A stretch of DNA of 64,000 bases from Amoeboaphelidium protococcarum X5 (GCA_023515725.1 JALDTO010000098.1:1204164-1268163); one strand, 5' to 3'; shown: positions 1 through 64,000, counted from the stretch's first letter. The notes: generated by a model not told the origin, from the sequence alone. A program made the numbers and translations.

Positions 1-368
1 GTTTAGATTCTACTTCCGTCGTTAGTGCGTTGTATTCTGAGCTGAGCAAGGGTAATGTCAATTCTGGTGTTAATGTCGAGGCTGAGTTTGGTATTCAGAC
101 TGCAGTAGATTCAAACGGTGATTAGATTACTCCTGGTGACAAGGCGTCCCCATCAAAGGTTATCAGAGACATCACCAAGACTGGCGATAACCCGGATCTG
201 TATCCTATTTATGATCCGTATGTTGCCAAGTATTGGGCAATAAAGTATGCCGTGGATGCTGCACTCACCGTCCTACGCGTGGACCAGATCATCATGAGCA
301 AGCCAGCTGGCGGTCCAAAGTTGCCAAAGGGTGGAAATCAAATGTACGATGACGATCAGATGGCTTGA
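1..368 (+). CDS. CCT8: T-complex protein 1 subunit theta, 3' end (partial)
   Basis: The frame starting at 3 reads ...KYWAIKYAVDAALTVLRVDQIIMSKPAGGPK...DDDQMA-TGA(366-368). RVDQIIMSKPAGGPK is the CCT-theta C-terminal signature. One in-frame TAG. Confidence 0.92.
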
Positions 369-675
369 TTCCTTCCATATCTGATACGGTACTATCAACT
401 ATTCATTTATAATACTATTTTTTGCTTTAATTCCTCTCTTTTATGATTTCAATATATGGGACACCAATAAATCAATGTCTTTATACCCATAAGTGGCAGC
501 TTAATCAATCGAGCCGTCTTTGTTTCGGCCGTTCTTCTTCCGCGAGATCTCGCCGTTGTCGTTTACAATAAACACTGGACAACTTTCAAAAGTCTTTCAC
601 TGTTTCAACACTGTTGATCTTTTTATTTTATCAGTAAATAATTTGTCCAACGTTTTGGTATAGTTTGTTGATAAA

Positions 676-3600
676 ATGACTAGCTTTGCACCGGTAAGTT
701 TCTGTCAGTAGTTGATATAAATGATAGAATGAAAATGAGGGAATGTATGTAGGGACAGTGGGTATGGTTTACTTAGAACGGTGGAAATGTTAACGATGGT
801 CGATTGTTGATGGCCGGTCAGATAACAAGTGGTCAAGGGAATTAATTTGTAATTAAAGCATTCAACAATGATCCTGCAGAGGTATGATGTACCCAGTTTT
901 TATTTTGATGTTCATGTAATAATAACAAGTGTCCATCATTTGTAGTTGTAACAAGTGGATGCCTCATGCATTAAACCGATGCATCAGTCGTCGGTGGCGA
1001 GTGTTTCAGACATGACATTGTTGGCCGATTTGCACGAGGCATCGTTGTTACATAACATCTCACAGCGCTATCTGAATGATCTGATGTATACTTTCACTGG
1101 TAATATTCTGGTGGCTGTCAATCCATACAAGTAGTTGGATATTTTTGGTGGTGATCTGGTGAGACGCTACTATGAGATGGGCAAATCAAAGGTTATCACT
1201 GATATGGATCCTCACATTTACGCTATTGCGAACGAGGCGTATAGTTAGATGTTGCGCAAGTAGGAGAATTAGTGTGTGGTTATCAGTGGTGAAAGTGGAG
1301 CTGGTAAGACAGAGTCTACGAAGCTGATTTTGAACTTCTTGGCTACAGTGTCTTCGAAGAAGTCTCTTGTTCAAGATCAGATCATGGATGCATCTCCTAT
1401 TTTGGAAGCTTTTGGTAATGCAAAGACTGTGCGTAATGATAATAGTAGTAGATTTGGCAAGTTTCTTGAGGTTTAGTTTTCGAGCGACGGTAGTATTGCT
1501 GGGGCTTTGACTCTTTAGTACTTGCTTGAGAAGAGTAGAATTGTGTTTTAGGCTGCAGATGAGAGGAATTATCACATCTTTTATGACTTGATTCTGGGAG
1601 CTACCGATTAGGAGAGGAAGGTTTTGCAACTGACTAAGCCTCAAGATTATCGTTATTTGAAGTAAAGTGGCTGTTATACTCTGAAAAATGTATCTGACGT
1701 TGATTCGATGAAGGAAGTCCGAGAGGCTATGCACACATTGAACTTTACAAAGAATTAATAGGATCAGAAGATATTTCGTGCACTGGCTGCTTGTCTGCAT
1801 CTGGGCAACGTCACCTTTGAGGGCCCTGATGATGGTGTGCAAATCGTTGATAGCCAGCCATTGTAGATTGCGGCTGATCTTTTGGAGATTTCTTCAGAGA
1901 ATTTGAGCAAGGCCTTGATTAGCAGGACTTCTATTACTAGGGGTGAGACGTTTATTACGCCTTTGAATATGACTTAGGCGAATGATGCGAGAGATGCTCT
2001 GGCTAAGGCAGTTTATGGCAGGATGTTTAATTGGATTGTCGCTTTTATCAATGATACTACCCGTAATAAGGATGATTTGAAGTTTGTGGGAGTGTTGGAT
2101 ATTTTTGGCTTTGAGGATTTTTAGGTGAACAGTTTTGAGTAGTTTTGTATCAATTACGCAAACGAGCGTTTGCAATACTATTTTAATATGCATATATTCA
2201 AGCTAGAGTAAGAGGAGTACCAGAAAGAAGGCATCAATTGGTCCAAGATTGAGTTTGTTGATAACCAGCCTACTATTGACTTGATCAGTAAGAAGCCAGT
2301 GGGCTTGATATAGTTGCTTGATGAAGAGTCCAACTTTCCAAAGTCGTCGGATTTTACGTTTATTGAAAAGTGTCATAAGAATCATGAGTAGCATCCATCT
2401 TATATCAAACACAAGACTAACAAGGTACAATTTGGTGTGAAGCACTATGCTGGAGATGTCTATTACAATATTGATGGGTTCTTGGAAAAGAATAGAGATA
2501 CGCTGAAAAGTGATTTGATTGATTTACTGAAAGGTTCTGGCAATGATTTGGTTGTCTAGTGGTTTAGTGAATCTGATGAAGCGGATACATCAAATTCTGG
2601 TGGTACGATTAGAGGATCTACAATGTCGTTGAGCGAGTCCAAGAGTGGGACGCTGAGTCGTTCTAATACCATGAGTAAAGGCAAAAGTGGCAAAGCTCTT
2701 ACAACTGGATATCAGTTTGCTGCGTCTCTTAACGAATTGGTGAATACTTTGACTGCTTGTAATCCGTATTTTGTGCGTTGCATCAAGCCCAATACTAAAA
2801 AGATGGCTAAAACTGTTGATAAATAGCTGATCATGGCGTAATTGCGTTATAGTGGTATGCTTGAGACTATTCGTGTGAGAAGAGCTGGATTCTCGTACAG
2901 AGCAAAGTTTGAGGATTTCCTCAGTCGCTACAACATTTTGATCGAAGGCAACAAGAAGGGCAAGGATCAGGTGTCCAATTGTAAGGCCATTCTGAGTCTC
3001 CTTCCACCGGCAAAGTTCAAGGACATGTATTAGGCTGGTGCCACTAAAGTCTTTGCCAAGGCGTCGGTAGAAGTGGAACTGGAGAAGATGAGAGGTGATA
3101 AACTTGTAGTCTTTATCGTTGTGCTCTAGAACTTTTTCAAAATGGTAGTCGCGCGTCAATAGTTTTTGCGAGATAGACAGCGTATTCTGACAGTACAGAA
3201 GATGGCTCGTGGCTGGTTGGGCAAAGCTAAGGCTCGAAAGTGGAAACGTGGTATTGTGTCTATCCAGTCTGCATGGAGAGGTCGTAAAGTAAGAATTTAA
3301 TATGAGGCAGAGTTGGCCAAAGTTCGAGAAATGAAGAGGTTGCGAGAGGAAGAGGAACGCCGTAAAGAAGAGGAGGAGCGCTTACGATTGCAGGAGGAAG
3401 AGAGGCTGAGACTGCAAGAAGAGGAGAGGCTGAGATTGGAAGAGGAGCAAAAGTATGAAGAGGCCAAGAAGCAACATGCACAACTCGTATCTGACAGTAG
3501 TAACGGTGGCGCTGATGATGATGACGAAGATCCTGAGATCAAGGCCAAGCAAGAGGAGCTCTTGAGATATTTGGAAATGAGTGAGCAAGAGCGCGCAGCC

Positions 3601-6600
3601 AAGGCAGCTATGCGTGCTGGTATGACGCCTAACAGCCGCAAAAGGAAAGAGCAGGATGTTCCTGAAGCGGTTTAGTAGAGAATGAAGTCGTAGAAATTCC
3701 AATTTTATCAGCTGAATGTCCCTGAAAATCATGTGAAGATCTAGTATGAGATGTATTCGTTGGAGACTCTGCGCGGCGGTCAAATAAAAGAGGGTAGTAA
3801 TGAGAGTCTGAATCAGATGGTCTCTGGATCCGAGGATGCTACTTGGTTGAAGTTCTCGAAAATTTTCTTCAACGAAGGAATTAAGCCTGGCTTCAATTCT
3901 AAGCCATTGACTTCGTCTCTGTTGAAGTTCTCAAACTCGGCAGATCAGTCGTTATAGAAAGCTGCTATTGCTATTAATCAGGCGTGTTTGAAGCTTGTAA
4001 TTGACGACTGTGACATTTAGCTTGTGAAATGTCTGCTTGATTTTATCTGTGAGCAGACAGATTTGTTGATGTCTAGTCAGACTTAATTGTCCAAGAAGTT
4101 GACGTACATGGATGAGACGCTATCTTAATTTGCTAGAATGACTAGTAAAAATGGCGATGAGGCTGCTAATAAGAGAGCTTGGCGCTTTTTTGGTTTGTTC
4201 CTAGGCTTCTATTGTCCGTCTATGTATTTGGCTAAAGCCCTGCTTAATCATATTGTGGTCGATGCACCAGATATGGAGACTTGCACATGGTGTTTGCAAA
4301 GAATGGCTAGGAGTTTAAAGAACGGCTCTAGAACTGGTTCTGCGAGCTCAATAGAGGTTATGTCGGTGTTATGGAATCTGCCTATTGTTTTGTGTGCTCT
4401 CTGGGCTGATGGTGAGCAGGTGGCGTTTGAAATTGATTCTCTTAGCACGGCTAAGGAGGTCATGCAGAACATTGCTGTTCAAAAAGGTTTGAATAATAAA
4501 GAGTCCTGGAGTTTGAGTCTTCAACTTACCAACGGATCTGTGGTGAATGTCTCGAGTTTAGAGCCGATACTGAATTTTATAGCTGGTGTCGAGTCGTTGA
4601 ACTATTAGATTTTAGGCGGTAATGATTAATTAGCTTAGTAAACTGTGTATTCTGATACATAGCAAGCTGGTGATTAGAGCATTCCGATGATAATCCCTGC
4701 TCTTAAGGTTGACTCGGTGCCAGCCATTCCGATTTTATCAGCACCTATTTAGGTGAATAGTAGTGATGATCATGCTTTAATATCTACGTCTGGGCCTCCT
4801 CCTCCACCACCCTCAATGTTGAAACCAACTACAGCTATTGCGCCCCCGCCGCCTCCACCAGTCGCTGCTGAGTCGAGTACTAATCTACCGCCACCTCTGC
4901 CGCCATCTGATAATTTTGCTAGCCCGCCACCACCACCGCCTGCAACCGAGGGGATTGTATACGCTCCGATGCCTCCGCCACCTGCACCAGCTCCAATTTC
5001 GACTGGATCAGGCCCACCGCCTCCTCCCCCGCCATCGCAGTCTAGTGGTCAGCCTGCAAGCAAAGGATTATCGTTGGCGGAATAATTGGCTGCGAAAAAA
5101 GCTAAAATGGGCGTCCAATAGTCTGATGAAGCTTCATAAAGTGTAACTAGCAACAATTAAGCAGTTACTGCACCTGTCTTTTCTGCTAGTGTCGGTCCGC
5201 CTCCTCCACCGCCAATGTCAGCTGCTCCGAGCTATTAGGCTCCTCCACCACCTCCTGCGCCTTCTGGATCTGGTGCTTAACCACCGCCACCTCCACCTTC
5301 CAACATTTCCTCATCTGCGGCGCCGCCACCTCCACCGGTAGGTCCTACTTCTGCGCCAATGCCTCCACCGCCACCAGCTCCATCTAGTTCGGCTCCAGTT
5401 AAAGGCGGTGGACTTTCCTTGGCGGAACAGATTGCTGCGAAAAAATTGAAATAAAGCGCAGCTGTTTCTGATGGTAATTCTGAATAGGCACCGCCGCCGC
5501 CCGCCAAGTCGGTTAACAAGTCATCTGGGTTATCATTGGCGGAAGAAATTGCCAGAAAAACTTAGACAAGAATGAAGGCTGCAATCTCTAGTTCTGATGA
5601 GTCGCAATAAAAAGCATCTAATGATGCACCTGTGATGTCAGGTATGCCGCCACCTCCACCGCCCCCGGCATAGTCTTAATCTGCATCGTCATCGGCTGGT
5701 TTAAGTTTGGCGGAGCAAATTGCGGCGAAGAAGTTAAAATCATCAACTGTGAAAAGCGAGACTAGCCCGGTGGCTTCCTAATCTTAGGCTCCGTCTGCTG
5801 CAGCTAGTTTGTCCAAATCTACAGGAGGAATGTCGTTGATGGAAGAGCTAGCCAAACGTTCTCAGAAGAAGATTCCCCAGGCTGGTAGTTCCCAAAGTGT
5901 CAATACTCAAAGCTCATCAGCTAACTTGCATGCGTCTACTGGTGCAGGTGGAAAGTTGTAATCTCCTTCTGGTACCGTAAAGGTTCCTTCGGGTGCTCCA
6001 GCTCCTCCAGCAGTGCCAGGCGGACCACCTCCACCTCCTTAGGGTGCATCCACATCATCTCCACCTCCACCTCCACCGCCTGCCTCTGCTAACAGCTCTG
6101 CTAGTAGTGGATAAATGAGTTTGGCGGAGCAGATTGCTGCTAAAAAGTTGAAAAAGTCGGAAAATGCTCCAGCTCCTCCGCCTCCTGATCCGGCACCATC
6201 ATCTTCTGCGTCTTCTGGGGCTAAGATGTCCCTTGCCGATGAGATTATGGCGAAGAAGCTAAAAAGTGCGTCATCGGCCTAGTAATCATAATCTGCAGAG
6301 AGTGCTGCACCACAATCTGCTTCTAAAGCAGCTCCAATGTCGTTATAAGAGGAGTTGATGGCGAAAAAGTTGAAGAAAGCTTCAGCCGAGACTGAGAAGA
6401 GTGCCACCCCGTCTGTTTAAGCTAAAGCTCCTCCTGCATAGCCTTTGACAATGGCCGAGGAAATTCTGCAGAAAAAGTTGAAAAAACAAGCAGCTGCGGC
6501 TATTGATACTAAAACTGGTGCTGATGAAAAAAAGTCAGATTCTGGTCTTAATAGTGCGTTGAATACTCCTTCTAAAAGTACTGCCTAAACTCCAGAACCT

Positions 6601-9600
6601 GCATCGGCAGGTTCCAAGTTTCCAGCTTTAAAGAAGACTAATAATAAACCCCTCCCAGGACCTCCTAATCCTCCACCACCTCCACCCCCTGCTCCATCTA
6701 CTCCTAATCCTGGCGTTCAGGCAGCCGCGGTATAGCCAAAGAAAGCTTTGTCTCTTGCAGAATAACTCGCGGCCAAGAGAGCTTAAGTTGTAAAGCCATC
6801 AGATGATAGTCCGACCAGCGATCAAGACTAACAGTAGGCAACGCCATCAAGTGATGTCCCGCCATTACCGTAATAACCGCCACCGATGGCTTCTACTGCT
6901 TCATTGCCTCCACCACCACCACCTCCTTCGTTTGCTTCTGCATCACCTCCGCCGCCACCACCTCCAGCTGGCACTAAGCCGCCACCTGCAGTAGAGCCTA
7001 TACCTTTAACTGCTCTATAACCGCCAATGCCTCCTCCAAGTTCACTTTAACATGCTAACTTTGCTTCTGGTGGTTCTGTCGGAAATAGTCCGCCACCTCC
7101 TGCACCTCAAATTAATGTTATTGGATCCAGTAGTGTGTTAAGTGGATCCATTCGTGATAATTCCAAGGCTCCTAGAGTTTCCATAAGTGGTTTGAAGGCT
7201 CCTCCTGCTGCGTCGTTGAATTTGCCTACTCGATCGAGTCAGCCATCTAAGCCTGAGCCTTTTGCTTCGTCTAATTTGGCTACATCTGCGCCTCTGAATA
7301 TCAGCGGCACTAATGATGAAGTTTTTTCTGTCGTTGATTCTAAGCCAGCAGTCAGTTAATAGGCATCCATAGGTAGTTTGAATATTTAGATGGGTCCACT
7401 GCCAGAAATTCCTGCAGAAACTGCGTATATGACCGAGAAAATGTCTAGTTAATCGACCAGTATTGATGGACCATAGCCATTTGAAGTTATGATCAGGAAT
7501 TGTAATTTGCATAGTGTAAACATTGAGGATGATATGGAAGTAGATTTGTTTTTATAGTAGATCACTAACGATGTTATAGGGGAGTCTATTGTGTTGGATG
7601 AGTCGCATTCACTGGAGGTTCATCAATTGATCTCTTCCGGTAACGGAGTATAAGCTATCTAGCATTTGATGAAATTTGGAGAATTTAGTGGAGATTTTTA
7701 CAATTGTAGAAATCAAGATGGTTTTTGGTGCAAAATTGTGTTACGAAATGATGGAATACAATTCGTGGATGGCGATTCTTCATAAGTTGCTCCGTTTGAT
7801 CAAGTAGTGGTCAAAGCCGATTCTGCCAATGATTTACAGCTTAATTTGTGGGGTGACACGGTTAGTCTGCGTTTTGTCAACAATCAAGCTAAAGTCATCG
7901 AAAGTACCATTCAAGAGTAGATCAAGCAAATGAAAGGGAGATCCAACTTGGCTGTGGCTTTAATTAACTACGGTCCTAATGATTCTGGATTTGCTTTTTA
8001 GAAGGGTCAGTTGCTCACTGTGCTTGACAGAGATGACATCAATGGTTGGGTGCAGGCGCACTATCAGGACAAGTCCGGCTGGTTTCCATCAGAAAATGTG
8101 GATATTTTAACTGCGTCATCTAAAGTGGATGTAAATGCTAATAAAATTGAGCTGCAAGGAGTATTGTTAACGAAATCTCAGGCTATTGAGAAGAGAATGA
8201 GAGATATGGGTGTTCCTATTCCTACTGGGTTGCTTCAGGACACAACTCAGTAAGCTTTGCCGACTCCAGCTGCTCCTAATGCGTCCGCTGCTCCGCTTCC
8301 TGGATTCTAGACGATGCGTCTCAGTTCAAGCCCATTTGCTGCATCTTCAGATAACGCTCTTAATGTGAGACCTGGTGCTTAAAATTCGCGTGCTATTTCA
8401 GCATCGCCTCTGGCACGTTCATCACTCAGCAACACTTTCAATAATTCTAGTTCCTCTCTTGGATCTGGAATGATGATGTCTATCTCTGAAGCAGGATAAA
8501 GTTAGTTGCCTCGTACATCTGCCAAAGAGTCTAGCTTTGTGGATTTTGCCAAGATGTATTTTAATTAGGAGGTGAAAGTTGGCTTGTTTGGTAAGACTGT
8601 GCGTAAAGGTGCCCTCAATGATCTCGATGCTATGGAGAAGGAGATTCAGATGAAGGTAAAGTACTCCGAGAAGCCTATCACCGCCCCTTTGACAAAAATT
8701 CCGGATGCTACTGATCAGAAAATTTCAGTCGAGCTTTTCCATTATATTATGCAAGCGATGGGTGATAGTCCTACCAAGAAGTCTCGCTATGAGCTAATGC
8801 AGTAGATTTGTATCATTGGTATGAAGAAGGAGTCTTTACGTGATGAAGTGTATTCATAAGTCATTAAGTAGATTACGTCAAATCGTTCTCCTAAGGAGCA
8901 GTCATTGAAGAATGGATGGATTCTTTTGTGCTTATTGTGTACCTGCGTGATTCCATCTATGAGATTGGAGATGCACTTGTACAATCACTTGCACTATTTG
9001 GCTTAGCAAAAGAGCAGAGATTTCCATGGCCATGTAGAGCAGTGCATTGACCGGCTACGAAAGAACAAGTTGTCTCCGAGAATTACCCCGCCATCTGAAG
9101 ACGAAGTCAAATGTTTGGAGATTAATGGTAAGTAGTTGTTCAAAGTGTGGTTTTCCGATGGTTCTGCCAAGACTTTTGTCATGGATTCGCATCTGATGGC
9201 AAGAGACATTATTAGAGGACTTTTTGATAGATTTGATATCACTAAAAATCATCACTGCTATTCTTTGTACGTATCGATGCTTCCCGCAGAGTAACTGTTG
9301 ATACCGGTGTAAATTATGGACAAGATGGCTGATGTGTTGAATTCTGGTGATATGATGTGCAAGTAGAACATCAAGGAGTTTTAATATGTGAAATTGCTCT
9401 TTGTCAAGAAAGTTTGGATCAACTAGATTGATTAAAACTTGGCTGCAGCTACCATATCGCTGATGTTCAATTAGCTGGTTGAACAGTTTTTGAAAGGATT
9501 GTTGCTTACTGACTAGGAACTTGGTATCTAAGCAAGAGAGCTGCACTGTCAGGCCATTTCTCAATTGATCTAGATCAAGAAACTTAGTGTGGACGATCCG

Positions 9601-10110
9601 CAGGTGGTGAAGAAACTTGTGCCTGATGTTTTACTGTATAAGGGCGATGTTCCCGCAGATCTTATGCAGGCAATTAAGAAGAATGTTCTCATGAGCTCAA
9701 TGTACAATCCGTTGGAAGTTGATAGAATGAAGCAGTTTATGCAGCTGTTGTCAAAGTATCCGCTTTATGGTAATTCTGTATTCCGTTGCCATTCTAGTAA
9801 TGATTCAAGATTCAGTAGTGGATGCTTCATTGCAGTGGGTCAGAATGGCGTGCTGGTTCTAGATAAAAATTCTATGGCCGTGTTGGAATAAGTACCATTT
9901 TAGATGATTATGAACTTTCGTCATGATGAAAATGAGTTTACAGTGCGTTCCGGTTTACCTGGTGGAAACAAGATGATGCTCAGATTTGAGACCAGGCAAG
10001 GATTTGTAATTGCTGATTTGATTAATTCGTACATTCAAGCTCTCGGCTAGTTGAACCTGATTAACACTGTGGTGTCTGTTACTTAGGAATCGGCCGTGCC
10101 ACTGCAATGA
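676..10110 (+). CDS. MyTH4-FERM unconventional myosin (class XV/VII/XXII-like), ~3100 aa: motor, ~3 IQ, SAH, MyTH4, split FERM with Pro-rich/WH2-like insert, SH3, MyTH4, FERM
   Basis: ATG 676; introns 694-752 and 882-945; exon 946-10110 is open with TAR=Gln. P-loop GESGAGKTE, switch [40 protein letters not shown] helix ~3331-3470, SH3 ~7950-8110 (GWFPSENV), second MyTH4 (LRDEVYSQVIKQIT), C-terminal FERM ([10 protein letters not shown]). Confidence 0.93.
5065..6786 (+). repeat. Ten protein-level repeats, consensus (L/M)[12 protein letters not shown], separated by polyproline/Ser-Ala linkers, within the myosin tail
   Basis: Copies start near 5065, 5410, 5527, 5698, 5827, 6115, 6226, 6337, 6445 and 6748, e.g. 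[41 protein letters not shown]. Confidence 0.9.
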
Positions 10111-10517
10111 AATTTGAAGTGATTGAGAGGTGATTTTGAAAAATATTAGATAGAAGAAAGAGAATTGATGTTGGTGATGATAATGATGATAATGATGAGA
10201 TATATACGATTGAAATTAAATCTGTTTACCTTTAAATCTGACTGCTTCCAAGATTGGATCAGATGAGATTATTTCAACGAGATAAATTGACAGCAATCTA
10301 CGCAGGATCTCTCTCTCTCTCGCTCACTCGCTCCCTCGCTCGAATCAACACAGGTCGGACCGCCTTGTTGTTGTTATGAAAGTTGTTTCATCTTCAGTTT
10401 TTAAACTGTTTCATCGGCCGTCTTCTTCAAAAAATATAATCTTGTAACATTCAATTCTCTCCAATATAAACATATTCTGACTAATTTTAATTATTTTGAT
10501 ATAAATACCAGCTAATT

Positions 10518-13500
10518 ATGAGTTAAAGTACTGTTGGAGATAGTGCTAAAAAGTAAAAGAGTATCAATGCCGCAGGATAGATTGAGAGTATCAAGCAGAG
10601 GCCCGAGAGAATGTCTACATTGTCCTACTTGAGTATCGGTCAGCTGTAGCAGTCAACGATAAAAGATGGATTTTTGAATAGAAAGACTGAGCATCTGAGT
10701 CTGAATCCCAATTCTAAGCATCCATCATCAGGTTTTGGTAGAAAGTAGTGGAAGGTTAATAGAACGATACTGAGAGGGAGCAAACTGTACTTTTTCAAGT
10801 TGAGCCCGGAACTGACGGCTTTGACGAGAGAAATGTTTTCCGAGAACAATGGCAGCAGCAATTTGACAGCCTCGATCAGCCTGGAGGGAAGTCAGATTGT
10901 TTCACTGGATCATCTACATCATCCGTCACAGCAATAATAGTAGTCACTAAAGTAGGGAAAGAGTCCGAGTACTTTGCGTAAGGCGAGTACAGCCGAGAGT
11001 AGTAAGCGCCGTGATGTTGGTACTGCCGACAGTTAGACTGTAAAATTGAGCTCTGAGTCACTTAACAATCAAGGCGAAGGTTCTAATGACAATAACGATG
11101 ATGATGATGGTGGCACCATGGATCAAAGTTTATAGACGCCAGTGCATAGAAACTTCAATATAGTCGCACATAAAGGTAAAGATCTTCAGCCTGATATGAT
11201 CGATGGCACTACTAGATTGATTCTGTTCAAGAGTCATGTATAGGATGGTGACGATAGGCGTCTGTTTAATTATGCCGATGTTTTTGTGGAGGTTGATCTC
11301 ACGGCTTCACCGTCAGGAGATTTGAAGTTAAAGCAGTAGCTGTGCCTGGTGGTGACTGATAGCAAGATATTACTGCTTCCGAAAAGATGGGTGAGAATTA
11401 CGAAGAGCATTGATGTGACCAGTCAATTTACACCGGCAGAGAGAAAAGCAATAGCTGCTGGAGATCAGTCGTCTTAGTAGTAGATTATCGTGATGAGAAA
11501 GAGAGCTAACGAAAGTTCTGGATTACATTCGAAGCTAGAAATTGCTACAGCTGCGGAAGATTCTAGTAGGAGAGGTAGTTTGATCGGTCCTTTATCGCCG
11601 AATAATGATTAAATTATGAAGAAGATTGATCAGTCTCTTGTCGCCAAGTTCACGTATGATGGTGAGTTTGAGATTGAATCTGCGTTTACTTTGAGCGATG
11701 ATGCTAATGGTACATTGATGGAGAATCTACCTGACAAGGAGAAGCCTTATTTATTTGGTCTTCATTTAGTATAAGAAGATAGCAGTGTGGTGTAGCGATA
11801 CTTTAAGGCCAAGTCGGTCGAGTCCAAGTCGGAGTTTTTGATTGCTTTTGATTAAGTGAAAAGTTATCTGCTAAGTCAGAGTAAAGGCGGCTAATTTACT
11901 GAAATTCCTACTCTAGAGAGAAGAAACAATAGAGACTCTGATGGAAGCGGTGAAGAGTATGGCCTTGGTAATGAGAAATTTATTAATGTAACTAAAAAGC
12001 ATCCAAGTTTAGCTTTCAGTAAGGCTTCAAAGTTGGGCACTAATGCTGTCATTGATAGTTCTAGATTGCTCATGTGTGTTCAGGATGATTATTTGAAACC
12101 TGCATTTGTGGAAGCATTATTGCATGAGTCATTACTATAGTAGGCGTGTTCTAAAGATGGCGATAATGACGATACAGAGCTGGCTTTGAATATTAAATTG
12201 ATTTCATCTCGCCTGCTTTCGAGTTCCCTCTGGTTTTCTGATGTCAAGGCTGCGGATTTGATCAAATATGTCACTGGTTTACTACATTCTGCACTTGGTA
12301 GTGGCAAAACTACGATTTATATAGAAGCTGTGAGAAGGTTATGTCAATTGGTTGATCCTAATCAGGCCATGTCTCCGCAGCGGCGTGATCAGTTAAAGGT
12401 TCTCTGTTAGAAGTAGAAGGGGAATCTTGAACCTAATAGCGATGTACTGAACTAGTTGAAGGATCTTCTGGAGCGCTTAAATCAAGAGGCAACAAAGTTG
12501 AATTATAGTTACGATTAGTCTTCAGTGTGGAGATCGCTTGGGGACGATGGTCTGAAGCTGCCAATCTCTGACTTTCTTCATATCTCTATTGAGGCGATGG
12601 CTTAAGCATTACATTCGTTCTCAAATTAGCTTTTGCAGTCAGAGTTTGATGAAGGACTTCTATTTGGAATGTATCGCTGCTTATGGGATGGAGAGTTTCT
12701 TTCTCGTCACCTCTCCAGTAATTTACCTTTGTTTTTGCAGACTTTAATTAGTAAAGATGATGGAGGCAAGCGTATATTTATGATACATGCTTTATTAGAT
12801 CCGTTGTGTTAATTCATTAAGCAGTAAGTATTAGTCTAATGTAAAAGTGCCCCTTCAACCAAACGTGCATCTCTGCTCACTTTTTGGATCAGAGTAGGTG
12901 AGATTTTGAAATCTGAATATGATAATTAGTACTTATTCTAATGCATTGCCGAAGTTATGTGGTCGCCTCCGATTGTACGCCTGACTGAGAGCTGGAAGCT
13001 GGTGGATCCAAAGTATGTTCAATTGGTCAAGTCTGGTTGGATCAGTTCTGTAAGTGACATAAGCCAGGATAAAGCTAGTGGCCTTTTGAGTTTAATCTAA
13101 AGGTTGAGAGAGCGGAAATTGTAGCTTTTGTCTCAAGAGAAGTCTTAGTATGAAATCGGCCTCCTTCTAAGCATTTTGGACAGTAGTTTAGTATTTGGTA
13201 AGCAGTCTTGTGATTACTTATATCAAACGGAGGATAAGCTTCTCCAGTTTGTGAATAAAATATTTCATCACTAGCAGCCATAGTCTGATAATTATGATGA
13301 TTGGTAGCCACTGGTTTGCAATTTTCCTGATAAAATAGACGAGTTGTATGAGCTGAGCTAGGAGTAATTTGGCAAAGAAATGGAGATTAGTTTTAGTTGT
13401 GAGGGTCCTCATTAATATGCCACTGCTGCATTGTCCTCCCATTCTAATTCTCTGAATATTAATGGTTTCGATAATGTGCCACTGTAAGATGGTCACTCAT

Positions 13501-16500
13501 TTTATCAGATTTATATTGATGTTGATACGGAAGATTTGACGAAAGTTGCTGCACAAAAGCTCGAGAAAGACATGCAAGTAACTGTGGCTTATGGTGCGTC
13601 CTCTACTTCTAAGTAGTCTGCTGTGCTTAAATAGTATGAAAGTGGTCCAAACAAGTCGATTCTGGTTGACGACAATTTTGAAGTCCTGCTTGAGGTGTCT
13701 GCTGGAAAAGATGAGCAAGGGCGTTTGGTATTACGTGCTGTATCTTTGGATCGCTTAATGTAGCTTCTTATTGGTGGTATCACGTCGATTAAAGATATCA
13801 AAATGCTTCAAACAGTCGGTGTGTCTATGGATAAAGTGAACGAGGTGGATAATCTGCTAATTCATAGCTACTTGAGTGTGTACAGAACTTTTTAGACTCC
13901 CATTTAGCTATTAGAAGTTTTGAAAAGACTCTGGTCTTAATGTGATAAAGAATCTGTTGAGGCCGCTCGTAGTTAGAAGCGGGGCAGAATCTTGCAAATT
14001 ATTGAGTTTTGGCTTAAAGATTATAGAGACGATTTTATGGACAGTTTACCATTGTAGGAAGGTGTAAGATAGGCTTTGTCCATTTTTTATAAAGTCCCGC
14101 CTTTAAAGGAAGCTGTTGGCAAGATCTAATCTAAAATTGGGACGATATTTTATGAGCCTTTTGTTGATGATAGTTGCTTTATCATGACTAAAGCTCCTAG
14201 CGATAATATCAATTTGCCAGATTTTGACTCCTTGACTGTAAAGTAAATGCATCAGTCTCTACAATTATTGGTCAGTAGGATGTATTAGCAAGTCGGTGTC
14301 AATGACTGGTTTAAACTGAACGATGTCATTTCGCTTTCAATGTCTCAATCTACTTTGTCTCATCATCAACTGTAGTTGCAGATTAAGTAGCTTTAGGCAA
14401 GTTCTGATGATCATACTGGTCATCATTCTGGTGTGATTTCCTTGGAGGAATGTCTATCACTTATTTAAATTCCAGTCTACAGCTATTCCGCAGATTCTAA
14501 TACCGTGAAGTAGCCAACTCCACGCACTGCAAGGCGTAACGTTGTAAGCAGACTTGGCTTTGATTAGAACATGGAATCTGCTACTGTTACCAGCACTTAT
14601 GCTCCCCTGATTACTGCAGTTCCATAAAATTTGCAGTCTATTCATCATTTCTAGCAGAATCTTGTGGACTGGACCATCCATTGTATCGTGTCTGCGTCAT
14701 CTGGGAGGCTGAGAGTCGTGAGATTGAAAAAGTTTATAGAGCTTGCCCGCTTATGTCGCGATTAAATTTCTAAGTATAATCTCATCACAGACTCTATCAT
14801 CCATGCTTTGGTGTCGCTGCAGAGTCGTTGTTTTGGAAAGTCATGGCAAATAATGACTGAAATGCCTTTGGAGGGTATTGAGCTGAAGCTGAATAAGTCA
14901 GATAGAGATTCTGTCGCCGTAGCAGAGACTTACATGGAGTTGCTCGAGGCATTGCATCGTGAATAGTCTTTGATGAGTTCTACATCTGTCTTGTCAGAGC
15001 TAGTCGGATAGATTTATTATCTTTCTCCCCTATGTGTCTTCAGTATCCTATGTAATCTTACCCTCAGTCAGTTTGATGAGTATTTTATTCACAATGATGG
15101 TAAAAAATTGAAGCTATCAGGTAATTACAAGTAGTCCTAGACTGCCGGTGGATTTACGAAGGCAATATCAGCGAATTAAGGCTTACCATTGATCAATATT
15201 GGAAGAAGGCTCCAGGCGTTTTAGCTAATACAGAAGCTCGGCTCTAGGAAATAGAGACCTTTTTTCGCCGATTAGAGTCTTCAAGATGGTGTAGATGAGT
15301 TATTACTGAATTTTCTGTTAGTTCCTAGCTCAGTGCACTAGGCGCCTGGCTCTGTGTGTGACTATGATTCTGCGGTATCGGCCGCTAATCGAGACAATGA
15401 GCGGGTCAAAGTTCAGATTGCTCTATTTAAATCGATTTCAGACTAATTGAAAGCGCGACACAAACTCAAGCTGAAAGAGTTTAAGAAGTTATAGTTGGTG
15501 TATGAGAAGGACAAGGACAGAGAGAAGTCCCGCAGTCCAAGTAGACCGACTAGTTCGATTGGAAGACCGTTGAAAGATTTAGGTGCCTTGGTTGGAAGTG
15601 GTAGTAGCCCGATGCTTAATAATCTTTTGCGCACTGGTAGCTAGAGAAAGTAGGCTACACACTCAGTTGATTCTTTGAGTGGAAATACTAGTGAACTGTC
15701 TCGTCCAGTGTCCGCAGAGCCGTCAAAGTAAAGATCTAGTGTGTAGAGAAAGTTGTCCGCATTCAAATCTGTCCCGGAGCTAAAAGTCGATAGTAAAGAG
15801 AAAATTGATGTTGCCTCTCTTATGAAATCTAGCTCCAATATACGTGATAAGCCGACGAATAGTAGCTCATAGTATAAGTTGGATACGCTTTCTCCATCAC
15901 CGTCTGAGCAGGTGTACAAAAAGTAAATGGAAAGCAGTGCATTTTCTCTAGAAGATAGACCATTGGATCCCAAGACTGATAAGCCAGTAAAGGTGGTCTC
16001 TCTTATGCATTCTCGTAGCCATGTGGCATCTGATTATGCTCGCCGGAATTATGTTTTCCGCATACTGACTGATGATGATTAGGAGATCCTATTGCAAGCA
16101 GCATCCCAGGATGAAATGTTTGACTGGATACGCAAGTTGAATGAGGCTAGTTTCGAGAGTCTGCGCAAGATGGAAGATTCTCGTTTGAATTTGATTTAGG
16201 AAGCAGAGCCGGTGGTTGATGTTGCTAGCAATACAGCCTCGCAGTAGTCATTGAATAGTAAATCCGGTGCGAATACTGGAAATCTTGGCCGTAAATAGTC
16301 GTAGATTCAAAGTGGTAATGCCAAGGATAAGTTGTAGCCGAATGCTGTAGACGCTCCTAAACGTGCCAAGTCAAAGTTGGCGAAATCAACAAGTGATCAA
16401 CCAAAAGTCTTTAAAGTCCCTCTGATGAGTATTTTGCAACATGAGCTTGCATAAAAGGAAGTTATTGCCAAGATGCCTTAATTATCTGGTACCAGCCGAT

Positions 16501-17792
16501 TTTAATCTCTATTTAAGAAGAAGCCTGCTGCTGCTACAGTCGAAGTTTAAGATTCTGATATGGCAGCGAAACACCCGTCGACGATTGTATGGGATGAATC
16601 GAACAGCCTCCCTTTGATTGTCGAGAAATGTCTTGCAGAGATTGAAGCTCGCGGTCTGACGGAGATTGGTATTTATCGTCTTTCTGGCTCCAACAATGCT
16701 ATAAAAGATTTACGTAACTCTTTTGACGCCGATCCATTTGCTGTGAATTTGAAGGATAAGCAGTATGGAGACATCAATGTTATCTCTGGTGTGTTGAAGA
16801 TGTTCTTGCGAGAGATGCCTGAGCCTCTTCTGACTTTTGACCTCTTTGATAAATTTATGGCTGCTGCAGAGTTGGTAGATTATAATGATCGATTGATTGC
16901 TATAAAGACGTTGGTGCACAGTTTGCCTCGTCCTAATTTCTATATCCTTAAGAGATTAATTGAACATCTTCAATTGGTCACTGACTATGAGGAAACTAAT
17001 CATATGTACGCGTCCAATCTGGCTATTGTATTTGGCACTAATGTCTGCCGTCCACCGCCTGTGCATTGGTATTAGCATAGAGCTAATATGAGCTAGAATG
17101 GTTCTCAGTCGGTGTAGTAATAGTAATCCGGTCATGGTGAGTCCGCGCAGCCTAATTAAGCCTCCGACCATCCTTCTGCTCTTGGCGACGCGGAAGTGGA
17201 CAACAATGACAACTTGGCTAGCACTATGCAACATTTGGGTAAATGTACCACCATTGTCAAGAATATGATTTTGCAAGCCGAATGGCTATTTATGACTGAT
17301 GAAGAATATTTTAGGAATGAAGAGAATGCGCGTGCGGCAGAGTAGTAGTAGCAATTAATGTAGTAATAAGGGGTTTATAATGATGGTGAATATCACAATA
17401 ATAATGAAAAGTCTCTTGAGTAGTAATTGCTGGAGATTAACGTTCCTACTTATAACTCGTCCCTCTGCGATGATCTCATAATTGAAGAGATTTTAACTGA
17501 TGAGATTGTACCGCTGGAGCATGACTTTGTTTAGCAGTTGGCGGATTAGCTGACTCCTACATTGAAATTTCAGGAATAGCAGCAGTAGTAGTAGGATTAG
17601 CCTTTGTAATCGGAACAATTGGAGCCGAGTGTGACTAAAGCTTCTTCCATGAGTTAGCACTAAATGTTTCAGTTTTAACGTCGCGGTCACCTCTCTATAA
17701 TCTCGTAGGCTGATACTTTGCTCAATCCAAACAGTCTTATTAATGATCCCAGTCCTCTGGCAAGAAATGAAAGGTCCACAGAATAGTTATGA
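10518..17792 (+). CDS. Bem2-like multidomain signalling protein (PH, RasGEF-like regions, PH, RhoGAP), ~2420 aa
   Basis: Single frame from ATG 10518 to TGA 17790-17792. N-terminal PH (DGFLNRK...KQWK...LRGSKLYFF), RasGEF-N-like (YLSVYRTFQTP, ILQIIEFWLKDYRDDF), PH (YARRNYVFRI...EMFDWIRKL), RhoGAP (PLIVEKCLAEIEARGL.EIGIYRLSG, LKMFLREMPEPL, NHMYASNLAIVFG). Confidence 0.85.
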
Positions 17793-17933
17793 TGCTTTTG
17801 ATGTCTATTGATGAAGATTTAATATAATAGGCTGGAAATTAAAGTTGGTTCTTTTAAAAATGCATTACTAAATACTTTCATCTCAAATAAATCAACTCAT
17901 TCATGCTTCTATTATCTAGTTCTATTCAAGAGC

Positions 17934-19112
17934 TCAAGCGGACACTATATTAGACGCTGATGTGGTCACGTTCTTTTTGTATGCGACCCTCATTTCATGA
18001 AGATACCAATTGGATTTAATGTCGAATCCGACTACAATTAGATTGTCGCCGCCATTAGCATGCATATCTTCATCCGAAGGCCATCCTTACTACTAACCAT
18101 TCATCTTTTCGGAGGAGAGTATGTTACCGGTAACACTTTAATAACTTTTTAAATTGTCCATGAACTAACTACCGATAAAAGTCAGATGACTAAACCCAGT
18201 TGTAGAAGTCATGACACGGCGCTTCGGATTATTCTTATCTGGGAGATTGGTAGTATCTTCTTGAGCTCTAAGTGCATTACACAGACCATAGCATGGACTA
18301 ACTGCACCATCAGAACAAGTGATAGAGAACGACTCAATCAGATCACTCACAGTGGCAGTCATAGTCTAGACGAACGCGCCTTCAGGACACACGAAAGGAT
18401 CACCGCCAGCCTATTGACGGCCATCGGAAGCGCTGCCGTAAGTATAAGCGCTTAGAGCATAAGAACCAGGTGCTAAGGTGAAAGCAGGCTTTGGTTTAAC
18501 CAAACCCGGGAAGGTATCTGTGGCGTTGACGCGATACATGACCTTGAGCATCGTGATCTAATCATCTCCAGCCATTTTCACTTGGAATCCAGTGATGATC
18601 GGGTTCTACCCATCACTCTGTACCTGAATGGGATCCAATGGAGATGGGAAAGCCTGGCCAAATTCGTTGGTATCCTCACTCTCACTAATCAGATGACCGG
18701 TGGTAGATTCTGCACTAAACATGGCATTGATCTGATTATCATCATCCTTGATGTACAACTAGGAGAAACCTTATGAGTTGTACATTTGCATCATCTTGGT
18801 CTGGTCCTGTGTTCCCTTCTCACCAGGCCCAGCAAATATGTAACCAGTATTCTAAGCCGGACCGCAGCCACCATAACAGTCAGACGTTGTGCCATCAGAG
18901 CAGACAAAGCGCAGACTGCGAAGACGAGAGCTCACGGTGCCATTGATACCGACAATGTACGCGTTACCAGGACACTGGAAAGGATTAGAGGTGGGTGCGT
19001 ATTCACCAGCGTCTTTTCCATAGGTGACCTGAGACGCCATTGTCTCAGCAGCAATAGCAACGGAAGATAGGCAGGCCAATGCAACGAGAGTAAGAGTATT
19101 AGCGATCATCAT
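17934..19112 (-). CDS. Secreted protein (392 aa) with repeated jacalin/beta-prism-like domains
   Basis: Signal peptide MMIANTLTLVALACLSSVAIAA. Two homologous units: PFQCPGNAYIVGINGTVSSRLRSLRFVCSDGTTSDCYG and PFVCPEGAFVQTMTATVSDLIESFSITCSDGAVSPCYG. TGA at 17936-17934. The lectin call is inference. Confidence 0.7.
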
Positions 19113-19745
19113 GTCAATGAATGAATGTATGGATATGCACTTTCTATATCTTTATAAATGGGATTCAAGATTGTAAACTCAAAAAGAAAGGGGAGGCTGA
19201 GTCTCAAAATATGTAGTAGAGTGATACTTCAGGTGATATTAAATCTCATGGTGACACTCGCCAGTTGAATTGCTACGTGGCAATTTCTAATGATCCCCAT
19301 AGGATCACAACAACTTGAATCAGACGTTGCGTTACAATCACGAGTTTTTCTAGACTTAAGTATCCATTTTACAATGCTGAGACTTTACTAATCAGACGTC
19401 TACTTGTTTCATTAAATTTTACTTATATTCAAAATTGTATTTACTGATTCTCATTCAAGCTAGGGCGCCGTACGTCAAGGGCTTCATATAGTTGTTTCAG
19501 CGTATGAGTCAACACAGCCGCGTCTCATCATTTATCTCCAATCTCTTCGCTATGTGGTTGGGGAAAGTACAGTACGCGCGCGATAATCTTCAACGATAGT
19601 TGTTTTCTCTCTCTCTCTCACACACACATTCTTCCTCGTTTATTCATCCAACATCTTATTATTTCAGTTTCGATCAGTATTTGATTTTAGTGTTCACAGT
19701 CAACCATTATATATTGTAGAAGTAATCTGCCTTTATTAGTAAAGT

Positions 19746-20942
19746 ATGACTTCAATTAACAAAAATAAGGGTGATGGAAGCATTAAGGGCATTTTAAAGT
19801 CTGAAGATGAGCTGTATTAGAACAGCGGTGATGTCGCAATGCAGGTTGAAGTTGATACTAGTATTTCATAGCAGCGGTAGAGCGAAGGTGGTGGTGGTGG
19901 TAGTGGCAAGAGGATTAAATGGGACGAAGATAATCTAATGGCTGCGGAATGTGAGAGGGGAACTCGGTAAAAGATTACAGAACCAAAGACGCCATATGTA
20001 AAGTATGATGAAGATAATGACACTGTGCAGATTCATCGCTCCTCCTCTGGATAGTGGCTTCCCCCTCTGAAGTTGAATGAGGCTGCCCTGGAGCAAGCAC
20101 TGGCCAATGTCGCTCATCATCCCTCGATTGATATTGATGACAAGATCTCAGTGACTTCATCATCTAATTACAATAATAATGATAATAATAGGCGAGCATC
20201 ATCACGCATGTCCACCGGTAGTAATAGTGGTATTGTGGCTGTAGATACTGCCACTACTGATTCTAATCATCACCATTTCCCCTCCTCCTCGTCTTATAAT
20301 GAGTGGGACACTACGGCAAGTGAGGGAGAGAATGCAATGGTGGATAGCGATGGTGATTTTATTTATATCGATGCTTCCAGCGCTGCGGAATATGAATAGA
20401 AGAAGAAGAAGTTTTTCAAATTAAGATCGCAGCACTATGATATGAAGAATGCTCTCAGGCGTGGTAAGGATCTTTTGTCCACTGAGGATGATGATAATTA
20501 TGATGCGGCTGAAGGTTAAAGCATATAAGACAACGGTAGTAATGGTAATTCAGATTCTGATGAAAGTTATGATAGTGATGGAGATTCTGATGTTAATGAA
20601 GATGGTTATACGGATCCTGGTAGAAATGATGTCCCTCGTTCCAAGAGTATGACTTCCGCGAGTAGTCAGTCTTCAGGACATATCAGATTGTTTAGAGATT
20701 AGCCTCTCAAGCCAGCTCTGGTTAAACCATAAGCTGGAAGTATCTCCAGCACTGTGGGTGGCGACGTTCAGGGGGATAAAGATTCCATTAAACGTGGTAG
20801 ATAGGCATCTGATGGTGTGTAATCATTTCAGTCATCTGATAAGACTGGAGCATCATCATATCGATCACGGTCCACCTCATCCAAGCGCGATAAGCATGTT
20901 CGCATTGTAGATTCTCGAACTAAGATGAAGGATGATATCTGA
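19746..20942 (+). CDS. Protein phosphatase 1 inhibitor-2 (IPP-2/Glc8/PPP1R2 family)
   Basis: KGILK, RIKWDEDNL, KITEPKTPY and FFKLRSQHYDMKNAL motifs in the canonical order; TGA 20940-20942. Confidence 0.88.
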
Positions 20943-21124
20943 ATATGTAAATTCTAGATAGATTTTGCTATTATTGTTATTCTGAAAGTTTGATGCGTGC
21001 TTTGTTTTTATATCGTGCGTCAAAGATTGATAATGATCCAACATGTAAATGTAAACAAATTAAGGAGTAAAAAGTGCTATAATATTATAAAAAATAGAAT
21101 ATATTAAAGTAGCGAAACATCAGA

Positions 21125-22957
21125 TCATCGGGGCAGAGGTGCTTACTAACCACCCGGCGAACCTCCTGCTTAAGGTCCGACAGAAGGCAAAGCTTCACCT
21201 TCAGGCGGGATTGCACCATCCTGAGGACCTTATTTTAAGGCGAGCAGAGTGTCCAAACTTTATTACATTGCGACATCATCTTCAGCCGGCACGGCGCTAA
21301 CTAGATCAGTAACTGCAGCCTAGAATTCTGGATCGTTCATATCGACGGGAGGAGCAGTACCTTCAGGTGGTTCATAGGCCAAGTATTAGTCCAATCCTTG
21401 TTTGAATTGATCAAAATTTTGCGAACCAATGCCTTCCAGCATATCTTGGAATGCAACAGCGAGCTCCTCTGGAACTTCAGGCTCTGCACCTTCTTCTTCT
21501 GCGGGAGCTTCTTCAGCCGGAGCTTCTTCTGCTGGTGCCTCTTCACCACCACCTTCTCCTCCTCCTCCTCCTCCACCGCCGCCGCCACCTCCGCCGCCGT
21601 CCCCACCAGCTGCTGAAGCATCTATAGCTGCCTTAGTTTCTTCAACAGCCGCTTCTGCATCGGCAACAGCTTGTTGAGCTTCACCTGCCAAATCCTCACC
21701 AGCAGCAGGATTAGTAATCCCACCAGGATCGCCAGTTTCACTTGCATCAGCGGGCATTTCTTCACTGCCAGTTTGAGCAGGCTCTTCGGCCGCAGGCTCT
21801 GTCGCAGGGCCGGCATCTGCTGGACTTTCAGGCGAAGCTTCGGTAGCACCTGGTGATGATGCTTCTGGACTTTCTGGGGTAGATCCAGCTGTCGAAGGAG
21901 CTGCGGGTTCAGCAGCTTCTGGCATCTCAGGCTGCGCGGGACCTTCTTATGCAGGAGGCGCCGGAGAGCTAGAATCTGCAGGAGGGGGAGGAGTACTTGG
22001 ATTTTCGGGTGATGTAGTAGGTGGAGGTGTGCTCGGATTACCAGCTGGATTGGAAGGCGGGCCGCCTGGAGTTCCAGGTGGTGTAGTAGGAGGTGTACCA
22101 GGAGTTCCAGGTGGTGTAGGAGAGGTAGGACCTGTTGGATTAACAGGGGGAGCAATTGGATTCACAGCTGGATTTGCAGGGACTACTGGAGGGGCCGGAG
22201 TAATTGGGCCCGTTGGAGGGATAGGAGGAGGTGGAACGGCTGGATTGAGAGGAGGAGAGGGAGTACTTGGATTTACTGGTGCAGGCATAGGATTCACAGG
22301 TTTAACATCGCCAGGTTTAGGACCTATGCCAGATTCTTATCCTTTACCGGGCAACGTAGGACCGACAGGCTGCTTACTGACAGGAACACCAGGATTATTT
22401 CCTCCGCCTGGGACTTGCGGCTTGTTTCCAACATTGCCCATTCCGCCCATACCTGGTTATTGAGCAGGAGCGCCACCAGCCATTGGAAGGCCAGAAAATC
22501 CTTGACCAGGGCGGCCCATTCCACCAGGCATTACACCAGAGCCACCCATTGGACCGGATGCACCCATACCGCCTGGAATGTTACTACCCATCGGACCAGA
22601 TGCGCCCATTCCACCAGGCATGCCATTACCCATCGGGCCGGATGCACCCATACCAGTTGGCATCTTACCAAGACCACCCATGCCAGGCATTCCAGCACCA
22701 CGGTCACCCATCATACCGCCGCCGGGACCGCCCATACCGCCCAGAGCTCCGGCACCTTTTCCAGCGCCACCCATACCAGCGCCGCCCATGCCACCACCGC
22801 CCATACCGCCTCCTTTAGGCCCGCCCGCACCACCTTTGCCTTGTCTTTTAAAGAGGTGGATATCGCGTATTCCGTCATTTAATTACAGATTTTACACAGG
22901 AATACAGTCTGTTGTAATGCTCATCATCACAATGATAAGCAGCATCCATCGTTTCAT
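21125..22957 (-). CDS. Secreted low-complexity Gly/Met/Pro/Glu-Ala-rich protein (610 aa)
   Basis: MKRWMLLIIVMMSITTDC signal-like N-terminus, LFKR dibasic site, GMGASGPMG repeats, Pro-rich block, EEAPA repeats, short helical C-terminal domain; one frame open to TGA 21127-21125. Confidence 0.8.
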
Positions 22958-23353
22958 TTACATCACGCCAGAAACTCTTTGCATAGTCTTAAATTCAGTT
23001 ATTCCCATCTCAGTTTCAATTCAGATTATATATATATAAAACACACAGGATATGAAATGGATAAATGGATAACAAAGAGATTAATATTAAAAAGTAAAGC
23101 TGAGCGACTATGGATGGCCACAAAGCTAGTTTCGATAAGGCAAGTCGATGGGTCACACAACAAGTCATTTCACTGATCAGATGTTACACCAGTACACCAA
23201 CCTTTTAAAGGCCAATCAGTGACTTCCAGAAAAAAATATGCCATTAGAGTAGATTTTAATGCAGCTAATTTATGAAAGTTTATTACACGTACCAATTCAT
23301 ATTGGTATCGTTAAGTAGTATCAGGATTCGACCACATCATACTATGACCTTTC

Positions 23354-23396
23354 CACACACACACACACACGCACGCACGCACGCACACGCAGACAC
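23354..23396 (+). repeat. (CA)n/(CGCA)n microsatellite downstream of the Fanzor ORF
   Basis: Visible directly: cacacacacacacacacgcacgcacgcacgcacacgcagacac. Confidence 0.85.
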
Positions 23397-23638
23397 AGAG
23401 ATAGAATAGAGAGAGGCCTTTCATTTAAAAGGGATGAAACAATGTCGAACATGTGGGTTAATCGATCATTGGTACACTTTAAAAAAGCTCCAGCAATCTT
23501 TTCATTGGGGTCCCCACATAGCCCCTTAATAGCAGAGTAACAGTATAGTACGAGCATAACGATAAGCAATTACAAAACACTTCTATGATTTAATGATCAG
23601 ATGTTAAGCAAGGCGCAATAGAGTCTCTTGCAAGACCT

Positions 23639-25876
23639 TCATATGGACATCACGAACTCCTTGTATAGTGTCTAATCCGCTTAGTTCGCAGTAACCAATT
23701 TCACTTCTTCCTTAGAAAAACTTCGAGACATAACATTGTATGATCCAACATTATCCCGATATGCACGAAAATCACCCAACATGAAGTACTCATCAGCACC
23801 AAGACAGTTATGTAGCACATTCTGAAACGGATGTTGTTTCGACGTAAACTCCTCCGTTGTCACGAGCACTTACTTTCCAGATCTAAATATATTAGCTTAT
23901 GCCATTGCAATAAGTTTCATACGACACTTGTAATGGCTAAACGCCAATAGAGTGTTCCGCGTATTTTTATGGAGAATATGCCCAGAATTTTATTAACCAC
24001 GCGAGTGTGTTACCAGTACATCGGCCGTATCACTTAGAACGGGAGGTAGATTCAAACGCTTTCTCCGTTTCTTCACCATCTTAATAGTCAGAAACTCGGG
24101 AAGAATGATTAGATCATAATGCCGCATCAAAAAGTTGCCAATTCGGTTATGCAAATTCGATACATATGCAGAGAATTTGGTGTAAGCACGACCAATGCCA
24201 ATATCAGTGGGAACAACATTATTCTTTGATTACTTTAATGTGTGCCATAATTCTTTCTTCTACGCTTTAAACTCCTCCAGACTCAATTGTCCATTCTGTA
24301 AAGCAGCTGCGCGATTATCCATCTAATCTTTCAGAGACTATGCATTGGAAATCTATTTACTCTTATTCTTATAAAGCTACTTGAAATCAGGCGCAATCGC
24401 AATGAATGACCTGCGATCCAAATCGAAGACGGTCATGCTCACTCTAACACCTGGATCCACCGAGCAAGTGTTTCCAGTTTAACGGCAACGCGCATCACGG
24501 CGGCTTATAAATGATCTAGCACCTTCAAGATTCTCATCTGCATTATTCATATCTTGCAGTTGCTAGTAATACCAATCAGTGAATGGACCTTATATACAGG
24601 AGGCATCATACGAAACAATCACAAAGAACTTTTTTCTTCTTTTCACGAGCTTGAACTCTCTTCCTCTGCCATAGCCAAACTTGATGAAACGGGGCCAGTA
24701 GTCAATCTTGCCAGGCTCTTAGAATAGAGGATCTTTGGCATACAGTTTCCCAAAGCTCTTGAGGAATGAAGGCAGTAGGCGGACGCGATTGCTATCTGGA
24801 TCTACACGGGCATCTTACGCTTGAAACTGGAGCATCTAAAACTAATCATCATCTCTATTTGGCATAAAGTTGTAGTCTTTGATATCACCCTTTGTATACT
24901 TCTCATGAGCCGCATAGTAATACGTGCGAGTCGCATTAATAATCTCATCTTGCACTGTAGATGGCATTCGCATCCAACGCAATCTTGGGTCGTCATCAGG
25001 CACGCGGCACTTTTTGGCTTTGACTTAACTTAGCGCAACATGGTTCCTTAGCGCTTGTATTGATACCTTTTCTCCTTAATCTCTGGAATCATTCAAAATG
25101 TTAATGATGAAATTGACCATTTGAAACTTGAGATCCAGCCATTCATTGAATTTGTGTATGAACTTCTTATCAGGGAATATACGAATATTAATCGAGCGTA
25201 TCTGATCATACTGATTCAGTTCGGCAATCTCTCGCCGATTTTTCATCTTGCCGATTTTTGGTTTCATGTTTTCCAACGCCACTAGAGATTATTCCGAAAG
25301 CTGTAGCACTTTCTTCTTCTTCTTCTTCTTCTTCTTCAAACTCTTAGATGACGACTATTACTGCTTAGATTTCTATTTAGCCATTAGAGAGTCTGTATCT
25401 GATGCAATCTACTGATTCCGCATTTTGGATTCAATGATATTCTCAATTTAATGCTGCACCTGACTAAAACTTTACTTCTCCTGGCTCTCACTTACGTTTT
25501 GTCCCATGTCTTTACGATTCAAATTAGGATTGAACTTTGCTGTTAAGGAGTGTTCTGTTTATTAAGATTACGGTATTTGCCAGTCCTTGTCAGTGCATTT
25601 TAACAACAGTCGTTAATTGAACGCGTCTGTGTTGCCATTCCAAACAAAATGTCCAAACCATTCAGATTTAGTATTATACCAAGGGGCAAATACTGGAGCA
25701 AATGCGGCAAATGATGATGCGCCAAGTTCTTTGACTATCCGAATATCAACTTCATTGATCACCTTAGCACACACGGAGAGAAATCCGGGAATATCTTGAT
25801 GATATGCTTAAGTTTTGAAATCTTCTAGTGCTGTCTTTGCAGCCGCAGATAATTCACGTTTTTGGCTTGGCTACAT
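23639..25876 (-). CDS. Fanzor (eukaryotic TnpB-family RNA-guided endonuclease, Fanzor1-like), ~745 aa (622 aa if the start is ATG 25507)
   Basis: Open frame with TAR=Gln. QIRSINIRIFP (WED start), RWMRMPSTVQDE, RuvC-I CSVDPGVR (D at 24455-24457), NLHNRIGNFLMRHYDLIILPEF, LLAFSHYKCRMKL, shifted RuvC-II TTEEFTSK (E at 23852-23854), RuvC-III YRDNVGSYNV (D at 23753-23755). Lys9 run near the N-terminus. Confidence 0.9.
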
Positions 25877-26356
25877 TTTCAAATGATTATCAGTATTGCG
25901 ATGAAAGAATTAGAACACTGTCAGTATGCATTGAATACAATGCAATGATGAGATGTGACACGACCAGTCATCATTTCATTGTGATATCAATGAGGATGGT
26001 CGCAGCTTAAAACCACTCAGGAGTTATTGGTATTGTTAAGGTATTGAGACAAGCTCAGAAGATTGGCAATAAAGTAAACGAGTAATTAGATTATTGACTT
26101 GTATTGAAGAGTATGTAAAAATATATAGAATCTCATTGATAATCGTATTTAAAATAAGACTAACTATCATACAAATACTTTATGGATAAAAAATTTCAAA
26201 AGGACTTGGTGCACGAATGATTGATCCGCCACAATTTTGACGCTTTTTCACTGAAAGAATCTTGCACCATTTGATTTATTAGCCATTGTACTACTGCACG
26301 TTTTATTGTTCTTGGCAGTATTAAGCTGTGTTCTAGTAGTATAAATCTATAGAGTA

Positions 26357-28114
26357 ATGTCTTTTAAAAATAAAAAAGTGCTGTCACCGCGTCACTTAGC
26401 GTTCAAGTCAATGACCAGATTGAATGAGTATATTAGGCAGCGACGTATACCTGAGGCAATTCAGGCAGTAGTTGGTCCTGATGCTTAGATATTGTCAGCA
26501 GGTGAAAAGAGAGTGGAATTCTACGCTGATAAATGTAATTTCAAGTTTCCTAAATATCAAGATTAAGAATAATAATACTCCGTCCGTGATAGCAATGATG
26601 ATGATGCCGCTGTTATTCAGTATAATGGTGTACATGACGATGGTGGAGAGGTATCATTGGGTGAAAAGCAGACGCGTACAATTGCTCGATCTGCAGCCAG
26701 ACGCCCTGAGCCATATAATGTTCTACTCAGAACTCTATCATCACATGGTCTATATAAGGAGTGTTTTAAGCTGTACAGCGAGATGCTCTAGAATCGTGTT
26801 AGGCCATCTGGTGAGACTTACACTTCCCTATTTTAAGCGTGTAGTCGGAATTTGTCGCATATTCAAAAGGAGAAAGGCGTTGTACCTAGTGCTATGAGTA
26901 ATACAGCATACAGGAAGGCTGTGCATCTATTTTCTCACCTGGACTCTTCACCGTCGTCTACTCAAAGGTCCTCTTAACTTAATCGATATCACGTCAATGC
27001 TTTCCTCAAGTGTGCTGTACGCGTCAGAGATTATCATACCATATTTGATGGTGTCTATAAGCGCATGAATATTGTTAATAGTTAATAGAGATCGCGTGAG
27101 ATTTTATCTCTAGTTGATTATCTGGAGACTACCACCAAGTCTGGTAATAATGGTGCTGCATAGATTAAAGAGTAACATGAAGATATTAGAAATCGGCTCT
27201 TACACTCTCTATCAGGCAATTCATTATCCTCAAATACCGTTATGTCTGACAGCGATATAGGCGATCAGAATATTGATTTATTACAAGATGGTGATAATGA
27301 TAAAGGCATCGAAAACTAAGTATAGTCTTCTCAGCTATGTGGAATTAGACCAGATGTAATTACATATTCTATTATCTTGAATGCGTGCTCATTAAGAGGC
27401 GGAGATGCGGCTTTCGAAGACGCCAAAGTGTTATGGAAGCACATTCACGCCGACCTTGCGCAGAGTAAAGATCAGACTCTAAAATTAAAATTGGATTCTC
27501 TCTAGAATTTCAGTTACCAGGGAACTGATCAGAAATCTGAGAAGTAATCAAAAAATATCCATAGTGGGAACTAGAAGAAGAAGAATTCCGATAGACGGAG
27601 AGAGATAGTGTTGGATCAGCAGAGGTATAAAACGTGGCAGGAGATTGAATAGGACAATCAGGATAGATTCAGTGACAAGTATCCCATTATCAATGTGGAC
27701 TGTGATTTGATTAATTCAATGTTGATGGTGTGCAAGAACGCATAAGCTCTTGGTAAGATAACATACGGTCTTATGGTGGCTTAGTAAGAGTTTGGATAGG
27801 CGTTCTAGTGGTGGTAGATTGACCGACAATGTGGAACAAAGTTATCACATTACCTGCCGCGTTAGTCTGCTGGTAAATAGAGCTCTGATTACGATAAGCA
27901 ATCTCTTCAAAGTTTATCTATAGCGCCTATATTGCCAAATTCCAAGACTCTTATGGTATTGCTTTAGATATTGAAGAAGATAGGCACAGATGGTGAGGAT
28001 GTTGAAAAGTTTTATCGTTACATGACTTCTGGTTCTATAAATGTTGCAGTTAAGCCTGACGATGCACTAACTCTGTATGCTTAACGCTGTTTTAAATAGG
28101 TCAGTGAATAGTGA
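26357..28114 (+). CDS. Pentatricopeptide-repeat (PPR) protein, probably mitochondrial (585 aa)
   Basis: ATG 26357 to TGA 28112-28114. PPR-like motifs GIRPDVITYSIILNACS, YHVNAFLKCAVR, DLINSMLMVCKN, LPNSKTLMVLL. Confidence 0.72.
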
Positions 28115-28309
28115 TGTGATATACAGTAACGTAGTATCTTGTGAGTCCTGTCAGAAATCCTCTTTAATTGATGCAATATGCTTCTACATTAGGAGACTAA
28201 AGGTGTTTGTAATAGAAATCGTTTAATAAAATATAAAAAGTAACTATATCATCAAACTATGAGTGTATTTTTAATGAATTTTAAACTCACTTCATCATAA
28301 CTTGCATCA

Positions 28310-30241
28310 TCAAATAGTCATTGGTCCTTGCTGCAAGAAAGGCACAGTATCATCAATTTTAGTCAAACCCTTAATATCTGCCTCTTTTTGTGCTTGACGA
28401 TAAGCATCAAGGAAATGATCAGTATCTTTCTTCTCATCTGCAGTCAGTTCACCAGACTTCCATTTGTTGTATCGGGTGATACCACCTCTGTGATACACGA
28501 TGAAGCCATAGATTCCTTGGGCTTTCACAGCTTTGCAGAATGCCTGAGCCGCAAGCTTATATCCAGCAGCATTAGGCTGATTCATGATGTTGATGTCAGA
28601 CATATCATATCCGAAATCAGTGAGATGCTTGATGTTCATGCGGAGAGGGCCAATTTCCTGACTCTCTTGACCAAGCTTGCCAATTTCCTTCTGGTTCTGT
28701 TCAGTAGGCCAGTTCTTGGTGCAAGTAGTTTCCACAGTAGCACCGCCAATGTAGAAAGTCTTGATAGGTTCACCTTCGCCACATTCAGAAGCCAATCCCT
28801 CGAAACTAGCCTTTTTAAACTCTGCAGCACCAGGGACTTGCATAGTACCACCATTGTTCTTTTCGGAGCAACTCTGCTAAGAGTGATCATAATCCCACTC
28901 GATAGCTCCACCGTAAGCAGGCGCATTAGGGGTCTTGTTATCAGAAGGGGGTTTTGGAGCGTATGCAGGAGCGTTAGAAGGACCTGGAGATGAAGGAGAG
29001 TCCTTGTTGTATGCAGGTGCATTCTGCTGCTAATCAGACTTTTTGTCATCATGGTTGTTATATGCGGGAGCATTCTGTTAAGCTGGAGAGTCTTGCTTAT
29101 ATGCGGGAGCATTTTGCTAGTTAGGTGCTTCTTGCTTGTATGCAGGAGCATTAGCCTTGCCAGCATCAGGAGAAGGGCTACTTCCATATGCAGGAGCATT
29201 AGCCTTGCCAGCATCAGGAGATGGACTCTTTCCATAAGCAGGAGCATTAGCTGGTGGTGTCCCAGCAGAACCAGGCTTCTGAGCAGGGATGTTAACTGGT
29301 GCAGTGTTATTTTTAACAGCCACAGGAGCAGTCATATTATTCTTACTGACAGTCTGATTATAGGCTGGAGCTGCAGTAACATTACCGCTATTACCAGCAC
29401 CGGCTTGAGTAGTAGGACATGGAGCATCACCGGACGGCGAAGGAACAGGTGATGGAGAAGGGGACGGACTCGCTTTAGATGCACTAGGACTTGGACTTGA
29501 ACCGCTTTTAGACGGAGAGTCGGTAGGACAAGGAGCAGCTGGACTCGCCTAAGGTGATACAGAAGGAGGCATGGAAGGAGAAGAAGAAGCCGGCTTAGGT
29601 TGAGGGACAGGAGCAGGTGCAGGAGATGGTTGAGGCTAAGCCATAGGTGCTGGTACAGGAGCAGTATTACTATTGCTAACAGGCGCCGGAGTAGGGGCAT
29701 CAGAGTCAGGGCAAGGCGCTTTAGGAGCAGGGCCAGACGAACCATATCCAGCAGGTGCCGATGATGGAGCAGATGACGGTACTGGTGCAGGAGACGGATT
29801 AGTGGCTGGAGCACCATAACCAGCAGGCGCCACAGGAGATTGTGATGGCTGTGGTGCAGGGGAAGGAATGGCTGCCGGAGCTCCATAACCAGGAGCGGCA
29901 GATGGGGAAGTCGAAGGCACTGGCACTGGCATTGGTGCCGATGGCTAATTAACGCAATTACCATCACACGCAGACTGAGGTGCCTTTGCAGGACTCGAGA
30001 CTGGAACATACACCTTACATGGTGGTTTAGCCGGACGATTACTAGCATCCATCAGAGAAGAGGAAGGACGCGGTCTGCACTTCATAGGAGGCAGCTGGGG
30101 AGTACCTTGAGCAGGAGCTGTAGCAGGTCCCTATGAAGACTCTACACCATAAGACTACGCGTCAACAGACTGCACAGCAAAGAGAGCAAATGCAATCATG
30201 ACAAATTTCTTTACACTTACACGAGAATTAACACGATGCAT
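28310..30241 (-). CDS. Secreted protein (643 aa): Pro/Ser/Ala stalk with NAPAY repeats plus a C-terminal GH134-like (lysozyme-fold mannanase-like) domain
   Basis: Signal-like KKFVMIAFALFAVQSVDA; frame open to TGA 28312-28310. The C-terminal motifs GTMQVPG..EFKK, GATVET, EIGPLRMN and GFIVYHRGG parallel recalled GH134 motifs (GSYTVSGLG.RKQ, AMLET, NFG.FKQN, WFAGHRNG). The family call is inference. Confidence 0.7.
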
Positions 30242-30786
30242 CTTGATTAATAATAAGTCTATCTATAAAAATAATATATATAAAGTTAGTGTGTTGGATG
30301 ATACTAATAGCACAAACTATAGATGAGTGAATTTTATATATATATAATAGTTATTAAAGATGGAAGAAGAAGAAGTACCATCCAAGGTGCACACATTACA
30401 TCAAATGCAACATTCAGATCCGGTGTGCCTCCATGTAACTTCATGGCGGTCAGCAGTGCCAATAGGATATTGCCAGCGAATCAAACAGTTACACAAAGTA
30501 GAGATCACGCACGTTACCATATAAACGAGAAGTTGCAGTTACAGATAATGGTTTAATATCTTTTTTTTTAAAAATGCAAGTCTTACATAAAGTACATAGA
30601 TGTTTTCCAATCTTTGTTTTAATCAGTCAGTCGTATACTTCAGTACATACTGTAACAACACTCGTCTCCTCTCGCGTGTTTCGTTCATTTTTAGTTTCCT
30701 TTATACAAAGCGAGGTACTTTATTCCACCTGTTTTTACCCCATCCACATCAAGAAACTTCATCTTATAGTACAATATATACTAGAT

Positions 30787-31803
30787 ATGAAGTTGATAGT
30801 CTAAAGAGCCATTCTATTAGTAATCGCTATATTCAACCAGGTTGTTTATGGTTACACGACTGGGTACAAGGCGAATAAGCTTGTTAAAGACTTGAATGCT
30901 CAGATCAAGAGTCAGGGCAAGTACACTTTAAAGGTTAATACTCATGCGTACGATATGTTCACAGAGTCACCTCGTAATTATTCGCTTGTCCTGCTGATTA
31001 CAGCGACGGATCCATCGGTCAAGTGTTAGCCTTGTATTCTATTTGCACCTGAATTTGAACTTGCCGCCAAGAGTTGGTACTTGACTCAAAGTAGAGCGTC
31101 CGCTGATCCTAATCCTCTCTACTTTGGAGTTGTCGATTACTCTTATGCCAAGGAGGTGTTTTAGAAGAACAAGATTGAGACTGTGCCTAGTGTGTAGTAT
31201 TTGCCACCAACTGAGGGTGACAACAAGTAGCCAGATGGAGTCGTTTAGTCCTACTAGATCAAATCGTTTGATGCTGAAGATTTTGCCAACTGGGTAGGGC
31301 GTGTATCTAGTCATGGCTTTAAAATCTAGAAGCCTGTTGACTATACAATCTATATCGTTGTGCCTGTTGTTATTGTAGCATTGGGTGCTTTTATCAAGGT
31401 TGTTGGTCCATAGCTATCATCGGCTGCTGCACAAATTCTAACCAACCGTCACATTTATATGTCGGCGTCAATTCTGTTTATAATAAGTATGTGCTCTGGA
31501 ACCATGTGGAATTCTATTCGAGGTGCTCCGTATGCTGGACGTGGTTAGAATGGGGAAATGGAACTGTTTAATGGTAATTTTCAGGCTCAGTATCAGGTGG
31601 AGAGTCAGATTATAACTTGTCTGTATGCAGCACTCGCCGCCTGTATGGTGATGTTTAGTAAAAGAATTCCGCTGATCAAAGATGCCAGCCAGCAGAGACT
31701 AGCAGTGTACATTCTGCTCGGAGTCTTCTTCTTGTTGTACTCTGCTCTAATGGCAATATTCCGTATGAAGAATGGTGGATATCCTTTCAAATTGTTCCTG
31801 TGA
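30787..31803 (+). CDS. Oligosaccharyltransferase subunit, OST3/OST6 (TUSC3/MAGT1) family
   Basis: Signal peptide, PRNYS, thioredoxin-like CQPC (Q encoded by TAG), MCSGTMWNSIRGAPY, QYQVESQI, terminal FRMKNGGYPFKLFL. Confidence 0.93.
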
Positions 31804-32270
31804 ATTTTCTGAATTAATTTTACTAATTCCATAAACATAATCTGTTATTGTTCACGATCGCGCAATTTTTACTGTAGGCATTTTGATCTTACACGGGGTG
31901 TCGCTAATCGACTCTACGTGTGATTAATCAAGTGGAGTGAGTAACCGGAATGATTGATCCGTGTCTGAGTCGCCTTTGACTCTGCATTTGAATCGACGCG
32001 TCGGCTTATCCCTTCATCTCTCCCCTTTCTTGTTCTTCTTCGATTGACTCTCTTAACAGAACAAGATCATCAAGACGCGTGTGAAATTGCTGTAGACTAT
32101 TTTGTTTCTTAGTTTTCTTCTGCTGATTACTCATAGACTCACTCAACTTGATAGGATTGTCTGCTAGTAAACAATAAGGTGTTAGGTGTAATTTACATTG
32201 TCATTTTTTGATATAGAAAAGTATCAGTATTTGAATTTTGATCGTTAAAGTAAAGTAAAGGGGAGTAGTA

Positions 32271-33677
32271 ATGACTGAGACCGTGGTGATTGAAGATTAT
32301 AGATTCCCGGTGGTGAAAGGGAATGAGCATAGATTAATTTTGATGTCTGCAGTTGGCGCACTAACAGTACAAGCTCTATTTAGATGGAATTTTGTATGGT
32401 TTGCTCTGTTCTCGTCCTTATTCGTATTCCTATTCATTTACACATATGCTCGTAAACTGCTTGCTGATTATGCCCACGTACACTATGGCGGTTACAAGAT
32501 TGAGTGGAATCGGCCAGAGATTCGAATCAAGATTGTTAATATCACCACGTGGATAGACTGGTTTGATATTCCATCACTTGGCCATCTACCCGTTCCTTTA
32601 AATCTTGTCTACAAACCATTGCCTTGGGAGAGACGTGTTGATGATAATCGATTTCAGGCAAGGATTCCACTGGAGCGCTGGGAGGAGAAGATTCGCTTGA
32701 TTCTGACTTGTATCGGCGAAATTGATATCTCCGTCAGGATGCCTAAAGCTGGATAGAAATTGATGAAAATAAGTGTATAGGATGTGCGATAACACATGCC
32801 TCAAGAGACTGCTTAGATATCCTCAGAATAGAGAATTCTATTCCCAGAGGGGTATCCTAATTTGATTGAACCTCTGTATAGATGGTGGATGAGAATTGGG
32901 GCATTCGGAGGACACGTATTGGTGAAGAATCTAGGCAAACTGGTTGAAGTGTCTATTAAGAAGGTGGAGATGCACAATCTACCTAATCCGGCCAGTCTAA
33001 CCTTTGTTTTGAATGAAGAAGATTCACAGTCTGTGAGTCCATTGCATCGCATTCTGAATGAGAGCGCCGAGTCTCTAAAGTAGCCAGAGTATAACACGGT
33101 GCGCAATGATAAAGACACACTCACCGTGTTGATTAATGAAGTTTAATTGGAGTTGCCCGTCACGGAAGATTATACTACGGTGAAGGCATACGGTATCTCG
33201 GTATATGAAGGCAGAAATTACACTCTACATACGTCCTCTAACGGTAATATAAATAACAGTGCCGTGGCAGCAGTTGTTAATGGTGCCATACTTTAAATTT
33301 CATTGTCCGATTTTGAACGCAAACTTCCCTTAGAGTTCAAGCCGAGTAGACATACTGTGGTCCTGGCTTAGGATAAAGTATTGTCTAGGCGATTATTGAG
33401 TGTCAAGGTTGGCGTGGAGAGTATTCCTCCGTACTCTGTGAACAGCAAGTACATGGATACACTGATCAGTACTACCAAGACTGTGTTTATCAGAAAGTTT
33501 TAACGCGACTCAGAGTCACAGTCTATCATGTAATCTAGTATTCCTATATTTGGGCGTCTGTGGGAAGGTAGTGGAATGAGTTATCTGACGCGTCATGCTC
33601 TATCAGAGACTGTCAGCAGTTTGGCTAAACGGAGTGGCCCTGTAAGTGTTTCTGGCCACATTAATTTGATGTGGTGA
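32271..33677 (+). CDS. Hypothetical membrane protein (468 aa); N-terminal TM hairpin, possibly a degenerate SMP+C2 architecture
   Basis: Single open frame from ATG 32271 to TGA 33675-33677; hydrophobic segment WNFVWFALFSSLFVFLFIY. The domain guess is weak. Confidence 0.6.
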
Positions 33678-33838
33678 TTTAACTGAGACTGGTTTGAGTG
33701 CATGCCATTTATCGTCAAGTAATTATGAGTAGAATAATATTAATATAGCAACTATATATCTACGTTAACAGTACTAAACAATTTAGTACTAATCACTGAA
33801 AGCCATAAAGTCTGTACCGTAAGGACACGTGCATCAAT

Positions 33839-35223
33839 TCATAGTACTGTGGCAACAGCTTTCTCTAGCAACTCTAGCATAATCGCATTCAGTACAGCGT
33901 CCATCGTCTTGGTGTCCGTGGCATGAGTTTCTTTAATGTAAATCTTTCTCTTCTTGTACTTGTTGGTATCAGAAAAGGCCACCTTGAAGATATACTTCAG
34001 ACAGTTCAGAGCATCATCACATGAACTAATCTTATGAACTTTAGCCGCCAGTTGCTCATTGGCAACCTGTGCAATAAACACTTTAAATTTCTCCACATCA
34101 AATCTACTCTTGAATAGATCAACCTTGTTTAGAAATAAAATCACAGGCCTAGTGCTCAGAAAGTCATCATGCATACACTCCTTGAACGTGTTGTACGCGT
34201 CCAACATCTGGTTAGTGGTCTTATCTTCTAACATTACTTGATCATATGATGATATCGGGGCAACATAAAGCACAAAATCTACTTGATCAAAAAATGATGT
34301 CCACTTCTTGCGCAGATGCACCTGACCACCAACATCAAACACTTTCAAGTCGTGATTTGGGCGTACATTCTAGAATAACACCTCCTGACTGGCCCTGGTG
34401 GAGAGGCGGCAATACAGAACATCCTGATCAGTGGCAATAAAGTCATCATCCATCACTCTATCCGCATTCTCTATCCAGTACTGAGTGGCATCAGCAAGAC
34501 CAAGTTCTGAGGATCTCTTTAGCATTTCAGACAATTCCGTACTCTGTCTCAGCTTCTTTATCAAATTCGTGATATTCTGGTGATACTTTTACTGAAAATC
34601 CATTTCACTATAATGCTGAACATACTCATCAGCAGCACTCTACACATTGATGATATAATCAGAAAATGGATTGCAACTTGCACTATAGATTTGTATAATA
34701 ATAAATTATTACCTCTTATAAGTGATCAGCAAACTTGATCTGAGCATACTTTCGCTTTCTCAAGACATCGTACACGCAACTCAGCAGATTGTTCTGACAG
34801 GTTTGACTTTGATGTCTTCTGATATCATCCAAACCATGTGAAGTGTACTTGATCTTCATCTATTTTAAAACTGTAGATTTTCCAGCCGCTGAGGGACCTA
34901 CATACAAATACATATAGAAATGTTCTAGTGAGAATTAAAAGTGATAGTGATAATTCTCACCCAACAATAAGATTGACGTAGATCGTCTGTTGATCTCGAT
35001 GATTGACGTTCTGTCTCGTCTGATCACCTTATCGATGCTCTTTGCTCGCTCAGCCCGTCCCTCTGGAGTTACTTCAGATCCGACAGAGTCATATATAAAC
35101 TAAGATCCACTTAATTTACTCTTTCCCAATTCATCTACCTATGACGAAAGATAAATAAGATGTTGTGAACATGAGAATGATAATTTTACGCATTGGCTCA
35201 GCCCGCATGTCATCGTCGCTCAT
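33839..35223 (-). CDS. Divergent heterotrimeric G-protein alpha subunit (start uncertain)
   Basis: ILLLGPSAAGKSTVLKQMKI, DQDVLYCRLST, FDVGGQ...RKKW, ILFLNKVDLF, THATDT. Introns 34898-34960 and 34640-34712, probably another near 35136-35189. Confidence 0.88.
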
Positions 35224-35621
35224 TTACCGATAATCTCTACCCAAGGGCTGCCTTGCTAATGGAATTAATTTTCCACCTGATATCCAGCTGTGTGGTATAC
35301 ATTTGCTTATCAATGCTCCCATTATGTTAATAAGTTATCAAAGCGATTGTATATCAGATGTCAAAGTTATACAATAGGCGGGGCTAGACTGAAACAAGTA
35401 AAGATCAGCAGACAGTTTGTTGATCTTTGTTCTTTGTTTTGTTATCGCCTGCAGTTTTGCGTGTCGACGACTCTCGTTGACAACAGCAGAGCTCAATCTG
35501 ATTTACAGTAGGATCATTCATATGAAAGAGGCTTTAACATTGAAGAATTTAATAAAAGACTTGAAATTTTAATTTATATTAAAATAGTAGTATTTGGATG
35601 TATTCATTACTACTAATTTGT

Positions 35622-37964
35622 TCATTAGATCAGTTAGTTACAAATGAATGCACGGTATCTGTCGTTTTACTGCAGTGCCATCTTATAAGCGTCATCGTCG
35701 CCTTGCAAACTGATGCCAGCTAGATTTAGATTTTATACAGGTAGTAGACTCGATAAAAATGATCCCACCACAGATGACATTGATAATATAGTCTATGCAA
35801 AATTATAGCCTTGAGAACCACTCGTCACCTAATCGTCAGAGTGGAATAACAATCTCTTTAACTCATCGTTCATCACATCGCGCTCATCTACTCCCAAAGA
35901 TGCCACATACTATGAGAATTTTGAAAACTATCGTTGTTACTAGCCAAATACCTTGTACAGCTCAGGAAGCAATATCTGAGGATACTTGTTGATTGCAATA
36001 CTTCGGTATATTCCAGCATAAGGATGGATAGACCATACAGATTCAGCATTTGACGTATGTAGCATACATTAAGCAGGCGGATATGGATCATTGGATTGAG
36101 CCAACTACATTCCCCAATAATTAACGTCATGAACATAAATGGAGTTATCAACGGAGAGTAACATGGAATTCCAGCCTTTAGTCTTATTGGTCGGTCTCTG
36201 AGAGTCACCCAAGTTACCATTCGGTAGAAACTTCGGATAATATAAATGACTGTACAGAGCATTAGGAATAGGCGTACTATCAACAAGATCCATCAACACA
36301 AGGTGTCTATTTAGACTTGACCGATCTTCTAACGTTATAGTTCCATCAGTAGGTTCTAAATCAGAAGCTAAAGATATTTATAATCTCAACCATGATAGTG
36401 GAGTATCAAAATACTCACCATCAATTGACAGCACTTTATCAAATGGCCTATTCCACAAAGATGACGCGTAATGAACGTACAAATCAGCCAGAACATTATG
36501 ATATTCATCGATTGAGGGCAACTACTGGCATATTGACACTTCGCTAGGAGACAATCGTAAATTCAACTTGTCAACTATGCGTGGAGCAATATATATACTA
36601 CCACGCACAAGAGCACCTACATATTTCAACTTGGACATCAAGGTATCACGCTAAACATTTTTATCCTTTCGGCCAGACTATAGAGTGGATAATTGTGTAA
36701 GATAGGACAGAGCAAAGCTGTAAACCAAGTGAGGATATTTGAAGATGATAATTTAGAAGCCTTCTTAGTCAGCAGAAAGCGCGTCATACAATTGATTCAA
36801 GAAATCATAATCTTCACATCTATAGGCAACAGTATCAATTAAGCATAAAACCGCCAGATCATCTGTTAATTGAATAGACGCAATCATCTTCAAAGGCATC
36901 TAAATGTCCATGCAATATTTTAAAATACGCAGAGACTCTTCCAAATGTCCTTATCGCATCTAAATGTACGACCTCAAGAATAAAGACTGTAGGTATATTC
37001 TACTATGATAATCGAAGAAAGATAACTTCAATGAACTACCACCGCGCCAAGTCTTGCTCAGGGAGAAGAGACGCTCATAAAGGTACACAACTTTGCCCAC
37101 TTGACGCGTCAGAGAGTCCAAGTCTATCTACTACTAGACTCCAGAAGACTATCTAGACAGAGCCATGATCATTTTAGAGTGAATAACAAAAGGCTGTAAA
37201 GCACCTCCTTACTCGGTAAAGCTCAATTCTTCTATAATCTGAACATTATTCAGCATTAGAGCATGTATGCACAACTTTGTGACAGACAGAGACTCCTTAT
37301 GCTTTTATGGATCCACACTCAAATAATACACACATCGCTCATCATCAAACTGCAATTCCAAATGCTTTTGTAACACACTCATCACTGGATAACCATTACA
37401 TTCTGCATTAGACAGAAATTGACATTTCTATATCTACCACTTTCCTGAGCGTTATTTGCCTTAACGATTAGCACTGGACTACTAAGGCTGGTGGCTTTTA
37501 AATACCTTTTACCATTAAGACATTGCATCGATATCTTGATTCTAAGAGTCGCTGTCATTCACCTATCCTTTGACTGAATGAGATTTAGCGAATTACTCCA
37601 AAAGATCCAAATCATTATCTACTTCTTATTATTATTACTGATCTTGACTCTCATTCTTTTGCAACAATTATTGTGGTTAATTCAAACTGGATGACTTTGA
37701 ACTCTTGGCGTCTTTCTAGCTCGATTCGATACTAGAGGCGATAATACTTTCTTTATCATCTTCAGTCGAATTGCTGCCATCTTCATTGTCCATAGTGAGT
37801 AAATCAAACGCATTCACTGCAGGGGCAACCATAATTTCATCATCATCATCATTATCACCATCGGTAGGAGAAGAATCAGAACCATTGTAATTTGGCTTTG
37901 AATGATCAACCACGTCTTGTTAATACTTGAGCTTTCTCAACTTTTTCAAGTGCCTTGAAGACAT
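35622..37964 (-). CDS. TCF25/Rqc1-like ribosome quality control protein (divergent)
   Basis: MSSRHLKKL start, NAFDLL, DDLAVLCLIDTVAYR, YPHLVYSFALS, C-terminal FLSSLLP; intron ~36368-36418; TGA 35624-35622. Confidence 0.72.
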
Positions 37965-38367
37965 TCTATTAAAATAAGATTACTTGAAAGAACTGGATAA
38001 TATCGCGCGTCTTTTTTTGTTAAAGAACTGCAGTATTTTAAACAGGAAAGAACGAGAGTGAGGAAAGCCGTTGTGTCAGTAGGATTTACACCACAGAAAA
38101 GGAAGGATCTCAAAAACGACGCGTATCTCGACAGTCACCACTACTGAACCAGAAAGCACGAAGGAGAACAAATGTGTGACTGTGAATGCCCTCTCGTTCA
38201 ATTCCTCTCTCGTTCCAAAGTTTCTTTTTGTTCTTGGGCGAGTTCTTTCTTTCTTTCTTGTACTAATTGATCTAAGTTTGGGTCATCCCTTTCATTTATT
38301 TACTTTAAGTATAGTATTTATTATTATAATAATAATAATAATAATAAACAGTAAAGAAGAAGCAGAA

Positions 38368-39288
38368 ATGGAAATATCACCGCTTGAGGAATTACAGTTC
38401 AAGAGACCGTTTACTCTGCCAGAGGCGTAGAAGCAGATTTTGCGGATCAAGAACACCTCATCCACCAATCCGATGGTTTTCAAGGTGAAGACTACTGCCC
38501 CTAAGCAGTATTGTGTTCGGCCTAATGCGTCAATTGTGCAGCCATAGTAGACCAAGGAGATTGCTATTCTACTGCAGCCAATGAAGGAAGATCCACCAGA
38601 GGATGTTCGCTCTAAAGACAAGTTTTTGATTCAGAGTTATCTAGTGGATTCCAAATCTGCAGACTATCAGTAGATGGAGGCCAGTGAGGGTGGTTCTGGT
38701 ACATTGGATATCTGGTCCATGGCTGAGAAGATTAAGGTTGGAGATTTGATGTAAGAAAAGTTGCGTGTATTGTACTTGCCAGCTGAAGGTGGAGTTAAAT
38801 TTGATTCTCCTTCCATGGCCAGTAGTAGTGGCGTTCAGAGTGTACCAGCTTCCAGTGCAGTCGCATCTACAAGTAATTCCTAGGCACCATCTTTTAGTTC
38901 TTATGTGAGTAAAGCGCCCGCTGTAGAGAGTATTGTACCTAATAAAGTGGCAGCTTCACCTGCAGTCAAGTCGCCAGTAGTGGAGTCAACTAAGGTTGCA
39001 CCGTCAACTTTAGCTGATATTGCTAAATAATAATCTAACGAGTCTGAATCTGCTGAAATTCTTCGCTTAAAAGCTCTCGTATAGTAATAAGAAAAGTAGA
39101 TTAAAGATTTAACTGCTGCATCAAAGGAGAATGAGCTGCGTAAGCGTAATACCAACGCGGTCAGTGATACTAAGGATGGAAAGCCTGCGCAATAGAGAAT
39201 GGTCATCCAGAAGATTGAAGGTTATCCTCTAGTTATGGTGATACTTGCAGCTGTATTGGGACTCATTCTTGGTATTGCTCTATTTTGA
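38368..39288 (+). CDS. VAMP-associated protein (VAP/Scs2): MSP domain, coiled coil, C-terminal TM
   Basis: LQFKRPF, VFKVKTTAPKQYCVRPN, KDKFLIQS; C-terminal tail anchor ILAAVLGLILGIALF. Confidence 0.93.
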
Positions 39289-39620
39289 TTGGTTGACATA
39301 CTGACACTGACATTGATACTTGAAATTTAAGAGATTGAGATAATACAGTATTTACTACATTTCTCCATTTAGTTTTGTAGTTTTTAATGAGCGCAGATTA
39401 TTTAAGCTAATAAATTGATACCCCTTAGACTTTTTCAATCCGCGCGTAAATACAATTCCACCAACTGTTTTATCTACGAATACAAAAGTGGGCGATCAAT
39501 GTTTTCGCGAAGAATAAAACACTTCACGGGATTAAACTACTCTTTAGATCAAGGAACTGGAGTAAATACAAAGCTATAACATCAAAAATAATTAACTTTA
39601 TGCAAAAGTTAAAAAGGAAT

Positions 39621-39695
39621 CGCCCAGTAGCGGGCTCGAACCGCTGACCTGTAGATTAAGAGTCTATCGCTCTACCGAAACTGAGCTAACCGGGC
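39621..39695 (-). tRNA. tRNA-Lys(CTT)
   Basis: GCCCGGTTAGCTCAGTTTCGGTAGAGCGATAGACTCTTAATCTACAGGTCAGCGGTTCGAGCCCGCTACTGGGCG: cloverleaf with A and B boxes, anticodon CTT, followed by a T5 Pol III terminator. Confidence 0.95.
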
Positions 39696-40379
39696 GTTTT
39701 TAGGTGTTCCTTACTTTGATGGATGTGGTTCTTTAGGACAGACTATATACGCTATAGGAACAGACGGGAAGCTATCTACAAAGACTAAGAGTCAACAGAG
39801 ACACCAACAGAAATACAAGAAGATATATATATGTTAATAAGATAAATACTCTATTAACACGTTAAGTGGAAGAAATCAATGTTCATAAGAGGCGCGCATA
39901 TATACTGCAGATACTTGCCTATTCGAGATGTCAATGATGAGAGAGGCGCACACTTGAAACAATGTTGATCATCTAAGCCCCACAGAGTCAGCTGTTGATA
40001 CTTGATTGACGCGTGTGCTAACATGAAACTTAATTTTAGGATCGACTATATTTTAACTGACGCGTATGCTAGCATGTTTGTCGCAGCCTCCATGATACTA
40101 GTACCGAAACATAGCTCGAGCGATTCTCCGTAACACTTGTGAAACTTATAATCTTTGTGCCAACTAGAACATAAGAAATGTCATATACCTGGGGGGAAAC
40201 TTGTAAAGCAGAGAAGAATGTATTTTTATTTGCTACTTGTTGGAATTTGAGTTGTGTTATTCTACGCAATCTGATTAGTCGTGTAACAATGTAGTTAGAG
40301 AAGCCTCTTATGATAGACTGATCACTGATAGTGACACAGATCTTGATTATCAAACTTCTCTTTCTCATTGAGGTTAAAT

Positions 40380-40428
40380 ACCAAGCTTAACAGCACTACA
40401 TTCTTTACCAAGCTTAACAGCACTACAT
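40380..40428 (+). repeat. Tandem duplication, 27-bp period (ACCAAGCTTAACAGCACTACAT x2)
   Basis: Visible directly. Confidence 0.85.
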
Positions 40429-40439
40429 AAGTTAACACC

Positions 40440-41890
40440 ATTACATTTTTACTTGAAAATCCAACACTACTTAATCAAGTTACAAGTAGAATGTAACGAA
40501 TTCAACTTTTTCCTTCAACGCTGCTTAGATTATTCGGCAGATTGGCCAATTGTAGAATCTCCTGGGACAATCTTCTATTTTACTTTCCACCTTCTGTAAG
40601 AATTAAGATTCAAAGTAGTTATCAGTAAGATATCGTATTTTATCCTCAAAGGTGAAGAGATAACACCATATTTTAATCTCCTTTCAACCTTGGATGATCC
40701 GTTTCAGTACACTTTCACACCGTCTTCTACATGTACCACCAGTACTGAATGTGGGCTGTGTTGCCATCCCGCAATAATTTAAAAGCTCTGTCTATCTCAG
40801 CTGCATAATCTAACTATGAACGGAGATCCCAGTAACCAACGCGGAGCCACGCGACGTTCAGCTCAGTCATCTAGATGAACTTCTAAGAAACTGCCAACAT
40901 TCTAGCAGATTCTACATCTGAATCATACAATGCGAACGCCTAGTAGCCTGGCGTATTCAATTTACTATACTGGCTTTAGTGATCTTCATGATCTAATTCA
41001 AGGCAATGTAGATAGCTTCAAAACTTTGTCTACCCTTGCAGATTAGCACCATGGAAGATCTACAGAAAGGCTGACAGCTTCGAGGATGGGCTAACTATCA
41101 CAATTGCGTGGGCATGTTCACATTTAGCAAGATTTACCGTTGCAGCGGCATATTGTCTGAAGGCAGGCAATAACTTCTAAATTACCAACTTTACGGCACC
41201 ACTGCAAAAGTACAGTTCATCTTGGTCTAAGTCGTCCAACCGTATATTACGGCGGCTCAACCTCCTTTGATCGACGTAACTATATTTTAAATGGTCCAAG
41301 CAAACTATGCAACCAGCACGAGATGGCTGTTTGCAGTCAGGAAACTCACAGAGACCGTCTAAAATCATTTATCAATCACGCCTCAGATCCCCACATTGAC
41401 CACTTTACTTGAAGGATGGAGTAGCAGTGGCTTTCGGCATATAACACATCTTTGCCATTCTTACTCTTTTTATAGCCTAGAATTCAGCCGCGTTGAAAAC
41501 TTTACCACCGTCGGCAGACTAAATTACCTTGCGAGAATTAAGAATACATGGTAACATTTCCAGAACGTGTTCCTACACCCTAACATTGGATACACCGATG
41601 CAATACTCCACATTTAGTGTTGCGACATTGGTGAACCTTTGTCTGTCAGGGGCAACTGTCCTCTACTCAAAGGATATGACAGCGACAAAGTTATGCTCTT
41701 CATTTAGAACTTAAACAGAATTCTCATACCAGTAGATATGGAAAGTGCAGTGGAAACTAATCAGGGGTTCAGTGTTAATAACAGTTTTTTATATTACACT
41801 CAGCCATGTTATACCTTGCAAACAGAAGTAGTTGCAGGCAGCCTTAAAGAGCCAACAGTGACATTTCGCACACAGTGGCTCTGTTGTCTA
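40440..41890 (-). pseudogene. Decayed coding-like sequence with Cys/His clusters, family unknown
   Basis: Long near-open frames broken by TGA (~41373) and by frameshifts; CEFPDC-x-CIVCLDH cluster. Confidence 0.35.
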
Positions 41891-42066
41891 AGTGGTCAAA
41901 GTTAGCTGCTGTACCTAACCAAATAGAAGACTGTTGCTAGTACAATACCGTCTATTGACTTTTTTTTCACACGGTTAGATCTGACCGCTAATACTGATAG
42001 ACAAGAAATGTCTTTAAATACCCGCATTGTTAATAGAACCAGATTGGTGCAATATTTCGCGCGACT

Positions 42067-42861
42067 TCAAATAGAAAGACTGTTGAAGTTCTAATCGTAT
42101 CGTATGATCAAAAACGTAATCAGTCCAGTTAGGAGAGATGATACAAGGTTGACAGCCTCATTGGACAAAAAAGGCATTCCTTATGTTCTTCTTATACCTT
42201 TACCTGGATGTTCGCATATTTTACCAGATTCATCATGAACATACGTTGCTTATAGCGTTGCACCTAATACAGCATCCAAAATCATGCCGAGCCCGGCCGC
42301 GCTTATATGGATGCCAAGCATTTCACTCGGAGCATAATATCTAGTAGTGATATTCAACAATAAAGCCGATAGTAGACACGCAATGCATCCCAAGACACTA
42401 ATTGCACCATTCGTACCTCTAGGAACGCGACGCATTGTCCAGACGGAATATGGATCTCCTTGACTGAGGATACCAATCTCTGATGCAACAGTGTCTCCCA
42501 GGTTGCAAGCATAAATCGCAGTGAATGCTTCACAAAGTCCCGGTTATGGATTTTGCATATACACCTAATACAATGACAATAATGCAGGTACACCAGCGAT
42601 ACACAAAACTTGCGTCACGGTCCTACCAGACGTCTATCCATCAGCAGATTCAAAATTCGCCTTATGCTTCTTCTTGTACCTGGTAGCGATAGTTCCATAC
42701 ATGTACATTGCAACCATAGTCAGAATGTAATAAGTTCCAGCGAGACTGTGCAACACGCCCAATATCCATCCCACAATGGCGGCATTAAAAGTCAATGATT
42801 TCCGCTTATACCCATGCCACATTAGAATCGCTCCCAGCGTTATCCATACCAGTTGATTCAT
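42067..42861 (-). CDS. TMEM19/DUF92 integral membrane protein
   Basis: GYKRKSLT, GRTVTQVLC, GDTVASEIG, RRVPRGTNGAIS..G, ILDAVLGATLQ, LSNEAVN. Confidence 0.92.
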
Positions 42862-43089
42862 TTATAAAATCATTTGTAATTCTCAAACTATATTTTCTCA
42901 GTATATGATGAAGGTGGAGTCTAACTTGATAGTGGCGCAGCAATCATAAAGTTATAAGAGTGAACGAGTCTACGCCGATCAATGGACTCGTCTTTATCTC
43001 GCTGACACTATAGGCCAGAAGTATCTTTGTAAGGTCAAATGGGCTTTTAATATTTTAAATTATAAATGTGTTCAGTGAAGCTATTTTAC

Positions 43090-43545
43090 TGAGAGATTGA
43101 AGTTTCCGCGCTTGACAAAGAGTGTACTGTACACTTGGAGTCTGACACGAAGCGTTCCGTTGGTAAAATGTGTGCACTGACTCTAGAGTAAGATGCAGTC
43201 ATGCGTTAATGGTTGAATAAGAATGTGGATCGTGGCTCTTACGTAAGAGTAAGTCGCCTTAAAGTGCTCCATGCTTCTTTGTCCGTAAGTAAGGCTAACT
43301 GTACTAATGACTCTAAATTACGACTCTGCATGTATTACCGTGGCTTGAACAAGATCACCATCAAGAATCGGAATCCCCTGCCTAATATATCTGAACTATT
43401 CCGCTCTCTTCAGAAAGGCTAGTTGTTTACTGCCTTGGACTTGGATGGTGCCTTGAATTACTACGTGTCAAAGCTGGCCATGAAGCCAAAACTGCTTTCC
43501 TCACCAAGTATGGTCAGTATGAATTTTTGGTAATGCCATTAGTCG
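43090..43545 (+). mobile_element. Degenerate Ty3/gypsy reverse transcriptase fragment
   Basis: KLRLCMYYRGLNKITIKNRNPLPNISELF, FTALDL, then after a frameshift LRVKAGHEAKTAFLTKYGQYEFLVMP; truncated before YxDD; no LTRs seen. Confidence 0.88.
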
Positions 43546-45358
43546 TAGTATACAATTGGTCATGTTATGAATATGAATAGAATACTGCAGCTTGATCCTA
43601 TTGTGTTGGATTGCAAAGATGACTGTGTCTCATTGTGCGCCTTGGAAAGATGAAAGCACTAAAACTAGGTTTAGAAAGAAATCGGCACTAGAATACAAGA
43701 ACACTCTCCTTGTCGATATGTTGGATCTATATAAAGAAAGACAAATGAAGTAGTTTTGTGGACCTCCTTGACTCGGCGATTTAGAACAATGAGAGGTTCG
43801 TCGATCATAGAGAATTATATTTCATGCGTAGCAGTGGGCACGTCATGGCGATGTGTATTCAAAAATGGAATATATAGATTGTGATTTGGAAGAAGTTGCT
43901 GTTTGATATAGATGTCCATTGGATTGGTGGTTCTAGTGTCGTACAGGAGCGCATCTTAGAAGAATCGAGAAGAAATTGCTTAGTTCTTAACTTTGTGTTC
44001 ATCCAATGGTGTCTTTTCCCTACGGAAGCTGGTTCATTCTAGTGGGACCCACAATCAAGCTGCCTATCATGCATTTGCTGGTTTTGGCAGTTGTACTATG
44101 ACATCACCATTTGTAGAGTTCGGTATAATCCTCAACGAATATGTCCTGAATGAGCATTATTCCATTTTGAAGTTGAGTGATGATTAAATCACAAATTATG
44201 ATTCAACACCCATCATAGTAGACTGCTTATCATAAACTTGTTTGGATACTCCCGTTGCAAAGATAGTTTGATGGGTGATCCGGTGACGATGGGCTGCATG
44301 AGTAGATGTTGCTTTATCCTCAGCATTTAGTCCTGATTTGAATATTGTGCCTTATAGTTTTGTTATAGCTGTCTTCATAATTTGGACTCTTATATGAACA
44401 AAATACTTATAACACTGTATTAATAACGTGTTTTAAAAATATATAATAGAAGGCTCGTTGGTTGCTGAGATAAATGTACAATGATTTCGGTGCCTTACGC
44501 CTTGTAACAAAAGACAACTTTGACTAGTATCTCGTGCTAGCATATTGCATGTTGCGGCATGTTGTAGACTTGGCGCACTAGACTGCTTAGACAGTCTCAT
44601 TGCTTCTCCTTTCACCACTATTCAAATGTTGCACCTCATCATATTAAGCGGACGGACGCAATGTTAAGATGATGCCAGTGTTGCGGAGACGTGGGTAGGT
44701 ATCTGAGGTTTTTGACACAGAAGCTTCTAGGCCAAATTCACCGGTCATATTGTTACTCACATGCCCTCGGTCAGTTTTATCATCCGCGCTGGCAATAACG
44801 AAGGAGCAATCGGCGAAGGTTTAGTGCCATGCTATCTCATCGAGGAGAATATAGGCGTTGGCGATATCATGTTGGATTAATTTGATGATTGCCATAAAGA
44901 TCTGGTGGTGGATAATCGCGTTCTGCCCCCTCTATTAGAAGAATAGTTTATAGATATTGGACCCCAACCGTTTGGACAATCCTGAATTCTCTCGCCTGCT
45001 CTTAAGCATGGGATACAAAGTATATGGTTTTTGACGCTGGAATACTGAGTGGGCCGTGTTTGGTTCGAATTCTAGTTAACGCAGTTGACATAACAGTCTC
45101 GTTTAGAAAAGTTCAATATTCTAAAATAACGATACGAGCTGGCAGTAATCTAATTTAATTCAGATGATTAATAAAGAGCTGCGTCTTCATACCTTAAATT
45201 TCTTCTCAATTTTGGTCTTGTTTTCCGTCTTAAGATAGTTAAAGTGTCCATGACCCACGCAATTAAGAAATCACAATACTAAATCTCAATTAACATTATA
45301 AAAGATAGTATTAAAAGCAACAACTTTATTAAACAACTCTAAAAAGAGGTAAGGTTAT

Positions 45359-48300
45359 TCAATCTTTAGAGGACATGGAGATTCGCCTTAATTTGTTAGC
45401 AACTTGCTACGTCTTACTTGGCTACTATTTCTTATCGCCACCATCTCTAGAGGGAGGCAGTTGAGGTGGAGATGTAGCCGCCGTCTGGGAGGTGGACTTT
45501 ATACCTGCATTCCCAGGTAGAGCATTACTAAGAGCATCACCGAGATTCTTGCTGGGAGCAGGCGCTTTACTCTTCTTTCTTTATTGAGGTGCGAATCCAG
45601 AGTGTATGAACGCTTTACCGCTCTTGATAGATGAGATTAAATCATCCAACTCTCCATCTTTACCACCATCACCACTATTATCAGCGTCATTTTTACTATT
45701 ACCAAGAACAGATTTAACAGGCGCACCGCTCTACGCGCCCTTCTTCAATGTCATCATCTTATTACGCTCCATCTTCTCCTTCTCTTTCTTCTCCAACTCC
45801 AACTATCTCTAGATGAATGCCTCATTGTCAGCCTTTGACTAATTATACGCAGCGATAAATGCCTGCACTTTTCCAAAAAACTCGGATGGCACGGCAGTCT
45901 TACCATCCTCACAAAATAATTTACACACTGAAATGTATGCAGCATCAGCATCCTTGAACGCACTGTCCAGCTGCTCTTACTTTTTCTGTGCACCTTTCAC
46001 CCACTCTGACATCACGGATGAGAATTTATCAGTAGGATCTCGCGGATCCTTTGCAATATTGTCCAATAAGACACTGATATCTTTAACTCCATTCTTCAAT
46101 TGAGCCAGAGTCTATCGAAGAACCGGAAGCTCAACTTTCACAGCCGACTCAACTGATTTCAGCTCATCCTACCATCCTTTGGCATCGGTAAGATTCTAAT
46201 CCACAAGATCGACCAGATAATGTAGCAGAGTATGTCTCCTGTTCTCCATCGTCGATCTGACGTCACCTAGCTTGAGAAGTGACTCCAACTTATATCCATA
46301 TGCACCACCTTTCTGTCCAGAGTTCATGTAGTTACCGAGCGCGAGAATAATCTGCAACAACTCTCTAAACTTCTTACTCGTCTACAACTCCTTCGATCCC
46401 ATCACCCAGCTCTTAATCATCCTTTTGGCATCTTCACACCATTCATCGTACATGCCGCGCACGTACAGCGCTTTAATTCTATCACCGTAACGATTGATGC
46501 GAGACAATTCCCAGAAGAACTTTTCGGGAGCAGCCATATTTTGGACATCATTCTCAAAAGGTTGGAGCATTTACACTTCATCAGCAGTTGGAACAATCTT
46601 GAGCAGCTCAGTGATCAACGACGGCGGAAGTAATTTACTATCAACATTGTATATACCACGTCTAATGTCTTCAGACTATAATTTAAGAGATTTCAAGAGA
46701 ATATTCACATTCTGCGATCTCTTAGAGTCGAGCACTGTAATCTTTGGAGCTTCCGCTACAGCAGCGACATTGTCGGACGATAGAGCGGATGACAAATTGG
46801 CTTTACTTTCCGCACGGTCAACATCCTTCTTCTAAAATGCACTGAACAGAGACTCAAAAGTGTCATAATTCATCTTTTTATGAACAGGAGCATCGTCCAA
46901 CTGTTTCCATACGGTATCTGCAATCTCAGCATTGTTTACTTTAGTCCACTGGAGAGGCTTCAGCGGCTTCTGGGATAATTTATTCTTCTTCGCTGGAAGT
47001 CCGCCCGGCATAGCACTGGCTGCTTATCCGAAAGGAGGTGGAGGAGGTGCACCACCCATGCCCGGAGCTGGCGGCGGCGGAGGAGCCCCAGACATTCCAG
47101 GAGGAGCCGGTGGAGGTGGAGGAGGTGGACCTGAAGCGACAACAGCTTCCGACTGTGTTGGGCTACCAGGACTTGCGGAATCGGGCGACGATGATTTATC
47201 ACCACCAACACCAAAAGATGATCCGCCACCTCCAGAACCAGCTGTTACCAGAGAGCTATCCTTGATAGCCTGCAGGATGGCATCATTATTAGCGAAGCGC
47301 TCTTTCAGCAGATTTTCAAGTCTTGCCAATTCCTTCTTATGATTAACCAAATCCGTGTTCAATTCCTCCTCTCGCTTCGCTTTGACCTTAACAGTCTCCT
47401 CAGCTTTAGATAGCTCTTTCATAAAAGTCTCCTTCTAAGACTCAACTTCCTTGACAGCTTTATTAGCACGATCAGACTACTTCTTCATCTTATCTTCAGC
47501 ATCGCGCACCTTGTCTGAATCGGCCATATCATTAATTAGCTAATCACGGTCAACCTTGATTGCTGCGAAATCAGGATCTACATCTTGGCCATCTTTTTGC
47601 AGGATAATCTATTTAGTCAGAAGCTCAATAATTGTCCAGTACTTGGTCAACTTCAACGGATTTTATGGCACCAGGAGAGCATGCTTCAGAGACCCAAGAA
47701 AGTAAGTGTATGATCTTGTATTCTTGAGACTATTGTTCAATACTCTAAATACTTCTTCTGCGTCATCAACTCCATCTACAGACTTGCCGCCTTATGAAAA
47801 TGCGTAATCATAACGCTTAGCCAGCTCCTCCTCGTCAGCAGCCTGTCGATCTTAGAAGACTGACAGCTGCAGATCCAAGAAGTCATGTTCAGCCTCACTC
47901 AATCGATCTACAATCTCATCAACGCCCAGCTTTATAAACTCCCATCTCATACTCAATCTGAAATCCAAATCCTTGCCGGGGCCACCATTAATGACGGAAT
48001 TTATAAATGATAATGCAGCAATCTGCAAATCAATGATACGCTCAAACTTTTCATCAGGCCGACCACTAACACTTCCACTAAGATTACCGCCTCGCATAGT
48101 AACATCATACGCTAGACAATTGACAACAGTCTCAAATCTGGCCTTTTCACCAATTTTCTACTAAAATCTTCGCATACATTCCAGAATCCGTTTATGCCCA
48201 CCAGGTATAAGACATACGGCAGCCAGCATCTCCAGCACCAAGGTCCTCGTCTTCAAAGATGGTGATCGCATAGAGAGGGTGATAACAAGCAACGACTCTG

Positions 48301-48826
48301 GATGCGCCATGACATGACTCAATCCAGCATTGTTATTCATGAGAGATTTCAGACACTTTATACACAACTCTTCATGCTCAATATCCTTCTTACTCACAGT
48401 ATCCCGCTGCTCCATACTACTCAAGTAATTCAGCAATAGAGTCAGACCTTCATTCTCCACAAATTTCATAATCCACCTGATGGGCCGCGCACGCAGAGAC
48501 ACTACTAAATCTGATAACAGCTATGTTGTAGGCTCATTCCGCAACTGTGTGATAATCTACTCATAATCATTCTCTGAGCTATTCCCCTTCCGTTCATTGA
48601 TATGCGCCTATACAATCATCCACTTTCTCTCAGCGGGAAACTGTCTCATTGCTTCCTTCTTATCACGGCCAAGATTCAAATCTTCCAACATGGCATCGAA
48701 TAACGTATTCAGCTCCTCCACCGGCGGCATTGGCGGTAATTCATGCGGAGACAGCAGACTCCCATCCGCAATCGGTTTTCCCACAGACTCTTTATAATGC
48801 TTCTTTCCACTAAATATATTCCCCAT
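45359..48826 (-). CDS. Diaphanous-related formin (GBD/FH3-FH1-FH2-DAD), 1155 aa
   Basis: MGNIFS myristoylation-type start, SLRARPIRWIMKF, VLEMLAAVCL, polyproline FH1 ~47035-47135, KPLKPLQWTK, ILALGNYMN, GYKLESLLKL, TLLHYLV, DAD motif LDDLISSIKSGKAF; TGA 45361-45359. Confidence 0.93.
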
Positions 48827-49083
48827 ACAAATGTATTATTAATTTATCTAAAACTTTAATACAAACAGAACTACCAAAGCACCCCGGTATATGTTACATA
48901 CAAACTATGCTTTTGAAGTGTGAAATGAAAAGAGGAAAAACAAACAACGAGACAATGAGCGAGCGAAACAGAAGATTAAACAGCGCGCGTATGAAACGAA
49001 TCTCTGAGCATATTACTGTGCATGATGTAAGTAATGGGGGTGAATAGATGATATGTACATATAATCGTATAATATCTATACAC

Positions 49084-49840
49084 TCAGTATGAAGCATCAT
49101 TGTCACCATCTTCGGATAAGTCATCTCCTTCGCCATTATCAAAGTAAGACTCTATGTAATCGTTCTCCTCCTCTTCATCTGAAATATCCATTTCCTCTTC
49201 TTGTTATTATTGCTAATCATCATCATCATCATCATCTTGTCCATTGTTATTGTCTTGCTCATCACCACCACCACCGGCACTTTGTGTATTCTTGCGACCA
49301 CCAGCAGATTATGCAGTCGATCCCCCACCCTAACGCGCCTGTGCCACAGTATCGTTCAGTGCCTTCATCATATCGAGCTGTCCGAAACGCGCCTACTGCT
49401 GTTACTTCATCCGCCGCTGAGATGACGCGGCAACAAACAACTCTGTCGGGAATAAACTCTAATCTGCCACGACTTGGTCCAATGGCCGCCTCTCTGGCTC
49501 TTTGACGCGAAACATGTCAGAGTATCGTTCCACTTTATTATAGTAAGTGTTATTACTTTTGGTCTATTGTTGTTTCTGTTAATCTATAAATGTGTAAAAT
49601 GGACTCTATCGCCACTGTTCCACCAATTCAATTTACCACTGCACTTCTTCTCTGAGTTGATCTAGAGATACATCTGGCACAAAATCAATTGGCTACATTA
49701 GTATTTACATGAGTATTTTTCTAGTTAATATCACTTCGACCAAATTGACTTACTGGGTACGTTTATCGAGGTCCTTGAGGCTGTAAATCAGCATTCTTGT
49801 CTTTATTTCCCCATTTATTTTAGCTCTTTAGACGCGACAT
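49084..49840 (-). CDS. RPC31: RNA polymerase III subunit Rpc31/RPC7 (POLR3G family)
   Basis: ATG 49840, intron 49693-49753. SPFY, VERYSD, LFPTEL, acidic tail EEENDYIESYFDNGEGDD...DASY-TGA. Absent from the ORF track. Confidence 0.88.
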
Positions 49841-50085
49841 TTTAATTGGCAATTAATTTACAAATTTAATGATATTCGTAACCTTCTCACTTACTGAATT
49901 GAATTGATCAGAGCGAGAGCCGAATGAAGATCGACAACCTAAAGCTTTTTTGATTTTTCATGTTTTTCTTCCTATCTCTTTCTACACCTACCAGATCCAC
50001 CTCATTCTATATCATTATATCATCTCACAGTTCTTATTGGACTGCTATTTTACTATATTTTTGATATTAATTCTACACTCTAGTC

Positions 50086-53000
50086 ATGTTTGCGGATGAT
50101 TCTGATGTTGAAGATGGATAGTCGTAGTTGAAGTAGGTGGCTGCTGGTAAGTAAGCACTATCTGGTGATAAGAAACGCGTACATGGTGGTGACTCTGAAC
50201 ATACAATTACTGGCTAATCATAATAGTCTACTCTCAAAAAGTAACGATCCACTGCTAATCAATAATTATAATAATATTAATAATAGGCTTATAATAATGC
50301 TCATCAATCTAAAGAAGCTGCAGTGGTTGGTGACTATTTCGAGACTGAGGCAGAGAGTCAGTTCCAGTAGGCAAAGGTTGATGCCGAGACTGGTAAGATC
50401 ATGTCTAGTAAGGAGTAGTAGGAGACTATCAAGCTGCAGCACGCTATCAGACACGATGTTGCTATTCCTCCTGGCTATGCTTATGTTCCGATGAATCAGC
50501 ACATTCCGTGGGATCCTCCTGCTAAATCGTATCCCTTCACTCTTGATCCATTCTAATAGACTGCCATTGCGAGTATTGAGCGTAATGAAAGTGTCCTCGT
50601 CGCTGCTCATACCAGTGCTGGTAAGACTGTGGTGGCAGAGTATGCTATATCTGCGGCTCTCAAGTAGAAGTAGCGCGTTATTTACACTAGTCCTATTAAA
50701 GTAAGTCTTTTTATTAACTCACGCACATATCCTGTTGGTAGGTATTGATTGAGTCTGTCTGTTAGATTCCTTAACTATATAGCTGTAACGCTATGTATCT
50801 TATAACCTGCATAACAGATAGTCAATGGAGTGATGACGAATACTGCGTTCTTCATGAGCCATACTTTATTGCTATTTAGACGGCGATGAAATTCATATAT
50901 CAATTGTTCCTTCTGACCTTTGACTATCTGTTATGTATCTACGTGTATTAGACTATATTGGAACAGCTCTGAATGTACTCAATCATACTTATTATCAGGG
51001 ATATCTGTGTGTGTGATTATTTATTAACGATATTTTAACTCCCCTTATTTGAATGTAGGCTCTGTCTAATTAAAAGTATAGAGAAATGGCTGAAGAGTTT
51101 GGAGATGTTGGTCTTATGACTGGAGATGTTACTATCAATCCATCAGCCTCGCTCCTGGTGATGACCACCGAGATTTTGCGCTCAATGATGTATCGCGGCT
51201 CTGAGGTTATGCGTGAAGTTGCGTGGGTCATATTTGATGAGATTCATTACATGCGCGACAAGGAGCGAGGTGTGGTGTGGGAGGAGTCTATCATTCTACT
51301 ACCTCACAAGGTGCGATATGTATTCCTCTCTGCCACTATCCCTAATGCCAAGCAGTTTGCTGAGTGGATTTGCAAGACTCATAACTAACCTTGCCACGTT
51401 GTTTACACCAATTTCCGACCTGTACCTCTACAACATGTAAGTATTCTATTTACATGTGTGCTGTGTCTATCTCTCTCCTCTCTGTCTCACGTAATGATAG
51501 TCTTATCATGAAATGATATTTACAATGATGAAAACTATTATGGAGCTAACTGCTTCAAGGCTTGTATTTAGTCTTTGCAGTGATGCAGCATTTATATGTC
51601 ATAGTTATTCTGAGTATACACTCTTCTTTAATAGACGCTAATTTGATGGAGTAATAGTTAAAGAGAGAGAATAGATGCATAAGCACAAGTCAACAGTTCT
51701 TTATAGATACTAATTTGTGTTATGTGTAGTATGTATTTCCATAAGGTGGTGATGGTATTCATTTGTGTGTCGATGAGAAGGGAACTTTCAAGGAGGAGAA
51801 CTTTGCCAAGGCCATCGCCAATGTGCAGACAAGTGTTACTGATGGTAAAGCCAATGCCGCACGTGGGCGCAAAGGAGGTAAGAAGGATTTGAGTCGCGAC
51901 TCTGACTTGTTCAAGTTGATGAAGATGATTTGGCTTCGTAACTATTAGCCTGTAATTGTTTTCAGCTTCAGTAAGAGAGAGTGTGAAGGTTATGCCATGC
52001 AGCTATCTAAGCTCGACTTTAACAATGATACGGAGAAGGAGCTGGTGTCTGAAATATACAAGAATGCCATGGCTGGTCTATCCGAAGATGATCAGTAGTT
52101 GCCATAAATTTTACACCTCCTACCTCTTCTCCAACGCGGTATCGGTATCCATCACTCTGGTCTCTTGCAGATTTTGAAAGAAGTTATCGAGATTCTGTTC
52201 CAGGAAGGACTGATTAAAGTATTATTTGCCACAGAGACATTCTCCATTGGTCTCAATATGCCAGCCAAGACTGTTGTGTTTACATCTGTTGAAAAGTTTG
52301 ATGGTGCTCAGACTCGCCCGCTTGGTAGTGGAGAATATATTCAAATGTCAGGTAGAGCTGGTAGACGTGGACTTGATGACAGAGGTATAGTTATTATGAT
52401 GGTTGGTAAGAAGCTGGAACCAGATGTGGCCAAGACTATGCTCAAAGGTGAGCCAGACGTTCTGAACTCGGCATATCATCTCACTTACTCCATGATTCTT
52501 AATCTCATGCGCATTGAAGGTCTAAGTCCACAGTACATGTTGGAGCGGTCATTCTATTAGTTTTAGCACAGCGATAATGTTCCACATTTAATGGAATAAG
52601 TCTAATCTTTACGGTCAGAAATGGAATCGCTTTAAATTGACAGTGAGGATGTCGTCAAAGATTATTATGATGCCTCAAAGAAAGTGTTGTAGCTTTACGA
52701 TCAATTTAGAGCTGTTATCACCCATCCTGATTACTGCTTACCATTCATTAAGCCTGGCAGATTGGTGGAAGTTAAAAAGTCTATTGACAACGGTCAATAA
52801 TTGCACAACTATGGCTGGTGTACAGTTGTTAATTGTAATAAAAAGACGGTGAAGAGAAAAGGTCGTGATGATGAAATTGTGTATCTTGTTGATATTCTGG
52901 CCAAGTGCGACGTGTCTAATCCTCAAAAAGTCTCATCTGATGGAGATTATCCGCCTGCTTCTGTTGCCGTTGATAGTAATTCCTCATCATCGTCTAATCG

Positions 53001-53973
53001 GACTGAAGTTATGCTCATGGTCATCAATCTGAGGGACATCTGCAACATCTCTAGTGTCAAAATACATCTTCCCAAAGATTTAAACAGTTCTCTTTCTAGA
53101 GGGTAGGTTGGTGCCACTGTAGATGAGGTTTGCCGCAGATTTGATGGCTCTGTTCTATTGCTGGATCCAGTGAAGGATATGAATATCAAAGACGATACTT
53201 TTAATCAACTTCTCCATGATATTAGAATGCATGGTGAGATTGTTGCTAACAATGCTTATGGAATTGCCGGTGAAAGAGATCCGTAATTGCACCAAGATTA
53301 TCAGAACTACCTGCACAAGATGGATTTGAAAAAGAAGCATGATGCTTTGTAAAAGACTTTGGATGATACTCAGTCTATATTACAATTGGATGAACTGAGG
53401 CATAGAATCGATATCCTCAGGCGACTTGAGTACTTGGACGAGCGCGATCTGGTCAGCTTGAAAGGAAGAATAGCTTGTGAAATTACAACTGGCGATGAGC
53501 TGGTGATTGGTGAACTGCTGTTCAATGGTGCCTTTAATGATCTGTCCATACCGCAAATTGTGGGCCTTCTATCTTGTATTGTCACTCAGGAACGGTCCAA
53601 CAATGAAGTTGTGCTGCGATCAGAGATGGTTGACTGTGTGAGATTGTTGAAGGATACGGCGCGTAAAGTTGCATAGCTATCCGTGGAGTGCCTTTTGCAG
53701 ATTGACCCTGAACAGTACGTGAATGATTTCAGAACTGATATGGTCAACGCTCTCTATGCCTGGGCGGATGGAGCCAAATTTAGTGAAATCTGTAAAATGA
53801 CAGACATCTTTGAAGGTAGTGTTATAAGGATTATTCGTCGACTTGAAGAGTTGCTACGTCAGATGGTGGCGGCTTCCAAGTAGATTGGAAATCAGCACTT
53901 GGAGGAGAAGTTTACCGAGTGTGGCGACAAGATTAGACGCGACATTGTTTTCGCTGCCAGTTTATACTTGTGA
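50086..53973 (+). CDS. MTR4: Exosome RNA helicase Mtr4
   Basis: [44 protein letters not shown], terminal [11 protein letters not shown]. Introns 50701-51058 and 51437-51729. Confidence 0.96.
50825..50920 (+). ncRNA. Intronic box C/D snoRNA with two guides (18S Am541-equivalent, snR41-like; 5.8S AAGAmACG site)
   Basis: C box GTGATGA 50830; guide CTGCGTTCTTC plus D' ATGA 50854 (antisense to 5.8S GAAGAACGCAG); C' GCGATGA 50883; guide CAATTGTTCCT plus D CTGA 50913 (antisense to 18S AGGAACAATTG); ~20-bp flanking stem. Confidence 0.85.
51520..51618 (+). ncRNA. Intronic box C/D snoRNA, guide for LSU GUAAmCUAUGAC (snR63/U46-like)
   Basis: C box ATGATGA 51525, C'-like GTGATGC, guide GTCATAGTTAT just upstream of D box CTGA 51610; complementary intron flanks. 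Confidence 0.78.
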
Positions 53974-54180
53974 TAATATTATATAGAGTCGCTTTGCTGT
54001 TTACTTTCCATGTTATTCAGTGTGGCTTCTTCTACTTTACATTTTCGTCAGTGATCACTTGACCACTTCTTTGAATTTGGCGGCCCCTGAATAAATACGG
54101 CGACACCTATCACTACCCTCCTTTTAGTTACTTTTCCATATCTTACTGCAGTCTTATACTATTCTAACCGTTACATCAAA

Positions 54181-54435
54181 ATGGATTCATAATCTCAATC
54201 TCCGTCTTAATTGCGCGCATATTTTGAAAAGGTACGTTGTACGGCGTCTTATATTTTAGTGATTATAAATTTCCTTTTATTCAATCATTGAGTGTAGCTG
54301 GCGCATCCTCCAACACCAAGCAAATCGAAGTGGTCCCCGTCAAAGTGCTCCTCTCCTGAGGGCCTTTACGTGAAGAATCCGAATCTTATGTAAAAGGGAC
54401 CTCCCCCTAAGAAGACTTTTGCTGAACTTCCATGA
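54181..54435 (+). CDS. Small 62-aa protein ending GPPPKKTFAELP
   Basis: AAAATG context at 54181, phase-0 intron 54232-54297 (GTACGT...TGTAG), TGA 54433-54435. Confidence 0.7.
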
Positions 54436-54557
54436 ACCAATAAAATGAATAACCCGTTTAAATGTGTGAATTGAGTGATTAAAGTTGATATTTCATATCA
54501 GATTGATTTTTTACTAACATGGTTGTGTACAGTATTGTTTCGCCGAAGTAGCTCTCC

Positions 54558-56700
54558 GCACACCAATTTTCGTTCTGCGCATTCGCTGCTTGCTTCAGAT
54601 GATCGAGCATGGTCAATGTTGTATATGTAAGTAGTTTTCAATTATGCTGAAGTTAGCAACTCGCTGTGCTGTTACATTCTACTCTTTAGGATCGCGCAGT
54701 AAACTCCAGGTGAGGCGGCACAGCACCCAGTGACTATTAAGCAGCATAGGCAGTAAGAAAAGGTTAGAACACCATAAAGCTGCCATTACTCAAAACTTAG
54801 TGGATTCTGATAGTGAAGCACCTGTCTACTCTCCGATCTCAGCCTGGAATGTACAGTTTGCGGTTTAATCACATCTCTGTCAATTGGCAGACTTCACAAA
54901 CGCGCATAAGCTCACTCACTGTTATAACTCGATAATATTTAAAGAACAAGTATATCATCGGATGCGCTACACGCTGATACCAATGAAATTGGCCAGCAAT
55001 TGAGTTGTGATCCTGTTCCCGGTGCTTGAACTTCAGTTTTGACCATGCGCGGCTATTACGGCTCAATCAGTCAACTATAGTGCCACCATATAACATTCTT
55101 ACCACTCTAGGACTTGATGGATCTATGGATTAGACTATACAGATTCTATAAAGTCTTACTTCAAGTGCTAAATCGCCAGCCTCGAAAGGTGAGATACTTT
55201 AGCCACATATTCTGGTTAAAGTCAAAAGATTAGCTATAAAACATGGCTAAAGCGTCTGGTACCATGAGGAGTGATGTTGAAACACTAATACTTGACGGAT
55301 AGGTGTAGTTTTGAATGCTCTTTAGAATGGTACTATTAAAAGTGGTCAAAGACTGACTGGTGACCATTTGAGAGCGGCGAGAACTCCAGTTTTGACTACG
55401 CGCAGCCACTCATTGCGCCATTGAGAGCGTCTTAGTGTCAAACTGCTCACTCACAACGGCAAAATTCATGCTAAGCATTTGCCGACTGCCTTGGGAAATT
55501 CAGTATGGTCAAAAGTGTATATCCAAGTAGTTTCCAACTGTGCTCAAGTTATCTACTCGATGTGCTGTTCCATTCTAACTGATAGAATTGCTCGGTTAAC
55601 TTTAAGTAAGGCCGCGCGAGCCAGTGTCTAGCTATTAGAATTGCACGCAGACAACATCAATACTCATGCTGCGCATTCGCTGGTTGCTGTGGGTGATTCA
55701 ATATGCTTAATATTGTGTGTCTAAGTAATTTTCAAGTGTGATGAACTGGTCTGCTCACTGCGCTGTCATATTCTAACCTCTAGAATTAGCGGCAAAATTA
55801 AAAAAATTCGAAATTGCATAACGCGCATACGATCGAGTAATACATGCCTGCCAAAACGCTTAGCTGACTGAGTAAAAGCAAAGTTCAGCCCATAAGACTC
55901 TTTATGGACTAGTTGGAAAGCTATTATCCCGACTTTGTTAAGAAGTTCAAGTTCCTATCTGCCTCTTTCAAGGCTACTAAATCCATTCTTCAGGATCGTA
56001 TCATTAACGTGTTAGATGCGATTGCTAAGGACATTGAGTCTAAGGAAGGGGCAGAAAAGCTGTGGAGTAATTCTGGACACAGGCAAATCTAGATTTAACT
56101 AGGCTTGGCTGCCTAGACTATGGTACATCCGCGAAAACGAAAGTGTCTTGATCAAACCAGATTATTAATTGCTGATATCATAGAAAGTACCTCCGCCTGG
56201 AGCTGCGAAGTAAAGCGCGTAAAATTTATATCAAGGTGAGAGTCCCAACAGCTGTAAGCAAAAGTCATGGAAGATTATAATGATGCAGAAAGGGAAGCCT
56301 AAGATATTTCTATCCTAAACATTTGCATCCTCATTGCCCAAGAAGATCGCCCCTACCACCGATGGCTTAAATCAACCTACGGCCTCTGCAATGATCGATC
56401 CGCAGGAGTATCATCGACAACAGCTGGTACAAGATGAACAAGTAAGTGCTAATATTTAAATGAAAACTTGGACTCTAGCCGTCAAGGCAACAGGATCTTG
56501 AGAGAACAAGACCTTATAATCTATAAATTAGGCAGCTCACTCCTACAACACCAATACTCATGCTGCGCTTTCGCTGACTGCTGTGAGTTGTTTAAATGGT
56601 ATATAGCGAATATCTAAGAAGTTATCGAATGCACTGAATGAACAAATAGTCGCGTCGAATTATTAGTGTGATATTAAAACATTACATTCTAATCTTACTA
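54558..56700 (+). repeat. Four diverged ~130-150 bp dispersed repeats (~54558-54689, 55447-55585, 55650-55783, 56536-56700)
   Basis: Shared core CAATACTCATGCTGCGCATTCGCTG...AAGTA.TTT.CAA...GCTGT..CATTCTA; copies 1-3 end in TAG. Confidence 0.7.
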
Positions 56701-56853
56701 TATTGATAACCGACTTTAAAGGAAATAGAAATAAATCTCACGGTGATATGAGTAAAAGTACTTGTTATACATCTTTATTCAGATTATTTTACTACTATCA
56801 TAATCAAAGAGCAGGGACCGATACTGCGAATAATGCAGTAACAATCACAATGC

Positions 56854-59800
56854 TCAACCAAACAACCCATTCACTTCTTCATCATTCAAAATCTTGGTAC
56901 GCGTCCTGGTGGCAAACTTCTTTGGAAGATGTGTAGTGTCCAGCTGTGTCTTGAAGAACTACCCACTGGTAATTCCCAGAGCTTCTCGCAACACCTTTCG
57001 CTATGCATTAGGAGCATTACTTGCACTCAGCTTCTGCGCAAACGTCTACCACGCAGCGTCCGTCTACAAACTACTGACCGCTTACTGCAAACTAGCCTTA
57101 ATGACAAGCGGTGCAGTCTTGTTTATATTCTTGATTATATCAAGTATTAACGCAATAACAGTGTCGTGCACCTCCTTGAAGTACTCCTCGGATAAGCATT
57201 TCAATGTTCCATATAGAACGTCAGTGCATAAAAATTACTGCAACGCCGAAGTCTACTACTGTTACTATTATTATTATTATTATTACAACTACGACTACTC
57301 AGCCAGAATAGGGACAAGCTTCGAGAGAATGCGGCACGACAGAGTAATGCATCTACAATCCTTCCAGTTGAATGAGTACACTAGTCCATATAGAAGTGGC
57401 TCAAATACAGCCTAATCTGACAGTATAAATCCGGCCAGAGACTTGTATACACCGAACTCTTCAGATAGACGACGCTACAACGAATCTTTGGCCAAATTAT
57501 GAGTATGCTATGGAGCATCCACTAGAACACTCTTTTTGCCGCCCTTAACATCAAGTAGTCGATTCTGCACAAAGACACAATTCCAAACGTCAAAGTATGC
57601 ACGGCTCAAGTCTCTCAGCAGCTTAAGATTAACAACTTCATCATTAACATTTTATCCACTAACAGTGACTGATTACTATCTCTGTTGTCGCAGGTCACCA
57701 CCATCTTCCGCATCTGTGTCCACCAACACTGAGGCTGACACGGCTCCCCATTCCCTATTCAACTTTTCGGCAATGAACTTGGTAACAGATGGCAGGATGG
57801 GATGCAGAAAATCTTGGTAATGCTCAGGTGGACAATTCAAAATCAATGGCTTCATAATGACAAGTAGAATCTACTTCCAATGATATATTGGTAATTCTTA
57901 TGCCACTTCAAACATATTTTCCATTATAGTCTAAGCGATTGAAGGAATGCCGTAGAAATAGTCTCCCGGCACCAGATACATACACTGGCCGATTAATCCA
58001 TACAGCTACTCCCTCAGATTACGCAGCCAATTCTGCATAAATCCTACCCACTCAGGCAGAGTCTTGAGCTATACGATTGGCTTTCTCTGTGCTTTGTCTT
58101 GAAATTACTGGCTTCCAGTATTCTCAAAATCCTCTCCACCATCAGCGATACCTAGAATCATTTACTTTTCCATCTCAGTGATGGATAATACTTACTTCAA
58201 GTTCTAATCAGAGGCATCAGCAAACATACTCTAATGCCACAAATACTGCACATATCTCATCACTGTGATATAAACTGGAAACATCGCTCTAAGATTGCAT
58301 ACCCACGGAGATTACGATAGCAAGGCAAGGCGTTCTTCTGCATTAACACTTCTGCCCATTTTCACACTACGAGCCAGGCAAGACTTATACACTGAGATGC
58401 TAAACGTCAACTTACTCTGAAATTAGCGACAAGCAATCAACTTCTCAATGGAGCCGGCGGCATTACGAGCCAGAAGCTTAAGAGCTTCAATACCAATCGC
58501 CTTATAGAACGAATCGCGGCTAGATATAGCACTTAAGAAAGCCTAATCAGATTAAATATCGCTGAGAGATTGCTCATATATGATCTAGTACAGCTGTTAC
58601 TTTCGCTACCCATCCAGATTCTTGGAGTTGAATACAATTGCAACAAGGAATTCTACCAAGTACGCCTTCTCTCCATGATGCAATACATTAGAACCGTATA
58701 ATCGATCAACCTCGGCCTTAATTTGATCATAAATGCCAACAAATATGTCACTAAGTTCGATGCCTAACTTGAGGACACAGACACCAGCTTTACGACGCAG
58801 AGATAAAGTGTCTTCAGAGAGCATATCGACATCTGCACCAGCCTCCTAATTATCACTTCTCCTATAGACCACAAACCCAAAGACTTTCTACAGGACAGAC
58901 AGAGCCAAAGAAGGAGGATGATCATTCAATAGCAATGGAGCAAATGCCACCATACTGTCAAGTTACTTTCCCAATATCATTGTATCATCACTTTTATACT
59001 CAAACTTGAATAGAGCGTCTAGTGACTGCTCGGTGTAAGCAATAAGAGCCTACTTGACCTCAGCATTGTCACCCGCGTTTTTAAATCCACCAATGACAGT
59101 CTAAAGAACGACCGCCAAGCATTCCCATTACATATAGAATTTAGAATCCGTACTTGACGCCTTGTTAGAATTGATCTATTGCGGTTTAACGGCTCCTTAC
59201 AGACTATGCTGAACAATACTTGTTAGCAGCTAAAAGCTTTATTGCATAACAATTAATGGGCAATTGGCAGTGAATTGAGCCAATAAAGGACACATGAGAC
59301 TCTTGTAAGCTCCGAACCCATTGTAAAATGCGACCGTAGAATCTCCATACTCAATGTAATTATAGAAATTACTCATACACCTTTGGGACTATCCATCTGC
59401 GGCAGTACCACTAGCAGAATCAGACTAATCTTCCTCATCGTCTGGATCCTTTGGCACAAACTAATACTTATTCATCTTGGATATCAAGAGACTGATCAGC
59501 TGATTTTAAACAGCTAAGAATAGTGAGCTCTCACTAAGAACTTGTATTCTCAACATACTCGTCCATACTTATAAAGCTATTTGAGATACTTCCATAGACT
59601 AATGAGATGTCAGTAGAAGCAGAAATGACAGATAAGGCTGAAAGTACTCAGGAACTTTGTCAACTCGTTTGTGACAAATCATATGCACACCGACAATATT
59701 CCATAGTTCTGAAAATCTCAACTACAACTAGTAGTCCTCCTGAATGTACTAGTCAAAGTCATCAACCTGAGCAGCGTCTCCCCTGCACAACTACCAAGCC

Positions 59801-60849
59801 TACTGCAGCAATACCATTCCACCATTACTCAACACATATTTCAACACTAGCTCATAATTCAGCGTGATGTCTGAATACTTTCTAGAACATATAGAGAGAA
59901 TACAATCCAGGGAGGCCGCCCGAATTTTGAATGACGGATTAATGGATAGTGACCACAAGTTTTTAACCAGCTCCGTATCTCTAATAACATCAATGGGCAC
60001 CCATTCAATGTAAGCATTTATAGTTTCGAGGCACAGAACAGACATCAGTTCACCACCAGACTATGACACCTACAAGCTAGACGCAAGCAACTTCATGATC
60101 CTCATAAACCATCCCTCATTCGCAGAAGATATGCCACACGCTTAGTATACTTCCGCTGGAACATTTAAAGAATTGGCTTATGCATAATCCACAGGTGCTG
60201 GACAGAATATCGCAATCATGGCATTACGCAGATCATCTTTTCGTTGCGAGGTAATCGGAGTCACGTAGACAAATGTATCCTGAGCAATATATTAAATGAT
60301 ACTAAGCACCAAGGACTTTTGAAGGTCATCAGTAGACTGGAACATCTTCATGAGCCAGGCATCTAAATCAGACCAGTTCTGAGGCCATTCCCTCTCAACA
60401 ATTTCAGCAAAGACATGCGCTGCTTTATCAATAAGAAACCTGCTGGTATTAGCCACGTCCATTCCACCCTCAAGCAAGTCCACTAGAGCCTATTTAATCT
60501 GCACCTACTACTCCTAGCTGTACATCGTCCACTAATAACGGATGCAATCTTCAAGCAACTGCAGACCAAAGAATCTAACAGTATCTGGTTAAGAATTGCC
60601 TTTATGCGCCAGGAAATGTCCATACAAAGGTGCTACGGGATCTTTTTTTACTTGTTCACAAAACTACACGTAGATGGTTCACATACCACACACGGGTGAG
60701 TGATATTTGATGATATAACCAAGTTATGGAACCATTTAGGTAACTTTAAATCTTACATCCTGGGCAGCTCTACGTTCAGAACTACTAGTATTCGGTGCGT
60801 ATATAGTCTACAAAGCAAGTACAATACGTTCCAATTGTTCTTTGTTCAT
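56854..60849 (-). CDS. XPO5: Exportin-5/Msn5
   Basis: ALQTIYAP...RRAAQDFCEQVK, VRFFGLQLLE, EIVEREWPQNW, YIEWVPI, QNWLRNLREQ.Y..IG, LPIYHWKQIL; intron 60664-60756; TGA 56856-56854. Confidence 0.88.
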
Positions 60850-61247
60850 AATAAGAATGTTCTACTTGAATGTGTACTGAATGATACGTTCGCTGTTCAG
60901 TGTGATTGTGAAGAAGAAGAAAACGGGCTCAGCGTGACAGAAGAAAAAATCTTTTCCCGTTCCGTTTCACCGGTGACAGCGCTGTTGTGCAGCAGAAGAA
61001 AATTTGTCGCTCGTCAACTCGGCAACCTTGCAGATCCCCGTTCATGCCTGGCCGGCCGGTTTGATGTTACATCATTATTATGGTCTTCGCGTATGACTAC
61101 TTTCCACCGCGCATTTTAGTACTCTAGGCGAACTTTACCAATTCATTACATGCCCATTGAATCATAATGAGAGAAAATTAAAAAACAATTTAGCATTGAT
61201 TTAATATAAATTTAGTATCGTAAAGCCTGGAGGTTACATTCCTGTAT

Positions 61248-62465
61248 TCACTGACTTGATCTAAGGCGGAGATTGCTAATTATTTCGCGCAAAGAGCTAA
61301 ATCTTGAAGGGACGGGTAGACGCGTGTTAAGATACAAAAATCCAGGGCCAGTGATTCTATACAGAGCATCTTTATCACCCAGAACGCGTCCTTTAACTTG
61401 ATAATATGAGCCGTACATGAGTGATCTAGCCTTATTCAGCGCCCAATACTGAAGATACTGTGACAGCGAAGCACCAGGCAATACTTCATCTTGATAAATA
61501 TTTTAAACAAATAATGCAACCGGTTAATTTACTAAACTCCAAGCCAACATATGATGCGGATTGACGCAATACTCTTCATTCTCACCGAGTTGTATTCTAA
61601 CAATGGAACCATAAGGCGACTAGATGAACACTTTACCACCACCAGATACTTACAAATGTCCAATCTTGGGCTCAACAGATAGTCCAAGAGGAGAACCAAG
61701 TCTGTAATTCATTTCAACATTATCAGTCACACCCAAAAATGCTTCGCTCTTCACAATGACAGGAGGATTGCGGTTATGAGACAATTATGACTCAGAATCC
61801 ATACCAAGGTCCAGCACTTGACAATCTCCGATAGAAGATGGTCTCAAAAGCAACTGAATTGGACAGATTTATTTTTCATTCTTATTCGCAATATTTTAAA
61901 TCTACAAGATACAATCAAAAGTACAGCCATCAGATTATAAAGTAAAATAAAAGACCATGGTTATAGTGATTACCTTTGTAAGAGCGAATGGAAGTCCAGC
62001 GAATTTGCGCATAATACTGTTGTCATCAACCACGGTGCTCATTCTCAACTACCAATACTCTCAATTAATAACACACGGAAAACGTCAATATTATAGAGCA
62101 TAATATTTATTGACAAAACTTACTTCAGCTGAAGAGCCAAGCACGACACGCGGCCGAGTTATCACACCTTGCCCAGTTGATAGATTGACTTTAATCAAGG
62201 ATCCTACTCAATAATAGTTATCACAGAAGGTTAATTAATACTCAGACTCGGATAAAATTCAGAATAATAGAATACCGTGTCCTTAGTTGATAACTTCACA
62301 TTATGGCAGTTAATTAGGTTGTTTAACCACAGTTTAAATATTCTCAGCTTCAGAAGAAGCATATTTCACATCTTGTTGGGCCTGACTACCGCTGCAATAA
62401 CGTCTTGAAGAGACAGAACACCTGCGACTGACATAACACTTGACCAAACTAGTACAGCTTTTCAT
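61248..62465 (-). CDS. Mitochondrial AIM24-family protein (several short introns)
   Basis: Basic Ser/Arg-rich presequence-like start; LQVSGGGKVFI, LGENEEYCVNPHHMLAW, RITGPGFLYLNTR. Confidence 0.78.
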
Positions 62466-62992
62466 TTTAAATGTATATATGTGAGGATAGACGGGAGTAT
62501 ATATACCACGAAAATCTATACAACAAAGACTGATGATTTACAGGTATGAACAAAGAACAAAAATTCAAGCCGACAATGATTTGCGTAAAAGTATCACTAG
62601 AAACGGCTCAATTGAACAATAATACTTGAAGCGCGATGACTCGACAGCTTACCGTCAAAGACCTCGCAATTGACTATCGATGACAGTAGAAGAACAGCTA
62701 TTGTAAGAAGCCAGCGGGCTTAAGGGGAAACCAAATATATTCGCTGCAGACTGGCTAAAGTACCTAATGTTCACAGAAAACGGATACAGCGGCTTGGTCA
62801 CTTACTCCATATACGCTTTACATTGATAATTGGGTAATGCTGCTTGGTATAATGGCCATTTATTGATTGATAGTTTTCATAAATACTGTAGTCGTGCTTG
62901 AATTAAAATAAAATCAGCGAAAGCGCAGCAAGGGCACATTGTAAGTAAAAAACATATTTCAACAATTACCATAATAAGTTCTATTATAAAAG

Positions 62993-64000
62993 ATGACAAC
63001 GCCCGTTTTTAAAGATATATTGGAGGACGAATGTGAGATAAAAGTCCGCGTATATGGCCGCGAACAACACATGGATAACAGCATTGCAAGTGATCAATAA
63101 TCTACCGCCAGCTTATATCTGGAAGCCGAAATGCTCGAGAGGCAATCTCTGCTCTAGCCACTTGCCTAAGTGTATGCTGCGAGAAGATAAGAATTTGAAG
63201 AATTCGTACAAGGCCCTAGATGCACTATAGAAACACGCGTTGATATTGTGGATGGCTAGGCCCCTGGAAGCGTAAAGTTCATAAAAAATCCTGGGGCTTC
63301 CAAACTAGTCCATACGCTTTTTCATCCGTCCACATATAGGTCTGTGTAATCTCTTGGGTACGGCAGTGACGGCCTTGATGGTTTAGCATCGTTTCTGGGT
63401 GTTGGTGAGAACTGGAAAGCTGCAGCCGCGTATTGTGAGGCTGATACCCGAGTAATTTATCGGCTTAGTAGACTTCAGCAAAGTGCCAATGAGTCTTCAG
63501 CCATAATTTAAGTACGCTCGTTGATAGGATTTGCGGCTTGTTAAATGTTGAGTCAGATATCCTTTGTGAAAACTCTGCCGTCATTGGTGGAATTATGTGT
63601 GATTAATCTTATGATTACGGTTCAAACATGGACATATATTTTGCTTAAGGTCCGGGTAATAATCCTCAAACTCCTATTTACTTTGGCACTGAATTGAAAA
63701 CTCGCAATAGCTATCCGGATGGCCATCTCTAATCGCGTCTTGCTCAAGTTCTTGCTGCCGTATACTCTCTTAATGCACCGATATTATTGACAACACCGTC
63801 TCAATTTAAAGTATTTGTCGAGAATAAGGATAGAGATGCCATATTTACGTATCCGTAATATACTCCTAATAATGACGAATCTGAGTCTACTGCTTCAAGT
63901 CATTCTGATCATGTCTCTGGCAATCTAATTAAAGCACTTGTGATCCTTTTGTCGCGTTTGGGCAATGTTAAGAAGTTTCCAAATTCCGCGCGCACTAAGT
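62993..64000 (+). pseudogene. PD-(D/E)XK-like hypothetical protein with an apparent frameshift near 63510; runs off the window
   Basis: The frame from ATG 62993 is open to SANESSAIIQ. Coding-like text continues in the -1 frame: LVDRICGLL...IGGIMCDQSYDYGSNMDIYF...YFGTELKT...FKVFVENKDRDAIFTYP. Confidence 0.5.

Follow-up and report, generated by a model that had tools for sequence, protein, structure and literature searches.

Filopodia, microvilli and stereocilia all require both a MyTH4-FERM myosin and an actin polymerase, and myosin IIIa carries the WH2 protein espin-1. In filopodia, MyTH4-FERM myosins and VASP belong to the core machinery and depend on each other, with DdMyo7 depending on VASP (PMC8352590), and myosin X clusters Ena/VASP (PMC9926217). 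In DdMyo7/VASP, myosin X/Ena/VASP and myosin IIIa/espin-1 alike, a barbed-end-directed motor, of MyTH4-FERM type or of class III, is functionally coupled, at the tips of protrusions, to an elongation factor that binds G-actin, the partner being a separate polypeptide, whereas at the locus described here candidate actin-loading motifs lie within the motor chain itself. Such a fusion bears on how a MyTH4-FERM myosin and a polymerase cooperate. The first-pass annotation of this DNA did not recognise the architecture as one already described, and our literature search likewise found no description of a motor fused to such actin-loading motifs; a survey of myosins (PMC3942036) does not mention WH2.

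All coordinates, unless a contig is named, are those of the window, i.e. the whole stretch of 64,000 nucleotides that was analysed. The organism, Amoeboaphelidium protococcarum X5, is a fungus-related parasite of algae, and TAA and TAG are read as glutamine in its genome. Namely, in the actin genes of the same genome TAG occupies the conserved glutamine of ALDFEQEM and that of VAIQAV, while the gene end is TGA, and TAG is therefore to be taken as glutamine. Between 4680 and 7450 there are 38 in-frame TAA/TAG codons and no TGA, so that the standard code would break the myosin frame; with TGA as the sole stop, a single open frame runs from 811 to 10110. Across the insert discussed below, the longest TGA-free run in the other two plus-strand frames is 208-210 codons. 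The frame contains the following:

811 to 10110, plus strand: open frame of the entire myosin (3,099 codons), with TAA/TAG as Gln and TGA as stop; start codon provisional
988 to 3150, plus strand: myosin motor domain (about aa 60-780), from Pfam Myosin_head and BLASTP alignment with the motors of P0001, P0005 and P0008
3151 to 3810, plus strand: IQ region and charged EEERLRLQ-type single-helix/coiled region, inferred from the translation
4108 to 4362, plus strand: first MyTH4 (PF00784 match at C98:1208271-1208525; Pfam on piece 4129-4605)
4381 to 4593, plus strand: F1 lobe (RA-like, ubiquitin-fold) of the first FERM (in piece 4129-4605, residues 85-155 match Pfam RA_2 with 35 bits)
7456 to 7935, plus strand: remainder of the first FERM (F2 and PH-like F3), by homology with no Pfam match; aa 2216-2433 align to P0008 771-995
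7957 to 8106, plus strand: SH3 (Pfam SH3_2/SH3_1 on piece 8002-8250; aligns to the P0008 SH3)
8800 to 9111, plus strand: second MyTH4 (PF00784, 83.7 bits, C98:1212963-1213274)
9112 to 10107, plus strand: second FERM region, inferred from position and domain order, translation and orthologue L031

The predicted product is a myosin VII/XV-type MyTH4-FERM motor with the domain order motor, IQ/SAH, MyTH4, FERM, SH3, MyTH4, FERM. In particular, Pfam Myosin_head matches piece 1273-1473 with an E value of 7e-32, and BLASTP gives the motor region 40-56% identity with the corresponding regions of P0001, P0005 and P0008. The tail order MyTH4-FERM-SH3-MyTH4-FERM follows from two MyTH4 matches together with RA_2 and SH3 matches, F2 and F3 being placed through structure 3PVL and the Gonapodya orthologue P0008 (KAJ3332500.1), which matches this myosin VIIa MyTH4-FERM-SH3 structure with an E value of 2.8e-24; orthologue L031 has a C-terminal product with RA_2 and IRS. 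The closest named full-length matches are animal myosins VIIa/VIIb, while aphelids, nucleariids and Gonapodya have been reported to possess class XV myosins (PMC6299283). The tails of myosins VIIa/VIIb and of class XV share this domain order, but here an insert of 955 residues stands in place of an F1-F2 loop of about 10 residues.

The boundaries of the insert come from the Gonapodya orthologue, in which residues 418-766 correspond to aa 909-1261 and residues 771-995 to aa 2216-2433. It had been proposed that the insert separates the F1-like from the PH-like lobe of the first FERM domain; it does split this domain, but it is not flanked by the PH-like lobe, as it sits between F1 (RA_2, 4381-4593) and the start of F2, a PWKL.IRK-type strand. 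Large elements at a lobe junction or in a loop are tolerated by other FERM domains as well, talin having an F1-loop insertion and kindlin a PH domain within F2, although the present insert differs from these in lying at the F1/F2 junction, in its length of 955 aa and in holding an array of putative actin motifs. Pro accounts for 21% of its residues, Ser for 16% and Ala for 15% (52% taken together). The translation bears out ten helix motifs and many proline tracts, as previously noticed (10 copies and 19 tracts of at least four prolines), as well as the FPALKKT stretch, at nt 6616-6636. The motif copies start at aa 1420, 1535, 1574, 1631, 1674, 1769, 1806, 1843, 1879 and 1980 (nt 5068-6789):

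4594 to 7455, plus strand: 955-aa insert, disordered and rich in Pro/Ser/Ala, between F1 and F2 of the first FERM; limits set by the insert-free Gonapodya orthologue
4795 to 7101, plus strand: span of the 19 polyproline tracts (4 or more Pro each), which may serve as profilin or SH3 sites
5068 to 5109, plus strand: motif 1, GAB-like
5413 to 5454, plus strand: motif 2, GAB-like
5530 to 5571, plus strand: motif 3, basic tail degenerate
5701 to 5742, plus strand: motif 4, GAB-like; part of the GAB-linker-FAB alignment
5830 to 5871, plus strand: motif 5, FAB-like
6115 to 6156, plus strand: motif 6, GAB-like; predicted helix
6226 to 6267, plus strand: motif 7, predicted helix
6337 to 6378, plus strand: motif 8, motif copy in the insert
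6445 to 6486, plus strand: motif 9, motif copy in the insert
6610 to 6645, plus strand: FPALKK stretch, 12 aa; within the genome's VASP it matches SKFPGLKVGNK best
6748 to 6789, plus strand: motif 10, LSLAEQLAAKRAQV, motif copy in the insert

Six of the ten copies contain K-L-K-[KSQ], the KLK tail being absent from the other four. In six motifs a gap of 9-13 aa separates the polyproline tract from the helix; in a seventh it is 19 aa, compared with 17 aa in the genome's VASP. For piece 6115-6279, AlphaFold2 predicts both motifs as helices amid disorder, with a block pLDDT of about 80. The array is not a product of chance, since a profile of the motif, run across the whole 23.6 Mb genome, finds 9+9 sites, all of which lie within this gene and its second copy.

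The genome encodes an Ena/VASP of its own, with EVH1, tetramerisation coil, polyproline, GAB and FAB, whose polyproline-GAB stretch aligns to PDB 2pbd_V (a VASP peptide solved with profilin-actin), and profilin genes are present. The first-pass annotation had likened the helices to the GAB motif and copy 5 to the FAB motif, and both resemblances hold when the motifs, which are short, K/A-rich and low in information, are scored against shuffles. Namely, the motif consensus best matches the GAB of the genome's VASP (score 33; composition-matched shuffle fraction 0.0006), copy 5 its FAB (0.0018), and the FPALKK stretch its KFPGLK repeat (0.0024), while none of 378 background chunks reaches the scores of these three motif types (GAB, FAB and KFP). 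The likeness rests on such short motifs and shuffles because the motif HMM and composition-corrected BLASTP did not single out the genome's VASP, and a polyproline-motif piece did not recover 2pbd_V. What is more, myosin aa 1625-1690, i.e. copy 4, linker and copy 5, is colinear with the VASP GAB-linker-FAB stretch, scoring 61 against 29 +/- 5.4 for shuffled sequences (0 of 2000 as high). In Ena/VASP, a proline tract is followed about 10-20 residues on by an L-A-x-x-[IL]-A-x-x-K-L-[KR]-K helix, with a FAB-like block about 40 residues further downstream, and the same arrangement is found in the myosin. The consensus of the copies matches the GAB pattern, L-A-x-x-[IL]-[AS]-x-x-K-L-[KR]-K, downstream of proline tracts, and copy 5 supplies a FAB-like block about 40 residues past the GAB-like copy 4. 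Nine of the ten copies are GAB-like (L-A-x-x-[IL]-A-x-x-K-L-K-K) and one FAB-like, alongside a single KFPxLKK stretch. There are also differences from Ena/VASP: the module is built into a loop of a motor's FERM domain, with nine GAB-like copies per chain against one per VASP subunit, and the myosin has neither EVH1 nor the tetramerisation coil. In particular, the genome's EVH1 (WH1, PF00568) matches all lie on other contigs or at other places and none in the myosin gene, and PF08776-like coil matches occur at the two VASP loci, on C233 and C200, and not in the myosin.

The helices had also been likened to WH2 motifs, and here the earlier reading found no support as regards the canonical family. 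Pfam WH2 (PF02205) gave no match on any stop-free piece, be it at E<=1 or E<=10, a negative of low power given that the same model also misses the genuine GAB of the genome's VASP. A six-frame WH2 scan of the genome found eight sites elsewhere and none in the insert, hhalign of the motifs against the genome's WH2 domains returned a probability of 0.2%, and a PDB search with the motif profile brought up neither WH2 nor VASP chains. Judging by these comparisons, membership in the canonical WH2 family is not supported. With regard to the WH2 pattern of a short amphipathic helix followed by an L-K-K-[VT]-type motif, the picture is mixed: two copies are predicted as helices, six have K-L-K-[KSQ] and orthologues have LKKV or LRKV, while the helix-to-LKK linker is shorter in the motifs than in the genome's canonical WH2 domains. 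Formin FH1 regions and the proline-WH2 regions of verprolin/WIP/WASP proteins are likewise disordered, with profilin-type proline tracts interleaved with or preceding short G-actin-binding helices. Unlike in formins, no FH2 appears among this gene's Pfam matches on pieces, and unlike in the WASP types, no Arp2/3-activating acidic tail is seen in this gene; the WH2 domains of the genome's WASP-, SCAR- and verprolin-like proteins match the canonical profile, whereas the myosin insert does not. GAB-type motifs slip past the Pfam WH2 model, and similar modules are probably under-annotated.

Our preferred reading, to which we assign a probability of roughly one half, is that the F1-F2 loop of the first FERM domain has been expanded into a disordered, Ena/VASP-like actin-loading module. 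It counts against the actin-loading reading that the genome retains a complete VASP, leaving no gap to fill. The same motifs could instead bind weakly to the sides of actin filaments, in the manner of FAB or Lifeact, and form a second actin-binding region in the tail that would tether the motor to its track or cross-link parallel filaments rather than load monomers. Copy 5 does match the VASP FAB block, GAB and FAB blocks are both short basic helices, such that sequence alone cannot tell a G-actin from an F-actin preference, and the motif start M-S-L-A-E-x-I has what we take to be a resemblance to the start of the Lifeact peptide. That said, we consider side-binding unlikely: nine of the ten copies fit the GAB and not the FAB pattern, the six copies placed 9-13 aa past a polyproline tract repeat the arrangement by which VASP takes actin from profilin, and the 19 proline tracts would be left unexplained.

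A survey of orthologues had already been suggested by the first-pass annotation. The insertion site and its motifs are shared by the distant metagenomic orthologues L031/L032, which carry a Pro-rich insert of about 3 kb at the same FERM junction with SLAEQLAARKLKKV and SLADQLAARKLRKV, and the insert is absent from Gonapodya P0008. Orthologue L030 contains LTLVEQLALRKA and LADQLAAKRLKMKK. Tails of the orthologue motifs read LKKV or LRKV, and the motif is kept despite a flanking-domain identity of just 33-36%. An unrelated metagenomic protein joins polyproline to a similar 15-aa stretch and a FAB-like GGGGMMDELQNRLKKR. In relatives, the same F1/F2 site holds an SH3 plus a PDZ (P0010) or proline tracts only (P0004); the boundary between F1 and F2 in this myosin's FERM is a place at which interaction modules have been inserted in evolution. 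Such a general site would also suit a scaffold or regulatory hub, in which the motifs dock a non-actin partner (a calmodulin-like light chain, acidic membrane lipids via the KKLKK tails, or an adaptor) and the proline tracts serve SH3, WW or EVH1 domains, and the negative outcome of all standard WH2 tests points the same way. However, three motif types map to the actin-binding blocks of the genome's VASP with VASP-like spacing, and the same helix occurs alongside a FAB-like block in the unrelated protein, so that we regard a non-actin role as quite improbable.

A second genomic copy of the gene lies on C249 and differs from the window copy by in-frame indels only, its frame staying TGA-free and in phase with the flanks; dS between the two is about 0.18. 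In the motif codons, 22 differences are synonymous and none is nonsynonymous, and amino-acid changes number 0 of 140 in the motifs against 73 of 765 in the spacers (Fisher p = 4.6e-6), with omega being 0.22 for the whole insert, 0.29 for spacers and 0.02-0.05 for folded domains. Among the motif copies, positions with the same residue agree in codon in just 43% of cases, identical peptides being encoded differently. The motifs are under strong purifying selection, and the insert is coding; because it falls on motif codons, this selection argues for the insert being translated. That the insert is a functionless stretch, either a low-complexity expansion evolving neutrally or an intron that escaped recognition, would fit the extreme composition and the spacers evolving faster than the folded domains, but is very improbable in view of a TGA-free run of 955 codons that keeps phase on either side in both copies at this dS, the silent pattern of the motif codons, and a motif that outlasts such divergence among orthologues.

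Returning to the actin-loading module, one can sketch how it would work. The proline tracts would dock profilin-actin, as in VASP and formin FH1 regions, and the adjacent helices would take the monomer over; being tethered to a barbed-end-directed motor, they would locally enrich monomers at the ends where filaments grow, presumably in filopodia-like protrusions. The targeting that EVH1 provides in VASP would fall to the motor, and ten cis sites would take the place of VASP's tetramerisation, such that elongation would be promoted and capping perhaps opposed. In other words, one polypeptide would combine a barbed-end motor with a VASP-type elongation factor or monomer ferry bearing ten cis profilin-actin loading units, a fuller claim that we consider less likely than not.

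If it is true, the motor carries loading units to filament tips, and tetramerisation and EVH1 targeting become unnecessary. The protein would then amount to nature's own test of whether filopodial growth can be driven by coupling monomer delivery to a motor, and would give a compact construct for testing motor-driven monomer delivery or tip-localised elongation. Such a natural fusion would show that physical coupling of motor and actin loading is selectable, and the motor of this organism may feed or hold the actin on which it walks.

Read with the standard code, the myosin region has the appearance of a series of short ORFs. The 38 in-frame stops between nt 4680 and 7450 are, every one of them, TAA or TAG, with no TGA, and taking TGA as the sole stop yields a single frame of 3,099 codons, 811-10110 (+), across which the glutamine codons number 44 CAA, 52 CAG, 48 TAA and 66 TAG. 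The reassignment of TAA and TAG to glutamine is confirmed by the actin genes of the same genome, since these carry TAG at the conserved glutamines of ALDFEQEM and VAIQAV and end in TGA, and an opisthokont with such a code is consistent with the UAR = Gln code reported for Amoeboaphelidium (PMC5304391). A ciliate origin is rejected, as the MyTH4-FERM-SH3-MyTH4-FERM orthologues are holomycotan. Pfam, homology and fold queries were made with stop-free pieces of the frame, and the full translation with TAA/TAG as Gln was analysed by local scripts. Downstream of the myosin, the next frame that is open with TGA as sole stop spans window positions 10500-17792 (+; 2,430 codons).

Architecture of the myosin gene (window positions)
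N-terminal to the IQ region, +: motor (Pfam Myosin_head)
Between motor and first MyTH4, +: IQ and charged-helix region
4108-4362, +: first MyTH4 (Pfam)
4381-4593, +: F1 lobe (RA_2) of the first FERM (Pfam)
4594-7455, +: insert, 955 aa, bounded by alignment to Gonapodya P0008
Directly 3' of the insert, +: F2/F3 of the first FERM
After F2/F3, +: SH3 (Pfam)
8800-9111, +: second MyTH4 (Pfam)
After the second MyTH4, +: second FERM region

The extent of the insert follows from the Gonapodya orthologue P0008 (KAJ3332500.1), which is without it: residues 418-766 of that protein align to myosin aa 909-1261 and residues 771-995 to aa 2216-2433. P0008 also matches the MyTH4-FERM-SH3 crystal structure of myosin VIIa (3PVL; E 2.8e-24), and on this alignment the insertion point is the short loop preceding the PWRLFFRK strand, that is, the F1/F2 junction. 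The first-pass annotation was therefore right to place the insert in the first FERM domain after F1, and slightly off in setting it against a PH-like lobe. The closest named full-length matches are animal myosins VIIa/VIIb, and class XV myosins have been reported in aphelids, nucleariids and Gonapodya (PMC6299283).

The ten helix repeats, polyproline tracts and FPALKKT first described in the insert are all present in the read-through translation. Namely, in a composition of 21% Pro, 16% Ser and 15% Ala, there are 19 tracts of at least four prolines, ten copies of the helix motif, with a consensus starting G-[LM], and one SKFPALKKT stretch; a proline tract lies 9-13 aa ahead of six motifs and 19 aa ahead of a seventh. 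For the piece 6115-6279, AlphaFold2 predicts both motifs as helical (block pLDDT about 80) and the proline linker between them as coil. Searched against the whole 23.6 Mb genome, a profile of the motif returned only 9+9 sites, all in two myosin copies, and VASP was not recovered.

The second, diverged myosin copy (C249:226079-235339, on another contig) is 92% identical in DNA across the insert to the one in the window (C98); the ten motifs are identical between the two, and all indels are in frame.

Omega between the two myosin copies (Nei-Gojobori, C98 vs C249)
Motor: 0.016
Whole insert: 0.22
Insert spacers: 0.29
Motif codons: 0 (22 synonymous, 0 nonsynonymous differences)

At the protein level, the two copies differ at 0/140 residues of the motifs vs 73/765 of the spacers (Fisher p = 4.6e-6). 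Judged from this sequence comparison, the insert is coding and under selection, and its reading as an intron is rejected. What is more, motif copies of the same peptide are written with different codons (30-32 of 42 nt identical), the codons matching at 43% of identical-residue positions between copies, so the motif array is old and maintained at the peptide level; a recent DNA duplication is rejected on the same differences.

Each locus we examined (myosin, actin, WH2 proteins, VASP, profilin, other MyTH4 genes) is present as two diverged copies, for example on contigs C98 vs C249, C264 vs C135, C207 vs C206 and C233 vs C200, with dS of about 0.1-0.37 between the myosin copies, and the assembly apparently contains two genomes that are homeologous or highly heterozygous. 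Further MyTH4 genes lie at C98:935885-938212 and C207:344123-346465, at C98:458702-459013 and C142:579753-580064, and at C206:144268-144621; at least one has a pair of MyTH4 domains separated by about 2 kb and is possibly class XXII. The genome-wide profile search found no helix motif in any of them.

The profile searches gave no support to the repeats being canonical WH2 domains. In particular, Pfam WH2 gave no match on ten, then seven stop-free pieces, a six-frame WH2 scan of the whole genome did not include the insert among its sites, the motif profile gave chance matches only against PDB sequences, and hhalign of that profile against the WH2 domains of the same genome returned a probability of 0.2%. 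Likewise, a phmmer search of PDB sequences with a polyproline-motif piece (5281-5451) failed to recover the VASP peptide chain 2pbd_V. The genuine VASP GAB of the same genome is also missed by Pfam WH2, and the negative Pfam result is therefore without power for the GAB class of motif. Elsewhere in the genome, a WH2-like site (DLLSQIRKASVQNLKKV) that narrowly misses the Pfam cut-off lies at C179:447410-447478 and C135:101178-101246 (L007/L008).

The genome encodes a complete Ena/VASP protein (C233:688300-690400; L035/L040), with EVH1, proline tracts, the GAB GLAAALSGVKLKKS, a FAB and a tetramerisation-like coil, and with a region of about 270 aa of K-F-P/G repeats.

Features of the Ena/VASP gene
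C233:688574-688837: EVH1, 57 bits
C233:690221-690307: tetramerisation-like coil, 22 bits, narrowly below the Pfam cut-off
C200:382286-384025: second VASP copy (L036/L039)

Its polyproline-GAB segment GLAAALSGVKLKKS aligns to GLAAAIAGAKLRKVS of 2pbd_V (E = 0.056, essentially tied for PDB best), the VASP peptide crystallised with profilin-actin. The myosin motifs were compared with this VASP by best ungapped match, using 5000 shuffles and 378 background chunks.

Best matches of the myosin motifs in VASP
Motif consensus: GAB, shuffle fraction 0.0006
Copy 5: FAB, GGGGLMGEMAAKLGKR, shuffle fraction 0.0018
SKFPALKKT stretch: SKFPGLKVGNK, shuffle fraction 0.0024

None of the 378 background chunks attained any of the three scores. 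Myosin aa 1625-1690 (copy 4, linker, copy 5) is, moreover, colinear with the VASP GAB-linker-FAB, scoring 61 vs 29 +/- 5.4 for shuffled sequence (0/2000 shuffles as high), and the whole insert scores 243 against non-EVH1 VASP vs 186 +/- 16 shuffled (shuffle fraction 0.003). The suggested likeness of the repeats to the Ena/VASP GAB, and of copy 5 to the FAB, is thus borne out. Composition-corrected BLASTP of this VASP against the insert gave no match, and an HMM of the ten motifs run on VASP plus local background was uninformative, all scores being below 0. The insert belongs neither to the WH2 Pfam family nor to the Ena/VASP family. Complex prediction for actin (P0082), the piece 5680-5778 and ATP gave 0.27 and 0.24 (mark 0.34), values that yield no verdict and are evidence neither way.

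A degenerate-DNA metagenome scan for the motif returned an unrelated prokaryote-like protein in four copies, and a single eukaryotic match, L046 (391-1209, -), with a relative, L048 (1698-7256, +). The L046/L048 protein, which has no Pfam match on record, has repeated C2HC zinc-finger-like units (C-P-D-C-G...H-K-K-V-C) and proline tracts, and its C-terminal end carries GAB-like, FAB-like and PALKK (MPALKKAPAK) motifs nearly identical to those of the myosin; a homologous-protein search with the L046 motif region found one protein. The helix is thus seen alongside proline tracts and a FAB-like block in more than one independent setting.

When the MyTH4-F1 piece of the myosin was run through a full HMMER search, no close relative emerged; the best matches are 33-39% identical. 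The F1/F2 junction of the first FERM is a favoured site for the insertion of interaction modules: in related proteins it holds an FH1-like proline array of PPPPPPSD repeats (P0004, residues 520-760), SH3 plus PDZ (P0010, residues 270-560) or long disordered inserts (P0001 and P0005). A homologous-protein search with P0001 matched only P0001 itself. Its metagenomic contig (L031/L032), intron-rich and in the standard code, has about 3 kb of Pro-rich mini-exons between F1 and the PWKLVIRK strand, carrying SLAEQLAARKLKKV and SLADQLAARKLRKV, with a FAB-like GGLM...MAALKKNK about 38 aa downstream of SLAEQLAARKLKKV. In a second metagenomic orthologue (L030:3045-13198), the + strand (8569-13198) reads motor-MyTH4-F1-insert, the first part of the insert ending in LTLVEQLALRKA, and the C-terminal half lies just upstream on the - strand (8029 down to 3045), starting with LADQLAAKRLKMKK and reading insert-F2/F3-SH3-MyTH4-FERM; the split at the insert could be a real inversion, a gene split or a scaffolding error. 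The L030 insert also has about seven Y-F-M-[SA]-G-[ED] repeats. Motif-like helices are present at the same FERM junction in both loci, and the insert is a real and conserved feature.

Partnerships of myosin and VASP in trans are known (PMC8352590, PMC9926217), and our literature searches found no myosin with WH2 or VASP-like motifs in cis. The insert combines known kinds of element, namely a MyTH4-FERM myosin and Ena/VASP-type motifs, and, as far as sequence can tell, may plausibly act in the manner of the proline-GAB-FAB module of VASP. On this resemblance, the proline tracts would dock profilin-actin, which would be handed over to the helices and delivered at barbed ends. Rival readings are that the helices, with their FAB-like copy, serve F-actin tethering or bundling, or that the insert, at a junction where one relative holds SH3 plus PDZ, is a scaffold for non-actin partners. 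Neutral low complexity, for all the Pro, Ser and Ala, is unlikely in an insert whose ten motifs are identical in both gene copies. The observed facts agree with a filopodial-type motor that has a VASP-like actin-loading array as part of its own chain.
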